Source: an uncultured Actinomycetes bacterium (GTDB lineage: Bacteria > Actinomycetota > Thermoleophilia > UBA2241). Taken from it: a stretch of 64,000 nucleotides of DNA. The stretch is from positions 160,001-224,000 of the forward strand of contig CAVYCN010000002.1 in the NCBI GenBank assembly GCA_963767005.1, written 5' to 3'. The translations under genes were made by a program, and so were the position numbers. The first letter of the stretch is position 1, and every line of letters begins with the position of its first letter. Under the pieces are notes generated by a model. That model searched no databases, was not told the origin of the DNA, and saw only the letters and a program-made list of their open reading frames with translations. Below, piece after piece: positions 1 through 64,000 of this stretch.

Positions 1-947
1 ACCTTCACGTTCACGTTGAGCAGCAGCAGGATCACGATGAACAGGCCGATCGTGGCGAGGTTGGCGTGGAGCGCCACGACGCCGAGGAAGATGATGGCGA
101 AGGCCGTGAGCATCTCGAGCGGGTCGAGTGTGACCTCGACGATGCCGCCCTGGATGAGGATGCGACGCTGCGCCTCGCCGAACCGCCTGACGACGCTGGT
201 GACGTTGGCGGTCTCGCGCTCCTCCTGGCCGAGCATCTTGATGAGCCGCAGGCCGCCGATGCGCTCGGAGATGACGGCGTAGGTCTCGTTGTTGAGCTGG
301 GCCGTGTCACGGCCCAGGGCGCGCGAGCGCTTGATGGCGCGGTTCACGAGCAACGAGATGCCGATCAGCGCGGCGATCGTGATCAGCGCCAGCTTGAGCT
401 GCAGCAGGAGCAGCACGGCCACGTACATGAGGATGAGCCCTCCGGTCGAGATCTGGCCGAGCGTGAGGGTGATGGCGCCGCCGCCGCGCTGCACCTGGGC
501 GGTGAGGGTGCTGACGAGGGCGCTGCTGCTCTCGCTCACGACGAACGAGAGGTCGCCGTGGACGAGCGCCGCGAAGCCGCGCGAGCGCAGCCGCACCATC
601 GCCTTCTGGAGCACATGCGACGAGTACCACACGTTCGTCAGGTACACGATCTCGCGCAGGATGATGGGCACGAAGGCCAGCACCAGCAGGTTGAACAGCG
701 AGACCTGCAGACCGAGCGCGCCCAGCAGCCGGTAGAGGAAGGCGCCGAAGAGACCGCCCTTGTGGCTCGCGTTGCCGTACTGGATGTACTGCAGCACCGG
801 CGACAGCATACCGGCGGACACGGCCTGGCAGGCGGCCACGATCACCGACAGCGCGACCAGCACGACGATCTCGCGGTTGGTGATCGACAGGAGGGTCGAG
901 AGCTCGCTGAGCGGCAGGAGCCGACGTCGCTTTCTTGGACCGGTCAC
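1..947 (-). CDS. ABC exporter, permease/ATP-binding fusion, N-terminal transmembrane domain (partial, runs off window)
   Basis: Open minus frame from GTG at 947 (MTGPRKRRRLLPLSELSTLL...) with several hydrophobic helices and an ABC_membrane-like pattern. GGGAG RBS upstream. Absent from the ORF track because the stop lies outside the window. Confidence 0.7.
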   Translation of the reverse strand, partial: MTGPRKRRRLLPLSELSTLLSITNREIVVLVALSVIVAACQAVSAGMLSPVLQYIQYGNASHKGGLFGAFLYRLLGALGLQVSLFNLLVLAFVPIILREIVYLTNVWYSSHVLQKAMVRLRSRGFAALVHGDLSFVVSESSSALVSTLTAQVQRGGGAITLTLGQISTGGLILMYVAVLLLLQLKLALITIAALIGISLLVNRAIKRSRALGRDTAQLNNETYAVISERIGGLRLIKMLGQEERETANVTSVVRRFGEAQRRILIQGGIVEVTLDPLEMLTAFAIIFLGVVALHANLATIGLFIVILLLLNVNVK

Positions 948-1292
948 CGCACTCCCTGCAGCCAGACGACGAGACGGGCCGCCCGCGAAAGGGCCCGAGC
1001 GAGCCGCCTGACACTGCGGGCGCCGGCGGCCGGGCTTCGTGCGGGTGCGGCCCGACACAGTCTAGACGCTCGCGGGCCGCACCCTCAACTCGGAGCCGGG
1101 CCGTGAACGGCCCGGCGCCGCTCGCAGATCCGGCGGCAGGCAGGCAAGAGCGCCTTGCTCGCCACCGCCAGAGTATGATTGCGCGGCCACTGGGCGAGCC
1201 GAGCCCTCGGCCGGGCATGGCGATCGCTCCCGAGGCGTTGTGGGCGGCGCCCGCAAGGGGTCGCGAGTACAGGTGAGGACGGGGGCGAGCAG

Positions 1293-2795
1293 ATGAGCGA
1301 AAACGGGGCGACACACGAGCTGGCCCGCGATCAGGTCGGCCTCATGGCGGCGCTCTTCCAGTCGATCACCTCGATGGCCCCCGGGGCCGCCATCGCGGCG
1401 TCGGTCCCGCTCGGCGCGGCCTTCGCCGGCGGTGCGCTGCCGCTGTCGGTCCTGATCGCCTTCGTCGGCATCCTCTTCACGGCGGGCGCCATCGGGCAGC
1501 TCGCCAAGCACATCCCCGCGGCCGGCTCCGTCGCGACCTACAACGCCGTCGGTCTCTGGCCGCCGATCGGCTTCATGGTCGGCTGGGCGTACGCCGCCGT
1601 CGAGGTGCTGATCGTGCCGCTCGTCATGCTCCAGCTCGGCTACACCGTGGCCGGCGAGTGGCACTCCGAGAGCGCCGGCTTTCCGCTCGGCGCCTGGTGG
1701 GTCTTCATGCTGGCCGGCACGATCCTGGTCTGCTGGCTCGTGTACCGTGGCGTCAGGACATCGACCGAGACCGGCGTCTGGCTCGGCTTCGTCGAGATCA
1801 TCGTGTTCCTCACGCTGGCGATCGTCCTGATCGTGAAGGCCGGCGATCACAACACCCTGGCGGTCTTCGGCACGCACTACGCCAACGCCAAGGGCTTCAC
1901 CGGCTTCTCGGGGGTGTTCGCCGGCGCGGTCGGCGCCCTCCTTGCCTTCTCGGGGTTCGAGGCGGCCGCTCCGCTCGCCGAGGAGACCAGGAACCCGCGT
2001 CGCAACGTGCCGCGCGCCGTGATCGGCGCGACCGTCGCGATCGGCGCGCTCTACATCTTCACCACGTATGCGGCCGACGTCGCCTTCGGGCCGAGCAAGT
2101 TCCTCGGCTTCGCCTCGTCGGCCAACGGCGTGCCCTGGGACGGCCTGGCGCGCACCGTGTCGGGCGTGTTCTGGCTGCTCGTCCTGATCGCCATCATCAA
2201 CTCGACGCTCGCCAACGCGAACTCGGGCACCAACGTCTTCACGCGCACGGCGTACGCGTTCGGCCGGGTGGGCGCCTTCCCGCGCGTCTGCGCCGACCTG
2301 CACCCGAAGTTCAAGTCGCCGCGTGTCGGCGTGCTGATCGAGCTCGTCCTGAGCTGCTCGCTGGGCCTGGGCCTGGGGCTCAAGTACTCGCCCCAGGTCG
2401 CCTTCGGCATCATCGGCACCGGCCTCGTCGTCATGGTCGTGCCGGTCTACATGATCACGAACCTCGCCTGCATCGGGTACTTCGCGCGGCACCGCAAGGA
2501 GGAACAGCACCTGCTCTACCACGTGGTCGTGCCGCTGGTCGGCTTCGCCTTCCTGCTGCCCGGTTTCATGAGCGCGGCCGGCATCACCGGCGTCCCCGGC
2601 CTCAAGTTCATCGTGGCCCTCGCCTCGCCGTACAAGTACGCGGCCTACGGCATGGCGGCGTGGGCCGTCGTCGGCGTGATCGTGCTGCTCGTGCTGAACT
2701 CGCGCAACGCCCGCGCCGTGGCCGCCGTGGCCCAGATCCATTTCGAGGACGACGTCACCGTCGCCGCACCGGGAGCGGCCCCAAAGGGCAAGTAG
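1293..2795 (+). CDS. APC-family amino acid/amine permease
   Basis: About 12 TM helices with APC-type motifs SMAPG, AGSVATY and GFEAAAPLAEETRNPRRNVPRA. Confidence 0.9.
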   Translation: MSENGATHELARDQVGLMAALFQSITSMAPGAAIAASVPLGAAFAGGALPLSVLIAFVGILFTAGAIGQLAKHIPAAGSVATYNAVGLWPPIGFMVGWAYAAVEVLIVPLVMLQLGYTVAGEWHSESAGFPLGAWWVFMLAGTILVCWLVYRGVRTSTETGVWLGFVEIIVFLTLAIVLIVKAGDHNTLAVFGTHYANAKGFTGFSGVFAGAVGALLAFSGFEAAAPLAEETRNPRRNVPRAVIGATVAIGALYIFTTYAADVAFGPSKFLGFASSANGVPWDGLARTVSGVFWLLVLIAIINSTLANANSGTNVFTRTAYAFGRVGAFPRVCADLHPKFKSPRVGVLIELVLSCSLGLGLGLKYSPQVAFGIIGTGLVVMVVPVYMITNLACIGYFARHRKEEQHLLYHVVVPLVGFAFLLPGFMSAAGITGVPGLKFIVALASPYKYAAYGMAAWAVVGVIVLLVLNSRNARAVAAVAQIHFEDDVTVAAPGAAPKGK

Positions 2796-2829
2796 TGGGG
2801 TAACGACCGCAGTTCGAGGAGGCACAGGC

Positions 2830-3732
2830 ATGACAACGCTCACCGTGAGCAAGGACCACAGCATCCTGCGGATGTCGCGCCACGCGGCGCCGGTGGCGCG
2901 CATCGCCTCGGGTGACAGCATCCGGCTCGAGACGGCCGACTGCTTTTCGGACCAGGTCACCGGGCCGGCCGACGTCAGGGGCCTCGACTGGGACACGGTC
3001 AACCCGGCCACCGGCCCGATCCTGATCGAGGACGCCGGGCCCGGCGACGTGCTCGCCGTGCGCATCGAGCGCCTCGAGACGAGCGGCCACGGCATCATGT
3101 GCACCGGCGGCGGCTGGGGCGTGCTCGGCGACCGCATCGACGAGCTGACCTGGCGCTTCCTCGACGTCGGCAGCGCCGGCGCGAGCTGGGAAGGCGGCCC
3201 GGCCGTGCCGCTCAAGCCCATGATCGGCGTCATCGGCGTGGCGCCGGCCGGCGCCGACGTGCCGTGTGGCACGCCGGGTCCGCACGGCGGCAACATGGAC
3301 ACCCGCCTGATCGGCGAGGGCGCCACGCTGTACCTGCCCGTGCAGGTGCCCGGCGCGCTGCTCGCCGCCGGCGACCTGCACGCCGCCATGGGCGACGGCG
3401 AGGTCGCCGTGACCGGCGTCGAGGTGGCCGGAGCCGTCACGCTGCGGGTGACGCTGCGCCGCGACCTGCGGCTGAGCGACCCGGTGGTCGAAAACGACGA
3501 GCTCGTCGCCGCCATCGCGTCGGCCGCGACGCTCGACGAGGCGGCCGCCCTGGCGACCCGTGCCATGGCCGACCTGCTCCACGAGCGCCTCGGCCTCGAC
3601 ATGGCCGAGGCCGTGATGCTCATGAGCGCGGGCGGCCACGTGCGCGTTTCGCAGATGGTCGACCCGCTGCGTACCGTGCGGTTCGAGATGCCCAAGGCGC
3701 TCTACGAGTCGTCCCACGGGGCGCTGCTGTAG
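2830..3732 (+). CDS. Acetamidase/formamidase family amidohydrolase
   Basis: NPATGPI, PGPHGGNMD and GDLHAAMGDGE motifs. GAGGAGG RBS. Confidence 0.9.
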   Translation: MTTLTVSKDHSILRMSRHAAPVARIASGDSIRLETADCFSDQVTGPADVRGLDWDTVNPATGPILIEDAGPGDVLAVRIERLETSGHGIMCTGGGWGVLGDRIDELTWRFLDVGSAGASWEGGPAVPLKPMIGVIGVAPAGADVPCGTPGPHGGNMDTRLIGEGATLYLPVQVPGALLAAGDLHAAMGDGEVAVTGVEVAGAVTLRVTLRRDLRLSDPVVENDELVAAIASAATLDEAAALATRAMADLLHERLGLDMAEAVMLMSAGGHVRVSQMVDPLRTVRFEMPKALYESSHGALL

Positions 3733-3739
3733 GCCGGCG

Positions 3740-3775
3740 GGCGGCGGTGGCCGGCTGCAGCCGGCCACCGCCGCC
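3740..3775 (+). terminator. Perfect 36-bp GC-rich palindrome (U-less terminator-like)
   Basis: GGCGGCGGTGGCCGGCTG|CAGCCGGCCACCGCCGCC directly after the amidase stop. Confidence 0.6.
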
Positions 3776-4057
3776 GATCGCCGCGAGGACCCGGCCAAAA
3801 CGGGTACACTTACCGGTGAAAGCGCCGACTCTCAGAGGCGCACAGATTGGCACATGCCGATCGCCCGGCGCACAGCGGCGAAGCGCCCTGGCACCGGGGG
3901 ACGGACCGGTCTGTGAGGACCCCGCCTTCAGTACGAAATAGAGCGACTTCTACTGGTTGCAGCACATGGCGGCGTCCCGTAGGCTTGTGCCGTCCGAGCG
4001 AAGCTCAGGTGTGCACAGATTCCACCATGAGCCACAACCCAGAGGCTAGGGAGAGAC

Positions 4058-5269
4058 ATGAAGGAACGGAATCTTCTCGAGGATCTGGTCGCGGTCAGTC
4101 CCGGCATGGAGATCTGGTGGGATTCTTCGCCGGTCATCTTCGGCAACTGGTGCAAGAAGATGCTCGCGAAGGCCGAGCCCGGCGACCAGGGCACGCTCAA
4201 GGCCCAGTTCGCCCGCATGTACGACACCGGCGACCCGCAGCATCAGCTCTTCCGCGGCGTCACCACCAACCCGCCCCTTTCGCTCGCGGCCTTCAAGGAC
4301 GACCCGCCCTACTGGCGGGCCGTGGCCGCCGACATCCTCAAGCAGCACAGCGACCTCGACGTCGAGGGCCTCTTCTGGGTGCTCTACAAAGAGGTCGTCA
4401 AGCGCGGTTCCGACATGTTCCTGCCGCTCTTCGAGGCCTCGGGCCACAAAGAGGGCTTCCTCTCCGGCCAGTGCGACCCGCGCAGCGCCTTCGACAAGGA
4501 CGCCATGCTCAAGCAGGCCGCCGAGATCCACGCGGTCAACCCGAACGTCATGGTCAAGGTGCCCGGCACCGCCGAGGGCTACGAAGTGATCGAGGAGCTC
4601 ACGGCACAGGGCATCGCCACCAACAACACGCTCACCTTCGTGCTGCCCCAGCTCATGGACTGCGCCAAGTCGGTCATGCGCGGCCTCGAGAGGGCCCGCG
4701 CCAACGGCGTCGACCTCTCGAACTGGCGCTCGGTCATCACGCACATGGAGGCCCGCTACGGCGACCTCGGCGGCCTGCGCGAGTTCGGCGCCGAGAAGGG
4801 CATCGAGGTCACCGAGGGCGAGGTCCGCCTGGCCGAGCTTGCCATCTTCAAGAAGGCCTACCGGATCCTGAGCGAGCGCGCCTACCAGAGCAAGATGCTG
4901 TCCTGCTCCCTGCGCGTGGGCCCGACGGTCGATGGCAAGCTGCGTCTCTGGCACCTCGAAGAGAAGGCCGGCGCGGCCGTCGTCGTCACCTGCCCGCCGA
5001 GCTTCATCGACGAGTGCATCAACTTCCCGGATGCCGAGAACATCAGGTTCGAGCCGCACCGCATCGACGTCGATCCGCCGAAGGCGGTCATGGACAAGCT
5101 CATGCGCATCCCGTACTTCGAGCGCGCTTACGAAGAGGACGGCTACACGAGGGCCGAGTACAACACTCATCCCGCTCTCATGAAGACTGCCGACGCGTTC
5201 TCAAAGGCGACGCAGGAGATGGTCGACTTCGCCGCGAGCTGCCTCGAGGGCAGCCGCGTCAGCGCCTGA
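4058..5269 (+). CDS. Atypical transaldolase-family protein
   Basis: WWDS, GVTTNPPL, VMVKVP (Schiff-base Lys) and NNTLTF motifs. Divergent from the canonical Tal at 22347. Confidence 0.8.
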   Translation: MKERNLLEDLVAVSPGMEIWWDSSPVIFGNWCKKMLAKAEPGDQGTLKAQFARMYDTGDPQHQLFRGVTTNPPLSLAAFKDDPPYWRAVAADILKQHSDLDVEGLFWVLYKEVVKRGSDMFLPLFEASGHKEGFLSGQCDPRSAFDKDAMLKQAAEIHAVNPNVMVKVPGTAEGYEVIEELTAQGIATNNTLTFVLPQLMDCAKSVMRGLERARANGVDLSNWRSVITHMEARYGDLGGLREFGAEKGIEVTEGEVRLAELAIFKKAYRILSERAYQSKMLSCSLRVGPTVDGKLRLWHLEEKAGAAVVVTCPPSFIDECINFPDAENIRFEPHRIDVDPPKAVMDKLMRIPYFERAYEEDGYTRAEYNTHPALMKTADAFSKATQEMVDFAASCLEGSRVSA

Positions 5270-5292
5270 CTTCTAGGCCCGACGAAAGGACG

Positions 5293-6399
5293 ATGAGAAT
5301 GGCGAACGAGACCAAGCAGGTTCAGGACCTGTTCGTGCCCTGGCTCCTCACGGCGCCCGAGTACAACACGAGCATCCTCGACAAGGCCTGGGCGCAGCCT
5401 GAGATGGGCCGCATGATGCTGAACGAGAACCCGGTGCCGCCGTCCGAGAAGGTCGTCGAGGCGATCACCGAGATCGCCAAGAAGGGTAACCGCTACCCCG
5501 ACCGCATGTACCGGCTGCGCAGCAAGCTGGGCGCCCTGCACGGGGTCGCGGCCGAGAACATCGCCGTCGCCAACGGCTCGTCCGAGACGATCGACGCGAT
5601 GATGCGCATCTTCCTGAAGCCGGGCGACGAGTTCCTCTGCTCGATCCCGACCTTCGAGATGTTCCCCTCGCGGGCCGGCCTGTGCGGCGCCAGCACGGTC
5701 CAGGTGCCGCTCCGTGAGCCCGACCTGCAGTACGACGTGCCGGGCATGCTCGACGCCGTGAACGACAGGACCAAGCTCATCCTCATCATCAACCCGAACA
5801 ACCCGACGGGCATCTTCATCGACGACGCCGACCTCATCAAGTTCTGTGAGCTCGGCATCCCGCTCTGCATCGACGAGGCCTACCTCGACTACCACCCGCA
5901 GGTCGGCGCCAAGATCGATCTCGTCAAGAAGTATCCGCACGTGTTCCTGTCGCACACGTTCTCGAAGGCCTTCGGCCTGGCCGGCGTGCGCTTCGGCTAC
6001 GTCGTCGGCTCGCCCGACGTCATCGAGGCCTTCAACCTCATGTACCTGCCGTGGAACGTGAGCCTGCTGGCCCAGGCCGCCGCCGAGGTCATCCTCGACA
6101 CCGGCGAGGTCAAGGCGAAGGTCGTCTACAACAACGAGTGGATGGCCACCTTCGTCAAGGAGCTCGAAGCGGTCGGCTGCAAGCCGTTCGCGCCGCACGG
6201 CAACTACATGCTGATCGACGCCTCGGCGAGCGGCAAGACGAGCGCCGAGATCGTCCAGGCCGGCGCCGACATGGAAAAGCTCTTCCTCAAGACCATCAAG
6301 CCGATCAACGGCAAGGAAGGCTACTTCCGCATCACGCCCGGTACGCCCGAGGAGTGCGAGCGCTTCGTGCGCTTCGTGCGCAACTACTTCGGCAAGTAG
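5293..6399 (+). CDS. Class I/II PLP enzyme, HisC/CobD-like
   Basis: LNENP, NRYPD, NGSSE, NPNNPTG, DEAY and TFSKAFGLAGVRFGY motifs. AAAGGA RBS. Confidence 0.85.
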   Translation: MRMANETKQVQDLFVPWLLTAPEYNTSILDKAWAQPEMGRMMLNENPVPPSEKVVEAITEIAKKGNRYPDRMYRLRSKLGALHGVAAENIAVANGSSETIDAMMRIFLKPGDEFLCSIPTFEMFPSRAGLCGASTVQVPLREPDLQYDVPGMLDAVNDRTKLILIINPNNPTGIFIDDADLIKFCELGIPLCIDEAYLDYHPQVGAKIDLVKKYPHVFLSHTFSKAFGLAGVRFGYVVGSPDVIEAFNLMYLPWNVSLLAQAAAEVILDTGEVKAKVVYNNEWMATFVKELEAVGCKPFAPHGNYMLIDASASGKTSAEIVQAGADMEKLFLKTIKPINGKEGYFRITPGTPEECERFVRFVRNYFGK

Positions 6400-6440
6400 T
6401 GGGCAACGCGGACGAGAGCGTCCGTCGCCCGTAGGCAGGC

Positions 6441-6475
6441 CATGCCCTCCCCCCGTGGAGCGGGGGGAGGGCATG
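6441..6475 (+). terminator. Intergenic GC hairpin
   Basis: CATGCCCTCCCCCCG-TGGAG-CGGGGGGAGGGCATG. Confidence 0.5.
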
Positions 6476-6516
6476 TGCGCAAGATGGGGACGACAAGGGA
6501 CAGCGAAAGGACACCC

Positions 6517-8556
6517 ATGAGCCCTGAGGCGAGCGCTTTGACCCTCGAAGAGCGGTGCGTCGACACCGTCCGGTTCCTCGCCGTCGACGGCGTGGAGAAG
6601 GCCAAGTCGGGCCATCCCGGCATGCCCATGGGGGCCGCGCCCGTGGCGCACACGCTCTTCACCCGCCACCTGCGCTTCGACCCGGCCGACCCGGCCTGGC
6701 CCGATCGCGACCGCTTCGTGCTGTCGGCCGGTCACGCCAGCATGCTGCTCTACGCGATGCTGCACCTGACCGGCTACGACCTGACGCTCGACGACCTGCG
6801 CGCCTTCAGGCAGTGGGGCAGCAAGACGCCGGGGCATCCCGAGTACGGCCACACGCCCGGCGTCGAGACCACGACCGGCCCTCTGGGCCAGGGTCTCGCC
6901 AACGCCGTCGGCATGGCCATGGCCGAGCGCTTTCTGGCCGCCACCTTCAACGGCGACGGCCCCGCCGTGGTCGATCACTTCACCTACGTGCTGGCCGGCG
7001 ACGGCTGCATGATGGAGGGGATCACGAGCGAGGCCGCCTCGCTCGGCGGTCACCAGAAGCTCGGCAAGCTGGTCGTCCTCTACGACGACAACCACGTGAC
7101 GATCGACGGCTCGACCGACCTCGCCTTCACCGAGGACGTCTGCGCCCGCTACGCCGCCTACGGCTGGCACGTGCAGAAGGTCGCCGACGGCACCGACCTG
7201 GACGCCGTCGACGCGGCCATCGCGGCGGCCAAGGCCGAGACCGACCGGCCCTCCATCATCGCCGTGCGCACCCACATCGGGTTCGGCTCGCCGCACAAGC
7301 AGGACAAGGCCGCTGCGCACGGCGCGCCGCTCGGCGCCGACGAGGTCAAGCTGACCAAGGAGGCCCGCGGCTGGCCGCTCGAGCCCACGTTCTTCGTGGC
7401 CGACGACGTCAGGGAGTTCTACGGTCAGGCCGCGCGACGCGGCGCGGCCGCGCATGCGGCGTGGCGCGAGCGTCACGCCGCCTGGAGCGCGGCCGACCCG
7501 ACCCGCGCCGCCGCCTGGTCGGCCGCCTGGAGCCGTGAGCTGCCGACCGGCTGGGACGCCGACCTGCCGGCCTACGCCGCCGGCGATGACCCGATCGCCA
7601 CGCGCTCGGTGTCGGGTAAGGTCATCAACGCCCTCGCGCCGCATCTGCCGACCCTGATCGGCGGCTCGGCCGACCTCGCGCCGTCCAACAACACGCTCAT
7701 CAAGGACGTGGCCGACCTGCAGGCCGCCACGCCGGCGGGGCGCAACCTGCACTTCGGCGTGCGCGAGCTCGCCATGGCGGCCATCGGCAACGGCCTGGCG
7801 GCCCACGGCGGCATCCGGCCCTACGTGGCGACGTTCTTCGTGTTCGTCGACTACATGCGGCCGGCCATGCGCCTGTCGGCGCTCATGGGCCTGCCCGTCA
7901 CGTACATCCTCACGCACGACAGCGTGGGCGTGGGCGAGGACGGCCCGACGCACCAGCCGATCGAGCACCTCGCCATGCTGCGCGCCACGCCGAACTTCAT
8001 CGACCTGCGTCCGGCCGACGCGGCCGAGACGGTCGAGGCCTGGCGGATCGCGATCGAAGAGGGATCGGCGCCGGTCGGCCTCATGCTGACGCGTCAGAAC
8101 CTGCCGGTGATCGACCGCGCGGTCTACGGTGCGGCCGGCGGCGTGCGGCGCGGCGCCTACGTGCTCGCCGACTCAGGCGTCGGCGCACCCGACGTCATCC
8201 TGCTGGCGAGCGGCAGCGAGGTGCATCTGGCCCTCGCCGCCTACGAGCGCCTGATCGCCGAGGGCGTGCGTGCCCGCGTCGTGAACCTGGCGTCGTTCCG
8301 CCTGTTCGAGCGTCAGGATGCCGCCTATCGCGAGTCCGTGCTGCCGGCGGCCTGCCGTTGCCGCCTGGCCGTCGAGGCCGCCGCGAGCTTCGGCTGGGAC
8401 CGCTGGGTGGGCGACGGCGGCGAGATCATCGCCATCGATCGCTTCGGCGCCTCGGCGCCGGCCGGCACCATCTTCGCCGAGCTCGGCTTCAGCGTCGACA
8501 ACGTCTATGAGCGCGCCAAGGCGCTCGTCGGCGCCGCGACCGCGCCGGTCGTCTAG
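6517..8556 (+). CDS. tkt: Transketolase
   Basis: [27 protein letters not shown] (TPP binding), HFGVRE and GEDGPTHQP motifs. Confidence 0.97.
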
Positions 8557-8572
8557 GCGGGACGAGACCACC

Positions 8573-8622
8573 CGGCGGCGGGACGGCGCGGCCCCGAACG
8601 GGGCCGCGCCGTCCCGCCGCCG
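8573..8622 (+). terminator. 23-bp perfect stem with GAAC loop
   Basis: CGGCGGCGGGACGGCGCGGCCCC-GAAC-GGGGCCGCGCCGTCCCGCCGCCG after tkt. Confidence 0.7.
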
Positions 8623-8685
8623 CATCTCGAGACGTCCTGCCGGTCCCACTGTCCGGCCACTGCCCCCGGCGGGCATACTGGCGGC

Positions 8686-9153
8686 ATGTTCGGTTCCCGC
8701 ATGTTCCGGCGGCGCCAGGACGGCGTGGCCGTCAACGACGAGGAGATCGAGGGCTTGCGCGAGCTCTACCGCGGACTGGGCCCCGGCTTTCCACCGGCCG
8801 GGTCGCGGCTGTTCGACGACGAGGCCGGGACCGGCGGCAGCGAGTGGCATGTGAAGGTCTTCGGCCGGGTCGCCCGGTGCCTGCGGGCCGGCGATCTCAC
8901 GAGCACCGACCTGTTCGCCCTGCCGGGTAGCTGGGAGGTCATGCGGGCCGAGATCAGGGGGTTGCGGGCCGGACGCGACACGGTCACCGTGAGCGGCTTC
9001 CTGTACTGTCGACCGCGCGGTAGCTGGGAACACCTGCGCCTGCCGCTGCTGCACGTCTGGACGCTGCGCCTGGGCCGGGCGCTACGCTTCGAGAACCTCC
9101 TCGACGGCATCGAGCTGAGCCTCGCCGAGGGCGCGGCGAGCCGCGCCGCCTGA
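8686..9153 (+). CDS. NTF2/SnoaL-like protein
   Basis: C-terminal LHVWTLRLGRALRFENLLD resembles the terminal strands of SnoaL-like proteins. Confidence 0.55.
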   Translation: MFGSRMFRRRQDGVAVNDEEIEGLRELYRGLGPGFPPAGSRLFDDEAGTGGSEWHVKVFGRVARCLRAGDLTSTDLFALPGSWEVMRAEIRGLRAGRDTVTVSGFLYCRPRGSWEHLRLPLLHVWTLRLGRALRFENLLDGIELSLAEGAASRAA

Positions 9154-9231
9154 CCCCGCGTCCCCTGACTCCGCGCCGCCTGACTCCGTAGCGCCGCTGG
9201 TGGCCCGGCGTCGGCTCATCCGACCGTCCGC

Positions 9232-9930
9232 CTACCAGCCGACCCGCCCGCCGTCGCGCGCGACCTTGTCGCGGCAGACGTGGCCGATGGCGTCGAGCAC
9301 TGTGCGCGCCACGAGGTGGCTGACCGGGGTCGCCGGGCCGGCGTAGGGCAGAGGGGTGCCGCGCCCGGTGCAGGCGACGACGACGGCGTCGGTCGACGTG
9401 CCGGTCGCCCGGTCGCCGTCCGGCGTGCGCACGTCCCACTCCGCGAGCACGGCCGTCTTCGCCTCGGTCGCCGTGATGACGGCGTTGACCATCGCCGCGT
9501 CGGTGAGGCGGCCGTCGACCAGCACGATCGCGTTGATGGTGCCGGGCGCGAGCGGCGCCGGAGGCGTGAGCCCCGCGCGCGCCGTGTTGCTGAGGCCGAC
9601 CGACACCACGCTCGCCACGGTGAGGTCGGCGGCGCGGGCGACGCTGAGGCGGGCTTGCTGCGTCGCCGCGGCCGTCATGAGGCCGACGAAGCCGTCGCCG
9701 ACGCCGAGACCCGCGGCAAAGGCAGCGAGCTCGGCCTGGGGCGACGAGTCGGGAGCGACATCGTCGACGTGCATGTTGACGACGTCGCACGTGCGGGCGA
9801 AGCCGCCGCATGCCAGGGCGGAGCTCAGCACGTACAGGGGCCGGTCGCTGCGTACGAGCACGGCGCGCTCGTCGACGGTCACGACGACGCCGGGGATGGT
9901 GGTGTCGAGCTGGTCGAGCGGGCGACTCAC
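9232..9930 (-). CDS. cbiZ: Adenosylcobinamide amidohydrolase
   Basis: LSSA..GG, GLMTAA, VGLSN, GTINAI, TATEAK and ATGTSTDA motifs. Confidence 0.9.
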   Translation of the reverse strand: MSRPLDQLDTTIPGVVVTVDERAVLVRSDRPLYVLSSALACGGFARTCDVVNMHVDDVAPDSSPQAELAAFAAGLGVGDGFVGLMTAAATQQARLSVARAADLTVASVVSVGLSNTARAGLTPPAPLAPGTINAIVLVDGRLTDAAMVNAVITATEAKTAVLAEWDVRTPDGDRATGTSTDAVVVACTGRGTPLPYAGPATPVSHLVARTVLDAIGHVCRDKVARDGGRVGW

Positions 9931-10061
9931 TGGTCGGCGACCTCGGTCGTATCGGCGACGGCAGGGGCGCGCGCCATCGTACCTCACGGGGCGGGCCGCC
10001 GTCGCCCGGCGGCCGCACCGCGGTTGACGGCGGCGCGCGGCCTGCACTAGCCTCCGCGTCC

Positions 10062-11012
10062 GTGATCCCGACGCCCGCCATCGCCGCGCTGACCGTGCTC
10101 CTCGCCGGCCTGCTCGACGTCGCCTGCGGCGAGCCGCCGAACGCGCGGCATCCCGTCGCCTGGCTGGGCCGGCTCGTCGCCCTGCTCGAACGACGCGCCC
10201 CGCGCGGACGGCCGCGCGCGGAGCTGGCCTACGGCGTGCTCGTGGTGGTGGTCGCCACGGCCGCGGCCGCAGCGGTCGGCCTGGGCCTCGCCTACGGGCT
10301 GGCGCGCCTGCCCTGGTGGCTCGCGCTGCCGGCCGGCGCCGTCGCGCTGAAGGTGAGCTTCTCGCTGCGCGGCCTCGTCGGCGCCGGCCGCGTCGTGCAG
10401 CGCGCCCTTGGGACCGACGACGACGCCGCACGCGCGGGCCTGCTCGCCCTCGTGAGCCGGTCGCGCGATCTCACGCCGCCGCAGGTCGCCTCGGCGGCGA
10501 TCGAGTCGCTCGCCGAGAACCTCTCGGACAGCGTCGTCGCGCCGCTGCTGTTCTACGTCGTGTTGGGGCTCCCCGGCGCCCTGGCCTACCGCGCCGTGAA
10601 CACGCTCGACGCGATGATCGGCTACCACGGCCGCTACGAGTATCTGGGCAAGGTGGCCGCGCGGCTCGACGACGTCGCCAACCTGGTACCGGCGCGGCTG
10701 ACGGGGCTCCTGATCGTGGCCTTCGCCGGCCTGCGCGGCAGAGGGCGGGCGGCGCTCGCCGCGCTGCGTGACGAGCGCCGCCTGTCGTCGAGTCCCAACA
10801 AGCTCTGGACGATCGCTCCCATGGCGGCCGCCCTGGGCGTGCGCCTGGAGAAGCCGGGTACGTACGCCGTCGGACCCGGCGACCGGCCGCCCACGGCGGA
10901 GACCATCGGCGCCGCGGCCGTGCTCGTGTGGGCGGGCGGCGCGGTGGCGCTGGCCGCCGCGGCGGCCGGCGCGGCGCTCGTCGTGGCCCTACTCGGCGGC
11001 GGGTTGTTCTAG
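10062..11012 (+). CDS. cbiB: Adenosylcobinamide-phosphate synthase
   Basis: GEPP..HPV, IESLAENLSDSVVAPL, YRAVNTLDAMIGY and ARLDDVANLVPAR motifs. Confidence 0.93.
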   Translation: MIPTPAIAALTVLLAGLLDVACGEPPNARHPVAWLGRLVALLERRAPRGRPRAELAYGVLVVVVATAAAAAVGLGLAYGLARLPWWLALPAGAVALKVSFSLRGLVGAGRVVQRALGTDDDAARAGLLALVSRSRDLTPPQVASAAIESLAENLSDSVVAPLLFYVVLGLPGALAYRAVNTLDAMIGYHGRYEYLGKVAARLDDVANLVPARLTGLLIVAFAGLRGRGRAALAALRDERRLSSSPNKLWTIAPMAAALGVRLEKPGTYAVGPGDRPPTAETIGAAAVLVWAGGAVALAAAAAGAALVVALLGGGLF

Positions 11013-12328
11013 CTCACGAGCCGTTCGATGAGGTCGGCGCCGGCGACGTTGCCGGGATCGGCCCTGATCGCGGCGGCGATCGTCGCCATGCGCCGGCGCA
11101 ACGGCGTGTCGGCAAGCAGCCGCTCGACGGCGCCGACGAGCTCGTCCTCGGTCCAGTCGTAGGTCGCCAGGCGTGCGCCGTAGCCGGTCTCGGCGATGTG
11201 CTGGGCGTTGTCGTACTGGTCCCAGAAGAGCGGCAGGGCGATCATCGGCAGGCCAAAGTGGAAGCCCTCGCAGACCGTGTTGTTGCCGCCGTGGGTGATC
11301 AGCAGGTTGCAGTGCGGCAGCACCGACGGCTGCGGCAGGAACTCCTCGCCGTACATGCGAGGCCCGAGTTCCAGGCGCTCGTGCAGGGGGCCCATCGAGA
11401 CGACGACCCGGTGCGCGGTGGTGGCCAGGGCGTCGATCAGGCGCTGCATGAGGGCGAGGTCCATGCAGCCCAGCGAGCCGAGCGACAGGTAGATCACCTC
11501 ACCGTCGCCGGGCAGGCGCTCGTCGAGGTCGAAGGGGGCCTCGCCCGAGCGCACCGACGACTCGAGCCGGTGCCAGGTGGCGTCGAGTGGCCGCGCCCGC
11601 GAGTAGTCGACGGCGGCGGGGTACTCGTAGAGGTTGAGCCAGGGTGAGGCCGTGTTGAACTCGTCGGGCGGGCAGGCCGCGACGCCGACCGAGGCGCGGA
11701 ACTCGTTGTGCTCGCCCAGCAGGTCGCGGTGGACGCGGTGGTACTCGTCGCGGAAGGCGGCCCAGCCGCCGCGGTCGCAAAGCGGCAGGCCCGAGAGGGC
11801 CGGGGGCAGGTCGGGGTCGCGCATCTCCAGGGGATTGCACGACACGACCCGCACCCACGGCGCGCCGGCCAGCTCGATCGCGGGGTAGCCGGTGACGTTG
11901 TCGGTGACCACGACGTCGGGCCGCACGTCGTCCCAGATCGCCATCACCGTCTCGTGCGAGTGCTGCTCGCCGGCCACGAGCTCCTGCCAGATGGGCAGCG
12001 TGACCGTCTCGATCTGCTCGATCGTCGGTTTGCGAAACTCGGGCGCGGTGACACGGATGAACTCGCTCCAGGGGTCGGCGGCGTCGGTGGGAGCGGCCGC
12101 GCCGGCGGAGTCGGCCGCGGCGGCGGGGGAGTCGGCGGTCGGCGCCATGCGAAAGTGGCGCTCCTCGAAGCCGCGCGCGGCGAGCACGCCGGCGAACGAC
12201 TCGTCGACCACGAACACGATCCGATGCCCCCGGTCGCGCAGGACCCCGGCCATCGCGGCGCAGTTGTTGGTGGGCCCCCAGGCCCCCGGCTCGGGGAAGA
12301 ACGCGATCGTCTTGCCCGCCTCGCCCAC
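11009..12328 (-). CDS. GT1 NDP-glycosyltransferase (MGT/OleD-like)
   Basis: YLSLGSLG, LPQPSVL, ITHGGNNT and PLFWDQYDNA motifs. AAGGAG RBS. Confidence 0.88.
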   Translation of the reverse strand: MGEAGKTIAFFPEPGAWGPTNNCAAMAGVLRDRGHRIVFVVDESFAGVLAARGFEERHFRMAPTADSPAAAADSAGAAAPTDAADPWSEFIRVTAPEFRKPTIEQIETVTLPIWQELVAGEQHSHETVMAIWDDVRPDVVVTDNVTGYPAIELAGAPWVRVVSCNPLEMRDPDLPPALSGLPLCDRGGWAAFRDEYHRVHRDLLGEHNEFRASVGVAACPPDEFNTASPWLNLYEYPAAVDYSRARPLDATWHRLESSVRSGEAPFDLDERLPGDGEVIYLSLGSLGCMDLALMQRLIDALATTAHRVVVSMGPLHERLELGPRMYGEEFLPQPSVLPHCNLLITHGGNNTVCEGFHFGLPMIALPLFWDQYDNAQHIAETGYGARLATYDWTEDELVGAVERLLADTPLRRRMATIAAAIRADPGNVAGADLIERLVS

Positions 12329-12352
12329 GGCGCCCTCCTTTTCAGATACGCT

Positions 12353-12368
12353 TCGTACCATCGTACGA
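12353..12368. promoter_or_regulatory. Palindromic operator candidate overlapping a -10 (TACGAT, minus strand) of the glycosyltransferase
   Basis: TCGTAC-CATC-GTACGA dyad in an AT-richer patch. Confidence 0.4.
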
Positions 12369-12543
12369 CAGGGTGACCGTCGCGTCAGGAGGGCAAGGAT
12401 CGACACCGCCCGCGACGCTCACGTGGCGTCCGACGACGTCGTGCTTGCCTGAGTGGCGAAGACGAAGTCGAAGGGCACCTGGTCGCCCTGCGTGACAGCG
12501 TGACGGGGCTCGACATGCGCCCCTGAAGGGAGGTTCGGACCCC

Positions 12544-14004
12544 ATGACCGACACAGGCAGCGCGCGCCCCGAGGGCGCCACGACGGGCACCCAGTCGGCC
12601 GTCTACTGGTTCGGCGGCGATCCTCGCTGGCAGGGCGGTCAGCTCCCGCCGCTGACGCAGACGCTGCGCGCCGACGTGTGCGTCGTCGGCGGCGGGTTCA
12701 GCGGTCTGTGGACCGCGTACTGGCTCAAGCGGCTCGCTCCCGCGGTCGAGGTCGTCCTGCTCGAGCGCGAGTTCTGCGGCGCGGGCGCCTCGGGCCGCAA
12801 CGGCGGCTGGGTCAACGGCTGGGAGGACTCGATCGGCAAGCTCGTGAGCCGCTTCGGCGAGCACGACGGCACGTGGCTGCTCGACGCGTCGGTGCAGGGC
12901 ACCGAGGCCATGCGCGAGGCCGTCGCGGCTGGCGGGATCGATTGCGACCTGACCTTCAACGGAGCCGTCACCATCGCCATGTCTCAGGCCCAGCTCGACG
13001 GCCTGCGCGACCTGCCGGAGGCGGCCGAGCGTGTCGGTCGTGGCGACCTGCTGCGGGCGCTCAGCGCCGACGAGGCGCGCGCGGCCTGCGGCTCGCCGCG
13101 CGCCATGGGCGGCGTGCTGCTCGCGCGGGCCGGCAGCGTGCAGCCGGCGCTGCTCGTGCAAGGGTTGCGCCGGCTCGCCCTCGAGGCCGGCGTCAAGGTC
13201 TTCGAGGCGACGCCGATGACGCGCCTCGAGCGTACGCTGCCGGCCGTCGTCGAGACGCCGGCGGGCAGCGTGGTGGCCGATCGCGTGGTCCTCACCTGCG
13301 GCCCCTGGATGGCCGCGGTGCGCGAGCTGCGTCGCACGCTCTTCGTCATCCCCTCGCACGTGGTCGCTTCGGCGCCCGACGCCGCGACGCTCGACGCCAT
13401 GGGCTGGCTCCACGGGCGTCCGTTCGCCGACGGGCGCACCGCGGTGCACTACGGGCAGCGCACCGGCGACGACCGGCTCGTGTTCGGTCGCGGCGGCGGC
13501 CGCTTGGGCTTCGGCGGCCATATCATCCCGGCGCACTTCCACGACCGCGCCGAGATCACCGAGATCACCGCCGACCTGTACGACGGGTTCCCGGACGCTC
13601 GCAGCCTGACGATCGAATGGGAGTGGGGAGGGCCGGTCGAGCGCACGCAGCACGGCACGCCCTGGGTCGGCACGCTCGGCCGGCACGGCAACATCCACTA
13701 CGGCACCGGCTTCTCCGGCAACGGCGTGTGCCCGACGCAGCTCATCGGTCGCACCCTGGCCTCGGTCGCGCTCGACCTGCGCGACGACTACGCGGCGTCG
13801 CCGCTCGTCAGCGAGCCGCCCTCGTACCTGCCGCCGGAGCCCGTCCGCTCGGTCGGCGCGCGGGCGGTGCGCGCGGCGATCAACCGCTGCGAGGAGCAGG
13901 CCGATCAGGGCCGCGAGGCCGACGCCGTCTCGCGCCTCGTGAGCCGCGGCCTCGACTTCTCGATGCCGCGGATCAAGCTGCCGTGGCCGGGAGGTCGCGA
14001 TTAG
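12544..14004 (+). CDS. FAD-dependent oxidoreductase (DAO family, PuuB/OrdL-like)
   Basis: VGGGFSGLWTA, GASGRNGG and GFSGNGV motifs. Confidence 0.85.
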   Translation: MTDTGSARPEGATTGTQSAVYWFGGDPRWQGGQLPPLTQTLRADVCVVGGGFSGLWTAYWLKRLAPAVEVVLLEREFCGAGASGRNGGWVNGWEDSIGKLVSRFGEHDGTWLLDASVQGTEAMREAVAAGGIDCDLTFNGAVTIAMSQAQLDGLRDLPEAAERVGRGDLLRALSADEARAACGSPRAMGGVLLARAGSVQPALLVQGLRRLALEAGVKVFEATPMTRLERTLPAVVETPAGSVVADRVVLTCGPWMAAVRELRRTLFVIPSHVVASAPDAATLDAMGWLHGRPFADGRTAVHYGQRTGDDRLVFGRGGGRLGFGGHIIPAHFHDRAEITEITADLYDGFPDARSLTIEWEWGGPVERTQHGTPWVGTLGRHGNIHYGTGFSGNGVCPTQLIGRTLASVALDLRDDYAASPLVSEPPSYLPPEPVRSVGARAVRAAINRCEEQADQGREADAVSRLVSRGLDFSMPRIKLPWPGGRD

Positions 14005-14249
14005 GCGCGCGACGAAGTCACGCCTGCCTGAGCGTCAGCGACGTAGTCTCCTGACGGGTCAGGCGCGCGACGAACTCGACCGTCGGCCCAGCTTCGCGGG
14101 TCGACAAGACGGCCAGATACGGGGGTCTCAGGCGGCCAGAGGGCAGCGACGCCGATGCTTGCAGTGACGTCGGCGTCTTGCCACACTCAAGACCAGGAAC
14201 AGCCAGGGCAGGCTCGCGCCTGCGTCCTTCCACACATCACGAGGTCGGC

Positions 14250-16703
14250 ATGTTCGAAGTCCTCTCCAACGAGGAGATCGCTCCTCGCCTGCACCGCCTG
14301 ATCGTCTCGGCGCCGCGCGTGGCCCGCTCGCGCAAGCCCGGCCAGTTCGTCATCGTGCGCGCCGCCCCGGGCGACGAGCGCATCCCCCTGACGATCGCCG
14401 ACGACGACCCCGAAGAGGGCACCATCACGCTCATCATCCAGGCCGTCGGCATCAGCACCGAGCGCATCTGCGCCGTGGCCGCCGGCGGCGAGCTGGCCGA
14501 CGTGGCCGGACCTTTGGGTCAGCCCACCCACATCGCCCGCCTCGGCCGGGTGGTCTGCGTGGGCGGCGGGGCCGGCACCGCCGTGCTCTACCCGCTGGCC
14601 AAGGCCCTGGCCGCCGCCGGCAACGAGCTCATCACGATCATCGGCGGGCGCAGCGCCCCCTACGTGGTGCTGGCCGACGAGCTCGGCGCCTTCTCATCAG
14701 AGCTCTATCTGACGACCGAAGACGGCTCCCTGGGCGAGACCGGCTTTGTCACGGCGCCGCTGGCGCGGCTGCTGGCCGAGACCGGCGAGCGCCATCCGGC
14801 GGCCGTCTATGCCGTCGGTCCGGTGCCCATGATGAAGGCCGTCTGTGCCCTCACCGCCAAGACCGCGACCGCGACCGTGGTCAGCCTCAACCCGCTCATG
14901 GTCGACGGCACCGGCATGTGCGGCGGCTGTCGCGTCACGGTCGGCGGCCAGACCCGCTTCGCCTGCGTCGACGGCCCCGAGTTCGACGGCCTGCTCGTCG
15001 ACTTCGACGAGCTCGCCGGCCGCCAGGCCACCTACCACGAGCTCGACAGCCACGGCTGCCGCCTGGTGGCCGCCGCCGACGCCCTGGTCGAGGCCGACGC
15101 CGCTCCTGTTTCCACCGCCCCGGCCCCGTCCGCCGCGGTCGCCGAGCCTGCCCCTGGCGCGACTCCCAGAGCCGCAGCCGCGACCCCCGCCGCCGCGCCC
15201 GAGCCCGCCCCCGCGACCCCCGAGGTCGAACTGGTCCCCGGCGCCCCCCTGACGGCCAAGCAGCGCATGGCGATCGGCCGCGTCGCCATGCCGGCCCAGG
15301 ACGCCGCCCGGCGCGCCCACAACTTCAGCGAGGTCAACCTCGGCCTGACGGCCGCCGACGCGATCCGCGAGGCCAACCGCTGCCTGGCCTGCAAGAACTC
15401 ACCCTGCGTGGCCGGCTGCCCGGTCGAGGTGCGCATCCCCGCCTTCCTGACCGCCCTGGCGGCCGCCGACTTCGCCGCCGCCGCCCAGCTGCTGCTCACC
15501 GACAACGCCCTGCCGGCCACCACCGGCCGGGTCTGCCCCCAGGAGACCCAGTGCGAGGGCGTCTGCCTGCGCGGCAAGAAGGGCGAGCCCGTGGCGATCG
15601 GCTGGCTCGAGCGCTTCGTGGCCGACTGGGCCGCCGAGCACCTGCCCTTCGAGGTCCCCGAGGTCACGCCCTCCGGCAAGAACGTCGCCGTGGTGGGCGC
15701 CGGCCCCGGTGGGCTGACCGTGGCCGGCGAGCTCGCCCGCGCCGGACACAAGGTCCACGTCTTCGAGGCCTTGCACGACACCGGCGGCGTGCTGCGCTAC
15801 GGCATCCCCGAGTTCCGCCTGCCCAAGAAGATCGTCGATGCCGAGGTCGCCAACCTGCGCCGCCTGGGGGTCGAGATCGAGTGCGACGTGATCGTCGGGC
15901 GCACCCTCACCGTCGACCAGCTCGCCGCCCAGTTCGACGCCGTCTTTGTGGCCAACGGCGCCGGCCTGCCGATGTTCTTAAACGTGCCCGGCGAGAACCT
16001 GAAGGGCGTCTACTCGGCCAACGAGTACCTGACCCGGGTCAACCTCATGGGCGCCTGGCAGGAGCGCGAGGGCGGCACGCCGATCATGCGCGCCGCCCGC
16101 GTCGTGGTCTTCGGCGGCGGCAACGTGGCGATGGACTCGGTGCGCACCGCCAAGCGCCTGGGCGCCGCGGCGGCGATCTGCGCCTACCGGCGCACGCGCG
16201 CCGAGATGCCGGCCCGCATCGAGGAGATCGCTCACGCCGAAGAGGAGGGCATCGACTTCCACTTCCTCGTGGCGCCGCTTGGCATCGAAGGCGACCAGAG
16301 CGGCTGGGTGCGCGCCGTGCGCCTGCAGCGCATGGCGCTCGGCGAGCCCGACGACTCCGGTCGGCGGCGGCCGGTGCCGCTGCCCGGATCCGAGTTCGAG
16401 CTGGCCTGCGACGCCGTGGTCGTGGCCCTGGGCACGGTGGCCAACCCGCTGCTCACCGAGGCCACCCCGCAGATCGCCACCAACCGCTGGGGCAACATCA
16501 CAACCGACGAGCACCACGCCACCAGCCTGCCCGGCGTCTGGGCCGGCGGCGACATCGTGCGCGGCGGCGCCACCGTGATCCTGGCGATGGGCGACGGCAA
16601 GGCCGCGGCCCGCTCGATCGACGCCTACCTGCGCGGCCAGAGCAGCGCGGCGGAGCCGACGCAGGACGGCGGGGCCGGCGCACCGGTCGGCGAGGCGAGC
16701 TGA
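14250..16703 (+). CDS. nfnAB: Fused NfnA-NfnB electron-bifurcating transhydrogenase (SudB/SudA-like)
   Basis: N-terminal half has ERIPLTIAD, GPVPMM and DGTGMCGGCRV...CVDGPEFD. An Ala/Pro linker follows. C-terminal half is GltD-like with RCLAC..PCVAGCP, GRVCPQETQCE, GAGPGG and GGGNVAMD. Confidence 0.9.
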   Translation: MFEVLSNEEIAPRLHRLIVSAPRVARSRKPGQFVIVRAAPGDERIPLTIADDDPEEGTITLIIQAVGISTERICAVAAGGELADVAGPLGQPTHIARLGRVVCVGGGAGTAVLYPLAKALAAAGNELITIIGGRSAPYVVLADELGAFSSELYLTTEDGSLGETGFVTAPLARLLAETGERHPAAVYAVGPVPMMKAVCALTAKTATATVVSLNPLMVDGTGMCGGCRVTVGGQTRFACVDGPEFDGLLVDFDELAGRQATYHELDSHGCRLVAAADALVEADAAPVSTAPAPSAAVAEPAPGATPRAAAATPAAAPEPAPATPEVELVPGAPLTAKQRMAIGRVAMPAQDAARRAHNFSEVNLGLTAADAIREANRCLACKNSPCVAGCPVEVRIPAFLTALAAADFAAAAQLLLTDNALPATTGRVCPQETQCEGVCLRGKKGEPVAIGWLERFVADWAAEHLPFEVPEVTPSGKNVAVVGAGPGGLTVAGELARAGHKVHVFEALHDTGGVLRYGIPEFRLPKKIVDAEVANLRRLGVEIECDVIVGRTLTVDQLAAQFDAVFVANGAGLPMFLNVPGENLKGVYSANEYLTRVNLMGAWQEREGGTPIMRAARVVVFGGGNVAMDSVRTAKRLGAAAAICAYRRTRAEMPARIEEIAHAEEEGIDFHFLVAPLGIEGDQSGWVRAVRLQRMALGEPDDSGRRRPVPLPGSEFELACDAVVVALGTVANPLLTEATPQIATNRWGNITTDEHHATSLPGVWAGGDIVRGGATVILAMGDGKAAARSIDAYLRGQSSAAEPTQDGGAGAPVGEAS

Positions 16704-16843
16704 GGGACACGGCCGACGAAGGCCGCCCTGAGCAGGCAGAACAGCGGGTGGGGGCGAGCCGTCCGTTCTGATACCATGACCGGGTGTGGCGGCGGGGGGT
16801 CCGTGGCCGCACCGTTCGAGCGACCGACCACGAAAGGGTTCTC

Positions 16844-17527
16844 ATGGCCGTCCGCATCCTCGGTCTCGACTGCAGCCCACGCGACGGGAGCAACAGCGGG
16901 CTCCTGCTGACGCATTCCTTCGCACGGCTCGCCGATGCCTATCCCGGCGAGGTCGAGCACGACATCATCACCCTGCGTGAGCTGCACATCGAGGCCTGCC
17001 GGGCCTGCAATATCTGCGGCAAGACCAAGGACGGCAAGTACGTGCCTTGTATCCAGGCGGGCAAGGACGACGTCCAGCCGGTGCTCGACGCCATGGTGGT
17101 CGCCGACGGCATCGTGGTCGCGACGCCCGTGTACTTCGGCCTGCCGTCCGACCTGTTCGCGCGCTTCGTCATGCGGACCCGGGTGCTGCGCCATCAGGAC
17201 TTCCGCTTGGCCGATCGGCCGGTCGGCGTCATGGCGACCGCCGGGCGGCGCTCCGGCGGCGCCGAGACGACCATCCTGGCCACCTGGCTGCCGTTCGTGC
17301 GCAACGGCTGCCTGGTCGTGGGCAACGGCGACGCCACGTCGCAGTTCGGCGCCTACGGCTGGGCCGGCGGGCGCGGCCAGATCCTGACCGACGAATGGGG
17401 CATGGAGCAGGGCTTCCAGACCGCCGAGCGGGTCTTCACGGTGGCCCGCGTGGTGCAAGCCGGAGCCGCCGCGCTGGGCGTCGAGAACGGCATGACGTTC
17501 TCGTACTCGTCGGGCACCCGCTCCTGA
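16844..17527 (+). CDS. Iron-sulfur flavoprotein / flavodoxin-fold FMN reductase
   Basis: CSPR..SNS, CRACNIC...C, ATPVYFG and RSGGAETT motifs. Confidence 0.85.
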   Translation: MAVRILGLDCSPRDGSNSGLLLTHSFARLADAYPGEVEHDIITLRELHIEACRACNICGKTKDGKYVPCIQAGKDDVQPVLDAMVVADGIVVATPVYFGLPSDLFARFVMRTRVLRHQDFRLADRPVGVMATAGRRSGGAETTILATWLPFVRNGCLVVGNGDATSQFGAYGWAGGRGQILTDEWGMEQGFQTAERVFTVARVVQAGAAALGVENGMTFSYSSGTRS

Positions 17528-17559
17528 CCGACGAAGACCACGACAGACTGGTGGAGGAC

Positions 17560-17814
17560 ATGAGCGACGCCGACAAGATCCTCGAGTTCATCCGCGACGA
17601 GGCCGTCGACACGCCGCCCGAGCGCATCGACGCCGACACGTCGCTGTTTCGCGACCAGCTCCTCGACTCGATGAGTCTCACCAGCCTCATCACGTTCCTC
17701 GAGGACGAGTTCGCCATCAAGGTCGGGGCCATGGACGTGGTGTTCGAGAACCTCGACACCGTCAACCACATGCTGGCGTTCATCGAGCGCAAGAAGGCGG
17801 CGGTCGGTGGCTGA
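17560..17814 (+). CDS. Acyl carrier protein (DltC-like)
   Basis: 84 aa, acidic, with LLDSMSL phosphopantetheine site. GGAGG RBS. Confidence 0.85.
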   Translation: MSDADKILEFIRDEAVDTPPERIDADTSLFRDQLLDSMSLTSLITFLEDEFAIKVGAMDVVFENLDTVNHMLAFIERKKAAVGG

Positions 17815-18061
17815 ACCGGCCGCCACGCCGGCGACCGCCATGCGCGGCGACGCGCCGTCGCCCGAACACCTCGCGTCGCCGGCCGACGGCCGCGCGGCCG
17901 TCGCCGACTCCGGCGCCACCGCCCGCCGCGCGTCGCTGCGGGTCGGCTACGTGCTCGGTCTTGCCGTGCAGGTCCTGTTCTGGTTCCTGATCTTCATGGC
18001 GATCGCGGTCGCGGTCGGCGCAGGCGGACACCTCACCGAGTTCCGGTACGTCGGCTTCTAG
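17807..18061 (+). CDS. DltX-like single-TM protein with C-terminal FRYVGF motif
   Basis: One hydrophobic helix, then the terminal hexapeptide F-R-Y-V-G-F, which fits the FxYxxF acyl-shuttle motif. Lies between the ACP and ligase genes. Confidence 0.7.
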   Translation: MAEPAATPATAMRGDAPSPEHLASPADGRAAVADSGATARRASLRVGYVLGLAVQVLFWFLIFMAIAVAVGAGGHLTEFRYVGF

Positions 18062-18077
18062 ACGGCTGCCCGGACCT

Positions 18078-19544
18078 GTGGACAGCGCCGTCGCCACCCT
18101 GCTCGAGCTCGCCGCGGACGATCCGGCGCGGCCGCTCCTGCTCACCGAGGGCCGTACGCTCACTTACGGCGAGTTCGCCGGCCGGGCGGCCAGCCTCGCT
18201 GCCGCCTTGCGGACGGCCGGCCTGGGGCGTGGCGACCGGGTCGCTACCCTGATCGAAGACTACGACGCCTTCTTCCTTTCGATGTTCGCGGTGTGGCTCG
18301 CGGGCGGTGTTCTCGTGCCCCTCAACACGAGCCTGCCCGCAGCCGACGTCGACTGGCTGCTCGACAAGGCGCGGCCGCGCCTGCTACTGGTCACGACCGG
18401 CGCCGCCGGCCCGCGCCGCGGGGTGTCCTGCCTGACCGTCGCGGCCGAGGGGCCCGGCGCCGAGCCCGGCGGCTGCCTGTCGACCGCCGCCGACGAGCTC
18501 GCCATGATCATGTTCACGTCGGGCACGACCGGGGTGCCCAAGGGCGTGTGTCACACGCTGCGCGCGACCTCCGGGAACGCCGGTCGCGTGGCCGGCGTGC
18601 TCGGCCTGAACGCCGCCGACCGCATCTTCATCAACACGCCGCCCTACTTCACGAGCGGCATCTGTCACTTTCTGACGCTCCTGGCGGCCGGCGGCAGCAC
18701 GGTCGGCCGGCGCGGCTTCTTCTTCGGCGACGGCCTGCTCGCCGAGCTGATTGAGCTCGGCTGCACCGGCTTCGGCGGCGCGCCGGCCCACCTCGTGCGG
18801 GTGGTCGGACCGCTCGACGAGGCGCCCGCGACGTCGGGGCTGCGCTTCTGGGTGAGCTCGGGCGACCACCTCGCGCTCGAGACGATCGAGCGTGTCGGCC
18901 GGCTGCTGCCCGACGTACGGCTCTTCAACATGTACGGCCTGACCGAGGTCGGTGGGCGTCTCTGCGTGCTCCCGCCCGACGAGCTCGAGCGGCGCCGGGG
19001 GTCGGTGGGCCGCCCGCTGCCCGGGATGATCGTGACGGTGCGCGACGCGGACGGGCAGGCGCTACCCGACGGCACCGAGGGTGAGCTCTACGTGAGCGGT
19101 CCGCTCCTCATGCAGGCCTACCTCGACGAGCCCGACATCACGGCCGCCACGCTCACCCCGCACGGCCTGCGCACCGGCGACTTCGGCCGCCGCGACGCCG
19201 ACGGCTTCGTGTGGGTCGCGGGCCGCCGCGACGACATCATCAAGCGCGGCGGCGAGAAGGTCTCGATCGTGCACATCCAGGAGGCGCTGCGCGCGCTCGG
19301 CACGTTCGCCGACGTCGCGGTGGTCGCGGCCGACGACGCCATCCTGGGCCACGTGCCGGTGGCCTTCGTCGTCCCGGCCGACGGGCTGCCGCTCAAGCGC
19401 ACGGCGGTGATGCGCGAGCTGCGCACCGTGCTGCCGTCGACCTCGCTGCCGAGCCGCATCGTGCCGCTCGATGAGATCCCGCGCACCGGCTCGGGCAAGG
19501 CGATCCGCGCCGAGTTGCTGCGCCTGGCCGCACGCGACGTGTAA
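18078..19544 (+). CDS. AMP-binding (ANL) acyl-ligase
   Basis: MFTSGTTGVPKG, NMYGLTE, RTGD, GRRDDIIKRGGEKV and PRTGSGK motifs. Confidence 0.9.
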   Translation: MDSAVATLLELAADDPARPLLLTEGRTLTYGEFAGRAASLAAALRTAGLGRGDRVATLIEDYDAFFLSMFAVWLAGGVLVPLNTSLPAADVDWLLDKARPRLLLVTTGAAGPRRGVSCLTVAAEGPGAEPGGCLSTAADELAMIMFTSGTTGVPKGVCHTLRATSGNAGRVAGVLGLNAADRIFINTPPYFTSGICHFLTLLAAGGSTVGRRGFFFGDGLLAELIELGCTGFGGAPAHLVRVVGPLDEAPATSGLRFWVSSGDHLALETIERVGRLLPDVRLFNMYGLTEVGGRLCVLPPDELERRRGSVGRPLPGMIVTVRDADGQALPDGTEGELYVSGPLLMQAYLDEPDITAATLTPHGLRTGDFGRRDADGFVWVAGRRDDIIKRGGEKVSIVHIQEALRALGTFADVAVVAADDAILGHVPVAFVVPADGLPLKRTAVMRELRTVLPSTSLPSRIVPLDEIPRTGSGKAIRAELLRLAARDV

Positions 19545-19553
19545 GGCGGCGTA

Positions 19554-20894
19554 GTGCAGATCTTCTTCAGCTGGATCCTGGTCCCGGTGATCGTCGTGGC
19601 GGTGCCGCTGTTCTGGCTCGTGCTGCGACGCGAGGCGCACCGCCTGTGGTTCCTGATCGTCGGCTCGCTCGCGCTGCTCGCGCTGCTCAACCCGGCCTTC
19701 GCCGTCGTGTCGGTGTGCCTGGTCGTGGCCACGCACCAGCTCGTCGAGCAGTTGCGCGCCAAGCGCCTGTCGGTGGGGCGCGCCGTGCTCATCGGCGTCC
19801 TCGGGGCGATCGTGGTGCTCGCCCTGGGCAAGTACGGCCAGCGCATGGTCGGCGGCCTGTGGGGCACCGACGACTGGGTCTACACGCGGATCGCCATGCC
19901 GCTCGGCGTGAGCTACTTCGCCTTCCGCCTGCTGCAGTACGTCTTCGACCAGGCCCGTGGCGTGCTCACCGAGAACTCGCTGCTGCGCTTGGCCGCCTTT
20001 GTCTGCTTCCTGCCGACCTTCGCCGCCGGTCCCATCGAGACCTACCAGGGCTTCTACGGCAAGCGCAGCACGAGCTTCGACCGCGACCTCTTCTACCAGG
20101 GCCTGCGGCGCATCGCCATCGGCTACTTCAAGAAGGTCTTCGTCGAGAGCTTCTTCCTGGCCATCTACATCGCGCCCGAGGTGCGCGCCCCGCTCACGCC
20201 GGGCTGGCATTTCAGCACGGCACGGCCGCTGCAGGCCGCCGGCTTTGTGATCTTCGCCTTCCTGCGCGCCTACATCGACCTGTCGGCCTACACCGACCTC
20301 GCCATCGGCTTCTCGCGCCTGTTCGGGTTCCGCATCATGGAGAACTTCAACAACCCGCTCCTGAAGCGCAACCTGAGCGAGTTCTGGCGCTCGTGGCACA
20401 TCTCACTGTCGACCTGGTGCCGCAACAACGTGTACTTCCCGGTGTTCGGCGCGACCCGCAAGGTCTGGCTCGGCCTCTACTCGAGCATGATCGTCATGGG
20501 CCTCTGGCACTACGTCGACCTCAACTGGTTCTCGTGGGCCCTGTGGCACGGCACCGGCCTCGTCGTCGTGAGCTGGTGGCTCGCGCGCAAGAAGGCCTTC
20601 CGCAAGGCTCACCGCGGCAACGCTTTCTGGAGCCGCAGCTCGTGGCGTCACGCGTTGCTGTCGCCGCTCTGGTACGTCATGACGTTCTGCTACGTGGCGC
20701 TCGGCTACGCCTTTGTGGGCACGCCCAACATCACGGTCGCCCTGCGTGTGCTGACCGGTGCGATCGCCGGGCCCGTTGTGTGGCTCGCCCGGCACGGCCT
20801 CGAGGGTCTCGTCATGCTGCTCGTCGTGGTCGCCGTGGCCGTCGCGGTCACGGCCGTCGTGACCGCTGTGCGGCGCCGACCGCAGCCGGCCTGA
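19554..20894 (+). CDS. MBOAT O-acyltransferase (DltB/AlgI-like)
   Basis: PLGVSYFAF, AGPI, DLSAYTDLAIG, ENFNNP, EFWRSWHISLSTW and GLWH (catalytic His) motifs. Confidence 0.92.
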   Translation: MQIFFSWILVPVIVVAVPLFWLVLRREAHRLWFLIVGSLALLALLNPAFAVVSVCLVVATHQLVEQLRAKRLSVGRAVLIGVLGAIVVLALGKYGQRMVGGLWGTDDWVYTRIAMPLGVSYFAFRLLQYVFDQARGVLTENSLLRLAAFVCFLPTFAAGPIETYQGFYGKRSTSFDRDLFYQGLRRIAIGYFKKVFVESFFLAIYIAPEVRAPLTPGWHFSTARPLQAAGFVIFAFLRAYIDLSAYTDLAIGFSRLFGFRIMENFNNPLLKRNLSEFWRSWHISLSTWCRNNVYFPVFGATRKVWLGLYSSMIVMGLWHYVDLNWFSWALWHGTGLVVVSWWLARKKAFRKAHRGNAFWSRSSWRHALLSPLWYVMTFCYVALGYAFVGTPNITVALRVLTGAIAGPVVWLARHGLEGLVMLLVVVAVAVAVTAVVTAVRRRPQPA

Positions 20895-21040
20895 GGGGTC
20901 TTTGCGAGGGGGCGGGGGCGCCCGCGGCGGTGTCGCTGCTTGGCAACTTCTGTGAGCATGTGATACTGTGCCGGCTCACGACGTGAGCGGCCCCTGCTGC
21001 CGCCTGTGATCTTGCGCTCGCACGACCCGGAGGCGACGCG

Positions 21041-22021
21041 ATGAAGATCGACAGAGCATTCAGATGTGTGGTCGTTCTTTCGGTCCTTTCGACCCTTCTC
21101 CTTCTCGTCGTCGCCTCGTCGGCGTCGGCGAGCTCGCTCACCAATGCGACGGCCCAGGCGCGGGCGGTCTCCGCGCAGGTGAGCGCCCTCGACCTGCAGG
21201 TCGACCAGACGGTCAACGCCTACGCGGCCGCCGTGCAGCGTCTCACCGCCATTCAGGCGCAGGTGGGCGCGAACCGCGCCGCGCTCAGCCTCGACCGGTA
21301 CCAGCTCACCATGGCCCAGCAGCAGCTCGCCCAGCACCTCGTGCTCGCCTACAAGGGCGGCGGCGACGGCGTGCTCAACGCCGTGTTCCAGGCGGGCAGC
21401 TTCAGCGACCTGCTCACGCGGCTCGACTACGTACAGCACCTGACCGGCGACGACGCGACCCTGATCCAGGCGGTGCGGCAGCACCGCCGTCAACTCGACG
21501 CGACGGGCAGGGCCCTGCAGAAGGAGCTCAAAAGCGCCGAGACGACGGCGGCCGACCTCACCGCCGCGCGCGACCGGGTCGACGGGGAGCTGAGCGCGCG
21601 CCAGGCGCTGCTGCACGGTCTGAAGGACACGGTCGCGCGACTGGTGGCCGCGCAGCGGACGGTGACGCCCGTCGTGACGACATCCGCCAGCACGCCGGCG
21701 CCGCCCTCGACGGCCGGCGACGGCGGCGGCCCCTGGTGGCCGGCGATCAAGGCCGCCGCCGCCGCCGACGGCATCTGGGCCGAGGGCCTCTACCGGCTGA
21801 TGATGGCCGAGTCGGGCGGGTGCTGCACGGCCTCCAACGGGGTCGACCTCGGCCTCTTCCAGTACGCGACCGGCACCTGGAAGGGCGCCTGGAACCCCTG
21901 GCGCTCGGCGAGCATCTTCGACGGCGGCGCCCAGATCAGGGCGACCGCGCTCGCCGTCCACCTGGGCTACGGCCCGGCGTGGTGGCCCACCACGTACCCC
22001 TGGGCCTTCTCGCGCCAGTAG
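21041..22021 (+). CDS. Secreted coiled-coil (PcsB/CwlO-like) cell-wall hydrolase with lysozyme/SLT-like domain
   Basis: Signal peptide, coiled coil containing AGSFSDLLTRLDY, and C-terminal MMAESGG / LGLFQY. Confidence 0.75.
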   Translation: MKIDRAFRCVVVLSVLSTLLLLVVASSASASSLTNATAQARAVSAQVSALDLQVDQTVNAYAAAVQRLTAIQAQVGANRAALSLDRYQLTMAQQQLAQHLVLAYKGGGDGVLNAVFQAGSFSDLLTRLDYVQHLTGDDATLIQAVRQHRRQLDATGRALQKELKSAETTAADLTAARDRVDGELSARQALLHGLKDTVARLVAAQRTVTPVVTTSASTPAPPSTAGDGGGPWWPAIKAAAAADGIWAEGLYRLMMAESGGCCTASNGVDLGLFQYATGTWKGAWNPWRSASIFDGGAQIRATALAVHLGYGPAWWPTTYPWAFSRQ

Positions 22022-22346
22022 GCCGCCGCACAACTCCGTCGTCGGCGTTCGGGCCGGCGTGACTTGGTCGCGCGCCTGGTCCGCGCCGCGCGCCGCTCAC
22101 CCGCCTGAGGCTCCGCCGCACTCGCCCGAGCGCCGCTCGCGCCACCCTCTCCGTCGCACGACGCGACCGAGCCCCAACCTGAGCAGAACGGCCGCGACGG
22201 CCTCGGTAGTCGCTGCGCCGAATCGGGGATAGTAGGCACGATGAGCGGCGGCCGGCCGGCGGCCGAAGGGCAGCGCGGCCGGCGCGGCTCATCGTGAAGG
22301 GGGTGGCCGCACGATCGGCCCATCCTTCGACGGCGAGGGAGTGCAT

Positions 22347-23510
22347 ATGGCATACGACGACAGCAAGCTTGCCGCGCTGGCGGACTTCGGCCAGAGCGTC
22401 TGGCTCGACTTCATCAGCCGCGACATCCTGCGTTCGGGCCGTCTCGACGAGCTCGTCGCGCGGGGCGTGACCGGGATGACCACCAATCCCACGATCTTCC
22501 AGAAGGCGATCGCTCAGGGCGACGCCTACGACGAGGAGATCGCCGAGCTCGCCGAGCAGGGTCGTTCGGCCGCCGAGATCGCCGACGCGCTGATCGTCTC
22601 CGACGTGCGCGCGGCCTGCGACCTGCTGCGCCCGGTCTACGACGGCAGCGCTCACCGCGACGGTTACGTGTCGATCGAAGTGTCGCCCGAGGTCGCCTAC
22701 GACACGCGGGCGACGCTGCGTGAGGCGCGACGCCTGCACGACGCGGTCGGGCGTCCCAATGTCATGGTCAAGATCCCCGGCACGCCGCCCGGGATCGCCG
22801 CCGTCCGCCAGGCCGTCGCGGCCGGCCTGCACATCAACATCACCCTGCTCTTCGCGATCGCCGCCTACGAGCGCGTGATCGACGCCTTCCAGGGCGGACT
22901 CGAGGAGCGCGTCGCCCGGGGCGAGCCGATCGACGACGTGCACTCGGTGGCGAGCTTCTTCGTGTCGCGCATCGACGCGAAGGCCGACCGCGAGATCGAC
23001 GACCGTCTGAGCGGCGAGGTCGACGCCGTGGTGCGCGAGCGGCTCGAGGGCCTGCGCGCCAGCCTCGCTCTGGCCAACGCCCGTCTCGCCTACGGGCGCT
23101 TCAACGAGTCGCTGTCGTCGGACCGCTGGCACCGTCTGGCCGAACGCGGGGCGCACCCGCAACGGCTGCTGTGGGCCAGCACGAGCACCAAGGATCCGCG
23201 ATACGATGATCTGCTGTACGTCGACAACCTGATCGGGCGACGCACCGTCGACACCGTGCCCGAGGAGACGCTCAACGCCTTCCTCGACCACGGCGTGGTC
23301 CGCCGGACGCTCGGCCGCGACGCCGACGACGAGGCCCGCGCCCGGGTGGAGCGGGCGGCGGCCCTCGGGGTCGACCTGCGCACGATCACCGGCGAGCTGC
23401 AGGCCGAGGGCGTGCGTCTGTTCAGCGACTCGTTCGAGGGGCTGCGCGACACCGTCGAACGCAAACGTGCCGAGCTCCTGGCCGGCGAGGAGAGGAGGCT
23501 GAGTGCCTAG
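22347..23510 (+). CDS. tal: Transaldolase
   Basis: GQSVWLD, GMTTNPTIF, VSIEVSP, NVMVKIP, SFFVSRID and LLWASTSTK motifs. Confidence 0.95.
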   Translation: MAYDDSKLAALADFGQSVWLDFISRDILRSGRLDELVARGVTGMTTNPTIFQKAIAQGDAYDEEIAELAEQGRSAAEIADALIVSDVRAACDLLRPVYDGSAHRDGYVSIEVSPEVAYDTRATLREARRLHDAVGRPNVMVKIPGTPPGIAAVRQAVAAGLHINITLLFAIAAYERVIDAFQGGLEERVARGEPIDDVHSVASFFVSRIDAKADREIDDRLSGEVDAVVRERLEGLRASLALANARLAYGRFNESLSSDRWHRLAERGAHPQRLLWASTSTKDPRYDDLLYVDNLIGRRTVDTVPEETLNAFLDHGVVRRTLGRDADDEARARVERAAALGVDLRTITGELQAEGVRLFSDSFEGLRDTVERKRAELLAGEERRLSA

Positions 23511-25182
23511 CGACCCGGTGCTCGAAGCGATCGATCGGCGACTGCAGAGCTTCGACGACGAGCGCTTCGGCGAGCGGCTGTTCGAGCACGACGCGACACT
23601 CTGGAAAGACGACCCGCGACACGGCGCGATCATCGCGCAGGCCCTCGGCTGGCTGACGATCGCCGACGACATGAGGACACGGAGCGGCGACCTGCTCGGC
23701 TTCGCCGCGCAGGTCGCCGCCGAAGGCTACCGCGACGCGGTGCTGCTCGGCATGGGCGGCTCGAGCCTTGCGCCCGAGGTGCTGCGCCGCACCTTCGGGG
23801 TGGCCGACGGCTATCTCGACCTGCGCATCTGCGACTCGACCGACCCGGCCGCCGTGCGCGCCGTCGAGGAGGCGGTCGACCTCGAGCATACGCTGTTCAT
23901 CGTCTCGAGCAAGTCGAGCGGCACCACCGAGACGGCCTCGTTCCACGCCTACTTCCACGAGCGCCTGTGCGGGCTCGTCGGCGACGAGGCGGCCGGCCGC
24001 CACTTCGTGGCGATCACCGATCCCGACACCGCGCTGCACGAGGAGGCGCTGGCCCAGGGCTTTCGCGCCGTCTTTCTGAACCCGCCCGACATCGGCGGGC
24101 GCTACTCGGCCCTGTCGTATTTCGGTCTCGTGCCGGCCGCCCTCATCGGCCTCGACATCGACCGCCTGCTCGAGCGCGCCGCGTCGGTCGCGGCGCAGTG
24201 CCGCGACGGCGGCCCGGCGCGCGAGCACCCGGCCTTCAAGGTCGGCGTCGCGCTGGGCGAGCTCGCCCTCGCCGGCCGCGACAAGGTGACGTTCTTCCTG
24301 TCGCCCGCGATCGCCGCGCTCGGCGCCTGGCTCGAGCAGCTCCTGGCCGAGAGCACGGGCAAGGAGGGTACCGGTCTCGTGCCGATCGACGGCGAGCCGC
24401 CCGGCCCGCCCGAGGCCTACGGTGAGGACAGGGTGTTCGTGTACCTCGCCCTCGAGGGCGAGTCCGACGAGCGCCGTGGCGAGGCGCTGCAGGCGCTCGC
24501 CGCCGCCGGGCAGCCGACCATGACGCTGACGCTCAGCGACCTCTGGGACGTGGGCGCCGAATTCGTGCGCTGGGAGATGGCCGTGGCGGCCGCCGGCGCG
24601 GTGCTCGGCATCGACCCCTTCGACCAGCCCAACGTTCAGGAGAGCAAGGACAACACCAGACGGCTGCTCGCCGTCTACGAGGCCGAGGGCAGCCTGCCGG
24701 CGCCGCCCACGGCGGCCGGCCGGCCGCTCACCGTGGCGGTCGGCGACCCCGGCCTCCGCGACGCGCTGCGCGGGCTGCTCGGCGTGGTGCGGCCCGGCGA
24801 CTACGTGGCGCTGCAGGCCTACGTGCCGCCGGGCGAGCGCCACCAGCGCATCCTGCAGGGCGTCAGGCTTCTGCTGCGCGACCGCTTCCACGTGGCCACG
24901 ACGCTGGGCTACGGGCCCCGCTTCCTGCACTCGACCGGCCAGCTCCACAAGGGCGGCCGGCCCGACGGCGTGTTCCTGCAGCTCACCTGCGGCGAGCGCG
25001 GCGATCTGCCGATCCCGGGGCAGCCCTACACGTTCGGGCTCCTCGTGCAGGCGCAGGCGCGCGGCGATCTCGAGGCGCTCGCCTCGCGCGGACTGCGCGT
25101 GCTGTCGGTCGACCTCGGCTCCGAGCCGCTGGCCGGCCTCACGACCCTGGGCGGCGCCGTGGCGGAGCTGCTGCGGGGCTGA
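23503..25182 (+). CDS. pgi: Glucose-6-phosphate isomerase
   Basis: GMGGSSL, SSKSSGTTE, IGGRYSALS, EQLLAESTGK, PFDQPNVQESK and HSTGQLHKGG motifs. Confidence 0.92.
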   Translation: MPSDPVLEAIDRRLQSFDDERFGERLFEHDATLWKDDPRHGAIIAQALGWLTIADDMRTRSGDLLGFAAQVAAEGYRDAVLLGMGGSSLAPEVLRRTFGVADGYLDLRICDSTDPAAVRAVEEAVDLEHTLFIVSSKSSGTTETASFHAYFHERLCGLVGDEAAGRHFVAITDPDTALHEEALAQGFRAVFLNPPDIGGRYSALSYFGLVPAALIGLDIDRLLERAASVAAQCRDGGPAREHPAFKVGVALGELALAGRDKVTFFLSPAIAALGAWLEQLLAESTGKEGTGLVPIDGEPPGPPEAYGEDRVFVYLALEGESDERRGEALQALAAAGQPTMTLTLSDLWDVGAEFVRWEMAVAAAGAVLGIDPFDQPNVQESKDNTRRLLAVYEAEGSLPAPPTAAGRPLTVAVGDPGLRDALRGLLGVVRPGDYVALQAYVPPGERHQRILQGVRLLLRDRFHVATTLGYGPRFLHSTGQLHKGGRPDGVFLQLTCGERGDLPIPGQPYTFGLLVQAQARGDLEALASRGLRVLSVDLGSEPLAGLTTLGGAVAELLRG

Positions 25183-25266
25183 CCGAGCACGGCGACGAGG
25201 CGGCGGCCGGCTTTGAGCCGGCCGCCGCCCGCGCCTCGACACCCGACGAGACAAAGGAGACGGCAC

Positions 25267-26166
25267 ATGGAACTGGCGATGGTCGGCCTCGGTCGCATGG
25301 GCGGCAACATGGCGCGGCGCTTGCTGCGCGGCGGGCACCGCGTCGTCGTCTGGAACCGCACGTTCGCCAAGGCGCAGGAGCTCGAGAGCGCGGGCGCCGA
25401 GGCGGTCGAGCGGCTTGAGGACGTGCCCGGCAAGCTCACGGCGCCGCGCGCGATCTGGGTGATGCTGCCGTACGGAGCTCCTACAGACGAGGCCATCGAC
25501 GCGCTCGTGCCGCACCTCGACCGCAACGACGTCGTGATCGACGGCGGCAACTCGCCCTATCAGCACGACATCGAGCGCGGCGCCCGGCTCGAGACGCAGG
25601 GCCTCCGCTACCTCGACGCCGGTACGAGCGGCGGCGTGTGGGGGCTCGAGGTCGGCTACTGCCTGATGGTGGGCGGCGACCGCAGCGCCTTCGAGCAGAT
25701 CGAGCCGGCGCTCGCCACGCTGGCGCCGCCCGGCCACGGCTACGAGTACTGTGGCGGCCACGGCGCCGGTCACTTCGTGAAGATGGTCCACAACGGCATC
25801 GAGTACGGCATGATGCAGGCCTACGGCGAGGGCTTCGAGCTGCTCGCGGCGAGCGGCTACGACCTCGACCTCTCGTCGATCGCCGACCTCTGGAACCAGG
25901 GCAGCGTGGTGCGCTCGTGGCTGCTCGAGCTGGCCGTCGACGCCTTCCGCAAGGACCCCGGCCTCGAGCAGATCAGCGGCTACGTCGAGGACACCGGCGA
26001 GGGCCGCTGGACGGTGCAGCAGGCGATCGAGCGCGGCGTGCCCATGCCGGTGATCGCCCTGTCGCTGTTCATGCGCTTCCGCTCGCGGCAGGACGACTCG
26101 TTCTCGGGCAAGGTGCTGGCCGCGCTGCGCAACGAGTTCGGCGGTCACGCCGTGAAGGCCAGATGA
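25267..26166 (+). CDS. gnd: 6-phosphogluconate dehydrogenase (short form)
   Basis: [26 protein letters not shown] and ALRNEFGGH motifs. Confidence 0.95.
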
Positions 26167-26239
26167 ACGGCGCCGGACTGCGCCCGCCGCGTGGCGGGCG
26201 GCCGGGCGGTCAAGCGCGGCCGGCGAGGGACGGACGGCC

Positions 26240-27853
26240 ATGGACGTGATCGGCTACGACGAGTCCGAGACGCCGCTGCGCGAGGCGCCCGGCACGACGC
26301 CGGTCGAGTCGCCGCTCACCCTCGAGCGTCGTCCCGAGCCCTGCACGATCGTGCTGTTCGGCGTGACCGGCGACCTCGCCAGTCGCAAGCTGATCCCGGC
26401 TCTGTACGACCTCGCCTGCCACAACGTGCTGCCGCGGCGCTTCGCCCTGGTCGGCTACGGGCGCAAGGCCATGAGCGACCCCGACATGAAAGCGCTCTCG
26501 CGCGAGGCCATCGACAGCTTCTTCGGCTCCGGCACGGCCGAGACGCGCACCTGTAACGACATGCTCGACACGGTGCACTACGTGCAGGGCGAGTTCAACG
26601 ACGCGGCCGGCTACGAGCGCCTCGCCGACACGCTCGACGAGCTCGATCGCGACAAGCACACGGCCGGCAACCGCATCTTCTACCTCGCCACGCCGCCGAG
26701 CCTGTTCCCGGTCATCATCGAGCGGCTCGGCGCCGCCGGCCTGAACCGCGGCGGCGCGACCGGCGCCCCCGAGGAGCACGGCGAGGACCATGGCTGGGTG
26801 CGCGCCGTGATCGAGAAGCCGTTCGGCAGCGACCTCGACGGCGCCCGCGCGCTGAACGCCGTCGTGCGCAAGGTCTTCGACGAGAGCCAGGTGTACCGCA
26901 TCGACCACTATCTGGCGAAGGAGACGGTGCAGAACATCCTGGTCTTCCGCTTCGCCAACGGCATCTTCGAGCCGGTCTGGAACCGGCGCTACGTCGACCA
27001 CGTGCAGATCACGGCGGCCGAGACGCTCGGCGTCGAGCACCGCGGCGCCTACTACGAGGAGTCCGGCGCGCTGCGCGACATGATCCAGAACCACCTGCTG
27101 CAGCTCCTCACCCTGACGGCCATGGAGCCGCCGGTCGCCTTCGACGCCGACGCCGTGCGCGACGAGAAGGTCAAGGTGATCAGGGCGATCAGGCCGATCC
27201 CGATCGAGCGCGTCGACCAGTACGCCGTGCGCGGCCAGTACGTCGAGGGCACGATCGGCGGCGAGATCGTGCCGGGCTACCGCCAGGAGGAACGCGTGGC
27301 GCCCGACTCGACGGTCGAGACCTTCGCCGCCGTCAAGTTCCTGATCGACAACTGGCGCTGGCAGGGCGTGCCGTTCTACCTGCGCACCGGCAAGCGCCTG
27401 CCGGGTCACGTGACCGAGATCGCCATCCAGTTCAAGCGGCCGCCGTTCCTGCTGTTCAAGGACGCCGACGTGCCGGGCGACCGCGTACCGGCCAACCTGC
27501 TGATCGGCCACATCCAGCCGCGCGAGGGTTTCTCGCTGCGGTTCGAGGCCAAGGTGCCGGGCCAGGCCATCCGCCTGCAGCCCGTCGAGATGGACTTCGA
27601 CTACGGCTCGCAGCTCTCCGAGCTGCCCTTCAGCGCCTACGAGACGCTGCTGCTCGACTGCATGGTCGGCGACCAGACGCTGTTCAACCGCGACGACCAG
27701 GTCGAGGAGGCCTGGCGCGTGGTGAACCCGATCCTCGAAGCGTGGTACCGCTCGGGTCCCGGGGCCGTGTCGATCTACGAGGCCGGCACGTGGGGCCCCG
27801 AGGCCGCCGAAGGTCTCGTGGCGAGCGACGGCCGCGCCTGGCGGCGCCCGTGA
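26240..27853 (+). CDS. zwf: Glucose-6-phosphate 1-dehydrogenase
   Basis: [22 protein letters not shown] and [13 protein letters not shown] motifs. Confidence 0.96.
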
Positions 27854-28620
27854 GCGCCGCGCTCGGCACCTCGCTCGAGGTGCTGCCCGACGCCGCCGCG
27901 GTGGCCCGCCGCGGCGCCGACCTGCTGGCCGCCGCCGCGCAGGAGGCCGCCGCGGCGCGCGGCGCCTGCACCGTGGCCTTGTCGGGCGGCGACTCGCCGC
28001 GGCCGCTCTACGCGCTGCTCGCCCGCCAGCAGTTCGCCCAGAAGATCCCCTGGCGGCGCGTGCACCTGTACTGGGGCGACGAGCGCTGCGTGCCGCCCGA
28101 TAGCGAGCGCAGCAACTACGCCATGGCGCGCGAGGCCTTCATCCGCCACGTGCCGATCCCCGAGCAGAACGTGCACCGCATGCGCGGCGAGGACGACCCC
28201 GACGAGGCGGCGAGGGCGTACGAACGGCTGCTCGCGCAGCCGCCCGCCCTCGCCGCCCACTCCACCGCCGACCTGCCGGTGATCGACCTCGTACTGCTCG
28301 GTCTCGGCCCCGACGGCCACACCGCGTCGCTGTTCCCGCACTCGCCGGCGCTCGCCGTCGAAGATCGGCTCTGCGTCGCGAACGAGGGCGAGGGCACGGG
28401 GCAGAGGTTGACCATGACCTACCCGGTCGTGAATGCCGCGCGACGCGTCGTGTTCGTCGTGACCGGCGCCGCCAAGGCCGGCATGGTGGCCGAGGTGCTC
28501 GAGGGCCTGCGCGCGCCCGAGGCGATCCCCGCCCAGGGGGTCGCGCCGGTTCACGGCGCCCTCACCTGGCTGCTCGACGAGGCCGCGGCGAGCGAGCTGA
28601 GCGAGCGGGGAGGCGGCTGA
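27850..28620 (+). CDS. pgl: 6-phosphogluconolactonase
   Basis: [16 protein letters not shown] and [14 protein letters not shown] motifs. GTGA overlap with zwf. Confidence 0.93.
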
Positions 28621-28726
28621 GCACACGCTCTCGGATCATCGACCGGCGGCGCCCTTTCGTGCGCTCTGCGAGTGGAGGCATCGCTGCCCGTCGGACGTAG
28701 TATGGTTCTGACGAGAGGAGCGCCTC

Positions 28727-28864
28727 ATGGGGAACATCGCCTGGAGTTTGATCATCTGGACCGCCGTCACGTTCGTCGTGATGGTGGGGCTCGTCGTCGG
28801 TGTGGCGATCTGGCTGGCCAGACGCGTTCGGGGGCGAACGCGAACAGGCGCGCCGAGGGCCTGA
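28727..28864 (+). CDS. 45-aa single-TM small protein
   Basis: AGAGGAG RBS. Sequence MGNIAWSLIIWTAVTFVVMVGLVVGVAIWLARRVRGRTRTGAPRA*. Below the ORF-track cutoff. Confidence 0.6.
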   Translation: MGNIAWSLIIWTAVTFVVMVGLVVGVAIWLARRVRGRTRTGAPRA

Positions 28865-28939
28865 CGGCAGGCGCAGCGCGCGCCGATGCGGGGAGCCGAG
28901 GACGAGTGTCTGGCCTTCGCCGTGCGGTGGTATCCTGTC

Positions 28940-29322
28940 CGAGCAAGCCAGGTGGCCGCGGCGCGGCCGCGTCTTCCGTCTCCTCGGAGCGGACGAGGCG
29001 CCGCGTCGAGGAAAGTCCGGACACCACAGAGCAGGGCGCTGGATAACGTCCAGGCGGCGAAAGCCGACGGCAGCGCAACAGAGAGCAGACCGCCAGCGGC
29101 CCCTTCGGGGGTGCGGGCAAGGGTGAAACGGTGAGGTAAGAGCTCACCAGCGGTCCTGGCGACAGGCCGGCTCGGCAAGCCCCGCCCGGTGCAAGACCAA
29201 ATAGGGAGGCGTTCGAGGGTTGCTCGCCCGAAGCCTCCGGGTCGGTCGCACGAGCCCCGCGGCAACGCGGTGGCCCAGATGGATGGCCACTCAACGACAG
29301 AATCCGGCTTATCGGCTTGCTG
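28940..29322 (+). ncRNA. rnpB: RNase P RNA, class A
   Basis: GAGGAAAGTCCGGACACC, AACAGAGAGCAGACCGCC, AGGGTGAAACGGTGAGGTAAGAGC, GTGCAAGACCAAATAG and ACAGAATCCGGCTTA hallmarks. P1 pairing AGCAAGCC/GGCTTGCT. Confidence 0.97.
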
Positions 29323-29324
29323 AC

Positions 29325-29359
29325 GAAAGCCCCGCCGCGCAGCTGACGGCGGGGCTTTC
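29325..29359 (+). terminator. rnpB intrinsic terminator
   Basis: GAAAGCCCCGCCG...CGGCGGGGCTTTC. Confidence 0.75.
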
Positions 29360-29378
29360 CATAAAGAGGGGGAGTGAG

Positions 29379-29909
29379 GTGAGCGCGGCGCCCACAGCGG
29401 CCGAGGTGATCGCCCGTCTGGGACTCGAGCCGCACCCCGAGGGCGGCTATTTCCGCGAGACCTATCGTTCGGCCGCCACGGTCGATGCCCCGCAGGGCCG
29501 GCGCGCCGCGGCGACCGCCATCGCGTTCCTGCTCACCGCCGGGCGCCCGAGCCGCTTCCACCGCCTCATCTCCGACGAGCTCTGGGCCTGGCAGGGCGGC
29601 GCGCCGCTCGAGCTGTGGCTGCTCGAGCAGGACGGCACGGCACGCGCCGTCGTCCTGGGCTCGAGCAGCGAGCGGGCCGCGGCCCTGCCGGCGGTGCGCG
29701 TGCCGGCCGGCGTCTGGCAGGCGGCCCGCGTGACCGCGCCGGCGGCCGGGGAGCCGGCCCGCGCGACCGCGCCTGCGGCGGCCGACTGGGCGCTCGTGTC
29801 GTGCGTCGTCACGCCGGGCTTCGACCACGCCGACTTTGCGCTCGGGCGGCGCGAGGTGCTCGCGGCGGGCTGGCCCCAGGCCGCCGCCGTGGTCGAGGAG
29901 CTCACGTAG
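29379..29909 (+). CDS. Cupin_5 (DUF985) protein
   Basis: LGLEPHPEGGYFRETYRS, FHRL.SDELW and LVSCVVTPGF motifs. Confidence 0.9.
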   Translation: MSAAPTAAEVIARLGLEPHPEGGYFRETYRSAATVDAPQGRRAAATAIAFLLTAGRPSRFHRLISDELWAWQGGAPLELWLLEQDGTARAVVLGSSSERAAALPAVRVPAGVWQAARVTAPAAGEPARATAPAAADWALVSCVVTPGFDHADFALGRREVLAAGWPQAAAVVEELT

Positions 29910-29974
29910 GGCGATTGTGCCGCTCCGGCGCGGCGCGTATCCTTGCTTGGACCAACCTTGTCCAAGGAGGCCAC

Positions 29975-30352
29975 GTGGCCCGTGCACTCACGCCCGACGA
30001 GCTCACCCGGTATCCGTGGGCCAGCCGGATCGGCGACTACGTCCCGGTCGGCCGGCTGCGCACGACGGCCGTGCTGATCGGCGTCGGCGGCCTCCTGGTG
30101 CTCCTGCTGGGCTGCATCGTGTCGCTGGCCGCCGCCGAGAACATCCGCCATGCGGTGACCATGAGTCACTGGGGCACCGCGGCCGGTGTGTACGGCGGCA
30201 TCGCGCTCTCCGCCGTCGGCGCCGTGCTCGGCGTCGTCACGCTGGTGCAGTGGTTCTCGCGCCGTGGCTCGATCGCGCCACTCCTGTGGTCGCTCGGCGC
30301 GTTCGTGCCGGTGCTCGTGATCGTGTTCCTGATCCGGCCGGCCATCCACTGA
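29975..30352 (+). CDS. Small membrane protein (about 3 TM), unknown function
   Basis: AAGGAGG RBS, GTG start and three hydrophobic segments. Confidence 0.7.
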   Translation: MARALTPDELTRYPWASRIGDYVPVGRLRTTAVLIGVGGLLVLLLGCIVSLAAAENIRHAVTMSHWGTAAGVYGGIALSAVGAVLGVVTLVQWFSRRGSIAPLLWSLGAFVPVLVIVFLIRPAIH

Positions 30353-30455
30353 CCGTCGCGGCGCGCGCCGCGGCGCGAGCGGCGTCGCCGGCAACGTCCG
30401 CGGCGCGGAGCGGCCGGCTCCGTCCGGATGGCCTGCTAGCGTAGGACACGCCACC

Positions 30456-33400
30456 ATGCCGACCGCCTCGCACACCCACGACTCTCTGCTCCGCCTCGGG
30501 GGCCGCGCGCGGCTCGAGTCCGGCCTCGCCGACTGGATCGCCGCCGTCAAGGCCGGCGACCCGCTGCGCCGCGTCGTCGTGGTGACCGGCTCCAGCCTGG
30601 CCTGCGGTCACCTCGCTCGGGTCGTGGCGGCCCGCCTCGGCGCCCACGCCGGCGTGCGCTTCGTCTCGATCCACAGCCTGGCGCGTGAGCTGGCCGGTCC
30701 GGCCCTCGAACTCGATGGCCTGCATCTGCTCACGCCCCTGTTGCGCGAACGCCTGGTGGCGAGCCTGTCCGGCGCCCACACCGGCGCCGACTCCTTCTTC
30801 GGCCCGGTGGCGCGCACGCCCGGCCTGCCGCGCGCCCTCACGCGCAGCATCGACGACCTGCGCGAAGCCGGCGTGCCGCCCGCCGCCCTCGGTGCCGCCC
30901 GCTCGCCGCGGGTCGCCGCGCTCGCGGCGCTCTACGGCGACTACGTCGTCGCTCTGCAGCGGCGCCGTCTGGTCGACGACGCCGGCCTGTACGCGCTGGC
31001 GGCGGGCGCCGTCGACGAAGGCCGGCCACCGCTCGACCCGGGCACGCCGGTCGCCGTCTACGGGCTCTACGACCTGCCCGCCATGCAGGCCGGCCTCATC
31101 GCGGCACTGCCGGCCGGACGGCCGCTCGCCGCGTTCGTGCCGTGGGGCGCCGGCGTCGAGCCCTATGCCGCCCCGGCACGAGCCTTCTTCGAGGGGCTCG
31201 GCCTGCCGATCGCCGAGCCCGGCGCGGGCGCCGACCAAGTCGCCGCTGTGAGCGTACTGGCCGTCACCGACGACGTCGCCCAGCGGCGCGCGGCCTGTGG
31301 CGCCGTGCTGCGCGCGGCGGCCGGCGGCGTCGCGTTCCACGACATGGCGGTGCTCGTGCACGACGCCTCCGGCCGTGCGCACATGGCCGCGGCGCTCTCC
31401 GGGTACGACGTGCCGGTCGCGGCGCACGGACCAGCCGGCGACGTCGCGTCGCGCACCTGCCGGCTGCTGCTCGACTGCCTCGCGCCGGCGGCCGGCCGGG
31501 CGCTGCGGCGCGACACAGTGATCGACCTGGCCGCCACGGCGCCGCGCCTCGCGGTGCCCGCCGATGCCGCGACGGTCGCCCTGTGGGACGACCTCTCGCG
31601 CCGGGCCCGCATCGTAGCCGACGACGAGTGGCTCAGCCGCCTCGGACGCCTCGAGCGGGCGATCGCGTGGCGCGCCGGGCTCGGCGACGACGGCGACGAG
31701 AGCGCTCCCGACGGCGGGCACCGGGCAGGGTCGAGCGCGGCCGGCGACGCCGGCCGCGCGGCGGCCGCCGAGGCGCTTGCCGCCGCCGCCTCGCTGCGCG
31801 AGCTCGTCGCCCGCCTGGCCGGGCTGCGCCGCCGTCTGGTCGGCGCGCGGAGCTGGCCGCAGGCGGTCAAGACCTTCCTCGACGGCGCGCAGACGCTCTG
31901 CGGCGTGGCGACCGGCGAGCCCGCCGCGCTGGCGCTCGCCGGCCTCGCCGACCTCCGCCTGGTCGACGACGGGCCTCCCGGCGAGGGCTTCGCGGCGGTC
32001 GCGCGGCGCGCGCTCGAGCAGCTCGAGACACCGGCGCCGCATCGGGTCGGACGCGACGGCGTGGCCGTGCTCTCGCCGCAGCAGGTCCGCGGCCTGTCGT
32101 TCCGCCAGGTCGTGTTCTGCGACCTCGCCGAGGGCGGCTTTCCGCCGCGGCCGGCGCCCGACCCCATCCTCCTCGACCGCGAACGGGTGGCCGTGGCCGC
32201 GGCCTGCGGGGCCAGACTGCCGCTGGCCACCGACCTGCGCGCCGAGCACGACGCCCTGTTCGCCCTGGCGCGGCAGGCCTCCAGCGAGCGGCTCGTCCTC
32301 GTGTATCCGCGTCTCGACGCCGCCAACGGCCGGCCGCGGCTGCCCTCGCGGGTGCTGCTCGACTTGGCGCGCGAGCTCACCGGCCGGCCGGTGAGCTTCG
32401 ACGAGCTCGAGCGAGACGGTGGTTGTGAGGGCCTCGTCCAGCGCGCGCCCCAGGGTCGCGGCGAGCCGCTCGACCTGCGCGACGTCGACCTCGGCGTGCT
32501 GGCCGTCGCCGCGCGCCGCGTGCCGGCGGTATGGCTGCGCGACTACGCCGCGGCCGTGATGGGCGGCGAGCGGGCCGAGCGCGGGGCGGCGGCCGGCGCC
32601 GCCGGCCGCCGCCCCGCGCTCGGCCCCTACGACGGCGTCCTTGCGCCCGACAACGCCGCCCGTGCCGCCGCCCGGGTGCTGGGCGCGCCGGTCTCGCCGA
32701 GCGCGCTCGAGACCTACCTCGCCTGCCCGTTCCAGTTCTACCTGCGCCACGTCCTCGGCCTCGACGTACCCGACGAGCCCGACGACGCCCTGTCGATCGA
32801 GCCGCGCGACCTCGGCAGCGTGGTGCACGAGATCCTGCAGGCGGCCTACGGCGCCGCGGCCGACACCGGCGCGCCTACGGTCGAGCTCGCGGTCGCTGCG
32901 CTCGAGCAGGCCGCCCCGCTCGCCTTCGACCGCGCCGAGGCGCGCGGCCTCACCGGCTTTCCGCTCGCCTGGCGCGTGCTGCGCGACGAGCTGCTCGCCG
33001 ATCTGCGGCACGTCGTCGAGACCGACCCCTGCTGGCGCGACGGCGTGCTGCCGGTGCGTTGCGAATGGTCGTTCGGCGGCGCAGGCCGCAGCGCGCCCGG
33101 CGACGGCGCCGACGTCGTGCCCGAGCTCGTCGTCGGCGACCGCGTGGTGCGCTTTCGCGGACGCGTCGACCGGGTCGACGCGAGCGCCGACGGTGGCCGC
33201 GTGCGCCTCGTCGACTACAAGACCGGCGCCGGCACGACCGAAGCCGAGCGGCTCGATCAGGGGCGCGACGTCCAGCTCGCGGTCTACGTGCTGGCCGCGC
33301 TCGCCGCCGGCGAGCAGGCGCCCGCGGGTATCGCCGCCGAGTACCGCATGGTGCGGCGCGGCGCCGGCTTCAAGGTCCTGCCGCTCGCCGCCGACCGCGG

Positions 33401-33617
33401 CGCGGTGCGCGACGGCCTCGCCGCGACCGTGGCGGTCGCCGTGGCCGGCATCGCCGCCGGGCTGTACCCGCGCTGGCACGACTATCGCCGCTGCCGGCTC
33501 TGCGACGCCGCCGACCGCTGCGGCGCCGACCGGTTCGCCTTCGTCGCCAAGCGTCGCGACCCGCGCCTGCGCGGCCTGCTGTCGTTCAAGGAGTCTCGCG
33601 GCCGGAGGACGTCGTGA
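30456..33617 (+). CDS. AddB-like subunit: inactive helicase-like domain plus PD-(D/E)XK nuclease with Fe-S cysteines
   Basis: SPSALETYLACPFQFY, GSVVHEIL, FRGRVDRVD, VDYKTG, QLAVY and CRLC...C motifs. Confidence 0.82.
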   Translation: MPTASHTHDSLLRLGGRARLESGLADWIAAVKAGDPLRRVVVVTGSSLACGHLARVVAARLGAHAGVRFVSIHSLARELAGPALELDGLHLLTPLLRERLVASLSGAHTGADSFFGPVARTPGLPRALTRSIDDLREAGVPPAALGAARSPRVAALAALYGDYVVALQRRRLVDDAGLYALAAGAVDEGRPPLDPGTPVAVYGLYDLPAMQAGLIAALPAGRPLAAFVPWGAGVEPYAAPARAFFEGLGLPIAEPGAGADQVAAVSVLAVTDDVAQRRAACGAVLRAAAGGVAFHDMAVLVHDASGRAHMAAALSGYDVPVAAHGPAGDVASRTCRLLLDCLAPAAGRALRRDTVIDLAATAPRLAVPADAATVALWDDLSRRARIVADDEWLSRLGRLERAIAWRAGLGDDGDESAPDGGHRAGSSAAGDAGRAAAAEALAAAASLRELVARLAGLRRRLVGARSWPQAVKTFLDGAQTLCGVATGEPAALALAGLADLRLVDDGPPGEGFAAVARRALEQLETPAPHRVGRDGVAVLSPQQVRGLSFRQVVFCDLAEGGFPPRPAPDPILLDRERVAVAAACGARLPLATDLRAEHDALFALARQASSERLVLVYPRLDAANGRPRLPSRVLLDLARELTGRPVSFDELERDGGCEGLVQRAPQGRGEPLDLRDVDLGVLAVAARRVPAVWLRDYAAAVMGGERAERGAAAGAAGRRPALGPYDGVLAPDNAARAAARVLGAPVSPSALETYLACPFQFYLRHVLGLDVPDEPDDALSIEPRDLGSVVHEILQAAYGAAADTGAPTVELAVAALEQAAPLAFDRAEARGLTGFPLAWRVLRDELLADLRHVVETDPCWRDGVLPVRCEWSFGGAGRSAPGDGADVVPELVVGDRVVRFRGRVDRVDASADGGRVRLVDYKTGAGTTEAERLDQGRDVQLAVYVLAALAAGEQAPAGIAAEYRMVRRGAGFKVLPLAADRGAVRDGLAATVAVAVAGIAAGLYPRWHDYRRCRLCDAADRCGADRFAFVAKRRDPRLRGLLSFKESRGRRTS

Positions 33618-36600
33618 GCCCGCCCGGCGACCTCGTCGGCGCCGTGGTCAGGCCGGTCGACGACGCCGTGCGGCGGCGCGTGGCGAGCGACTTGCAAACG
33701 ACATTCCTGCTTCAGGCCGGCGCCGGCACCGGCAAGACGAGCGCCCTGGTCGAGCGCTACGTCGCCTGTCTTTCGAGCGAGGGCGCGCCGCCGGTCGCCG
33801 AGGTCGTCGCCATCACCTTCACCGAGAAGGCCGCCGGCGAGCTGCGTCAGCGCGTGCGCGGGCGTCTCGAGAGCGCGGTCGCCGACGAGACGCTCGATCC
33901 GGCCACCGGCGAGCGCCTCGGCGCGGCGCTCGCCGGTCTCGACGACGCGCCGATCTCGACCATCCACTCGTTCGCCGCCCGTCTGTTGCGCGAGCGTCCG
34001 GTCGAGGCCGGGGTCGACCCGGCCTTCACGCAGCTCGACGAGGCCGGCGCCGAGCTCCTGCGCGACCGACTCTGGCGCGATTGGCTGGCGGGGCTGCTCG
34101 ACCGCGACGACGACGCGGCCGGCGCCGGCGGCGCCGGGCCGCTCGCCCAGGCGCTGCGCGCCGGCGTGCGCATCGAAGAGATCCAGAAGCTCGCCTTCGA
34201 ACGCTTCAGCGAGCGCTACGCGGTGGCCGATGCCGCCACGCCGCCGGCGCCCGACCTGATCGCCGCCTGCGCCGGCGCGCGGCGCGCGGCCGCCGACCTC
34301 GTCGACCTGGCCCAGACGTGCGCCGACGACGGCGACCGGCTCAAGGTCTCCTGCCTCGACCTGGCGGCCGTGGCCACCGAGCTGCCCGCGACCGGCGAGC
34401 TCCACGACCTCGGCCTGTCGCTCACGGTCGCGGCGGCGCGCGCCGCCCGTCTCACGCCGAAGAACGCCGGCCGGGCGGCCGGCTGGCCCGGCGGCAAGGA
34501 ACGCGCGACCGCCGCCCGCGACGCCCTGCGCGACCTGCTCGCCGGCGCCGCCGCCGGCTACGGCGCCCACGTCGCCGCCCTCGCCCTGGCGGTGGCGGCC
34601 GGCTTCGCGCGTGCCGCCGCCGATGCTCAGCGCGACGCCGGCGCCCTCGACTTCGACGACCTGCTGGGCCGCGCCCGCGACCTCCTTGCCGGCACGCCCG
34701 GCGTCGCGCCCGAACGGGTCATCGCCGCGCGGCGGCACTTCCAGCAGCGCTACCGCTACATCCTGGTCGACGAGTTCCAGGACACCGACCCACTGCAGGC
34801 CGAGATTGCCTTTCTACTCTCCGAGCGCGAGGCCAGCGCGCGCTCCTGGCGCGACGTCGAGCTCGAGCCCGGCAAGCTCTTCCTGGTGGGCGACCCCAAG
34901 CAGTCGATCTACCGCTTCCGGCGAGCCGACATCGCCATGTACGACGAGGTGCGCCGCCTGATCGAAGCCCAGGGCGGCGCGACGCTCGAGCTCGTCCAGA
35001 ACTTCCGCACTGTGCGTTCCGTCGTGAGCTGGGTGAACGGCCTGTTCGGCGGCCTCATGCCCGAGGCCGTCGAGGGGCTGCAACCGCGGCACGCCGACCT
35101 CGTGCCGTTGCGCGACGACCCAGGGGCTGAGCCCGGCGTCCTGCTCGTGCGACCTTCGCCGGCGATGTTCGACGACGCCGACGGGCCCGACGGGGCGTCG
35201 CCCGACGATCTGAGCCGCCGCGAAGCGCGGCTGGTCGCTGACCTCCTGAGCGGCATCGAGCGCACCGGCTGGCGGGTGCGCGACGCCGCCGCCGGCTGGC
35301 GCGCGGCCAGGCCGGGCGACGTCGCGGTGCTACTGCCGACCTTCACGCGCGTCGGCTTCTACGAGCAGGCGCTGCGCGAGGCCGGCCTGCCGTATCGGGT
35401 CGACGGCGGCCGTACGTTCTACGGGCGGCGCGAGGTCCTCGACACGCTCGCCGCGCTGCGCGCCGTCGACGCCGCCGCCGACCCGATCGCGGTCTACGCG
35501 GCCCTGCACGGCGGGCTCTTCGCCCTCTCCGACGACCGGCTCTACGCCTACCGTGCCGCGGGCGGCGAGTTCGACTACCTGCGGGCCGTGCCGGTCGAGG
35601 GTTTCGCCGATGTGGCCGCGGCTCTCGCCGACCTGTGCGAGCTCCACGGGCTGCGCAACCGGCGCCCGGTGGCCGAGACGCTCGACGACCTCGTGCGGCG
35701 CACGCACCTGCTCGAGAGCCTCGCCCTGTGGGCCGACGACGGCGAGCAGGCGATCGCCAACATCGGCGAGCTCGTCTCGCAGGCCGACGAGTTCGCGCAC
35801 AGCGCCGAGGCCAGCTTTCACGCCTTCGTCGTCAAAGCGATGCACGACGCCGACGCCGCCGACACGGCCGAGTCCCCGGTCGGCGAGCCGGGCGAGTTCG
35901 TGCGCGTGATGACGGTCCACAAGGCCAAGGGGCTCGAGTTTCCGATCGTTGTGCTGGCGGCCGCGATGCTGAGCCCGCGCTCCGCCGACCGTGGCCCGCT
36001 CATCGACCGCGCCGCACACCGGCTCGACTGCTCGCTGTCGTGCCCGGCGCCCGACGCCGGCGGCGCGGCCGGCCGAGTGCGCTACCAGACGCGCGAGTAC
36101 GACGCTCGGTTCGCGCGCGAGAAGCAGGCGCTCGACGCCGAGCGCGTGCGGCTGCTCTACGTCGCCCTCACGCGGGCCGCCGACCTCCTCGTGCTGCCGC
36201 TCGTCACCGGCGAGCCGCGCGCCGGCTCGTTGCAGGGGTTCTGGCAGGGCGCGTCCGATCCAGCGGGCGACGGGCAGGGCACGCTCGAGTGGTCGGCGGG
36301 GACGGCGGGGCCGCCCCAGGCGGCCCCGCCGTCCCCGCCGACCGACCCGCTCGCGGCGCGCGCTGCGTGGCGCGACGAGCGCGTCGCACTTCTCGCGCTC
36401 GCCGCGCGCCCGGCGCCGGTGTTCGCCCCGAGCGCGCTCGAGCGCCTCGAGCCGCCCGACTGGGACGACCAAGCGCTCCCGGTCGCGTCGCCGCCGGCCG
36501 CGAGCGACGGCGCGGCCCGTGCTCGTGCTCTCGCCCTGGGCACGGCGGTGCACGCCGTCCTCGAGCTGGTCTCGCTCGACGACGACGCCGCGCTCGACGG

Positions 36601-37117
36601 GCTCGCGGCGGTGGCCGCGATGCGGGCGGGCCTGCCCGACGAGACTGCGCGCGTCGCCGCGCTGGCGCGCGCCTGCTGGCGGGCGGCGCCGCTGCGCGGC
36701 GCCGCCCATGCTCGCCACGAGCGCGAGCTGCCGGTGTGCGTGGTGCACGACGGTGTCGTGATCGAGGGAGCCATCGACCTGGTCTACCGCGAGGCCGCGA
36801 CCGGCGCCTGGACCATCGTCGACTACAAGACCGATGCGCACCCCGATCCGCAGACCGTCTTCGAGCGCTACGGTGGCCAGGCGGGTGCGTACGCGCTCGC
36901 CTTCGAGGCGGCGAGCGGCGAGCGCGTCGAGGGTGTCGACGTGCTGCTCGCCGCGCTGCCCGACTCCGCCGGCGCGGCGACCGTGGTACACCTGCCGTTC
37001 GACGACGCCCTGCGCGACCTGGTCGCGCGCAGGCTCGACCCGGCGGCAGAGGTGGAACCACAGCGGACAACGCGAGAACGCCCGCCAACCTTGAAACGAG
37101 GAGGCGGCGAGGCGTAG
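33614..37117 (+). CDS. AddA-like UvrD helicase-nuclease
   Basis: AGAGTGKT, ITFTEKAA, VDEFQDT, VGDPKQSIYRFR, TVHKAKGLEF, YVALTRA and GAIDL...VDYKT motifs. Confidence 0.88.
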   Translation: MSPPGDLVGAVVRPVDDAVRRRVASDLQTTFLLQAGAGTGKTSALVERYVACLSSEGAPPVAEVVAITFTEKAAGELRQRVRGRLESAVADETLDPATGERLGAALAGLDDAPISTIHSFAARLLRERPVEAGVDPAFTQLDEAGAELLRDRLWRDWLAGLLDRDDDAAGAGGAGPLAQALRAGVRIEEIQKLAFERFSERYAVADAATPPAPDLIAACAGARRAAADLVDLAQTCADDGDRLKVSCLDLAAVATELPATGELHDLGLSLTVAAARAARLTPKNAGRAAGWPGGKERATAARDALRDLLAGAAAGYGAHVAALALAVAAGFARAAADAQRDAGALDFDDLLGRARDLLAGTPGVAPERVIAARRHFQQRYRYILVDEFQDTDPLQAEIAFLLSEREASARSWRDVELEPGKLFLVGDPKQSIYRFRRADIAMYDEVRRLIEAQGGATLELVQNFRTVRSVVSWVNGLFGGLMPEAVEGLQPRHADLVPLRDDPGAEPGVLLVRPSPAMFDDADGPDGASPDDLSRREARLVADLLSGIERTGWRVRDAAAGWRAARPGDVAVLLPTFTRVGFYEQALREAGLPYRVDGGRTFYGRREVLDTLAALRAVDAAADPIAVYAALHGGLFALSDDRLYAYRAAGGEFDYLRAVPVEGFADVAAALADLCELHGLRNRRPVAETLDDLVRRTHLLESLALWADDGEQAIANIGELVSQADEFAHSAEASFHAFVVKAMHDADAADTAESPVGEPGEFVRVMTVHKAKGLEFPIVVLAAAMLSPRSADRGPLIDRAAHRLDCSLSCPAPDAGGAAGRVRYQTREYDARFAREKQALDAERVRLLYVALTRAADLLVLPLVTGEPRAGSLQGFWQGASDPAGDGQGTLEWSAGTAGPPQAAPPSPPTDPLAARAAWRDERVALLALAARPAPVFAPSALERLEPPDWDDQALPVASPPAASDGAARARALALGTAVHAVLELVSLDDDAALDGLAAVAAMRAGLPDETARVAALARACWRAAPLRGAAHARHERELPVCVVHDGVVIEGAIDLVYREAATGAWTIVDYKTDAHPDPQTVFERYGGQAGAYALAFEAASGERVEGVDVLLAALPDSAGAATVVHLPFDDALRDLVARRLDPAAEVEPQRTTRERPPTLKRGGGEA

Positions 37118-37161
37118 GTTGGGCACTGCGGGTAGAGGGCTCAAAGTCCAGAGGGGGACAT

Positions 37162-39147
37162 ATGCGCAGATCCGTGCGATCCATCGCGGTTGCAGTGGTC
37201 GCGGCAGTGGCGCTCATCGCGCTGCTCGTCACGACCGCGAGCGCTGCGCCCGGCCAGGGCGTCAAGCTCGGCGGCTCAGTGCCGTCCTGGGCTCAGGCGG
37301 GCGCGCTCAAGTCGGCGGCCAGCCCGGCCGCCAAGGTCAGCTTCCAGGTCCAGCTCGGCTGGCGCAACGCGGCCTCGGCGGCCGCGCTCGCCAAGGCCGT
37401 GAGCGACCCCAAGAGCCGCCTCTACGGCCACTATCTGACGTCGGCCCAGTTCCGGGTCCGCTTCGCGCCCGCCAAGGCTGCGGTAGCGGCCGTGCGCGCC
37501 TGGCTGAGGAGCAAGGGATTCACGGTGACCGCCGTGCCCGACAACCGCCTGTACGTGGCCGCGACCGGCACGGTCGCCCAGGTCGAGGCGGCCTTCGCGG
37601 TCAAGATGAACGTCTACAAGGTGCAGGGCGCCTCGCTGCGCGCCCCGGCCGAGGCGCCGACCATCCCGGCCTCGCTGTCCCGCGTGGTCACCGGCGTCGT
37701 GGGTCTCGCCCAGCATGCCATGAAGCCGCTCATCATCGCACCGCCGCCGGCCGGCTTCCGCAACGCCCAGCCCTGGTCGTCGTACTGGGGCGAGAAGACG
37801 ACGGCGACGACCCCGCCGAGCCCAGGCGCCTCCCCGCTGCCCGAGGCCTACGGCTCACCTCAGCCCTACGCCGTCGAGGGGTACACGCCCTCTCAGCTGC
37901 AGGGCGCCTACGGCACGGCGAGCGCCATCAAGCACGGCAACGATGGCCGCGGTGTGACGGTAGCCGTGATCGACGCCTTCGCGGCGCCGACCATCCGCTA
38001 CGACGTGAACCACTTCTCCACGACGAACGGCGTGCCCGCCTTCCGCAGGCACCAGTTCAAGCAGATCTGGGCGCCCGGCCTCGTGGCCGAACCGGCGACC
38101 GGCGACGAGCAGGGCTGGTACGGCGAGGAGACCCTTGACATCGAGGCCGTCCACGAGATGGCGCCCGGCGCGCGCGTGATCTTCTACGCTGCGTACTCCG
38201 ACCAGGACAGCGACATGGACGCCGCCCTCAACTGGGTCGTCGACCATCACGTCGCGCAGATCGTGAGCAACTCATACGGCGACCTCGGCGAAGCCGGCCT
38301 GCCGGCCGACCAGATCGCGCTCGAGCGCTCCATCTTCATCCAGGCCGCCTGCGAGGGCATCGGCCTCTACTTCTCGTCGGGCGACAACGGCGACGAGGTC
38401 GACACGCTCCTCAGCCGCCAGACCGACAACCCGGCTTCCAGCCCTTGGGTCACCGCCGTGGGCGGCACCTCGCTCGGCGTCGGCGCCACGAACAACTACC
38501 TGTTCGAGACAGGCTGGGGCACGACCAAGAGCGTGCTCACCGCCGACGGCAGCGCCTGGGATCCCACGCCGCCCGGCACCTGGATCTACGGCGGCGGTGG
38601 CGGCACGAGCCGGCTCTTCGCGGAGCCCTGGTATCAGAGGCACGTCGTGCCGCGCTCCCTCAGCGGCTGGTTCTCAACGACGAGCCCGGGCCGCGTGGTG
38701 CCTGACGTGGCCATGGACGGCGACCCCACGACCGGCATGCTCGAGGGCGAGACTCAGACGTGGCCGGACGGCAGCGTGTCGTACGACACCTACCGCATCG
38801 GCGGCACGAGCGTGTCGTGTCCGCTGTTCGCTGGCGTCATGGCGCTGGCCGACCAGCGGGCGCATCACGCCCACGGTTTCGTCAACCCGCTGCTCTACCT
38901 GCTGGCGCACAGCCACGCTTACCGCGACATCGTGAGCCCGGCCGGCACCATGGCGGCCGTCCGTAGCGACTACGACACGGACGCGAACGGCAACGTCATA
39001 GGCATGATCTTCTCGCTGCGCACGATGGACCAGACCGAGTCGCTCCAGACGACCAAGGGCTACGACGACGTGACGGGCATGGGATCGCCCAACGGGGTCG
39101 CCTTCCTGCAGGCTCTGGGCTGGCCCGGCTGGTTCCGCCACCACTGA
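37162..39147 (+). CDS. Secreted S53 (sedolisin/kumamolisin) peptidase with pro-domain
   Basis: Signal peptide, VSDP.S..YGHYLT pro-domain, EETLD, SSGDNG, VPDVA, GGTS and GYDDVTGMGSP motifs. Confidence 0.92.
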   Translation: MRRSVRSIAVAVVAAVALIALLVTTASAAPGQGVKLGGSVPSWAQAGALKSAASPAAKVSFQVQLGWRNAASAAALAKAVSDPKSRLYGHYLTSAQFRVRFAPAKAAVAAVRAWLRSKGFTVTAVPDNRLYVAATGTVAQVEAAFAVKMNVYKVQGASLRAPAEAPTIPASLSRVVTGVVGLAQHAMKPLIIAPPPAGFRNAQPWSSYWGEKTTATTPPSPGASPLPEAYGSPQPYAVEGYTPSQLQGAYGTASAIKHGNDGRGVTVAVIDAFAAPTIRYDVNHFSTTNGVPAFRRHQFKQIWAPGLVAEPATGDEQGWYGEETLDIEAVHEMAPGARVIFYAAYSDQDSDMDAALNWVVDHHVAQIVSNSYGDLGEAGLPADQIALERSIFIQAACEGIGLYFSSGDNGDEVDTLLSRQTDNPASSPWVTAVGGTSLGVGATNNYLFETGWGTTKSVLTADGSAWDPTPPGTWIYGGGGGTSRLFAEPWYQRHVVPRSLSGWFSTTSPGRVVPDVAMDGDPTTGMLEGETQTWPDGSVSYDTYRIGGTSVSCPLFAGVMALADQRAHHAHGFVNPLLYLLAHSHAYRDIVSPAGTMAAVRSDYDTDANGNVIGMIFSLRTMDQTESLQTTKGYDDVTGMGSPNGVAFLQALGWPGWFRHH

Positions 39148-39155
39148 CGTCCACG

Positions 39156-39193
39156 ACGCGAGGCGGCGGCCCATATGGGCCGCCGCCTCGCGT
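39156..39193. terminator. Perfect 38-bp palindrome between convergent genes
   Basis: ACGCGAGGCGGCGGCCCAT|ATGGGCCGCCGCCTCGCGT. Confidence 0.7.
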
Positions 39194-39216
39194 GCGTTCG
39201 GAGGCCTTTTCGCGTT

Positions 39217-40416
39217 CTACGACAGCCAGGGCGGCCGCGGCGCGTCGGCCGGCGGCACGAACGATTGACCCGGCAGCGGATGGAACAGACCCGGGGTGAG
39301 CGGCAACGCGGGGGAGAGGGCCGGGGGTTCCACGATCGGGTCGGGCACAGGTCCGTGTGCAGGCTGCGGTTCGGCTGAAGGCTCGGGCTCACGCGCGGTC
39401 TCGGGCTCGACGACCGGCTCGGGCTCGGCGATGAGCGCGGGCGTTTCTGCCGCGGGCTCGACGACGGGCTCGGGCGTGGTCTCAGGCTCGATGGACGGCT
39501 CAGAAGCCGCCTCGACCTCGCACTCGTCAGCGGCGGCCGTCGCGGCGGACGACTCGTCCCCGGATGCCGCTGTGACGGCATCGTCGGCGGGCGTCGACTC
39601 CGCTTCTGGCTCGACCCGCGGGGCTTCGTCCTCGGGCGTCGCCGCGGTGCCACCGTCCGCGGCGGTGGACTCCGTCTCCGCCTCGACCTGCGCGGGCTCG
39701 ACCGGCGCGGGTTCGGCGACCGCGGTGGCGACCGGCGTCTCGGACATCGCCGGCTCGACAGGTGGCGCGAGTGGCGCGGGTGGTATCGCAAGGACGGGCT
39801 CGTCTTCGGGACCGACGAGCGACTCCGGCTCGTGCCCGATGCCAAGCGCCTCCTCGATGTCGGACAGCGTCTCGCCTGTGCCGGGCGTGTCGCCGCTCAC
39901 CAGCGGCACGCCGATGAACGCCGCCAGCTCGTGGTCGATCGTCCTGTCCTTGGAACCGGCGAACAGGGTGTCGAACGTGCTCAAGTCCTCGCTCTCGAGC
40001 AGGACGGTCGAGCCATCCTTGAGGGCCAGGAGCGACGCGTCGCGCCGGCGGGACTGACGATTCCAGAAGTTGTCGTGGTACTGCATCTCGGTGTAATAGC
40101 GCTCCTGATAGGAGACACAATCGACGTCGGCGATGGGCACGGCGCGATCGCGGGCGCGCAGCACCGACTTCGAGGCGATGGAGATCGTGCCGTCGGGCTT
40201 GTCGACGGCGACGGTGAGCCGGGTCGCGGTCAGGGCGAGCAGCGCGCCGACGGCGACGATCGCGGCACCGATGAGGCCGAACGGGGGCCTGCCGTGGCTC
40301 AGCGCGACCTCGGCGAACACGGCGCCGACGGCGATCGCGGCTGCGCCGCCGAGCATCTGATTCAGCGGCGATCGCTGGACCACGAACCGCGAATCTGACT
40401 GTTCCAGGATCTTCAT
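39217..40416 (-). CDS. 2-TM membrane protein with a small beta-rich domain and long acidic Pro/Ala/Glu tail
   Basis: GGGAGG RBS, two TM helices and about 200 aa of EP-rich low-complexity C-terminus. Confidence 0.7.
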   Translation of the reverse strand: MKILEQSDSRFVVQRSPLNQMLGGAAAIAVGAVFAEVALSHGRPPFGLIGAAIVAVGALLALTATRLTVAVDKPDGTISIASKSVLRARDRAVPIADVDCVSYQERYYTEMQYHDNFWNRQSRRRDASLLALKDGSTVLLESEDLSTFDTLFAGSKDRTIDHELAAFIGVPLVSGDTPGTGETLSDIEEALGIGHEPESLVGPEDEPVLAIPPAPLAPPVEPAMSETPVATAVAEPAPVEPAQVEAETESTAADGGTAATPEDEAPRVEPEAESTPADDAVTAASGDESSAATAAADECEVEAASEPSIEPETTPEPVVEPAAETPALIAEPEPVVEPETAREPEPSAEPQPAHGPVPDPIVEPPALSPALPLTPGLFHPLPGQSFVPPADAPRPPWLS

Positions 40417-40574
40417 GAGCGCGATCCTCCCGTCGTACGCGCGTCTCCCATGTGACGGTCCACCAACGGCCCGCACCGTCGCACGGTGTCTATCGGCCGG
40501 TTCGCGGTAGTCCTAGAGGGGGAGTTCGGCGGCTCGAGCCCTGGTCGCCCGTCGAAGCGACGCGGCGCGGCCGC

Positions 40575-43055
40575 TCAGTCCTTCTCGCCCGCCGGCCGAC
40601 GTAGGACCGCCGCTGCGTCCTGGTCGCCGGCCGGCCGGTGGGGGGCGGGCAGGGCCTCGAGACGCTGGCGCAACCTCTCGTCGGAGGGGTGCGCCGCGCA
40701 CAGCGTCCGCAGCTCACCGAGCAGCGCGTCGCAACGCTCGCGGTCGCCGCCCCAGGAGGCCTCGCTGAAGCTGTCGAGGAGGGCGATGGTGAGCTGCTCG
40801 TGGAGGGAGGCGTCGGCGGGCGGCACGGCGTCGAGCCGCCGCAGTTCCTTGAGCAGCGCTTCACGATGCACGCGGTCGCCCTCCCAGAGCGCTTCGTTCA
40901 GGCTGCCGGCCAGCGCCTCGCCGAGCTTCTCGCGCAGGGCGACGTCGTCGGGGTGCACGGCGTACAGCGAGCGGAGCGTCTCGAGCAGGGCGGTCCGCTC
41001 CGCGGGGTGTCGCTCGCGACAGGCCTGCCCGACGGCGTCGACCAGCCCGGCGGCCAGGCGGATGCGCACCGCACGGTCGCCCGGGTGCTCGGCGTTCAGC
41101 CTGCGCAGCTGGCCGAGCAGGGTGTCGCGGCAGGTCTCGTCGGCTTCGGCGCAGGCTTCGTCCATGGCGTCGAGGAGCGCGGTCGCAAGCTGGGCGCGCA
41201 CCGCCGCGTCGCCCGGATGCTCGGCACACAGCCGGCGCAGGCTCTCGAGGTGCTCGTCGCGGTGGCGGTGGTCCTCGTGCAGGCAGGCCTGCTCCACGCT
41301 CGCCGCGAGCGCCAGCGCGAGCTGATCGACCACGGCCGGCTCGTGCGGATGCCGGTGGCTCAGGTGTCGCAGCTCCTCGAGCAGAGCGTCGTGGGCCGGG
41401 CGATCGCGCGACATCGACGTCCGGCGCACGCCGTCGGCGAGCGCCCTGGCGAGCTGCCGACGCAGGGCGGGCTCGTCGACGTGTCGTTCCGCCAGTCTGC
41501 GCAGCTCTGCGAGCAACGCCTCGCTCGTCGCCTGGTCGCCTGCCGCGGCGGCGCGGGCCGCGGTGGTCCGCAAGGCCATGCCGACGAGCGCGCCGGCTCC
41601 GCGGTGGTCGCGCAGCGTCGGCCGGCCCCAGCCGCGCAGCGATGCCGGCTCGGGGGAGCCGGCGCGCGACGGGAACAGCGCCGCGGCGCCGATGCAAAGA
41701 CGCAGCGAAGTCCCCCTGAGCGCGAGGCCATCGCGCAGCTCGAGCAGCGCGGCGAGCGCGCTCGCGACCACCGGGGCGTCGGGTTCCCCATCGGCGATGC
41801 GATCGGCCAGGAGGGGCACGAGCCGGCCGGCCTCGTCGCGCGCCACCGCTCGCAGCGTGTGCTCGTCGCCCGAGAGCCAGAGCTCCCGTGCCGCGCGATG
41901 ACGTCCGTCGCCGCCGTACGACGGCACGTCGGCAGCGGCCGCGGGCGCCTCGAGGATGCCGCCCGCCCGCAGTCGCGCCATGACGTCGGGGTCGAGGCCG
42001 TCCGTGAGCGTCTCCGCCAGCACGAGCCACGTGGACCGGTCCGTCAGAGGCGGCAGCAGGGCGAGCGCCGCGAGCAGACCGGCTTCGCGCGGCCATGAGC
42101 GACAGTGATCGAGCAGAAGGTGACGCAGCTCGGGGTAGCGATCGTGGTGGGCGTCGTCGGCGACGCGCTCGAGCTCCTCGGGCGTGCCGGGCTTGAGCGT
42201 GAGCCAGCGTTGCAGCACGGCGGGGCAGCCGTCGAGGAGCTCGAGCGCGTCCCTCTGATCGACGGCCCGCATGGCCGGCACGGTGCCGATCAGAGAGCGC
42301 GTGAGCCGGTGGGCTTCGACAGGGTCGCTCAGGTCCATGCGGCCCAGCTCGTGGACGTCGGCCCGCGGACCGCCGGCCGGCTCCGCGAAGCGACGCCTGG
42401 TCTCGCCGCGCGCCGGGTCGGCCGCGTCGACCGCGACGAACACACGGCAGCCGGGGGCCTCGGCGGGCTGTTCGAGCAGGCCCCTGACGGCCGCGCCGGC
42501 CGCGCCCTCGGGCGCCGCCGTCCAGCCGTCGAGGAACAGCACGACGGGCCGGTCGCCGCTGATCGAAAGAAACGAGACGAGGCCCTGCAGGTCGGCGGCG
42601 GCAAGCAGGGCGGGTTCGAGGCCACGCTCGGCCGGTCGCGGCGACGCGCGCCAGGGGCGCCCGGGCACCTCGAGGAGCGGCGCGGGCAGCACCGCCGCCC
42701 GCGCCGCACCGCTCACGCGCGCCAGCCGGGCGGTCAGGTCGGAGTCGGCGTGCTCGAGCGCTTGGCGGCACTTGGTCTGCGCCATCGCGGCGGCGTAGGC
42801 GTCGGCGAGCGCGCGGGCCGCGAGGTCGGGCCGGTAGGCGTCTGCCTCGGCGTAGCCCACGACGACACCCTCGGCCACCAGGCGATCGCGGGTCTCGAGG
42901 AACAGCCGGGTCTTGCCGCAGCGCGGTCGCCCGACGAGCACGGTGACACCGGGGGCATGAGCCTGGGTGAGGAGCAGGTCGAGGTCGGCCGCGCGGCCGA
43001 AGAACGGTCGCTTGGACGGTCCATCCGTGCCGGGCGAGGTGGAAGCATCCCCCAT
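40575..43055 (-). CDS. STAND-like P-loop ATPase with C-terminal 44-aa helical repeats
   Basis: FFGRAADL, Walker A GRPRCGKT, Walker B VVLFLDG and LDGCPAVL motifs, followed by seven LL..LR.L...HP repeats. Confidence 0.75.
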   Translation of the reverse strand: MGDASTSPGTDGPSKRPFFGRAADLDLLLTQAHAPGVTVLVGRPRCGKTRLFLETRDRLVAEGVVVGYAEADAYRPDLAARALADAYAAAMAQTKCRQALEHADSDLTARLARVSGAARAAVLPAPLLEVPGRPWRASPRPAERGLEPALLAAADLQGLVSFLSISGDRPVVLFLDGWTAAPEGAAGAAVRGLLEQPAEAPGCRVFVAVDAADPARGETRRRFAEPAGGPRADVHELGRMDLSDPVEAHRLTRSLIGTVPAMRAVDQRDALELLDGCPAVLQRWLTLKPGTPEELERVADDAHHDRYPELRHLLLDHCRSWPREAGLLAALALLPPLTDRSTWLVLAETLTDGLDPDVMARLRAGGILEAPAAAADVPSYGGDGRHRAARELWLSGDEHTLRAVARDEAGRLVPLLADRIADGEPDAPVVASALAALLELRDGLALRGTSLRLCIGAAALFPSRAGSPEPASLRGWGRPTLRDHRGAGALVGMALRTTAARAAAAGDQATSEALLAELRRLAERHVDEPALRRQLARALADGVRRTSMSRDRPAHDALLEELRHLSHRHPHEPAVVDQLALALAASVEQACLHEDHRHRDEHLESLRRLCAEHPGDAAVRAQLATALLDAMDEACAEADETCRDTLLGQLRRLNAEHPGDRAVRIRLAAGLVDAVGQACRERHPAERTALLETLRSLYAVHPDDVALREKLGEALAGSLNEALWEGDRVHREALLKELRRLDAVPPADASLHEQLTIALLDSFSEASWGGDRERCDALLGELRTLCAAHPSDERLRQRLEALPAPHRPAGDQDAAAVLRRPAGEKD

Positions 43056-43227
43056 ACCGCTTCGCCTCTTCTCGCGACGCTCGTATCCGTATGCTAGGCC
43101 GAACCGGCGCCGGGTGCCACGGGGGTCGCCGTTGCACGGGGACCGCCGGAAGGTGGTGAGAGCGGCATGTCGCTCGACCAGCGGCCGCTTATCGTCCACT
43201 CGCGGCGACGATGCTAGGCTGCAACAC

Positions 43228-43500
43228 ATGCGCTATCGCTACGTCTACTGCCGCTCGTGCGGCGCGAAGCTCGCCGGTCTCGGCTCTGAGATGGACACCG
43301 GCCGGTGCCTTCATTGCCTCGCCGAGTCCGGGGTCCGGCTGCTGCCGTCCGAGCGGCAGCGCCTCCGTGAGGAGACGGCCGACTGGGACCCGCAGAGAGT
43401 GGTGCGACGCTGCGCGCGCTGCCAGGCGGCGCTGTCGGTCTACAACCTCGAGACGTTTTGCGAGGCCTGTCTGACGAAGCTCCGCGAGGGGGGCATCTGA
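43228..43500 (+). CDS. Small double zinc-ribbon protein (4 x CxxC), probably leaderless
   Basis: CRSC, CLHC, CARC and CEAC in 90 aa. A TAGGCT -10 lies 7 nt before the ATG and there is no SD. Confidence 0.65.
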   Translation: MRYRYVYCRSCGAKLAGLGSEMDTGRCLHCLAESGVRLLPSERQRLREETADWDPQRVVRRCARCQAALSVYNLETFCEACLTKLREGGI

Positions 43501-43689
43501 GGCCCAGGCTGCCCGCGTGAGCGTGCAGTGGCGCCCGCACCGGCCCGCGAGCTGCGTGTCTGCCCTCTAGTCTTCAGTGTTTCTTGTGCCCGATCACGCT
43601 GACGGCTCTGCTCGTGAAGGCGGAGCCGGGCCGCGACGCCGGAGTGCGCGACCTAAGATGAGAGGGGCGCGGTGCTCACGGCGTCTGGC

Positions 43690-43708
43690 GGGGGGGGGGG
43701 GGGGGGGG
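43690..43708. repeat. 19-nt poly-G tract
   Basis: Directly visible homopolymer. Confidence 0.9.
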
Positions 43709-43756
43709 TCTTCGCTGACCTTGCCCGTTCGACGCGGCGGGGTGGGCTCAGCCGGC

Positions 43757-44270
43757 CTACGCCAGCCGCAGCACGACGACCTCGAGGTCGTCCTGCAGCC
43801 GGCCGGCAAACTCGAGGGCGGCGGCCCGCACGCCCTCGGCGACCTTCTGGGCGGAGCGGCCGCGCAGACCCGAGACGATCTCGGTCAGGCGCTGTTCGCC
43901 GAGCAGCTCGCCGTCGTGTCGGGCTTCGGTGACGCCGTCGGTGTAGAAGACCAGGTAATCATCGACCGTGAGCATCACGTGGCCGCTCGCATAGGGCCGC
44001 ACGAAGGAACCGAGCGGCGGCCCAAAGCGCACGTTGAGGGCGTGGCTGCTGGCCGCGCCCAGATGGACCGGCGCGGGGTGGCCGGCGCTGGCGTAGCCCA
44101 CGTGCCCCGTGCGCGGGTCGATCGCCGCCAGGAACGCGGTCACGTGGGGCTCGTCGGGCTCGAAGCGCAGCAGCAGCTCGTTCGTCTTGCCGAGGACGAA
44201 CGACGGCGCCGGCTCGATCGCGGCGAGGGCCCGTACCGTGCTGCGCACGGTCTCGGTCAGGCCGGCGGGC
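43757..44270 (-). pseudogene. C-terminal fragment of a SpoIIE/PP2C-type phosphatase, 5'-truncated next to the IS
   Basis: ASAGHP, GPPLG, FYTDGVTEAR and LQDD motifs are present. The N-terminal GGD/GDV motifs are missing. Confidence 0.75.
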
Positions 44271-44342
44271 GCCCACGCGGGGAGCCGGGCGGCGACCCTC
44301 GGCACCGGTCACCCTGACGACGACACCCGCGAGTAGGCGAGC

Positions 44343-45645
44343 TGAACCGCCCCGGGTTCAGTGGAGGCTCGTTTGTTTGAGTCCTTCCTCTTCATCCGTG
44401 GCAGCAGCGTGAGCATAGTACGCTTCCTCGAACTCCGCCGGCGGGACGTAGCCGATCGGCTCAAGCAGGCGCGTGTTGTTGAACCAGTCGACCCATTCGA
44501 GCGTCGCGAACTCGACGTCGTCGAGGCCCTTCCAGGGCCCCTCGTGGCGGATCACCTCGGCCTTGTAGAGGCCGATCACGCTCTCGGCCAGGGCGTTGTC
44601 GTAGGCGTCGCCGCGGCTGCCGACCGAGGTCTCGATGCCGGCCTCTTCGAGACGCTCGGTGTAGCGGATCGAGAGGTACTGGACGCCGCGGTCTGAGTGG
44701 TGGACGAGGCCGTCGCCGGCCCCCTTGCGCTGCCAGAGGGCCATCTCCAGGGCGTCGAGGGCGAGGTCGGTGCGCAGATGGTTGGCCGCCTGCCAGCCGA
44801 CGATGAAGCGGCTGAAGACGTCGAAGACGAACGAGACGTAGACGAAGCCCGACCAGGTGCGGACGTAGGTGAGGTCGGCGACCCAGAGCCGGTTCGGGCG
44901 CGCTGGCGCGTGAAGTCGCGCTCGACCAGGTCGTCGGGACGCGGCGCGGCCTCGTCGGGCTGCGGTGGTGAACACCTTCTTGCCGCGCACCACGCCGCGC
45001 AGGCCCTCCGGCGCGCATGAGGCGCTCGACCGTGCAGCGGGCGACGCTGATGCCTTCGCGCCGCAGCTGCCGCCAGACCTTGCGCGGCGCCGTAGCGCCG
45101 CCGGCTGGCCGTCGTAGGCGCGACGGATCTCGGCCAGCAGCCGCTCGTCACGCAGCGCGCGCGGCGACGGCGGCCGCGCCTTGGCCGCGTAGTAGGTCGA
45201 CGGGGCGATCGGCAGCAGCTCGCAGATCGGCTCGACCCCGTAACTCGTCGCGGTGGTCGTCGATGAAGGCGGTCATCTCTTGCCGTGGCGGTCGAGCTCC
45301 GCCCCGAAGAAAGTCGCCGCCGCCTTGAGGATCTCGTTGGCGCGCCGCAGCTCGCGGTTCTCGCGCTCGAGCGCCTTCATCCGCTCGCGCTCGCTGCGTG
45401 GTCAGGCCCGGCCGCAGGCCCTCGTCGGTCTCAGCCCGGCGCACCCACTTGCGCAGCGTCTCGGGCGTCATGCCGAGCTTGGCCGCGATCGAGCTGATCG
45501 CCGCCCACTGGGAGGCGTACTCGCGCTCGTGCTCGAAGACCAGACGCACGGCCCGCTCCCGGACTTCCTTGGGGTACCTCGTCTGATCTGTCCATGGCTC
45601 CATCCTCTCAAGGGTTGGAGCCTCCAGGAAAGCCGGGGCGGTTCA
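44343..45645 (-). mobile_element. IS3-family insertion sequence (IS51/IS6110-like ends), multiply frameshifted
   Basis: Terminal IRs TGAACCGCCCCGG...GGAGGCTC at both ends, 1303 bp. OrfA has RYPKEVRERAV...TPETLRKWV. OrfB has WVADLTY, HSDRGVQY and DNALAES. No target duplication. Confidence 0.93.
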
Positions 45646-46013
45646 GATTGCCGTTTGTGCCGTCAAGCATCTGTGGCGCTGCCAGCATCCTACCCTGTGG
45701 GCCGGACACAAGAATGGGGCTCAGTTGCGAGCCGATGTCTCGCGACCGGGCGACTGTCTGATATCGACGTCCCGCCAGCGTGGCCACCCGACCGCCCGGC
45801 CACTGTAACGCGGCCAACTCCGCCCCCGTCACGCCCGCCGGCCGTGCCCCGGGTGACGATGGAGTAAGGCGAGGGTGACGTTCCCTGCGCCCTCTGACAA
45901 CGTGTGACGCCCCCCCCGTGAGCCCGCCCGCGTCGATCCGACAGCCCGGGCCGAGACCCACACAGGCAACGGGTTCTGAGCGCTGCCAGCCGCCACGGTG
46001 CAGGGTGAGGGTT

Positions 46014-46336
46014 GGGGGTAGCGCGACGACACACCGGGCATGAGGTCCGGAACCCGGCCCCCCGGTCCATGCCGGGAGCCGTCGCCCGGGTGGGGGTTAG
46101 CGAGCCGGCCCGTGGCGTGGATGGCACGCCGGGCATGAGGGCCGGAACCCGACTCTCACTCTTGCCGGCAGCCGTCGCCCGGGGGGTTAGCGAGCCGCGC
46201 GAAACGCGGCGAGCGGGGCCGACAGGCGCTCACAGGGGAGACAAGCGAGCCGCGCGAAGCGCGGCGAGCGGCCCTGTAGAAGTCGGAGCAATTGACTCTG
46301 TTACGGCAAGGGGACGTTTCCCAGCGCGCTACCCCC
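46014..46336. repeat. IR-bounded element with two ~70-bp internal repeats and two REP-like hairpins
   Basis: GGGGGTAGCGCG / CGCGCTACCCCC ends. Repeats at 46034-46107 and 46129-46197. GCGAGCCGCGCGAA[A/G]CGCGGCGAGCGG at 46190 and 46245. Confidence 0.7.
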
Positions 46337-46351
46337 TATCCCGCCCACCGG

Positions 46352-46381
46352 TTGACCATCGCCCTCCGGCCCGGATAGCAT
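46352..46381 (+). promoter_or_regulatory. Candidate sigma70-type promoter upstream of ord
   Basis: TTGACC-N18-TAGCAT. Confidence 0.4.
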
Positions 46382-46655
46382 CGGGGCCGCACTCACCACC
46401 CCCACATGCGACCTTGGAGGCGGCGACGAAACCGGATTTCACCGAGCTCACGCCCGTCCAGGTCGACCAGCCTCCGCCAGCCTGACGCCTGCGCGCGGTC
46501 CCGCCGCGCATCCCTCGCAGCGAGCGCGACGGCGTCGCGTCACCTAGCCGTACCCGAGGGCCCGTCCGGGCCGCTTGCGCCGGACCCAACGGCCGCTTTC
46601 GGCTGCACCTCGCTGCATAGTCCATAGTCAGTGACGCATAAAGCAGGAGGACCAC

Positions 46656-47666
46656 ATGATCAAGGTAGTGGAATGGGGCACCGGTGAGATGGGGCAGGGG
46701 CTCCTCAAGTTCATCCTCGACCGGCCCAAGGACATCGACCTCGTGGGCTGCATCGTCACGAACCCGGCCAAAGAGGGCAAGACCGTCGGCGAGCTGCTCG
46801 GGCGGCCCTGCGACGTGAAGATGACCACCGACTTCGAGAAGGTGCTGGCCACCAAGCCCGACGTCATCTGCATCAACACGCAGTCCAACTTGTATGAGGT
46901 CGAGCCGCAGATCGTGCCGGCCGTCAAGTCGGGTGCCGACGTCATCTGCATCGCCGAGAAGCTGGCCTACCCGTGGGCGAGCGACCCCGAGCGCGCCGAC
47001 ATGCTCGACCGCGTCGCCAAGGAGAACGGCGTCTCGATCCTCGGCACCGGCATCAACCCGGGCTTCATGCTCGACGCGCTGATCGTCATGTGGAGCTCGA
47101 TCTGTATGCGCATCGACAGCATCGAGGCCTCGCGCGTGAACGACCTCTCGCCCTTTGGCCCCACGGTCATGACCGGCCAGGGTGTGGGCACCACGGTCGA
47201 GCAGTTCGAGAAGGGTGTCGCCGACGGCAGCATCGTCGGCCACATCGGCTTCCCCGAGTCGATCATGCTGATCGCCAAGGCGCTCGGCTGGAAGATCGAC
47301 CGCATCGAGGAGACTCGCGAGCCGATCGTCACCAAGGTCGAGCGCTCGACGCCGCACGTGAAGGTGCCGGCGGGCTGGGTCGCCGGCTGCAAGCAGGTCG
47401 GCAAGGGCTACATCGGCGACGAGCTCAAGATCCACCTCATCCACCCGCAGCAGATCCACCCCGAGCTGGCCGACCAGGGCACCGGCGACTACATCACGAT
47501 CAACGGCGACCCGAGCGTGCACATGGCCAACACGCCCGAGGTCCCGGGCGGCAAGGGCACCTACGCAAGCACGGGCAACTACATCCCGCTGATGAAGGCC
47601 GCGCGGCCGGGCATGCTGACCGTGGTCGACATGCCGCTGCCGCGTTTCATGGCGCCGACCGTCTGA
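46656..47666 (+). CDS. ord: 2,4-diaminopentanoate dehydrogenase
   Basis: WGTGEMG, LGTGINPGF, RVNDLSPFGPTVM, IVGHIGFPES and IHPQQIHPE motifs. First gene of the ornithine cluster. Confidence 0.9.
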   Translation: MIKVVEWGTGEMGQGLLKFILDRPKDIDLVGCIVTNPAKEGKTVGELLGRPCDVKMTTDFEKVLATKPDVICINTQSNLYEVEPQIVPAVKSGADVICIAEKLAYPWASDPERADMLDRVAKENGVSILGTGINPGFMLDALIVMWSSICMRIDSIEASRVNDLSPFGPTVMTGQGVGTTVEQFEKGVADGSIVGHIGFPESIMLIAKALGWKIDRIEETREPIVTKVERSTPHVKVPAGWVAGCKQVGKGYIGDELKIHLIHPQQIHPELADQGTGDYITINGDPSVHMANTPEVPGGKGTYASTGNYIPLMKAARPGMLTVVDMPLPRFMAPTV

Positions 47667-47684
47667 GACGGCGCGACGCACGAA

Positions 47685-47755
47685 GCGGCGCGGCGGGGAG
47701 CGAGGAAGCGGGGCGAACGAACGCTCGCCCCGCTTCCCCGCCCGAGCCGCGCCGC
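47685..47755 (+). other. Intra-operon hairpin between ord and ortA
   Basis: GGAAGCGGGGCGA/TCGCCCCGCTTCC core with outer GCGGCGCGGC/GCCGCGCCGC. Confidence 0.55.
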
Positions 47756-47793
47756 CACCCGATGAGACACGCGACACGAAAGAGAGACACCGC

Positions 47794-48126
47794 ATGACTG
47801 AGACCAGAGCGGCCCGGACGGGCGACTGGATCGAGGTCGAGTGCGTGCTGCTCGAGCCGGTCGACAGGTCGAAGAACCTGCCGCCGGAGACCGCCGAGAA
47901 GCCGCTCAAGATGTGGGTGAAGGGCTTTGCCGAGGGCACCGCCGCGATCGGCGAGCCGGTCACGATCGAGACCATGACCGGCCGCAACGTCGCCGGCACG
48001 CTGTCGGCCGTCAACCCCGGCTACTTCCACACCTTCGGCGAGCCGATCCCCGAGCTCACGCACATCGGCAAGGACCTGCGCGCCCAGCTCGCGGCCTACC
48101 GCGCCTCACAGCAGGGGGGCGCCTGA
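47794..48126 (+). CDS. ortA: 2-amino-4-ketopentanoate thiolase alpha subunit
   Basis: GDWIE, PLKMWVKGF and NPGYFHTFGEPIPEL motifs, plus operon context. Confidence 0.9.
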   Translation: MTETRAARTGDWIEVECVLLEPVDRSKNLPPETAEKPLKMWVKGFAEGTAAIGEPVTIETMTGRNVAGTLSAVNPGYFHTFGEPIPELTHIGKDLRAQLAAYRASQQGGA

Positions 48127-49544
48127 TGGCCACCAAGTTCGACGCCATCATGGCCCGCCGCGGCGAGATCATGCGCCGCGCGCTGGGCATGGACTACAGC
48201 GAGTTCGAGCTCAGCCCCATCGCCTTCGACTACGAGCGCATGATGGGCGCCCACGGCTACAGCCTCGACGACATCGTCGCCATCCAGACGGCGGCCGGCG
48301 TGGGTCACACGCCGCTGCTCGAGCTCAGGAACCTGACCGACGTCGTGCGCTCGACCTGTGAGGCCGGCAAGGGCGCGCGCATCTTCGTCAAGGACGAGGC
48401 CGCCAACCTGGCCGGCGCCTTCAAGGACCGCCGCGCCAGCGTGAGCATCCACGTGGCCCGCGAGAAGGGCTACGAGGGCGTGATCGCGGCGACGTCGGGC
48501 AACTACGGCGCCGCGGTGGCCAGCCAGGCGGCGCGCGCCGGCCTGAAGTGCATCATCGTCCAGGAGTGCTACGACAGCCGCAAGATCGGCCAGCCCGAGA
48601 TCGTCGAGAAGGCCCGCATCTGCGAGGCCTACGGCGCCGAGGTCGTGCAGCTCACCGTCGGCCCCGAGCTCTTCTTCCACATGGTCGAGCTGCTCGACAC
48701 GACCGGCTACTTCGCGGCCTCGCTGTACAGCTCGTTCGGCGTGTCGGGCATCGAGACGCTCGGCCTCGAGATCTCGCAGGAGATGCGCGCCCTGACCGGC
48801 GCCGACCCGACGGCCTGCGTCATCACCCACGCCGGCGGCGGCAACACCACCGGCACGGCCCGTGGCCTCGAGCGCGCCGGCGCGAGCGGCACGCAGGTCG
48901 TGAGCGCCTCGGTCGACCTGTCGGGCCTGCACATGGCAAGCGACGCCGACTTCAACCGCAAGAGCTTCACCACCGGCCACACCGGCTTCGGCGTGCCCTT
49001 CGCCACCTGGCCCGACCGCGCCGACGTGCCGCGCAACGCGGCCCGGCCGCTGCGCTACATCGACCGCTACCTCACGGTCACCCAGGGCGAGGTCTTCTAC
49101 GTGACCGAGGCCTTGGTCAAGCTCGAGGGCCTCGAACGCGGCCCGGCCGGCAACACGGCCATGACCGCCGCCGTCTCGCTCGCCCGCGAGCTGCCCCGCG
49201 AGGCGACCATCGTGGTGCAGGAGACCGAGTACACCGGCGCCGGCAAACACCACTGGGCGCAGCTCAACTTCGCCAAGCAGATGGGCGTCGAGGTGCGCGC
49301 CGGCGACCCGCGCGACAACAAGCCGGGCACGGTGATCGTGATCCCCGAGCGCCTCGAGCAGGTCCAGGCGAGCGACTTCGACGTCGACCGCATGCGCCGT
49401 AGCTACGTGCGCAACGCGGTGAAGGCGGCGCCCGAGGGCTACGTGCCCACGGCCGACGACGTCGCCTTCCTGGCCGCCGACACCAACACGGACCCCGCCG
49501 CCGTCGAGGCGATGCTCGGCGAGCTCGCCGCCAAGGGGGCCTGA
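48126..49544 (+). CDS. ortB: 2-amino-4-ketopentanoate thiolase beta subunit (PLP)
   Basis: KDEAANLAGAFKDRRAS, ATSGNYGAA, FNRKSFTTGHTGFG and QETEYTGAGKH motifs. Confidence 0.92.
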   Translation: MATKFDAIMARRGEIMRRALGMDYSEFELSPIAFDYERMMGAHGYSLDDIVAIQTAAGVGHTPLLELRNLTDVVRSTCEAGKGARIFVKDEAANLAGAFKDRRASVSIHVAREKGYEGVIAATSGNYGAAVASQAARAGLKCIIVQECYDSRKIGQPEIVEKARICEAYGAEVVQLTVGPELFFHMVELLDTTGYFAASLYSSFGVSGIETLGLEISQEMRALTGADPTACVITHAGGGNTTGTARGLERAGASGTQVVSASVDLSGLHMASDADFNRKSFTTGHTGFGVPFATWPDRADVPRNAARPLRYIDRYLTVTQGEVFYVTEALVKLEGLERGPAGNTAMTAAVSLARELPREATIVVQETEYTGAGKHHWAQLNFAKQMGVEVRAGDPRDNKPGTVIVIPERLEQVQASDFDVDRMRRSYVRNAVKAAPEGYVPTADDVAFLAADTNTDPAAVEAMLGELAAKGA

Positions 49545-49549
49545 GGCTC

Positions 49550-49912
49550 ATGCGCGAGGACACCTATCAGGAGGTACGAGGGCACCTTGCCGAGCTCAGC
49601 GACGAAGAGCTCCACGAGCGCTTCTGGGCGCTCGCCCAGGAGATCGTCGCGCCGCTCGTCGACCTGGCTCGCACCCACACCTCGCCGTCGATCGAGCGCA
49701 GCGTGCTCATGCGCATGGGCCTCGACTCGCCGACCGCCATGGCGGTCGTGGCCGAGTGCGAGAAGCGCGGCCTACTCGGTCACGGCGCCGGCCACGTCGT
49801 GCTGCACTGCGCCACCACCTGGGGCGTCGCGGCGCCCGAGGCCGGTCGCTGGCTGGCCGCCGGCGACGGCTGGGACGTGGTCGACGAGAAGTGGGGGGTG
49901 GGTCATGCCTGA
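49550..49912 (+). CDS. oraS: D-ornithine 4,5-aminomutase S subunit
   Basis: HTSPSIERSVLMRMG and GLLGHGAG motifs. Confidence 0.92.
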   Translation: MREDTYQEVRGHLAELSDEELHERFWALAQEIVAPLVDLARTHTSPSIERSVLMRMGLDSPTAMAVVAECEKRGLLGHGAGHVVLHCATTWGVAAPEAGRWLAAGDGWDVVDEKWGVGHA

Positions 49913-52151
49913 CGCGCCCCGCACGAGCGACGGCGCCGGCAAGGCCGACGCCGCCCTGCAGCCCAACGAGAAGCTCGACGTGCCGGCCCTGCTCGAGGGC
50001 ATCGAGCACTACCGGCCGCGGCGCCGCGGCTGGCACTGGCGCGAGCAGGTGCCCGACCAGCACCTGGGCCCGTTCACCTACAAGGAGACCTCGAAGGGCC
50101 TCGAGCAGAGCGTGCCGCTGCCGGCGGCGCACTATTTCGGCGACATCGACCCGCAGCCCGACTGCGTGATCACGACCGAGATCGCCAGCGGCCGCTTCGA
50201 GGACGACATCCGCCGCATGCGCATGGCCGCCTGGCACGGCGCCGACCACATGATGGTGATCCGCACCGCCGGCCAGAGCCACATGGACGGCCTGCTCGAG
50301 GGCACGCCCGAGGGCGTCGGCGGCATCGCCGTCACCCGCAAGCAGGTGCGCGCCACGCGCCGCGCGCTCGACCTGATCGAGGATGAGGTCGGCCGGTTGA
50401 TCAACTTCCACTCCTACGTGAGCGGCGTGGCCGGACCCGAGATCGCCGTGATGTTCGCCGAGGAGGGCGTGAACGGCGCCCACCAGGACCCGCAGTACAA
50501 CGTCCTGTACCGCAACATCAACATGTACCGCAGCTTCGTCGACGCCGCCGTGGCCAAGCACGTCATGGCGAGCGTGCGCATGGCCCAGATCGACGGCGCC
50601 CACAACGCCAACGCCACGGCGCGCGAGGCCTGGAAGGTCATGCCGGAGCTGCTCGTGCAGCACGCCATCAACTGCGCCTACTCGGTCGCGGCCGGTATGC
50701 CCAAAGAGGACATCTGCCTGTCGACCGTGCCGCCCGACGCGCCGCCGGCGCCCTGCATGCGCATGGACCTGCCCTACGCGGTCGCCCTGCGCGACCTGTT
50801 CGGCGAGTACAGGATGCGGGCCCAGCAGAACACGCGCTACATGGAGTCGTGCGGTCGCGAGGCCACCGTCTCGCACGTCATGAACCTCATGATCAGCCGC
50901 CTGACGAGCGCCGACATCCAGAGCACGATCACCCCCGACGAGGGTCGTAACGTGCCCTGGCACTACAACAACGTGCACGCCGTGAACACCGCCCGGCAGT
51001 CGCTCGTGGGCATGGACGGCCTGCGCGAGTTCGTCAAGCTCGACCTCGACAACCCCGAGTTCCACGACAAGGTGCGTGAGTTGAAGGAGCGCGCCGTGCT
51101 GTTCCTCGAGGGCATGGTGCGCGACGGCGGCTACTTCGCCGCGGTCGAGCAGGGCTACTTCGTCGACTCGGGGCAGTACCCCGAGACCAACGACGACGCC
51201 ATCGTGCGCTACGCTGACGGCGGCGTGGCGGCCGGCTCGATCGTCGAGCGCGCCGCCGACTACCTGGCGCCGGTCTGCCACCACTTCGGCGACAACCACC
51301 TGCCGGCCGGCCTGGCCAAGCCCTGCGAGCCGATCGGCGGCTGCACGCTGTGCGACCCGGCCAAGGTGCCGTTCGTCGACGAGCTCGACCCCGAGGACAA
51401 CGTCAACGTGCGCCTGCAGCGCACGGCCGACCTGCGCACCAAGGGCCTGATCAAGCCCGAGGTCGAGTGGGCCGGCGACGGCATCGTGGTCGTCACGCTC
51501 TTTCTGCCGGCGAGCGAGCGGACGGCCGAGTTCGCCGCCCTCGAGCTCGCCCGGGCGATGAACCTGCAGGACCCCGAGGTCATCCACAAGCAGGTCATGC
51601 ACCCGGCCGAGGGCACGCTGCTCGAGGTCAAGGGCAGGCTCGACGTTACGGTCGACCCGGCCACTCTGGTGATCCCGCCGGAGCCCGACATGCTGTCCGA
51701 CGACGAGATCCGCGCCTACGTGAAGGCACGCGGCCTGAAGGTCGTGGGCGCAACGGTCGGCGAGGACGAGCACTCGGTCGGCATGCGCGAGATCCTCGAC
51801 ATCAAGCACGGCGGCCTCGAGGGCTTCGGCGTGGCCTGCGAGTACCTTGGCACCTCGGTGCCGGTCGAGAAGGTGCTCGACGCCGCGATCGAGCACGCCG
51901 CCGACGCCGTGCTGATCTCGACCATCATCACCCACGGCGAGGTGCACCGCCTGAACATGCAGAAGCTGGCCGACCTCGCCACCGAGAAGGGCGTGCGCGA
52001 CAAGCTGCTGCTGATCGCCGGCGGCACGCAGGTGACGCCCGAGCTCTCGCGCGAGTGGGGCATGGATGCCGGCTTCGGGCGCGGCACCAAGGGCATCGAC
52101 GTCGCCTCGTTCATCGTGGAGACGCTGAAGGAGCGGGAACGCTCCGCCTGA
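49905..52151 (+). CDS. oraE: D-ornithine 4,5-aminomutase E subunit (AdoCbl/PLP)
   Basis: EIASGRFEDDIRRMRMAAWHGADH, GAHQDPQYN, B12 motif DEHSVG and PLP lysine DIKHGG. Confidence 0.95.
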   Translation: MPDAPRTSDGAGKADAALQPNEKLDVPALLEGIEHYRPRRRGWHWREQVPDQHLGPFTYKETSKGLEQSVPLPAAHYFGDIDPQPDCVITTEIASGRFEDDIRRMRMAAWHGADHMMVIRTAGQSHMDGLLEGTPEGVGGIAVTRKQVRATRRALDLIEDEVGRLINFHSYVSGVAGPEIAVMFAEEGVNGAHQDPQYNVLYRNINMYRSFVDAAVAKHVMASVRMAQIDGAHNANATAREAWKVMPELLVQHAINCAYSVAAGMPKEDICLSTVPPDAPPAPCMRMDLPYAVALRDLFGEYRMRAQQNTRYMESCGREATVSHVMNLMISRLTSADIQSTITPDEGRNVPWHYNNVHAVNTARQSLVGMDGLREFVKLDLDNPEFHDKVRELKERAVLFLEGMVRDGGYFAAVEQGYFVDSGQYPETNDDAIVRYADGGVAAGSIVERAADYLAPVCHHFGDNHLPAGLAKPCEPIGGCTLCDPAKVPFVDELDPEDNVNVRLQRTADLRTKGLIKPEVEWAGDGIVVVTLFLPASERTAEFAALELARAMNLQDPEVIHKQVMHPAEGTLLEVKGRLDVTVDPATLVIPPEPDMLSDDEIRAYVKARGLKVVGATVGEDEHSVGMREILDIKHGGLEGFGVACEYLGTSVPVEKVLDAAIEHAADAVLISTIITHGEVHRLNMQKLADLATEKGVRDKLLLIAGGTQVTPELSREWGMDAGFGRGTKGIDVASFIVETLKERERSA

Positions 52152-52166
52152 GCGGCACGCGCGTGA

Positions 52167-52260
52167 GGGGCGGGGCGGGCGGCGCAGCCGCCCGCCCCGC
52201 CCCGAACGCCTTCGCAGCCGGTGCGCCGCTGTCCGCCTTCGCAGCCGGTGCGCCGCCGTT
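52167..52260 (+). repeat. GC hairpin followed by a 27-bp tandem duplication
   Basis: Hairpin at 52167-52203. CGCCTTCGCAGCCGGTGCGCCGC occurs twice, at 52207 and 52234. Confidence 0.7.
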
Positions 52261-52296
52261 CGCCGCGGCGCCCGGTCACCACGGTTCGGGGCCGCG

Positions 52297-53646
52297 GTGA
52301 GCGAGCCGCGGCGCATCGATGTCGTCGTGGCCGAGATCGGCTCGACCACGACCGTGGTCTCGGCCTTCGACGGCCTCTCCGGCTGGCCGGCGAGCACGCC
52401 GCGCCTGCTCGGCCAGGGCGTGGCGTCGACGTCGGTCGAGGCGGGCGACGTCACGGTCGGCCTGCGCGCGGCACGCGCCGCGCTCGAGGCCGGTACCGGC
52501 CCGCTCGAGCCCGGCCTCACGCTCGCTACCAGCTCGGCGGCCGGGGGCTTGCGCATGACCGTGCACGGCCTGACACAGCGCATGACGGCGATGGCGGCCC
52601 GCGAGGCGGCTCTGGGCGCCGGCGCCGTCGTCACCTACCAGACGGCCGGCCGCCTGCGCGACCACGACCTGCGCGCGATCGGGCAGGCCCAGCCGAGCCT
52701 GGTCATGCTGGCCGGCGGGGTCGAAGGCGGCGACAGCGACACGGTACTCTTCAACGCCGGGCGTCTGCGCGAGCTGCCGCTGCGGCCGATCGTGGTCTAC
52801 GGCGGCAACTCGGCGGTCGCCGACGACGCCCGCGACCTGCTCGAGCGCGACGGCTTTCGCGTGCGCGTCACGAACAACGTCTACCCGGCCGTCGACGAGC
52901 TCGACATCGTGCCGGCCCGCACCGTCATCCACGACGCCTTCGAGGAGCACATCGTCCACGCGCCGGGGATGGTGCGCATCGGCGAGATCGTGAACGGCCG
53001 TATCCTGCCGACGCCGGGGGCGGTGCTCCTCGCCGCCGAGCGCCTCGCCGACGACCTCGGCGATCTCGTCGTGGTCGACGTGGGCGGCGCCACCACCGAC
53101 GTGCACTCGGTGACCGACGGCAGTCCCGAGATCGGCGCCATCCAGATCGAACCCCAGCCGCACAGCCGGCGCACCGTCGAGGGCGACCTCGGCACGTTCG
53201 TGAGCGCCGAGCACGTGGCGGCCATGATGCCGGCCGTCGAGCGGCCGACGGTCCTGCCGCCGGCCCTGCCGCGCAGCCCCGACGAGGTCGACGCGGCGCG
53301 CGCCCTGGCCGCCTTCTGCACCGTGGCCGGCGTGCAGCGGCACGCCGGCCGCCTCACGCATCTCTACACGCCGACCGGCCGCCAGACGGTCGCGCGCGGC
53401 CGCGACCTGACCGCCTGCCGGCTGCTCGTCGGCACGGGCGGCGCCCTGACACGGCTGCCGGGCGGCGGCGACATGCTCGCCGCCGCGCGCGCCCCTGAGA
53501 GCGGCGCCGGCGAGCGCCTGCTGCCGCCGGCCGACGCCACGTGCGTGCTCGACGCCGACTATGTGCTGGCGGACTGTGGTGCCCTGCTCGCGCACTTCGA
53601 CGGCGTCGCCGTGGTCGCCCTCATGCGGGCCAGCCTCGGCGTCTGA
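52297..53646 (+). CDS. GlmL/MutL-like reactivating factor for ornithine aminomutase
   Basis: AEIGSTTT, SSAAGGLRM, PTPGAV, DVGGATTDVHS and RTVEGDLG motifs. Follows oraE. Confidence 0.88.
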   Translation: MSEPRRIDVVVAEIGSTTTVVSAFDGLSGWPASTPRLLGQGVASTSVEAGDVTVGLRAARAALEAGTGPLEPGLTLATSSAAGGLRMTVHGLTQRMTAMAAREAALGAGAVVTYQTAGRLRDHDLRAIGQAQPSLVMLAGGVEGGDSDTVLFNAGRLRELPLRPIVVYGGNSAVADDARDLLERDGFRVRVTNNVYPAVDELDIVPARTVIHDAFEEHIVHAPGMVRIGEIVNGRILPTPGAVLLAAERLADDLGDLVVVDVGGATTDVHSVTDGSPEIGAIQIEPQPHSRRTVEGDLGTFVSAEHVAAMMPAVERPTVLPPALPRSPDEVDAARALAAFCTVAGVQRHAGRLTHLYTPTGRQTVARGRDLTACRLLVGTGGALTRLPGGGDMLAAARAPESGAGERLLPPADATCVLDADYVLADCGALLAHFDGVAVVALMRASLGV

Positions 53647-53656
53647 CCGACGCCGT

Positions 53657-54400
53657 TCAGGCGTTGAGCGTGATCGCCGAGGCGGGGCAGACCTGCACGC
53701 AGCGCCGGCAGAGGATGCAGCTCTCGGGCGACTGCGCGGTCGCGCGGCCGGCGCTGTTCCAGGCGAAGACCGACCTGGGACAGACCTGGATGCAGTGGCC
53801 GCAGGCGATGCAGCTCGACGAATCGACGACCACGCGCGGAGTGGTCGTGCCGGTGGCGCCGCTCGAGCTCGCCGCGCCGGCGCTCGCGCCGCTCGACGAC
53901 GAGCCCGCCGTGCTTCCTGCGCCGCCCTGACCGGTCGAGACACCGGCGGCGGTCGTCTGGTCCGTGTCGACGGCCCCCGCGATGCGCGAGAGGGCGACGC
54001 CACCAACGAGCGCGGCGCCGAAGCCGGCCGCACCGACGAGGAAGCCGCGCCGGGTGAGATGCCCGCGGGGCTGCGCGCGCCGCTCGGGCGCGCGCTCGGG
54101 CGTGCGCTCCGTCGTGCGTTGCGGGCGCCGGTCGGGCAGCTCGCCGCGCGCCTCGGCGAGCCACCTGCTCGCCGTGTGGACGACCCAGCGCCAGTGCAGC
54201 ACGAGGTGCAGCGCGACGCCGGCGGCCGCGACGGCGCCGCTCCAGTCGTGCAGCCAGTGCCAGGCGTGGAACGAAAGGCCGACGAGCAGCGCCTGCTGCC
54301 ACGCCGGCGGCAGCAGGAAGACGACGCCGGTGACGGCGGTCACCAGGAACGCCCCGCCGACGACGGCGTCGATCACCAGGTTGAGCCGCGCTCGCTTCAT
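53657..54400 (-). CDS. DUF4405-like membrane domain, internal twin-arginine helix and 2[4Fe-4S] ferredoxin
   Basis: WHWLHDWSG...ALHLVLHWRW, TRRGFLVG followed by a TM helix, and CIACGHCIQVCP / CILCRRCVQVCP. Confidence 0.8.
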   Translation of the reverse strand: MKRARLNLVIDAVVGGAFLVTAVTGVVFLLPPAWQQALLVGLSFHAWHWLHDWSGAVAAAGVALHLVLHWRWVVHTASRWLAEARGELPDRRPQRTTERTPERAPERRAQPRGHLTRRGFLVGAAGFGAALVGGVALSRIAGAVDTDQTTAAGVSTGQGGAGSTAGSSSSGASAGAASSSGATGTTTPRVVVDSSSCIACGHCIQVCPRSVFAWNSAGRATAQSPESCILCRRCVQVCPASAITLNA

Positions 54401-54532
54401 GCGCGGTCCCGTCGCGCGGCCGTGCGTCGTGCGAGCGGCTTGCGTCCCTCCATGAGCGTGCGTCCCTCCGTCGATGTGCGTCGCTGCGCTCGTTTCGCGC
54501 TCCGAGGATACCCGGCGGCCCTGGGACCTAGC

Positions 54533-54549
54533 CTGAGATGAGGCTGAGA
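54533..54549 (-). promoter_or_regulatory. OmpR/MprA-type direct-repeat box
   Basis: Minus strand reads TCTCAG-CCTCA-TCTCAG (11-bp period), upstream of the ferredoxin gene. Confidence 0.45.
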
Positions 54550-54769
54550 ATGTCCTGTGCGAGCGGCGCCGGGCCCTCGCCGCGCTCCTCCGTCGGGGGC
54601 CGGTGATAGGCTGGCCGCGACCATCGTGGGGAGGACCATCATGCCGCCGTTGAGCATCTCCGGAGCCGTGCCGATCGTCGTCGGTGCCGGCTCGCACTGG
54701 CGCCCGCCGCCGGGCCGCTGAGCGTCCCGCGGTGAGGGTCGCCCGCCGGTCGGGCATGCAGATGCCGAC

Positions 54770-57700
54770 ATGACCACTCCGTCCGTCCATCCCGCCCTTA
54801 CGGGCTTCACCCCGCAGGTGCGCGACTGGTTCGCGCGGGCCTTCGCCGAGCCGACGCCCGCGCAGGCCCTCGCCTGGCCGGCGATCGCCGGCGGGCGCCA
54901 CGCGCTCATCTCGGCGCCCACCGGCTCGGGCAAGACACTCGCCGCCTTTCTCTGGGCGCTCGACCGGCTCGTCGCCGACCCCTCGCCGGTCGCGCCCGCG
55001 CGGCGCAGCGTGCGTCTGGTCTACGTCTCGCCGCTCAAGGCGCTCGGCTACGACATCGAGCGCAACCTGCGCGTGCCGCTGCGCGGCATCGGCGTCGACG
55101 TGCGCGTCGCCGTGCGCACCGGCGACACGCCGCAGCGCGAGCGTCGCGAGATGCTGCGCACGCCGCCCGACGTGCTCATCACGACGCCTGAGTCACTGTT
55201 CCTCATGCTCACGAGCGGCGCCCAGACGCTCTTCGCCGGCACCGAGTGGGTGATCGTCGACGAGATCCACGCCGTGGCCCAGTCCAAGCGCGGCGCTCAC
55301 CTCGCCGTCACGCTCGAGCGTCTCGCCGCCGGGGCCGGTCGCGACGTGCAGCGCATCGGTCTGTCGGCCACCCAGCGGCCGCTCGACGAGGTCGCGCGGT
55401 TTCTGGTGGGGTCCGGGCGCGACTGCGCCGTGGTCGATGCCGGCTCCGCCAAGCCGCTCGACCTGCGCATCCACGTGCCTGTCGAGTCGATGGTCGAGCC
55501 CGACGCGCCGCTCGCGCTCGACAGCCTGCCGGGCGGCAGCGAGGCCACGCGACGCTCGATCTGGCCGGCGATCTACCCCGAGTTGCTCAAGCTCGTGCGG
55601 GCGCACCGCTCGACGCTCGTGTTCGTCAACGACCGGCGCGCCGCCGAGCGCATCGCCCTGCGCCTGAACGACCTCGCCGCCCGCGACGAGGGGGCAGACG
55701 GCGGGGGAGAGGGTGACGGTGTGGGTCCGGTCCCGCGCGAGATCGCCCGGGCGCACCACGGCTCGCTCGCCCGCGAGGAGCGCCAGACGATCGAGGACGA
55801 CCTCAAGGCGGGCCGCCTGCCGTGCCTGGTCGCCACCTCATCGCTCGAGCTCGGCATCGACATGGGAGCGATCGACCTGGTCGTGCAGGTCGAGTCGCCC
55901 AAGTCGGTCACGCGCGGCCTGCAGCGCATCGGCCGCGCCGGCCATGGCGTGGGCGAGGTCTCGCGCGGTCGCATCTTCCCCAAGTTTCGCGCCGATCTGC
56001 TCGAGTGCGCGGTCGTGGCCCGTCGCATGCGCGAGGGGTTGATCGAGCAGACCGTGGTGCCGCGCAACCCGCTTGACGTGCTCGCCCAGCAGGTGGTGGC
56101 GATCGCCGTGGCGGCCGGCGACGACGGCGTCGCGGTCGACGAGCTGCACGAGCTCGTGCGTCGCACCTGGACGTTCGCCGAGCTCGACCGCCGGCAGCTC
56201 GAGAACGTGCTCGACATGCTCGACGGACGCTACCCGTCGCGCGACTTCGGCGACCTGCGGGCGCGGATCGTGTGGGACCGTCTGGGCGGCACGATCCGCG
56301 CCCGCAGCGGCGCCCGCGCCCTGGTCGTGGCCAACGCCGGCACCATCCCTGACCGCGGCCTGTTCACGGTCAACCTGCCCGACGGGCGCCGGGTCGGCGA
56401 GCTCGACGAGGAGATGGTCTACGAGGCGCGCGTGGGGCAGACGTTCCTGCTCGGCGCCGCGTCGTGGCGCATCGAGGAGATCACCCGCGACCGCGTGGTC
56501 GTGAGCCCGGCGCCGGGCGTGCCCGGCGCCGTCCCCTTCTGGCACGGCGACTCGGTTGGCCGGCCGCGCGAGCTCGGCGCCGCGATCGGCGCCTTCTCCC
56601 GCTGGGCCGTCGAGCAGGACGAATCGACCCTCGAGCGCGAGTACGACCTGGACGAGCGCGCCGCCCGCAACCTGCTCGCCTACCTACGCGAGCAGCAGGA
56701 CGCGACCCGCGTCGTGCCCTCCGACCGCACGGTGGTCGTCGAGCGCTTTCGCGACGAGATCGGCGACTGGCGGTTGTGCGTGCTCACGCCCTTCGGCGGT
56801 CGGGTGCACGCTGCCTGGGCCCTCGCCCTGAGCGCCCGCCTGCGCCAGGCCGGCGGCCCCGCGGCCGACCCGATCTGGTCCGACGACGGCATCATCCTGC
56901 ACCTGCCCGACGCCGACGAGCCGCCCGGCAGCGACCTCGTCCTGCTCGAGCCCGAGGAGGTCGAGGACCTCGTCGTCGCCGAGCTCGGCGCGAGCGCCCT
57001 GTTCGGGGCGCGCTTCCGCGAGAACGCGGCGCGCTCGCTGCTGATCCCGCGGGCCTACCCCGGACGGCGCACGCCGCTCTGGCAGCAGCGCCTCAAGGCA
57101 CAGTCGCTGCTCGAGGTGGCGCGCCGCCACCCGCGCTTCCCCGTGATCCTCGAGACCTACCGCGAGTGCCTGCGCGACGTGCTCGACCTGCCCAGCCTGG
57201 TCGAGCTGCTGCGCGGCCTGTCGACGCGCGAGCTCGCGCTCGTCGAGGTCGAGACGGCGAGCGCCTCGCCGATGGCCACCTCGCTGCTCTTCGACTACGT
57301 CGCCGCCTACATGTACGAGGGCGACGCGCCCAGCGCCGAGCGCAAGGCCATCGCTCTCGCCCTCGACCGCGAGTTGCTGCGCGAGCTGCTCGGCCAAGAG
57401 GAGCTGCGCGAGCTGATCGACCCCGACGCCCTCGAGCAGGTCGAGGACGACCTGCAGCGCCGCAGCGAGCCGCTGCGCGCGGCCGACCCCGACCGCCTGC
57501 ACGATGTGCTGCGCCTGCTGGGCGACCTCACGGTCGCCGAGGCGGCGCAGCGCAGCCACGCCGCCGACGTCGCGGCCTGGCTCGCCGATCTCGCGGGGCA
57601 GCGCCGAGCGGTGCGGCTGCGGGTCGGCGGCGAGGAGCGCTGGATCGCCTCCGAAGACGCGGGCCTGTACCGCGACGCGCTCGGCGCTGTGCCGCCCGGC

Positions 57701-59227
57701 GGCCTGCCCGACGCCTTCCTGGCCGACGTTCCCGACGCCCTGGCCGAGCTGCTGCGGCGCTACGCCCGCACGCACGGGCCGTTCGAGAGCGGCGACGTGC
57801 GCCGCCGCCTGGGGATCGACGCCGAGACGGCGCTGGCCGGCCTCGAACGCCTTGGCGAGCTCGTGCGCGGCGAGCTGCGGCCGCTGGGCACTACGCGCGA
57901 GTGGTGCGACCCCGAGGTGCTGCGCCGCCTGCGGCGCGCCTCGCTCGCCGCGCTGCGCCGCGAGATCGCGCCCGTGGGCCGCGAGGCGCTGGCCCGCTTC
58001 GCGCCGCCCTGGCAGGGCGTCGACCGCGGCACGGCGGCCGGCGCCGGGGTCGAGCGCCTGCGCGACATCCTCGCGCCCCTGCAGGGCCTGCCGCTCGCCG
58101 CCGAGCTCTGGGAGCACGACGTGCTGCCCCGCCGTCTGGGCGGCGCCTACGCGCCGGCCTGGCTCGACGAGCTCTGCGCGAGCGGCGAGCTCGTCTGGGT
58201 CGGGGCCGGCGCGACGGGGCGCCGCAGCGGCCGCGTCGCGCTGTACTTCCGCGATGACGCTCCGCTGCTGGGTCCGCCGCCGGCACCGTCGGAGCGCCCC
58301 GCCGGCGAGCTCCACGAGCGCCTGCGCGCGCGTTTGCGCGCCGGCGCCTGCTTCTTCACCGATCTGCTCGTCGAGCACCCCGACGCCGGCGCCGACGAGC
58401 TGCGCGACGCGCTCTGGGACCTCGTCTGGGCGGGCGAGGCGACCAACGACGCCTTCGTGCCCCTGCGGCAGCGGCGGGTGGCCGCCGCCCGGCCTGGGGC
58501 GTCGCTTTCCGTCGGTCGCCGTCCCGGCGCCGGCCGGTTCCGGCGGCGGCCGCGCGCCGCCGCTGTGGTGCAGGGTCGCTGGTCGCTTACGGAGGCCGTC
58601 TTCGGCGCGCAGCGCGTCGAGCCCGGGGCGCGCGCCCGGGCCTGGGCCGAGCTGCTGCTCGAGCGCCATGGTGTCGTCACGCGCGAGCTGGTACGCGCCG
58701 AGGGCATCCCCGGCGGCTTCGCCGCGCTGTACCCCGAGCTCTCGGCGCTCGAGACGCTCGGCGCGGCACGGCGCGGCTACTTCGTCGAGGGGCTGGGCGG
58801 CGCCCAGTTCGCCCTGCCCGGCGCGGTCGAGCGTCTGCGCGCGCCCGACGCCGACGAGCCGCGTCCCTTCGTGCTGGCGGCGGCCGATCCGGCCCAGCCC
58901 TACGGCGCCGGGCTGGCGTGGCCGCCGGGCAGCCACGCGCCGGCGCGGCGCGCCGGCGCGTACGTGGTGCTGCTGGGCGGCCGCCCGATCGTCTCGGTCG
59001 AGACCGGCGGCCACTCGCTATGGCTGCACGACGCCGCGGCGGCCGCCGATGTCGAGCGCGCGCTCGAAGCCCTGGCCGTCGCGGTGCGCGACGGCCAGGT
59101 GCCGCGCCTCGCGCTCGAGCGCATCGACGGCGCGCCGGCCCTCGACGCGGCCCTGGTGGGCACGCTCGTCGGGCTCGGCTTCCGGCCCGGCCCGCGTCGC
59201 CTCACGCTGCGCCGCGGCGAGGGCTGA
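54770..59227 (+). CDS. lhr: Lhr family ATP-dependent helicase (long form)
   Basis: APTGSGKT, TTPESL, DEIH, LSAT, HHGS and QRIGRAGH motifs, with a long C-terminal region. 1485 aa. Confidence 0.93.
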   Translation: MTTPSVHPALTGFTPQVRDWFARAFAEPTPAQALAWPAIAGGRHALISAPTGSGKTLAAFLWALDRLVADPSPVAPARRSVRLVYVSPLKALGYDIERNLRVPLRGIGVDVRVAVRTGDTPQRERREMLRTPPDVLITTPESLFLMLTSGAQTLFAGTEWVIVDEIHAVAQSKRGAHLAVTLERLAAGAGRDVQRIGLSATQRPLDEVARFLVGSGRDCAVVDAGSAKPLDLRIHVPVESMVEPDAPLALDSLPGGSEATRRSIWPAIYPELLKLVRAHRSTLVFVNDRRAAERIALRLNDLAARDEGADGGGEGDGVGPVPREIARAHHGSLAREERQTIEDDLKAGRLPCLVATSSLELGIDMGAIDLVVQVESPKSVTRGLQRIGRAGHGVGEVSRGRIFPKFRADLLECAVVARRMREGLIEQTVVPRNPLDVLAQQVVAIAVAAGDDGVAVDELHELVRRTWTFAELDRRQLENVLDMLDGRYPSRDFGDLRARIVWDRLGGTIRARSGARALVVANAGTIPDRGLFTVNLPDGRRVGELDEEMVYEARVGQTFLLGAASWRIEEITRDRVVVSPAPGVPGAVPFWHGDSVGRPRELGAAIGAFSRWAVEQDESTLEREYDLDERAARNLLAYLREQQDATRVVPSDRTVVVERFRDEIGDWRLCVLTPFGGRVHAAWALALSARLRQAGGPAADPIWSDDGIILHLPDADEPPGSDLVLLEPEEVEDLVVAELGASALFGARFRENAARSLLIPRAYPGRRTPLWQQRLKAQSLLEVARRHPRFPVILETYRECLRDVLDLPSLVELLRGLSTRELALVEVETASASPMATSLLFDYVAAYMYEGDAPSAERKAIALALDRELLRELLGQEELRELIDPDALEQVEDDLQRRSEPLRAADPDRLHDVLRLLGDLTVAEAAQRSHAADVAAWLADLAGQRRAVRLRVGGEERWIASEDAGLYRDALGAVPPGGLPDAFLADVPDALAELLRRYARTHGPFESGDVRRRLGIDAETALAGLERLGELVRGELRPLGTTREWCDPEVLRRLRRASLAALRREIAPVGREALARFAPPWQGVDRGTAAGAGVERLRDILAPLQGLPLAAELWEHDVLPRRLGGAYAPAWLDELCASGELVWVGAGATGRRSGRVALYFRDDAPLLGPPPAPSERPAGELHERLRARLRAGACFFTDLLVEHPDAGADELRDALWDLVWAGEATNDAFVPLRQRRVAAARPGASLSVGRRPGAGRFRRRPRAAAVVQGRWSLTEAVFGAQRVEPGARARAWAELLLERHGVVTRELVRAEGIPGGFAALYPELSALETLGAARRGYFVEGLGGAQFALPGAVERLRAPDADEPRPFVLAAADPAQPYGAGLAWPPGSHAPARRAGAYVVLLGGRPIVSVETGGHSLWLHDAAAAADVERALEALAVAVRDGQVPRLALERIDGAPALDAALVGTLVGLGFRPGPRRLTLRRGEG

Positions 59228-59229
59228 CC

Positions 59230-60087
59230 GTGCCCGAAGGCGACACCATCCACCACGCCGCGCTCGTGGTCGGCGGCCTGCTCGACGGCCACGTGCCCGA
59301 TCGCCTGGTCACGCCGCATCCGCGCTTCGCCCTCGAACACTGGCCCGAGCGCCTCGCCGGCCGCGCCGTCGAGGCCGTCGAGGCGCGCGGCAAGCACCTG
59401 CTGCTGCGCTTCGAGGGCGGCCTGGTGATCCACTCGCACCTGCGCATGACCGGCGCCTGGCGGGTGCTGTCCCACGAGGTCGCCACGGCTGGCGCTGACG
59501 AGCGGGCCGACCCGGTCGCGCGGCGCGGCGCGGCGGCCGCCCGCGGCGCCGCGAAGCCGCGCGCCGCGGTGCCGCGCGGCGCCTGGCTCGTGATCGGTCG
59601 CGACGAGCACGACGCCGTGCAGCTCCGCGGACCGGTGCTCGAGCTGCTCACCGCGGCGCGCCTGCGCAGCGACCCGCGCCTGCGCGACCTCGGCCCCGAC
59701 CTCGTAGCGGCCGCGCCCTTCGACGAGACGCTCTTCCTGCGCCGCCTGCGCGCCGACGACCCCACTCGCGGCCTGGGCGACGCCCTGCTCGACCAGCACA
59801 TCGTGGCCGGCATCGGCAACTTCTGGAAGTCTGAGGGCTGCTTTCGCGCCGGCGTCGACCCCTGGCGACCGCTCGCCGCCGTGTCCGACGACGAGGCCCT
59901 GGCCGTAGTGCGCACGCTGCGACCGCTCATGCAGTGCTCGGCCGCCGACGGCCGCCAGGACCGCTTTCGCAGCGTCTACGGCCTGGTCGGCCGGCGCTGC
60001 CCGCGCTGCGGCAGGGCCGCGACCAAGGGTCGCGGACAGGGCGACGACGCCCGCACGACGTACTGGTGTCCCGACTGCCAGCATTGA
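59230..60087 (+). CDS. nei: Fpg/Nei family DNA glycosylase
   Basis: N-terminal PEGDT, RGKHL, HLRMTG, LLDQ..AGIGN and a C-terminal zinc finger CPRC...CPDCQ. Confidence 0.9.
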   Translation: MPEGDTIHHAALVVGGLLDGHVPDRLVTPHPRFALEHWPERLAGRAVEAVEARGKHLLLRFEGGLVIHSHLRMTGAWRVLSHEVATAGADERADPVARRGAAAARGAAKPRAAVPRGAWLVIGRDEHDAVQLRGPVLELLTAARLRSDPRLRDLGPDLVAAAPFDETLFLRRLRADDPTRGLGDALLDQHIVAGIGNFWKSEGCFRAGVDPWRPLAAVSDDEALAVVRTLRPLMQCSAADGRQDRFRSVYGLVGRRCPRCGRAATKGRGQGDDARTTYWCPDCQH

Positions 60088-60168
60088 GGGGGAACGGCGC
60101 CGACTTGCACTCGCGTCGGGCATCATCATAAGCTCCTGTATCAGGAATATGCAGGGAGGGTCATAACG

Positions 60169-61284
60169 GTGCGCGCCACACTGACGATCGACCTCGACAA
60201 GGTGACCGGGAACGCCCGGCGGGTGGTCGACGCGCTCGGTGGCCTGCACGTCGTCGGGGTGACCAAGGTGACCTGCGGCAGCCCCGAGGTGGGGCGTGCC
60301 CTGCTCGCCGGCGGCGCGCAGGCGCTCGGCGAATCGCGGCTCGAGAACGCCGCGCGCCTGCGCGCCGCCGGCATCGACGCGCCCATCTGGCTTCTGCGCG
60401 CCCCCGCCCCCGGTCTGGCCGCCGACGCCGTGCGCCTGACCGACGTCTCGCTCGAAAGCGAGCTCGAGACGGTCCTCGCCCTCGACCGCGCCGCCGGAGC
60501 CCAGGGGCGCCGGCACGGCGTGATCGCCATGGTCGACCTCGGTGACCTGCGCGAGGGCATGCTGCCGGCCGACCTGCCGGCCTTCGCTGACGCCGTCGAG
60601 CGGCTCGACCACGTCGAGCTCGCCGGCGTCGGCGTCAACCTCACCTGCTACGGCGCGATCTGTCCGACGCCGCAGAACCTCGGCGAGCTCGCCGACCTCG
60701 CCGCCGCGACCGAGCGCCGTCTCGGCCGCCGCCTGTCGTTCGTGTCGGGCGGCAACTCAGGCAGCATCGGCCTCGTGACCGCCGGCGGCATGCCGGCCGC
60801 GATCACCAGCCTGCGCGTCGGCGAGACGATCCTGCTCGGGGTCGACACGCTCACGCGGGAGCCCACCCTGGGGCTGCAGCTCGACGCCTTCGTCGTGCGG
60901 GCGCCGGTGATCGAGTGCAAGGTCAAACCCAGCATGCCGGTCGGCGACATCGCCCAGGACGCCTTCGGCAACCGTCCCACGTTCGTCGACCGCGGGGACC
61001 GGCGGCGCGCCATCTGCGCGCTCGGCCGCCAGGACGTCGTGCCCGACGGCCTCGTGCCGCTCGACCCCCGCGTCGAGGTGCTGGGCGCCTCGAGCGACCA
61101 CCTCATCCTCGACGTCGACGCGCTCGAGCCGGCGCCGCGCCTGGGCGACACGCTCGCCTTCGTGCCGGGCTACGGGGCCACACTGGCTCTCTGCACATCG
61201 CCGTACGTCGACCTCGCCTTCACCACCTCCGCCGGCCTGACACCCAAGATCGTGGCGCGGAGCACCCCGACCAGCAAGGAGTGA
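60169..61284 (+). CDS. orr: Alanine/ornithine racemase-family PLP enzyme, probably ornithine racemase
   Basis: GVTKV, GESR, DLGDLREG, NLTCYG, SGGNS, LRVGE and LGASSDH motifs. Ornithine genes nearby. Confidence 0.78.
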   Translation: MRATLTIDLDKVTGNARRVVDALGGLHVVGVTKVTCGSPEVGRALLAGGAQALGESRLENAARLRAAGIDAPIWLLRAPAPGLAADAVRLTDVSLESELETVLALDRAAGAQGRRHGVIAMVDLGDLREGMLPADLPAFADAVERLDHVELAGVGVNLTCYGAICPTPQNLGELADLAAATERRLGRRLSFVSGGNSGSIGLVTAGGMPAAITSLRVGETILLGVDTLTREPTLGLQLDAFVVRAPVIECKVKPSMPVGDIAQDAFGNRPTFVDRGDRRRAICALGRQDVVPDGLVPLDPRVEVLGASSDHLILDVDALEPAPRLGDTLAFVPGYGATLALCTSPYVDLAFTTSAGLTPKIVARSTPTSKE

Positions 61285-61286
61285 GC

Positions 61287-62648
61287 ATGGCCGAACCGAC
61301 CAAGGTCCTCATCATGGGAGCCGCGGGCCGCGACTTCCACAACTTCAACTGCTACTTTCGCGACAACGAGCGCTACCGCGTCGTGGCCTTCACCGCCACC
61401 CAGATCCCCTACATCAACGACCGCAAGTACCCGGCCGAGCTCGCCGGAAAGCTCTATCCGGACGGCATCCCGATCCACGACGAGTCCGAGATGCCCGCGC
61501 TCGTCAAGCGCCACGGCGTCGAGCAGGTCGTCTTTGCCTACTCCGACGTGCGCTACGAGTACCTCATGCACCGCTCGGCCCTGGTCAACGCCCTGGGCTG
61601 CGACTTTCGCCTCATGGGCCCCGACCACACCATGGTCAAGTCGACCAAGCCGGTGATCGCCGTCTGCGCCGTGCGTACCGGCGCCGGCAAGAGCCAGACC
61701 ACCCGCAAGATCCAGACCATGCTGCGCGAGGCCGGCAAGAAGGTCGTGTCGATCCGTCACCCCATGCCCTACGGCGACCTCGTCAAGCAGCGCGTGCAGC
61801 GCTACGCCACGGTCGAGGACCTGGCGAAGTACGAGTGCACGATCGAGGAGATGGAAGAGTACGAGCCGCACGTCGTGGCCGGCAATGTGATCTACGCCGG
61901 CGTCGACTACGAGGCGATCGTGCGCGAGGCCGAAAAAGAGGCCGACGTCATTCTCTGGGACGGCGGCAACAACGACTACAGCTTCTACAAGGCCGACCTC
62001 TACATCACTATCGCCGACCCGCATCGCCCCGGCAACGGCCTCGTCTACTACCCCGGCGAGGTCAACCTGCGCCTGGCCGACGTCGTCGTGATGAACAAGA
62101 TCGACACCGCCGACAGGGCCGGCATCGCCGCCGAGCTCGACGCCGTGCGCTCGGTGAACCCGACCGCGCAGATCGTCATGGCCGCCTCGCCCGTCACGGT
62201 CGACAAGCCCGAGCTCGTCAGGGGCAAGCGCGTGCTCGTGGTCGAGGACGGCCCCACGCTCACCCACGGCGAGATGAAGTACGGCGCCGGCATGGTGGCC
62301 GCCCAGCAGCTCGGCGCCGCCGAGTACATCGACCCGCGGCCCTTCGCCACCGGCGAAATCAAGGCGACCTTCGAGAAGTACCCCGGGATCGGCACGCTGC
62401 TGCCGGCCATGGGCTACTCCGAGCAGCAGTTGAAGGACTTAGAGACGACGATCAACGCCTCGGGCGCCGACCTCGTCGTGATCGGCACGCCGATGGACCT
62501 GCGCCGCATCGTGAACATCAAGCTGCCGGCCGTGCAGGTGGGCTACGACCTGCAGGAGATCGGCAGTCCCACGCTCGCCGACGTGCTGCGCGAGCACGGT
62601 TTCCTTGGGGCCGAGCAGCCGCTGGCCGCCGCGCATCACGGCATCTGA
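61287..62648 (+). CDS. arcE: Arginine synthetase-like P-loop protein (COG2403, often annotated as cDPG synthetase or GTPase)
   Basis: MGAAGRDFHNFN, AFTATQIP, AVRTGAGKSQT, RHPMPYGDL, WDGGNND and VEDGPTLTHG motifs. Adjacent to OTC. Confidence 0.8.
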   Translation: MAEPTKVLIMGAAGRDFHNFNCYFRDNERYRVVAFTATQIPYINDRKYPAELAGKLYPDGIPIHDESEMPALVKRHGVEQVVFAYSDVRYEYLMHRSALVNALGCDFRLMGPDHTMVKSTKPVIAVCAVRTGAGKSQTTRKIQTMLREAGKKVVSIRHPMPYGDLVKQRVQRYATVEDLAKYECTIEEMEEYEPHVVAGNVIYAGVDYEAIVREAEKEADVILWDGGNNDYSFYKADLYITIADPHRPGNGLVYYPGEVNLRLADVVVMNKIDTADRAGIAAELDAVRSVNPTAQIVMAASPVTVDKPELVRGKRVLVVEDGPTLTHGEMKYGAGMVAAQQLGAAEYIDPRPFATGEIKATFEKYPGIGTLLPAMGYSEQQLKDLETTINASGADLVVIGTPMDLRRIVNIKLPAVQVGYDLQEIGSPTLADVLREHGFLGAEQPLAAAHHGI

Positions 62649-62673
62649 TAGCATCGCCCGCACGCCGTTTCGT

Positions 62674-62706
62674 CGGGGGCGGGCCGCCGCAGGCGGCCCG
62701 CCCCCG
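62674..62706 (+). other. Intergenic GC hairpin
   Basis: CGGGGGCGGGCCGCC-GCA-GGCGGCCCGCCCCCG. Confidence 0.55.
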
Positions 62707-62742
62707 CGGCGACCAGACCAAAAACGAGCCCAAGGAGGCCTC

Positions 62743-63702
62743 ATGAGCGCGTTGCAGGACCGCGTCACCGACCTGGGCCTCGCCGGCCGCGACTTCCTCA
62801 CGATCCACGAGTACAGCCCGGTCGAGATCGGCGCCCTGCTCGACCTGGCCGTCGAGCTCAAGGCGAGCAACAAGGCCGGGCGCGACGAGCCGCTGCTGGC
62901 CGGCAAGGCCGTCGGCATGATCTTCACCAAGACCTCGACCCGCACGCGCATCTCGTTCGAGGTCGGCATCCACCAGCTCGGCGGCCAGCCGCTGTTCCTG
63001 AACGCCGGCGACATCCAGCTTCGCGTCGGCGAGACCATAAAGGACACCGGCCACGTGCTGTCGCGCTACCTCGGCGGCATCATGATCCGCACGTTCGCTC
63101 ATGCCGACGTGGTCGACCTCGCGGCGAGCGCGGAGGTGCCGGTGATCAACGGCCTGACCGATGCGCACCATCCCTGCCAGGCGATGGCCGACGCGCTGAC
63201 GGTGAGGGAGCACTGCGGCGGCCTCGCGGGGCGCACCATCGTGTACTCGGGCGACGGCAACAACGTGGCGCACTCGCTGATCGAGGTGGGCGCCAAGACC
63301 GGCATGCGTGTCGTGGTCTGCACGCCCGACGATTACCGTCCCGACCCCACGATCGTCGCCCGGGCGCGCGCCGACGCCGCCGAGACGGGCGCCACGATCG
63401 AGCTCACGAGCGACCTGCGCGCGGCCGTGCGCGGCGCCGATGTGATCTACACCGACACCTTCACGAGCATGGGCCAGGAGGCCGAGCACGACGTGCGGCT
63501 GGCCGCCCTGTCGTCGTACCAGGTCAACGACGAGCTGCTCGCGCTGGCCGGGCCGCAGTGCCACGTCATGCACTGCCTGCCGGCCCACTGGGGCGAGGAG
63601 ATCACCGAGGCCGCGCTCTACAGCTCGCAGTCGGTGGTCTTCGACCAGGCCGAGAACCGCCTGCACGCCCAGAAGGCGATCATGGCGGCGCTGATGGTCT
63701 GA
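62743..63702 (+). CDS. argF: Ornithine carbamoyltransferase
   Basis: STRTR, HPCQ, SMG, HCLP and QAENR motifs. AAGGAGG RBS. Confidence 0.95.
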   Translation: MSALQDRVTDLGLAGRDFLTIHEYSPVEIGALLDLAVELKASNKAGRDEPLLAGKAVGMIFTKTSTRTRISFEVGIHQLGGQPLFLNAGDIQLRVGETIKDTGHVLSRYLGGIMIRTFAHADVVDLAASAEVPVINGLTDAHHPCQAMADALTVREHCGGLAGRTIVYSGDGNNVAHSLIEVGAKTGMRVVVCTPDDYRPDPTIVARARADAAETGATIELTSDLRAAVRGADVIYTDTFTSMGQEAEHDVRLAALSSYQVNDELLALAGPQCHVMHCLPAHWGEEITEAALYSSQSVVFDQAENRLHAQKAIMAALMV

Positions 63703-63726
63703 CCCGGCCGGGGTCTTTGGGGGGAC

Positions 63727-63773
63727 ACGGCGGGGGCGGCCGGCGGCGTACGTCCGCCGGCCGCCCCCGCCGT
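63727..63773. terminator. 20-bp stem between convergent genes
   Basis: ACGGCGGGGGCGGCCGGCGG-CGTACGT-CCGCCGGCCGCCCCCGCCGT. Confidence 0.7.
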
Positions 63774-63789
63774 CGTGTCAGACGAGGTC

Positions 63790-64000
63790 TCAGCGCCAGC
63801 TCGTGAACCAGGCGAGGTGCGCGTAGTAGGCGTAGGGGGCCGCCTGCGAGACGATGAACGGCAGCCAGGCCACGGCCAGGCCGACCACCGCGCCCACGTA
63901 GACCCAGGCGGCGAGGGCCGGCAGGCGCATGCCGGCGGCGGCACGATTGCGGCCGGCGAGGGTGGCCGCCGCGACGACGGCGACAAGGACGGCGAGCGCC
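63790..64000 (-). CDS. C-terminus of a membrane protein, possibly PMT-like glycosyltransferase (partial)
   Basis: Ends ...VGLAVAWLPFIVSQAAPYAYYAHLAWFTSWR*. The terminal W..SW is reminiscent of protein O-mannosyltransferases. Confidence 0.45.
   Translation of the reverse strand, partial: ALAVLVAVVAAATLAGRNRAAAGMRLPALAAWVYVGAVVGLAVAWLPFIVSQAAPYAYYAHLAWFTSWR

Follow-up and report, generated by a model that had tools for sequence, protein, structure and literature searches.

Among the characterised MBOAT-SGNH pathways, Dlt alone combines a carrier protein with a free microprotein. Its mechanism is summarised, after Schultz et al. 2023, in PMC12148441, where other MBOAT/SGNH pathways are said to lack the carrier and a DltX-like microprotein, and where PatAB/AlgIJ-type O-acetyltransferases use an acyl-CoA donor and no carrier protein, with the tyrosine motif fused to the MBOAT. 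On the ligase side, PMC11253843, PMC12186527 and PMC7756342 describe VinN, AfcQ and BolO as stand-alone aspartate-type adenylation enzymes whose partners are a PLP decarboxylase and a free ACP. Ser299 and Arg331 of VinN are proposed to recognise the second carboxylate of the substrate (PMC7756342 and PMC12186527), and PMC11253843 gives Asp230, a bulky residue at 231 and a shortened beta13-beta14 loop as VinN-type features.

We analysed a cassette of five open reading frames, all co-oriented on the + strand of a 64,000-nucleotide stretch of DNA (the window) from an uncultured actinobacterium, together with the gene downstream of it:

16844-17527, + strand: flavoprotein gene (227 aa; PF03358 FMN_red, E 7e-19)
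17560-17814, + strand: stand-alone ACP gene (84 aa; PF00550 PP-binding, E 5e-8; LLDSM, phosphopantetheine site Ser37)
17807-18061, + strand: DltX-analogous membrane microprotein gene (84 aa; single hydrophobic stretch; C-terminus LTEFRYVGF)
18047-18049, + strand: codon of the putative shuttle Tyr81 of the microprotein, within the FRYVGF tail
18078-19544, + strand: stand-alone ANL ligase gene (488 aa; AMP-binding)
19554-20894, + strand: DltB-like MBOAT gene (446 aa; without a C-terminal FxYxxF tail of its own)
21041-22021, + strand: neighbouring gene for a secreted coiled-coil and SLT/lysozyme-like protein (CC_PcsB, E 3e-7; ESGG...GLFQY motif)

The gaps between the five genes are, in order, 32, -8, 16 and 9 bp, which bears out the close packing described in the initial annotation, and GC3 is 0.92-0.96 in each of the five frames. 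The 8-nt overlap of the microprotein gene with the ACP stop also occurs in relatives, such as locus L020. The neighbouring gene is preceded by a promoter-like site at 20940-20967, and a homologue of its product is encoded within 8 kb of the cassette in 38/54 fully flanked loci; its link to the cassette is one of association only, and it probably has a promoter of its own. A weak SLT match came from one homologue (E 0.037).

The cassette resembles DltXABCD in its ligase, carrier, tail-less MBOAT and separate FxYxxF microprotein, and in an SGNH protein that bears GxS and DxxH motifs. It differs in that its ligase, which is not DltA, has no amine-binding Asp; the ACP, MBOAT and SGNH all fall under the Dlt family cut-offs; the microprotein has no family match; a flavoprotein is added; several SGNH paralogues exist, unlinked here; the cassette is found in diderm lineages too; and this genome has no TagF or LtaS-type family match. 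With the PatAB/AlgIJ-type O-acetyltransferases it shares an MBOAT and SGNH, the tyrosine shuttle motif and a proposed glycan acceptor, but a tail-less MBOAT and the joint presence of carrier and ligase in 54/54 loci set it apart from PatA/AlgI. Other non-Dlt MBOAT/SGNH pathways differ from the cassette, which has both a carrier and a microprotein.

Among the 54 fully flanked loci, ACP and peptide were present in 54, MBOAT in 53, SGNH in 52 and the flavoprotein in 51, although these loci are mostly kin rather than independent and the genome scan selected by pocket motifs. The Dlt-like architecture that the initial annotation had read from a single locus holds (51-54/54 for each part). Orthologs of the ligase were found in 20/24 same-family Thermoleophilia genomes and 0/16 from other families; the flavoprotein ortholog was found in 19/24, and both were absent from the same 4 genomes. 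Beyond this family, the gene set with the FRYVGF tail was recovered from one Christensenellaceae genome and proteobacterial-type metagenome contigs, and partly from a Nitrospinota genome, in which a two-domain flavoprotein lies beside the ACP and MBOAT. Plasmid searches yielded orthologs neither of the ligase nor of the two-domain flavoprotein; the best ligase matches there were AsnB-ACP-ligase-NadE clusters, which keep the Asp and are not orthologs. When 50%-identity representatives were searched with the ligase, multi-module NRPS dominated and no distant stand-alone relatives were found.

The microprotein is separate and ends in FXYXXF, as in the Dlt pathway. Its tail reads FRYVGF in 71/76 peptide matches and F-R-Y-V-x-[FY] in 75/76 (80 loci), F-R-Y-V is invariant in 20/20 aligned microproteins, and the tail is identical in 9/13 metagenome loci. 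The small ORF and its Tyr, about whose conservation the initial annotation had asked, are kept across phyla. As a genome-wide control for chance, an [FY]xYxxF-like end occurred in 4 of ~48,000 stop-to-stop frames, and the microprotein alone among these carried the exact motif end after a hydrophobic helix. A Pfam profile search gave no family match for the microprotein, DltX included, so we call it a DltX analogue by motif. The MBOAT ends in ...RRRPQPA with no fused motif, and the tail pattern is absent from 67/69 of its homologues. Its His282 and His319 are invariant (40/40) and its PDB matches are DltB entries only (E 4e-39), while it scores 139 bits against TIGR04091, for which the cut-off is 375. 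The features of an MBOAT-SGNH tyrosine shuttle can accordingly be recognised by sequence in the MBOAT His, the Tyr hexapeptide and the predicted SGNH Ser-His-Asp triad (GGS and DxxH).

We confirmed the TPPYFTSG segment of the ligase at the site noted initially. In alignments, Thr192 falls opposite the FDLS Asp of two DltA-type proteins and the FDVS Asp of an NRPS domain. Across 15 family ligases, position 192 was Thr in 8/15, Met in 7/15 and Asp in 0/15, and an acidic residue occurred at any code position in 0/15, which argues for a non-amino cargo. The ligase scored 100.9 bits against TIGR01734 (DltA; cut-off 559.85), in agreement with the earlier view that it is something other than DltA, and is 23-24% identical to the two DltA-type proteins and 32% to a VinN-type ligase with the Asp kept. 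Judged from these alignments, it is a separate ANL subfamily, distinct from DltA.

Ser193, His197, Gly233, Ser261, Arg294 and Lys474 of the ligase are invariant, and Ser261 and Arg294 (15/15) align by sequence with VinN Ser299/Arg331. Among PDB entries, VinN matched the pocket segment best (E 3e-12), and the likeness to VinN/AfcQ/BolO (PMC11253843, PMC12186527, PMC7756342) extends to Ser, Met and Arg at aligned pocket positions and to the arrangement of a stand-alone ligase, an ACP and one tailoring enzyme. However, the cassette has a flavoprotein in place of the PLP enzyme and its product would pass to an MBOAT; Asp230 of VinN is replaced by Thr or Met (Thr192 here) and Phe231 by Ser (Ser193). 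The Arg loop is full length, one residue longer than that of VinN, so Arg294 may sit differently from the VinN Arg. A fold search with the ligase model (pLDDT 83) placed feruloyl-CoA, MenE and MatB ligases on top, and VinN was not among the matches listed. In the Christensenellaceae locus (n=1), where both tctA and the SGNH gene are frameshifted, a tctCBA transporter lies between ligase and ACP; PMC8556258 reports that the Tct family binds dicarboxylates almost exclusively, and also lists sulfolactate uptake. The VinN pocket match, the invariant Ser261/Arg294 and tctCBA in one locus together suggest a di-acid cargo.

The ACP scored 28.9 bits (cut-off 68) and 21.3 bits (cut-off 52.35) against DltC models. 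For the flavoprotein, four Cys (C52, C55, C58 and C69; motif Cx2Cx2Cx10C) are invariant in 16/16 aligned sequences. The iron-sulfur flavoprotein (Isf) family is defined by a compact four-Cys motif that binds a 4Fe-4S cluster, plus FMN. The four invariant Cys and flavodoxin fold recall that family, but no Isf entry was among the matches listed; the initial label of Fe-S flavoprotein stands for the flavoprotein part (PF03358), while its Fe-S part has the four Cys as its basis and the cluster is putative. The closest solved sequence is the flavone reductase FLR (7D38; E 2e-11), an ene-reductase (PMC7862272) that shares the flavodoxin fold and an N-terminal Cx2Cx2C. The match covers residues 4-106 only; structural identity is 23%, the fourth Cys lies ten residues on, and the fold is that of a generic FMN-reductase, the best matches being tied (Z 18.1, 17.9, 17.4, 17.1). 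Conservation of the flavoprotein in homologous clusters, raised in the initial annotation, held in 51/54 loci but not throughout: no ortholog was found in genomes G022 (95% complete) and G041, which have the same ligase pocket, so the protein is not strictly obligatory. Its putative role is to tailor the acyl group or to supply it.

The initial annotation had also pointed to the lack of a DltD/SGNH gene nearby. We saw no SGNH gene beside the cassette (window positions 8000-30000), nor is one adjacent in the nearest relative, L042, but the pathway is not SGNH-less: an SGNH gene is present in 52/54 fully flanked loci, and three intact divergent copies (E 1e-128, 4e-120 and 2e-81) lie elsewhere in this genome:

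C2:10180-11301: membrane-anchored SGNH copy, unlinked
C12:155107-156189: membrane-anchored SGNH copy, unlinked
C4:387812-389146: membrane-anchored SGNH copy, unlinked

G-G-S87 and D331-x-x-H334 are kept in 23/23 sequences of this SGNH family from four lineages. Neither Pfam nor NCBIfam profiles matched the family above cut-off, nor did any PDB sequence; in a profile comparison its last 85 columns matched DltD (probability 85.5, E 6e-6), to which it is a distant relative. The search of the genome for DltD itself that had been suggested gave zero PF04914 matches. From a quick tree, used for two sister pairs only, the C2 copy is sister to an in-operon SGNH (SH-aLRT 99), while the C12 copy pairs with SGNHs adjacent to cassettes (SH-aLRT 100); the C12 neighbourhood corresponds to locus L025 minus the five cassette genes. 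Matches of the C2 protein to RecA were summed weak repeats and were rejected. The only Pfam GDSL gene over cut-off in the genome, C4:231616-232203, encodes a short protein that lacks a membrane anchor, and we rejected it as a partner; the AlgX profile gave a sub-threshold match to this gene only.

Taken together, we consider the chances about even that the cassette encodes a Dlt-type relay moving a non-amino, small, probably di-acidic acyl group from the cytoplasm onto a surface glycan; we infer the substrate, the role of the flavoprotein and the acceptor. The ligase would adenylate a small acid and load it onto Ser37 of the ACP, with Arg294/Ser261 holding a distal anionic group of a C3-C5 dicarboxylate or hydroxy-dicarboxylate; a sulfo-acid would also be compatible with this pocket. 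The flavoprotein may alter the oxidation state of the acyl group on the ACP or produce the free acid, either of which would account for a carrier rather than a ready acyl-CoA. The MBOAT (His319) would then hand the group to Tyr81 at the outer face, and a membrane-anchored SGNH encoded in trans would accept it on the GGS serine and esterify a glycan hydroxyl. We found no TagF or sulfatase/LtaS family match in this genome (100% complete) and four LCP genes, which disfavours teichoic acid; the acceptor may be peptidoglycan or an LCP-anchored wall polymer, and in diderms a surface polysaccharide.

It is unlikely that the same relay carries a neutral acid of the hydroxy or keto type (lactate, glycerate, 3-hydroxybutyrate or pyruvate class), with its hydroxyl or carbonyl held by Arg294, Ser193 and His197 and with the flavoprotein interconverting keto and hydroxy forms. 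PMC11253843 has hydroxy- and keto-acid adenylation domains with a small or hydrophobic residue at Asp235, and the Met at the amine-binding site in 7/15 ligases and the full-length loop, unlike VinN's, fit this reading; however, for an Arg invariant across four lineages in a small polar pocket a counter-charge is the simpler explanation, and tctCBA within one locus points the same way. We think it unlikely that a di-acid such as succinate or malate is exported unmodified beside an accessory redox flavoprotein (oxidative-stress or electron-carrier) that leaves the acyl group untouched. Although this would suit the two genomes with an identical pocket and no flavoprotein ortholog found, the generic fold with tied best matches, and L133, where a two-domain flavoprotein sits inside a nonulosonate locus without an MBOAT, the two-domain flavoprotein lies directly 5' of the ACP in 12/13 metagenome loci, in a different phylum and architecture, and the protein is 63-89% identical within the family; succinyl- and malonyl-CoA, moreover, already exist and would make a dedicated carrier superfluous.

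A functional Dlt equivalent, whose ligase would use a non-canonical pocket to activate an amino acid (D-Ala, Gly or Asp), seems improbable. DltB is the only solved relative of the MBOAT, the tail fits FXYXXF (PMC12148441) and PMC11253843 mentions some adenylation domains without the Asp (McyG), but the DltA score, the higher identity to an Asp-keeping VinN-type ligase than to DltA-type proteins, the lack of an acidic code residue in 15/15 ligases and the absence of a TagF- or LtaS-type acceptor pathway in the genome all speak against it. It is similarly improbable, finally, that a lipid, lipoprotein or secreted small molecule serves as the acceptor, or that the cassette works here without an SGNH step. 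The absence of an adjacent SGNH here and in L042, and of conserved polymer-synthesis genes alongside Thermoleophilia cassettes, would be compatible with it; the SGNH genes in 52/54 loci and in trans, the polysaccharide genes flanking L132 and L135, and the peptidoglycan-hydrolase-like genes flanking the cassette in 38/54 loci and G041 favour a glycan acceptor reached through an SGNH.

Literature searches on Thermoleophilia and MBOAT, dlt-like ACP/MBOAT/DltX, MBOAT with ACP and AMP-binding clusters, and FRYVGF found no published description of this system, as judged partly by title and abstract, and the dlt-like papers dealt with canonical Dlt; Schultz 2023 and its supplements may list such clusters. 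Since carrier and microprotein occur together, in monoderms as well as diderms, with a predicted cargo that is not D-alanine, the relay may serve generally to export acyl groups unavailable as CoA esters. Only tentatively do we extend this to a cross-phylum pathway (Actinomycetota, Bacillota, Nitrospinota and Proteobacteria) in which an anionic acyl group, built on an ACP with the help of an Fe-S flavoprotein, would reach peptidoglycan or surface glycans through a Tyr shuttle. Its soluble part (ligase, ACP and flavoprotein) is directly accessible in vitro. Because the predicted acyl group carries a second acid group, the surface would become more negative, not less; if true, the relay would be a charge-reversed counterpart of Dlt and would give the envelope a substituent not described before, which might control the neighbouring lytic transglycosylase. 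Such an unrecognised substituent is predicted both for an actinobacterial family that is abundant but uncultured and for soil proteobacteria.

All five genes that the initial annotation had described as a co-oriented cassette were present on the plus strand (16844..20894 of the window), with intergenic gaps of 32, -8, 16, and 9 bp and a GC3 of 0.92-0.96. In gene order, the flavoprotein, acyl carrier protein (ACP), microprotein, ANL ligase, and MBOAT matched the Pfam families FMN_red, PP-binding, none, AMP-binding, and MBOAT, and named homologues belong to Thermoleophilia. The microprotein ends in LTEFRYVGF, a C-terminal pattern whose like occurs in just 4 of ~48,000 frames counted across the whole source genome (3.44 Mb, 100% complete), in which the window lies on contig C2. 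The cassette is flanked in the window by the following features:

14178-16703, plus strand: single 841-aa ORF in which a dihydroorotate-dehydrogenase-B-like NAD/Fe-S domain is fused to a Fer4_20 + Pyr_redox_2 domain
21041-22021, plus strand: secreted coiled-coil and SLT-like protein
22341-28620, plus strand: pentose-phosphate gene cluster, judged from translations (transaldolase, phosphoglucose-isomerase-like, 6-phosphogluconate dehydrogenase, glucose-6-phosphate dehydrogenase, lactonase)
28940-29327, plus strand: class A RNase P RNA (268 bits)

The 841-aa ORF, which we take to be a fused NfnAB/SudBA-type transhydrogenase, ends 140 bp before the first cassette gene, a placement shared by two relatives only. 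One further paralogue of the SLT-like protein, with the same catalytic domain, is encoded at C2:135562-136959.

A ligase ortholog was detected in 20 of 24 same-family genomes compared to 0 of 16 genomes from other families of the class, and among 400 genomes sampled from the phylum, ortholog-level scores were confined to the same family (~860 bits versus ≤277). A scan of species genomes, in which ligase motifs were used for selection, retained 80 of 85 loci, with titles indicating Thermoleophilia, Actinomycetes, or Actinomycetota for 78, Christensenellaceae for one, and Nitrospinota for one. After 26 loci with short flanks were excluded, the remaining 54 carried the ACP (54), peptide (54), MBOAT (53), an SGNH-like protein (52), the flavoprotein (51), and an SLT-like protein (38). 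The peptide ended in F-R-Y-V-x-[FY] in 75 of 76 matches, the exception being a broken frame. Since the loci are kin, with some of them sharing a genome, and were chosen by their ligase motifs, these counts reflect conservation rather than independent events.

Of the 401 genomes in the order of Christensenellaceae, one carried the cassette locus. This genome, G041, has eleven MBOAT matches in 2.7 Mb, and its single ligase-ACP pair would serve two separate peptide-SGNH-MBOAT sets of the cassette family (L129:7855-10425 and L130:14819-17448). On a Leptolinea sp. HRD-7 plasmid (AP024711.1, L150:7271-8870), an MBOAT gene directly follows that of a 47-aa membrane microprotein ending in WIYQGF, and the annotation shows neither a ligase nor an ACP nor an SGNH near the pair; the microprotein is a further free shuttle-like peptide, in Chloroflexota.

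The ligase scored 100.9 bits on the DltA model (cut-off, 559.85). Its identity to two DltA-type proteins was 23-24%, and their amine-binding Asp aligned with Thr192, in agreement with the initial view that this enzyme lacks the canonical Asp. We aligned the pockets of 15 family ligases, seven of which are free of pocket-motif selection because they were found through the flavoprotein. Position 192 was Thr in eight and Met in seven, while Ser193, His197, Gly233, Ser261, Gly293, Arg294, and Lys474 were invariant. The best PDB match to residues 165-341 was the stand-alone adenylation enzyme VinN, in which Asp230 binds the substrate amine (PMC11253843) and Ser299 and Arg331 are proposed to bind a second carboxylate (PMC7756342, PMC12186527). 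Because the amine site is gone but the VinN-aligned Ser and Arg are kept, this comparison suggests that the substrate is probably a di-acid without an amino group, although the ligase loop is one residue longer than that of VinN and other acid-CoA ligases rank first in a whole-fold search. One independent hint of a di-acid comes from the Christensenellaceae locus, which has frameshifts: its ligase and ACP genes are separated by a LysR gene and tctCBA, and the tct transporter family is reported to bind dicarboxylic acids almost exclusively (PMC8556258). A substrate other than D-alanine is very likely, and one other than an amino acid is likely.

The absence of an SGNH gene held for this locus but not for the pathway, since relatives' operons encode such a protein and three intact copies lie elsewhere in the genome, along with a second type:

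C2:10180-11301: SGNH, intact member 1
C12:155107-156189: SGNH, intact member 2
C4:387812-389146: SGNH, intact member 3
C10:58991-60010: second-type SGNH

The relatives' SGNH proteins are membrane-anchored, 340-400 aa long, and mostly encoded between the ligase and MBOAT. Their GDSL matches were sub-threshold only; GGS and DxxH were kept in 23 of 23 aligned sequences, and the family matched a five-sequence DltD profile over its last 85 columns (probability 85.5, E 6e-6). A quick tree of 52 rows placed the C2 copy as sister to the in-operon SGNH of locus L043; the C12 copy grouped as sister with SGNHs of L048 and L051, which are cassette-adjacent. Around the C12 copy, a Fur-like gene, a histidine phosphatase gene, and cobalamin genes accompany the SGNH as they do in L025, but without the five cassette genes. 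Given these copies, the relay would be complete, with its last step in trans. Some Thermoleophilia loci carry tandem SGNH paralogues, five or more around one MBOAT (L029:2117-8872; L121), suggesting several acceptors or positions.

Conservation of the flavoprotein in homologous clusters was borne out (51 of 54 loci and 19 of 24 family genomes, the gene being also missing from the four genomes without the ligase), with 63-89% identity and four invariant Cys within the family. Its model adopts a flavodoxin fold (pLDDT 72) tied between SP1951, flavone reductase, and RosB (Z 17-18); by sequence, the nearest solved protein is flavone reductase, which acts as an ene-reductase (PMC7862272). In the Nitrospinota genome, the gene of a two-domain flavoprotein and those of a cassette-family ACP and MBOAT are arranged divergently. 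A metagenome scan with this flavoprotein gave 13 loci, nine of which look like close kin: the ACP directly followed the flavoprotein in 12, the family ligase and FRYVGF peptide were present in nine, the MBOAT in six, and the family SGNH in five, with most other loci ending at contig ends. The Atlas cluster of the two-domain flavoprotein is mostly Pseudomonadota, and in our judgement the neighbouring genes on the metagenome contigs look alphaproteobacterial. No flavoprotein ortholog was found in genome G022 (95% complete) or in the Christensenellaceae genome G041, which counts against an obligatory role. In G022, a heliorhodopsin gene (L080:6379-7149, minus strand) occupies the flavoprotein's usual place. 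On balance, we favour an action of the flavoprotein on the acyl group. A nonulosonic-acid biosynthesis locus (L133:9992-16908) has the two-domain flavoprotein without an MBOAT, together with an AAC(3)-family acyltransferase, an ANL-carrier fusion, and a PhyH dioxygenase; there, the flavoprotein may serve N-acyl tailoring of a sugar, and this locus could disclose its chemistry.

The acceptor is likely a glycan hydroxyl. The genome has no match to TagF or the sulfatase/LtaS family and has four LCP genes, so classical teichoic acids appear unlikely from gene content. The SLT-like genes lie before or after the cassette in their 38 of 54 loci, and in G041 an M15 peptidase gene lies upstream of the ligase; together these are hints of peptidoglycan. 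Two proteobacterial-type loci are situated among polysaccharide genes.

Taken together, the ligase would adenylate a small anionic acid and load it onto Ser37 of the ACP, the flavoprotein would tailor the acyl group or supply the acid, the MBOAT would move the acyl group to Tyr81 of the microprotein, and the SGNH protein would esterify a glycan with it. By analogy with Dlt and PatAB (PMC12148441), such a relay architecture is very strongly favoured, while the best explanation taken whole, a non-amino di-acid relay, flavoprotein-tailored or -supplied, onto a surface glycan, has roughly an even chance of being right. The Dlt pathway works in the same way, but tests for DltA, DltC, and DltD were negative, and the cassette system is thus not a member. 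The literature searched, to which Schultz 2023 did not belong, contained no description of such a system. The cassette system is a new variant among MBOAT-SGNH tyrosine-shuttle pathways. Since it has a carrier as well as a microprotein, it runs counter to PMC12148441, which states that non-Dlt MBOAT/SGNH pathways are without them.
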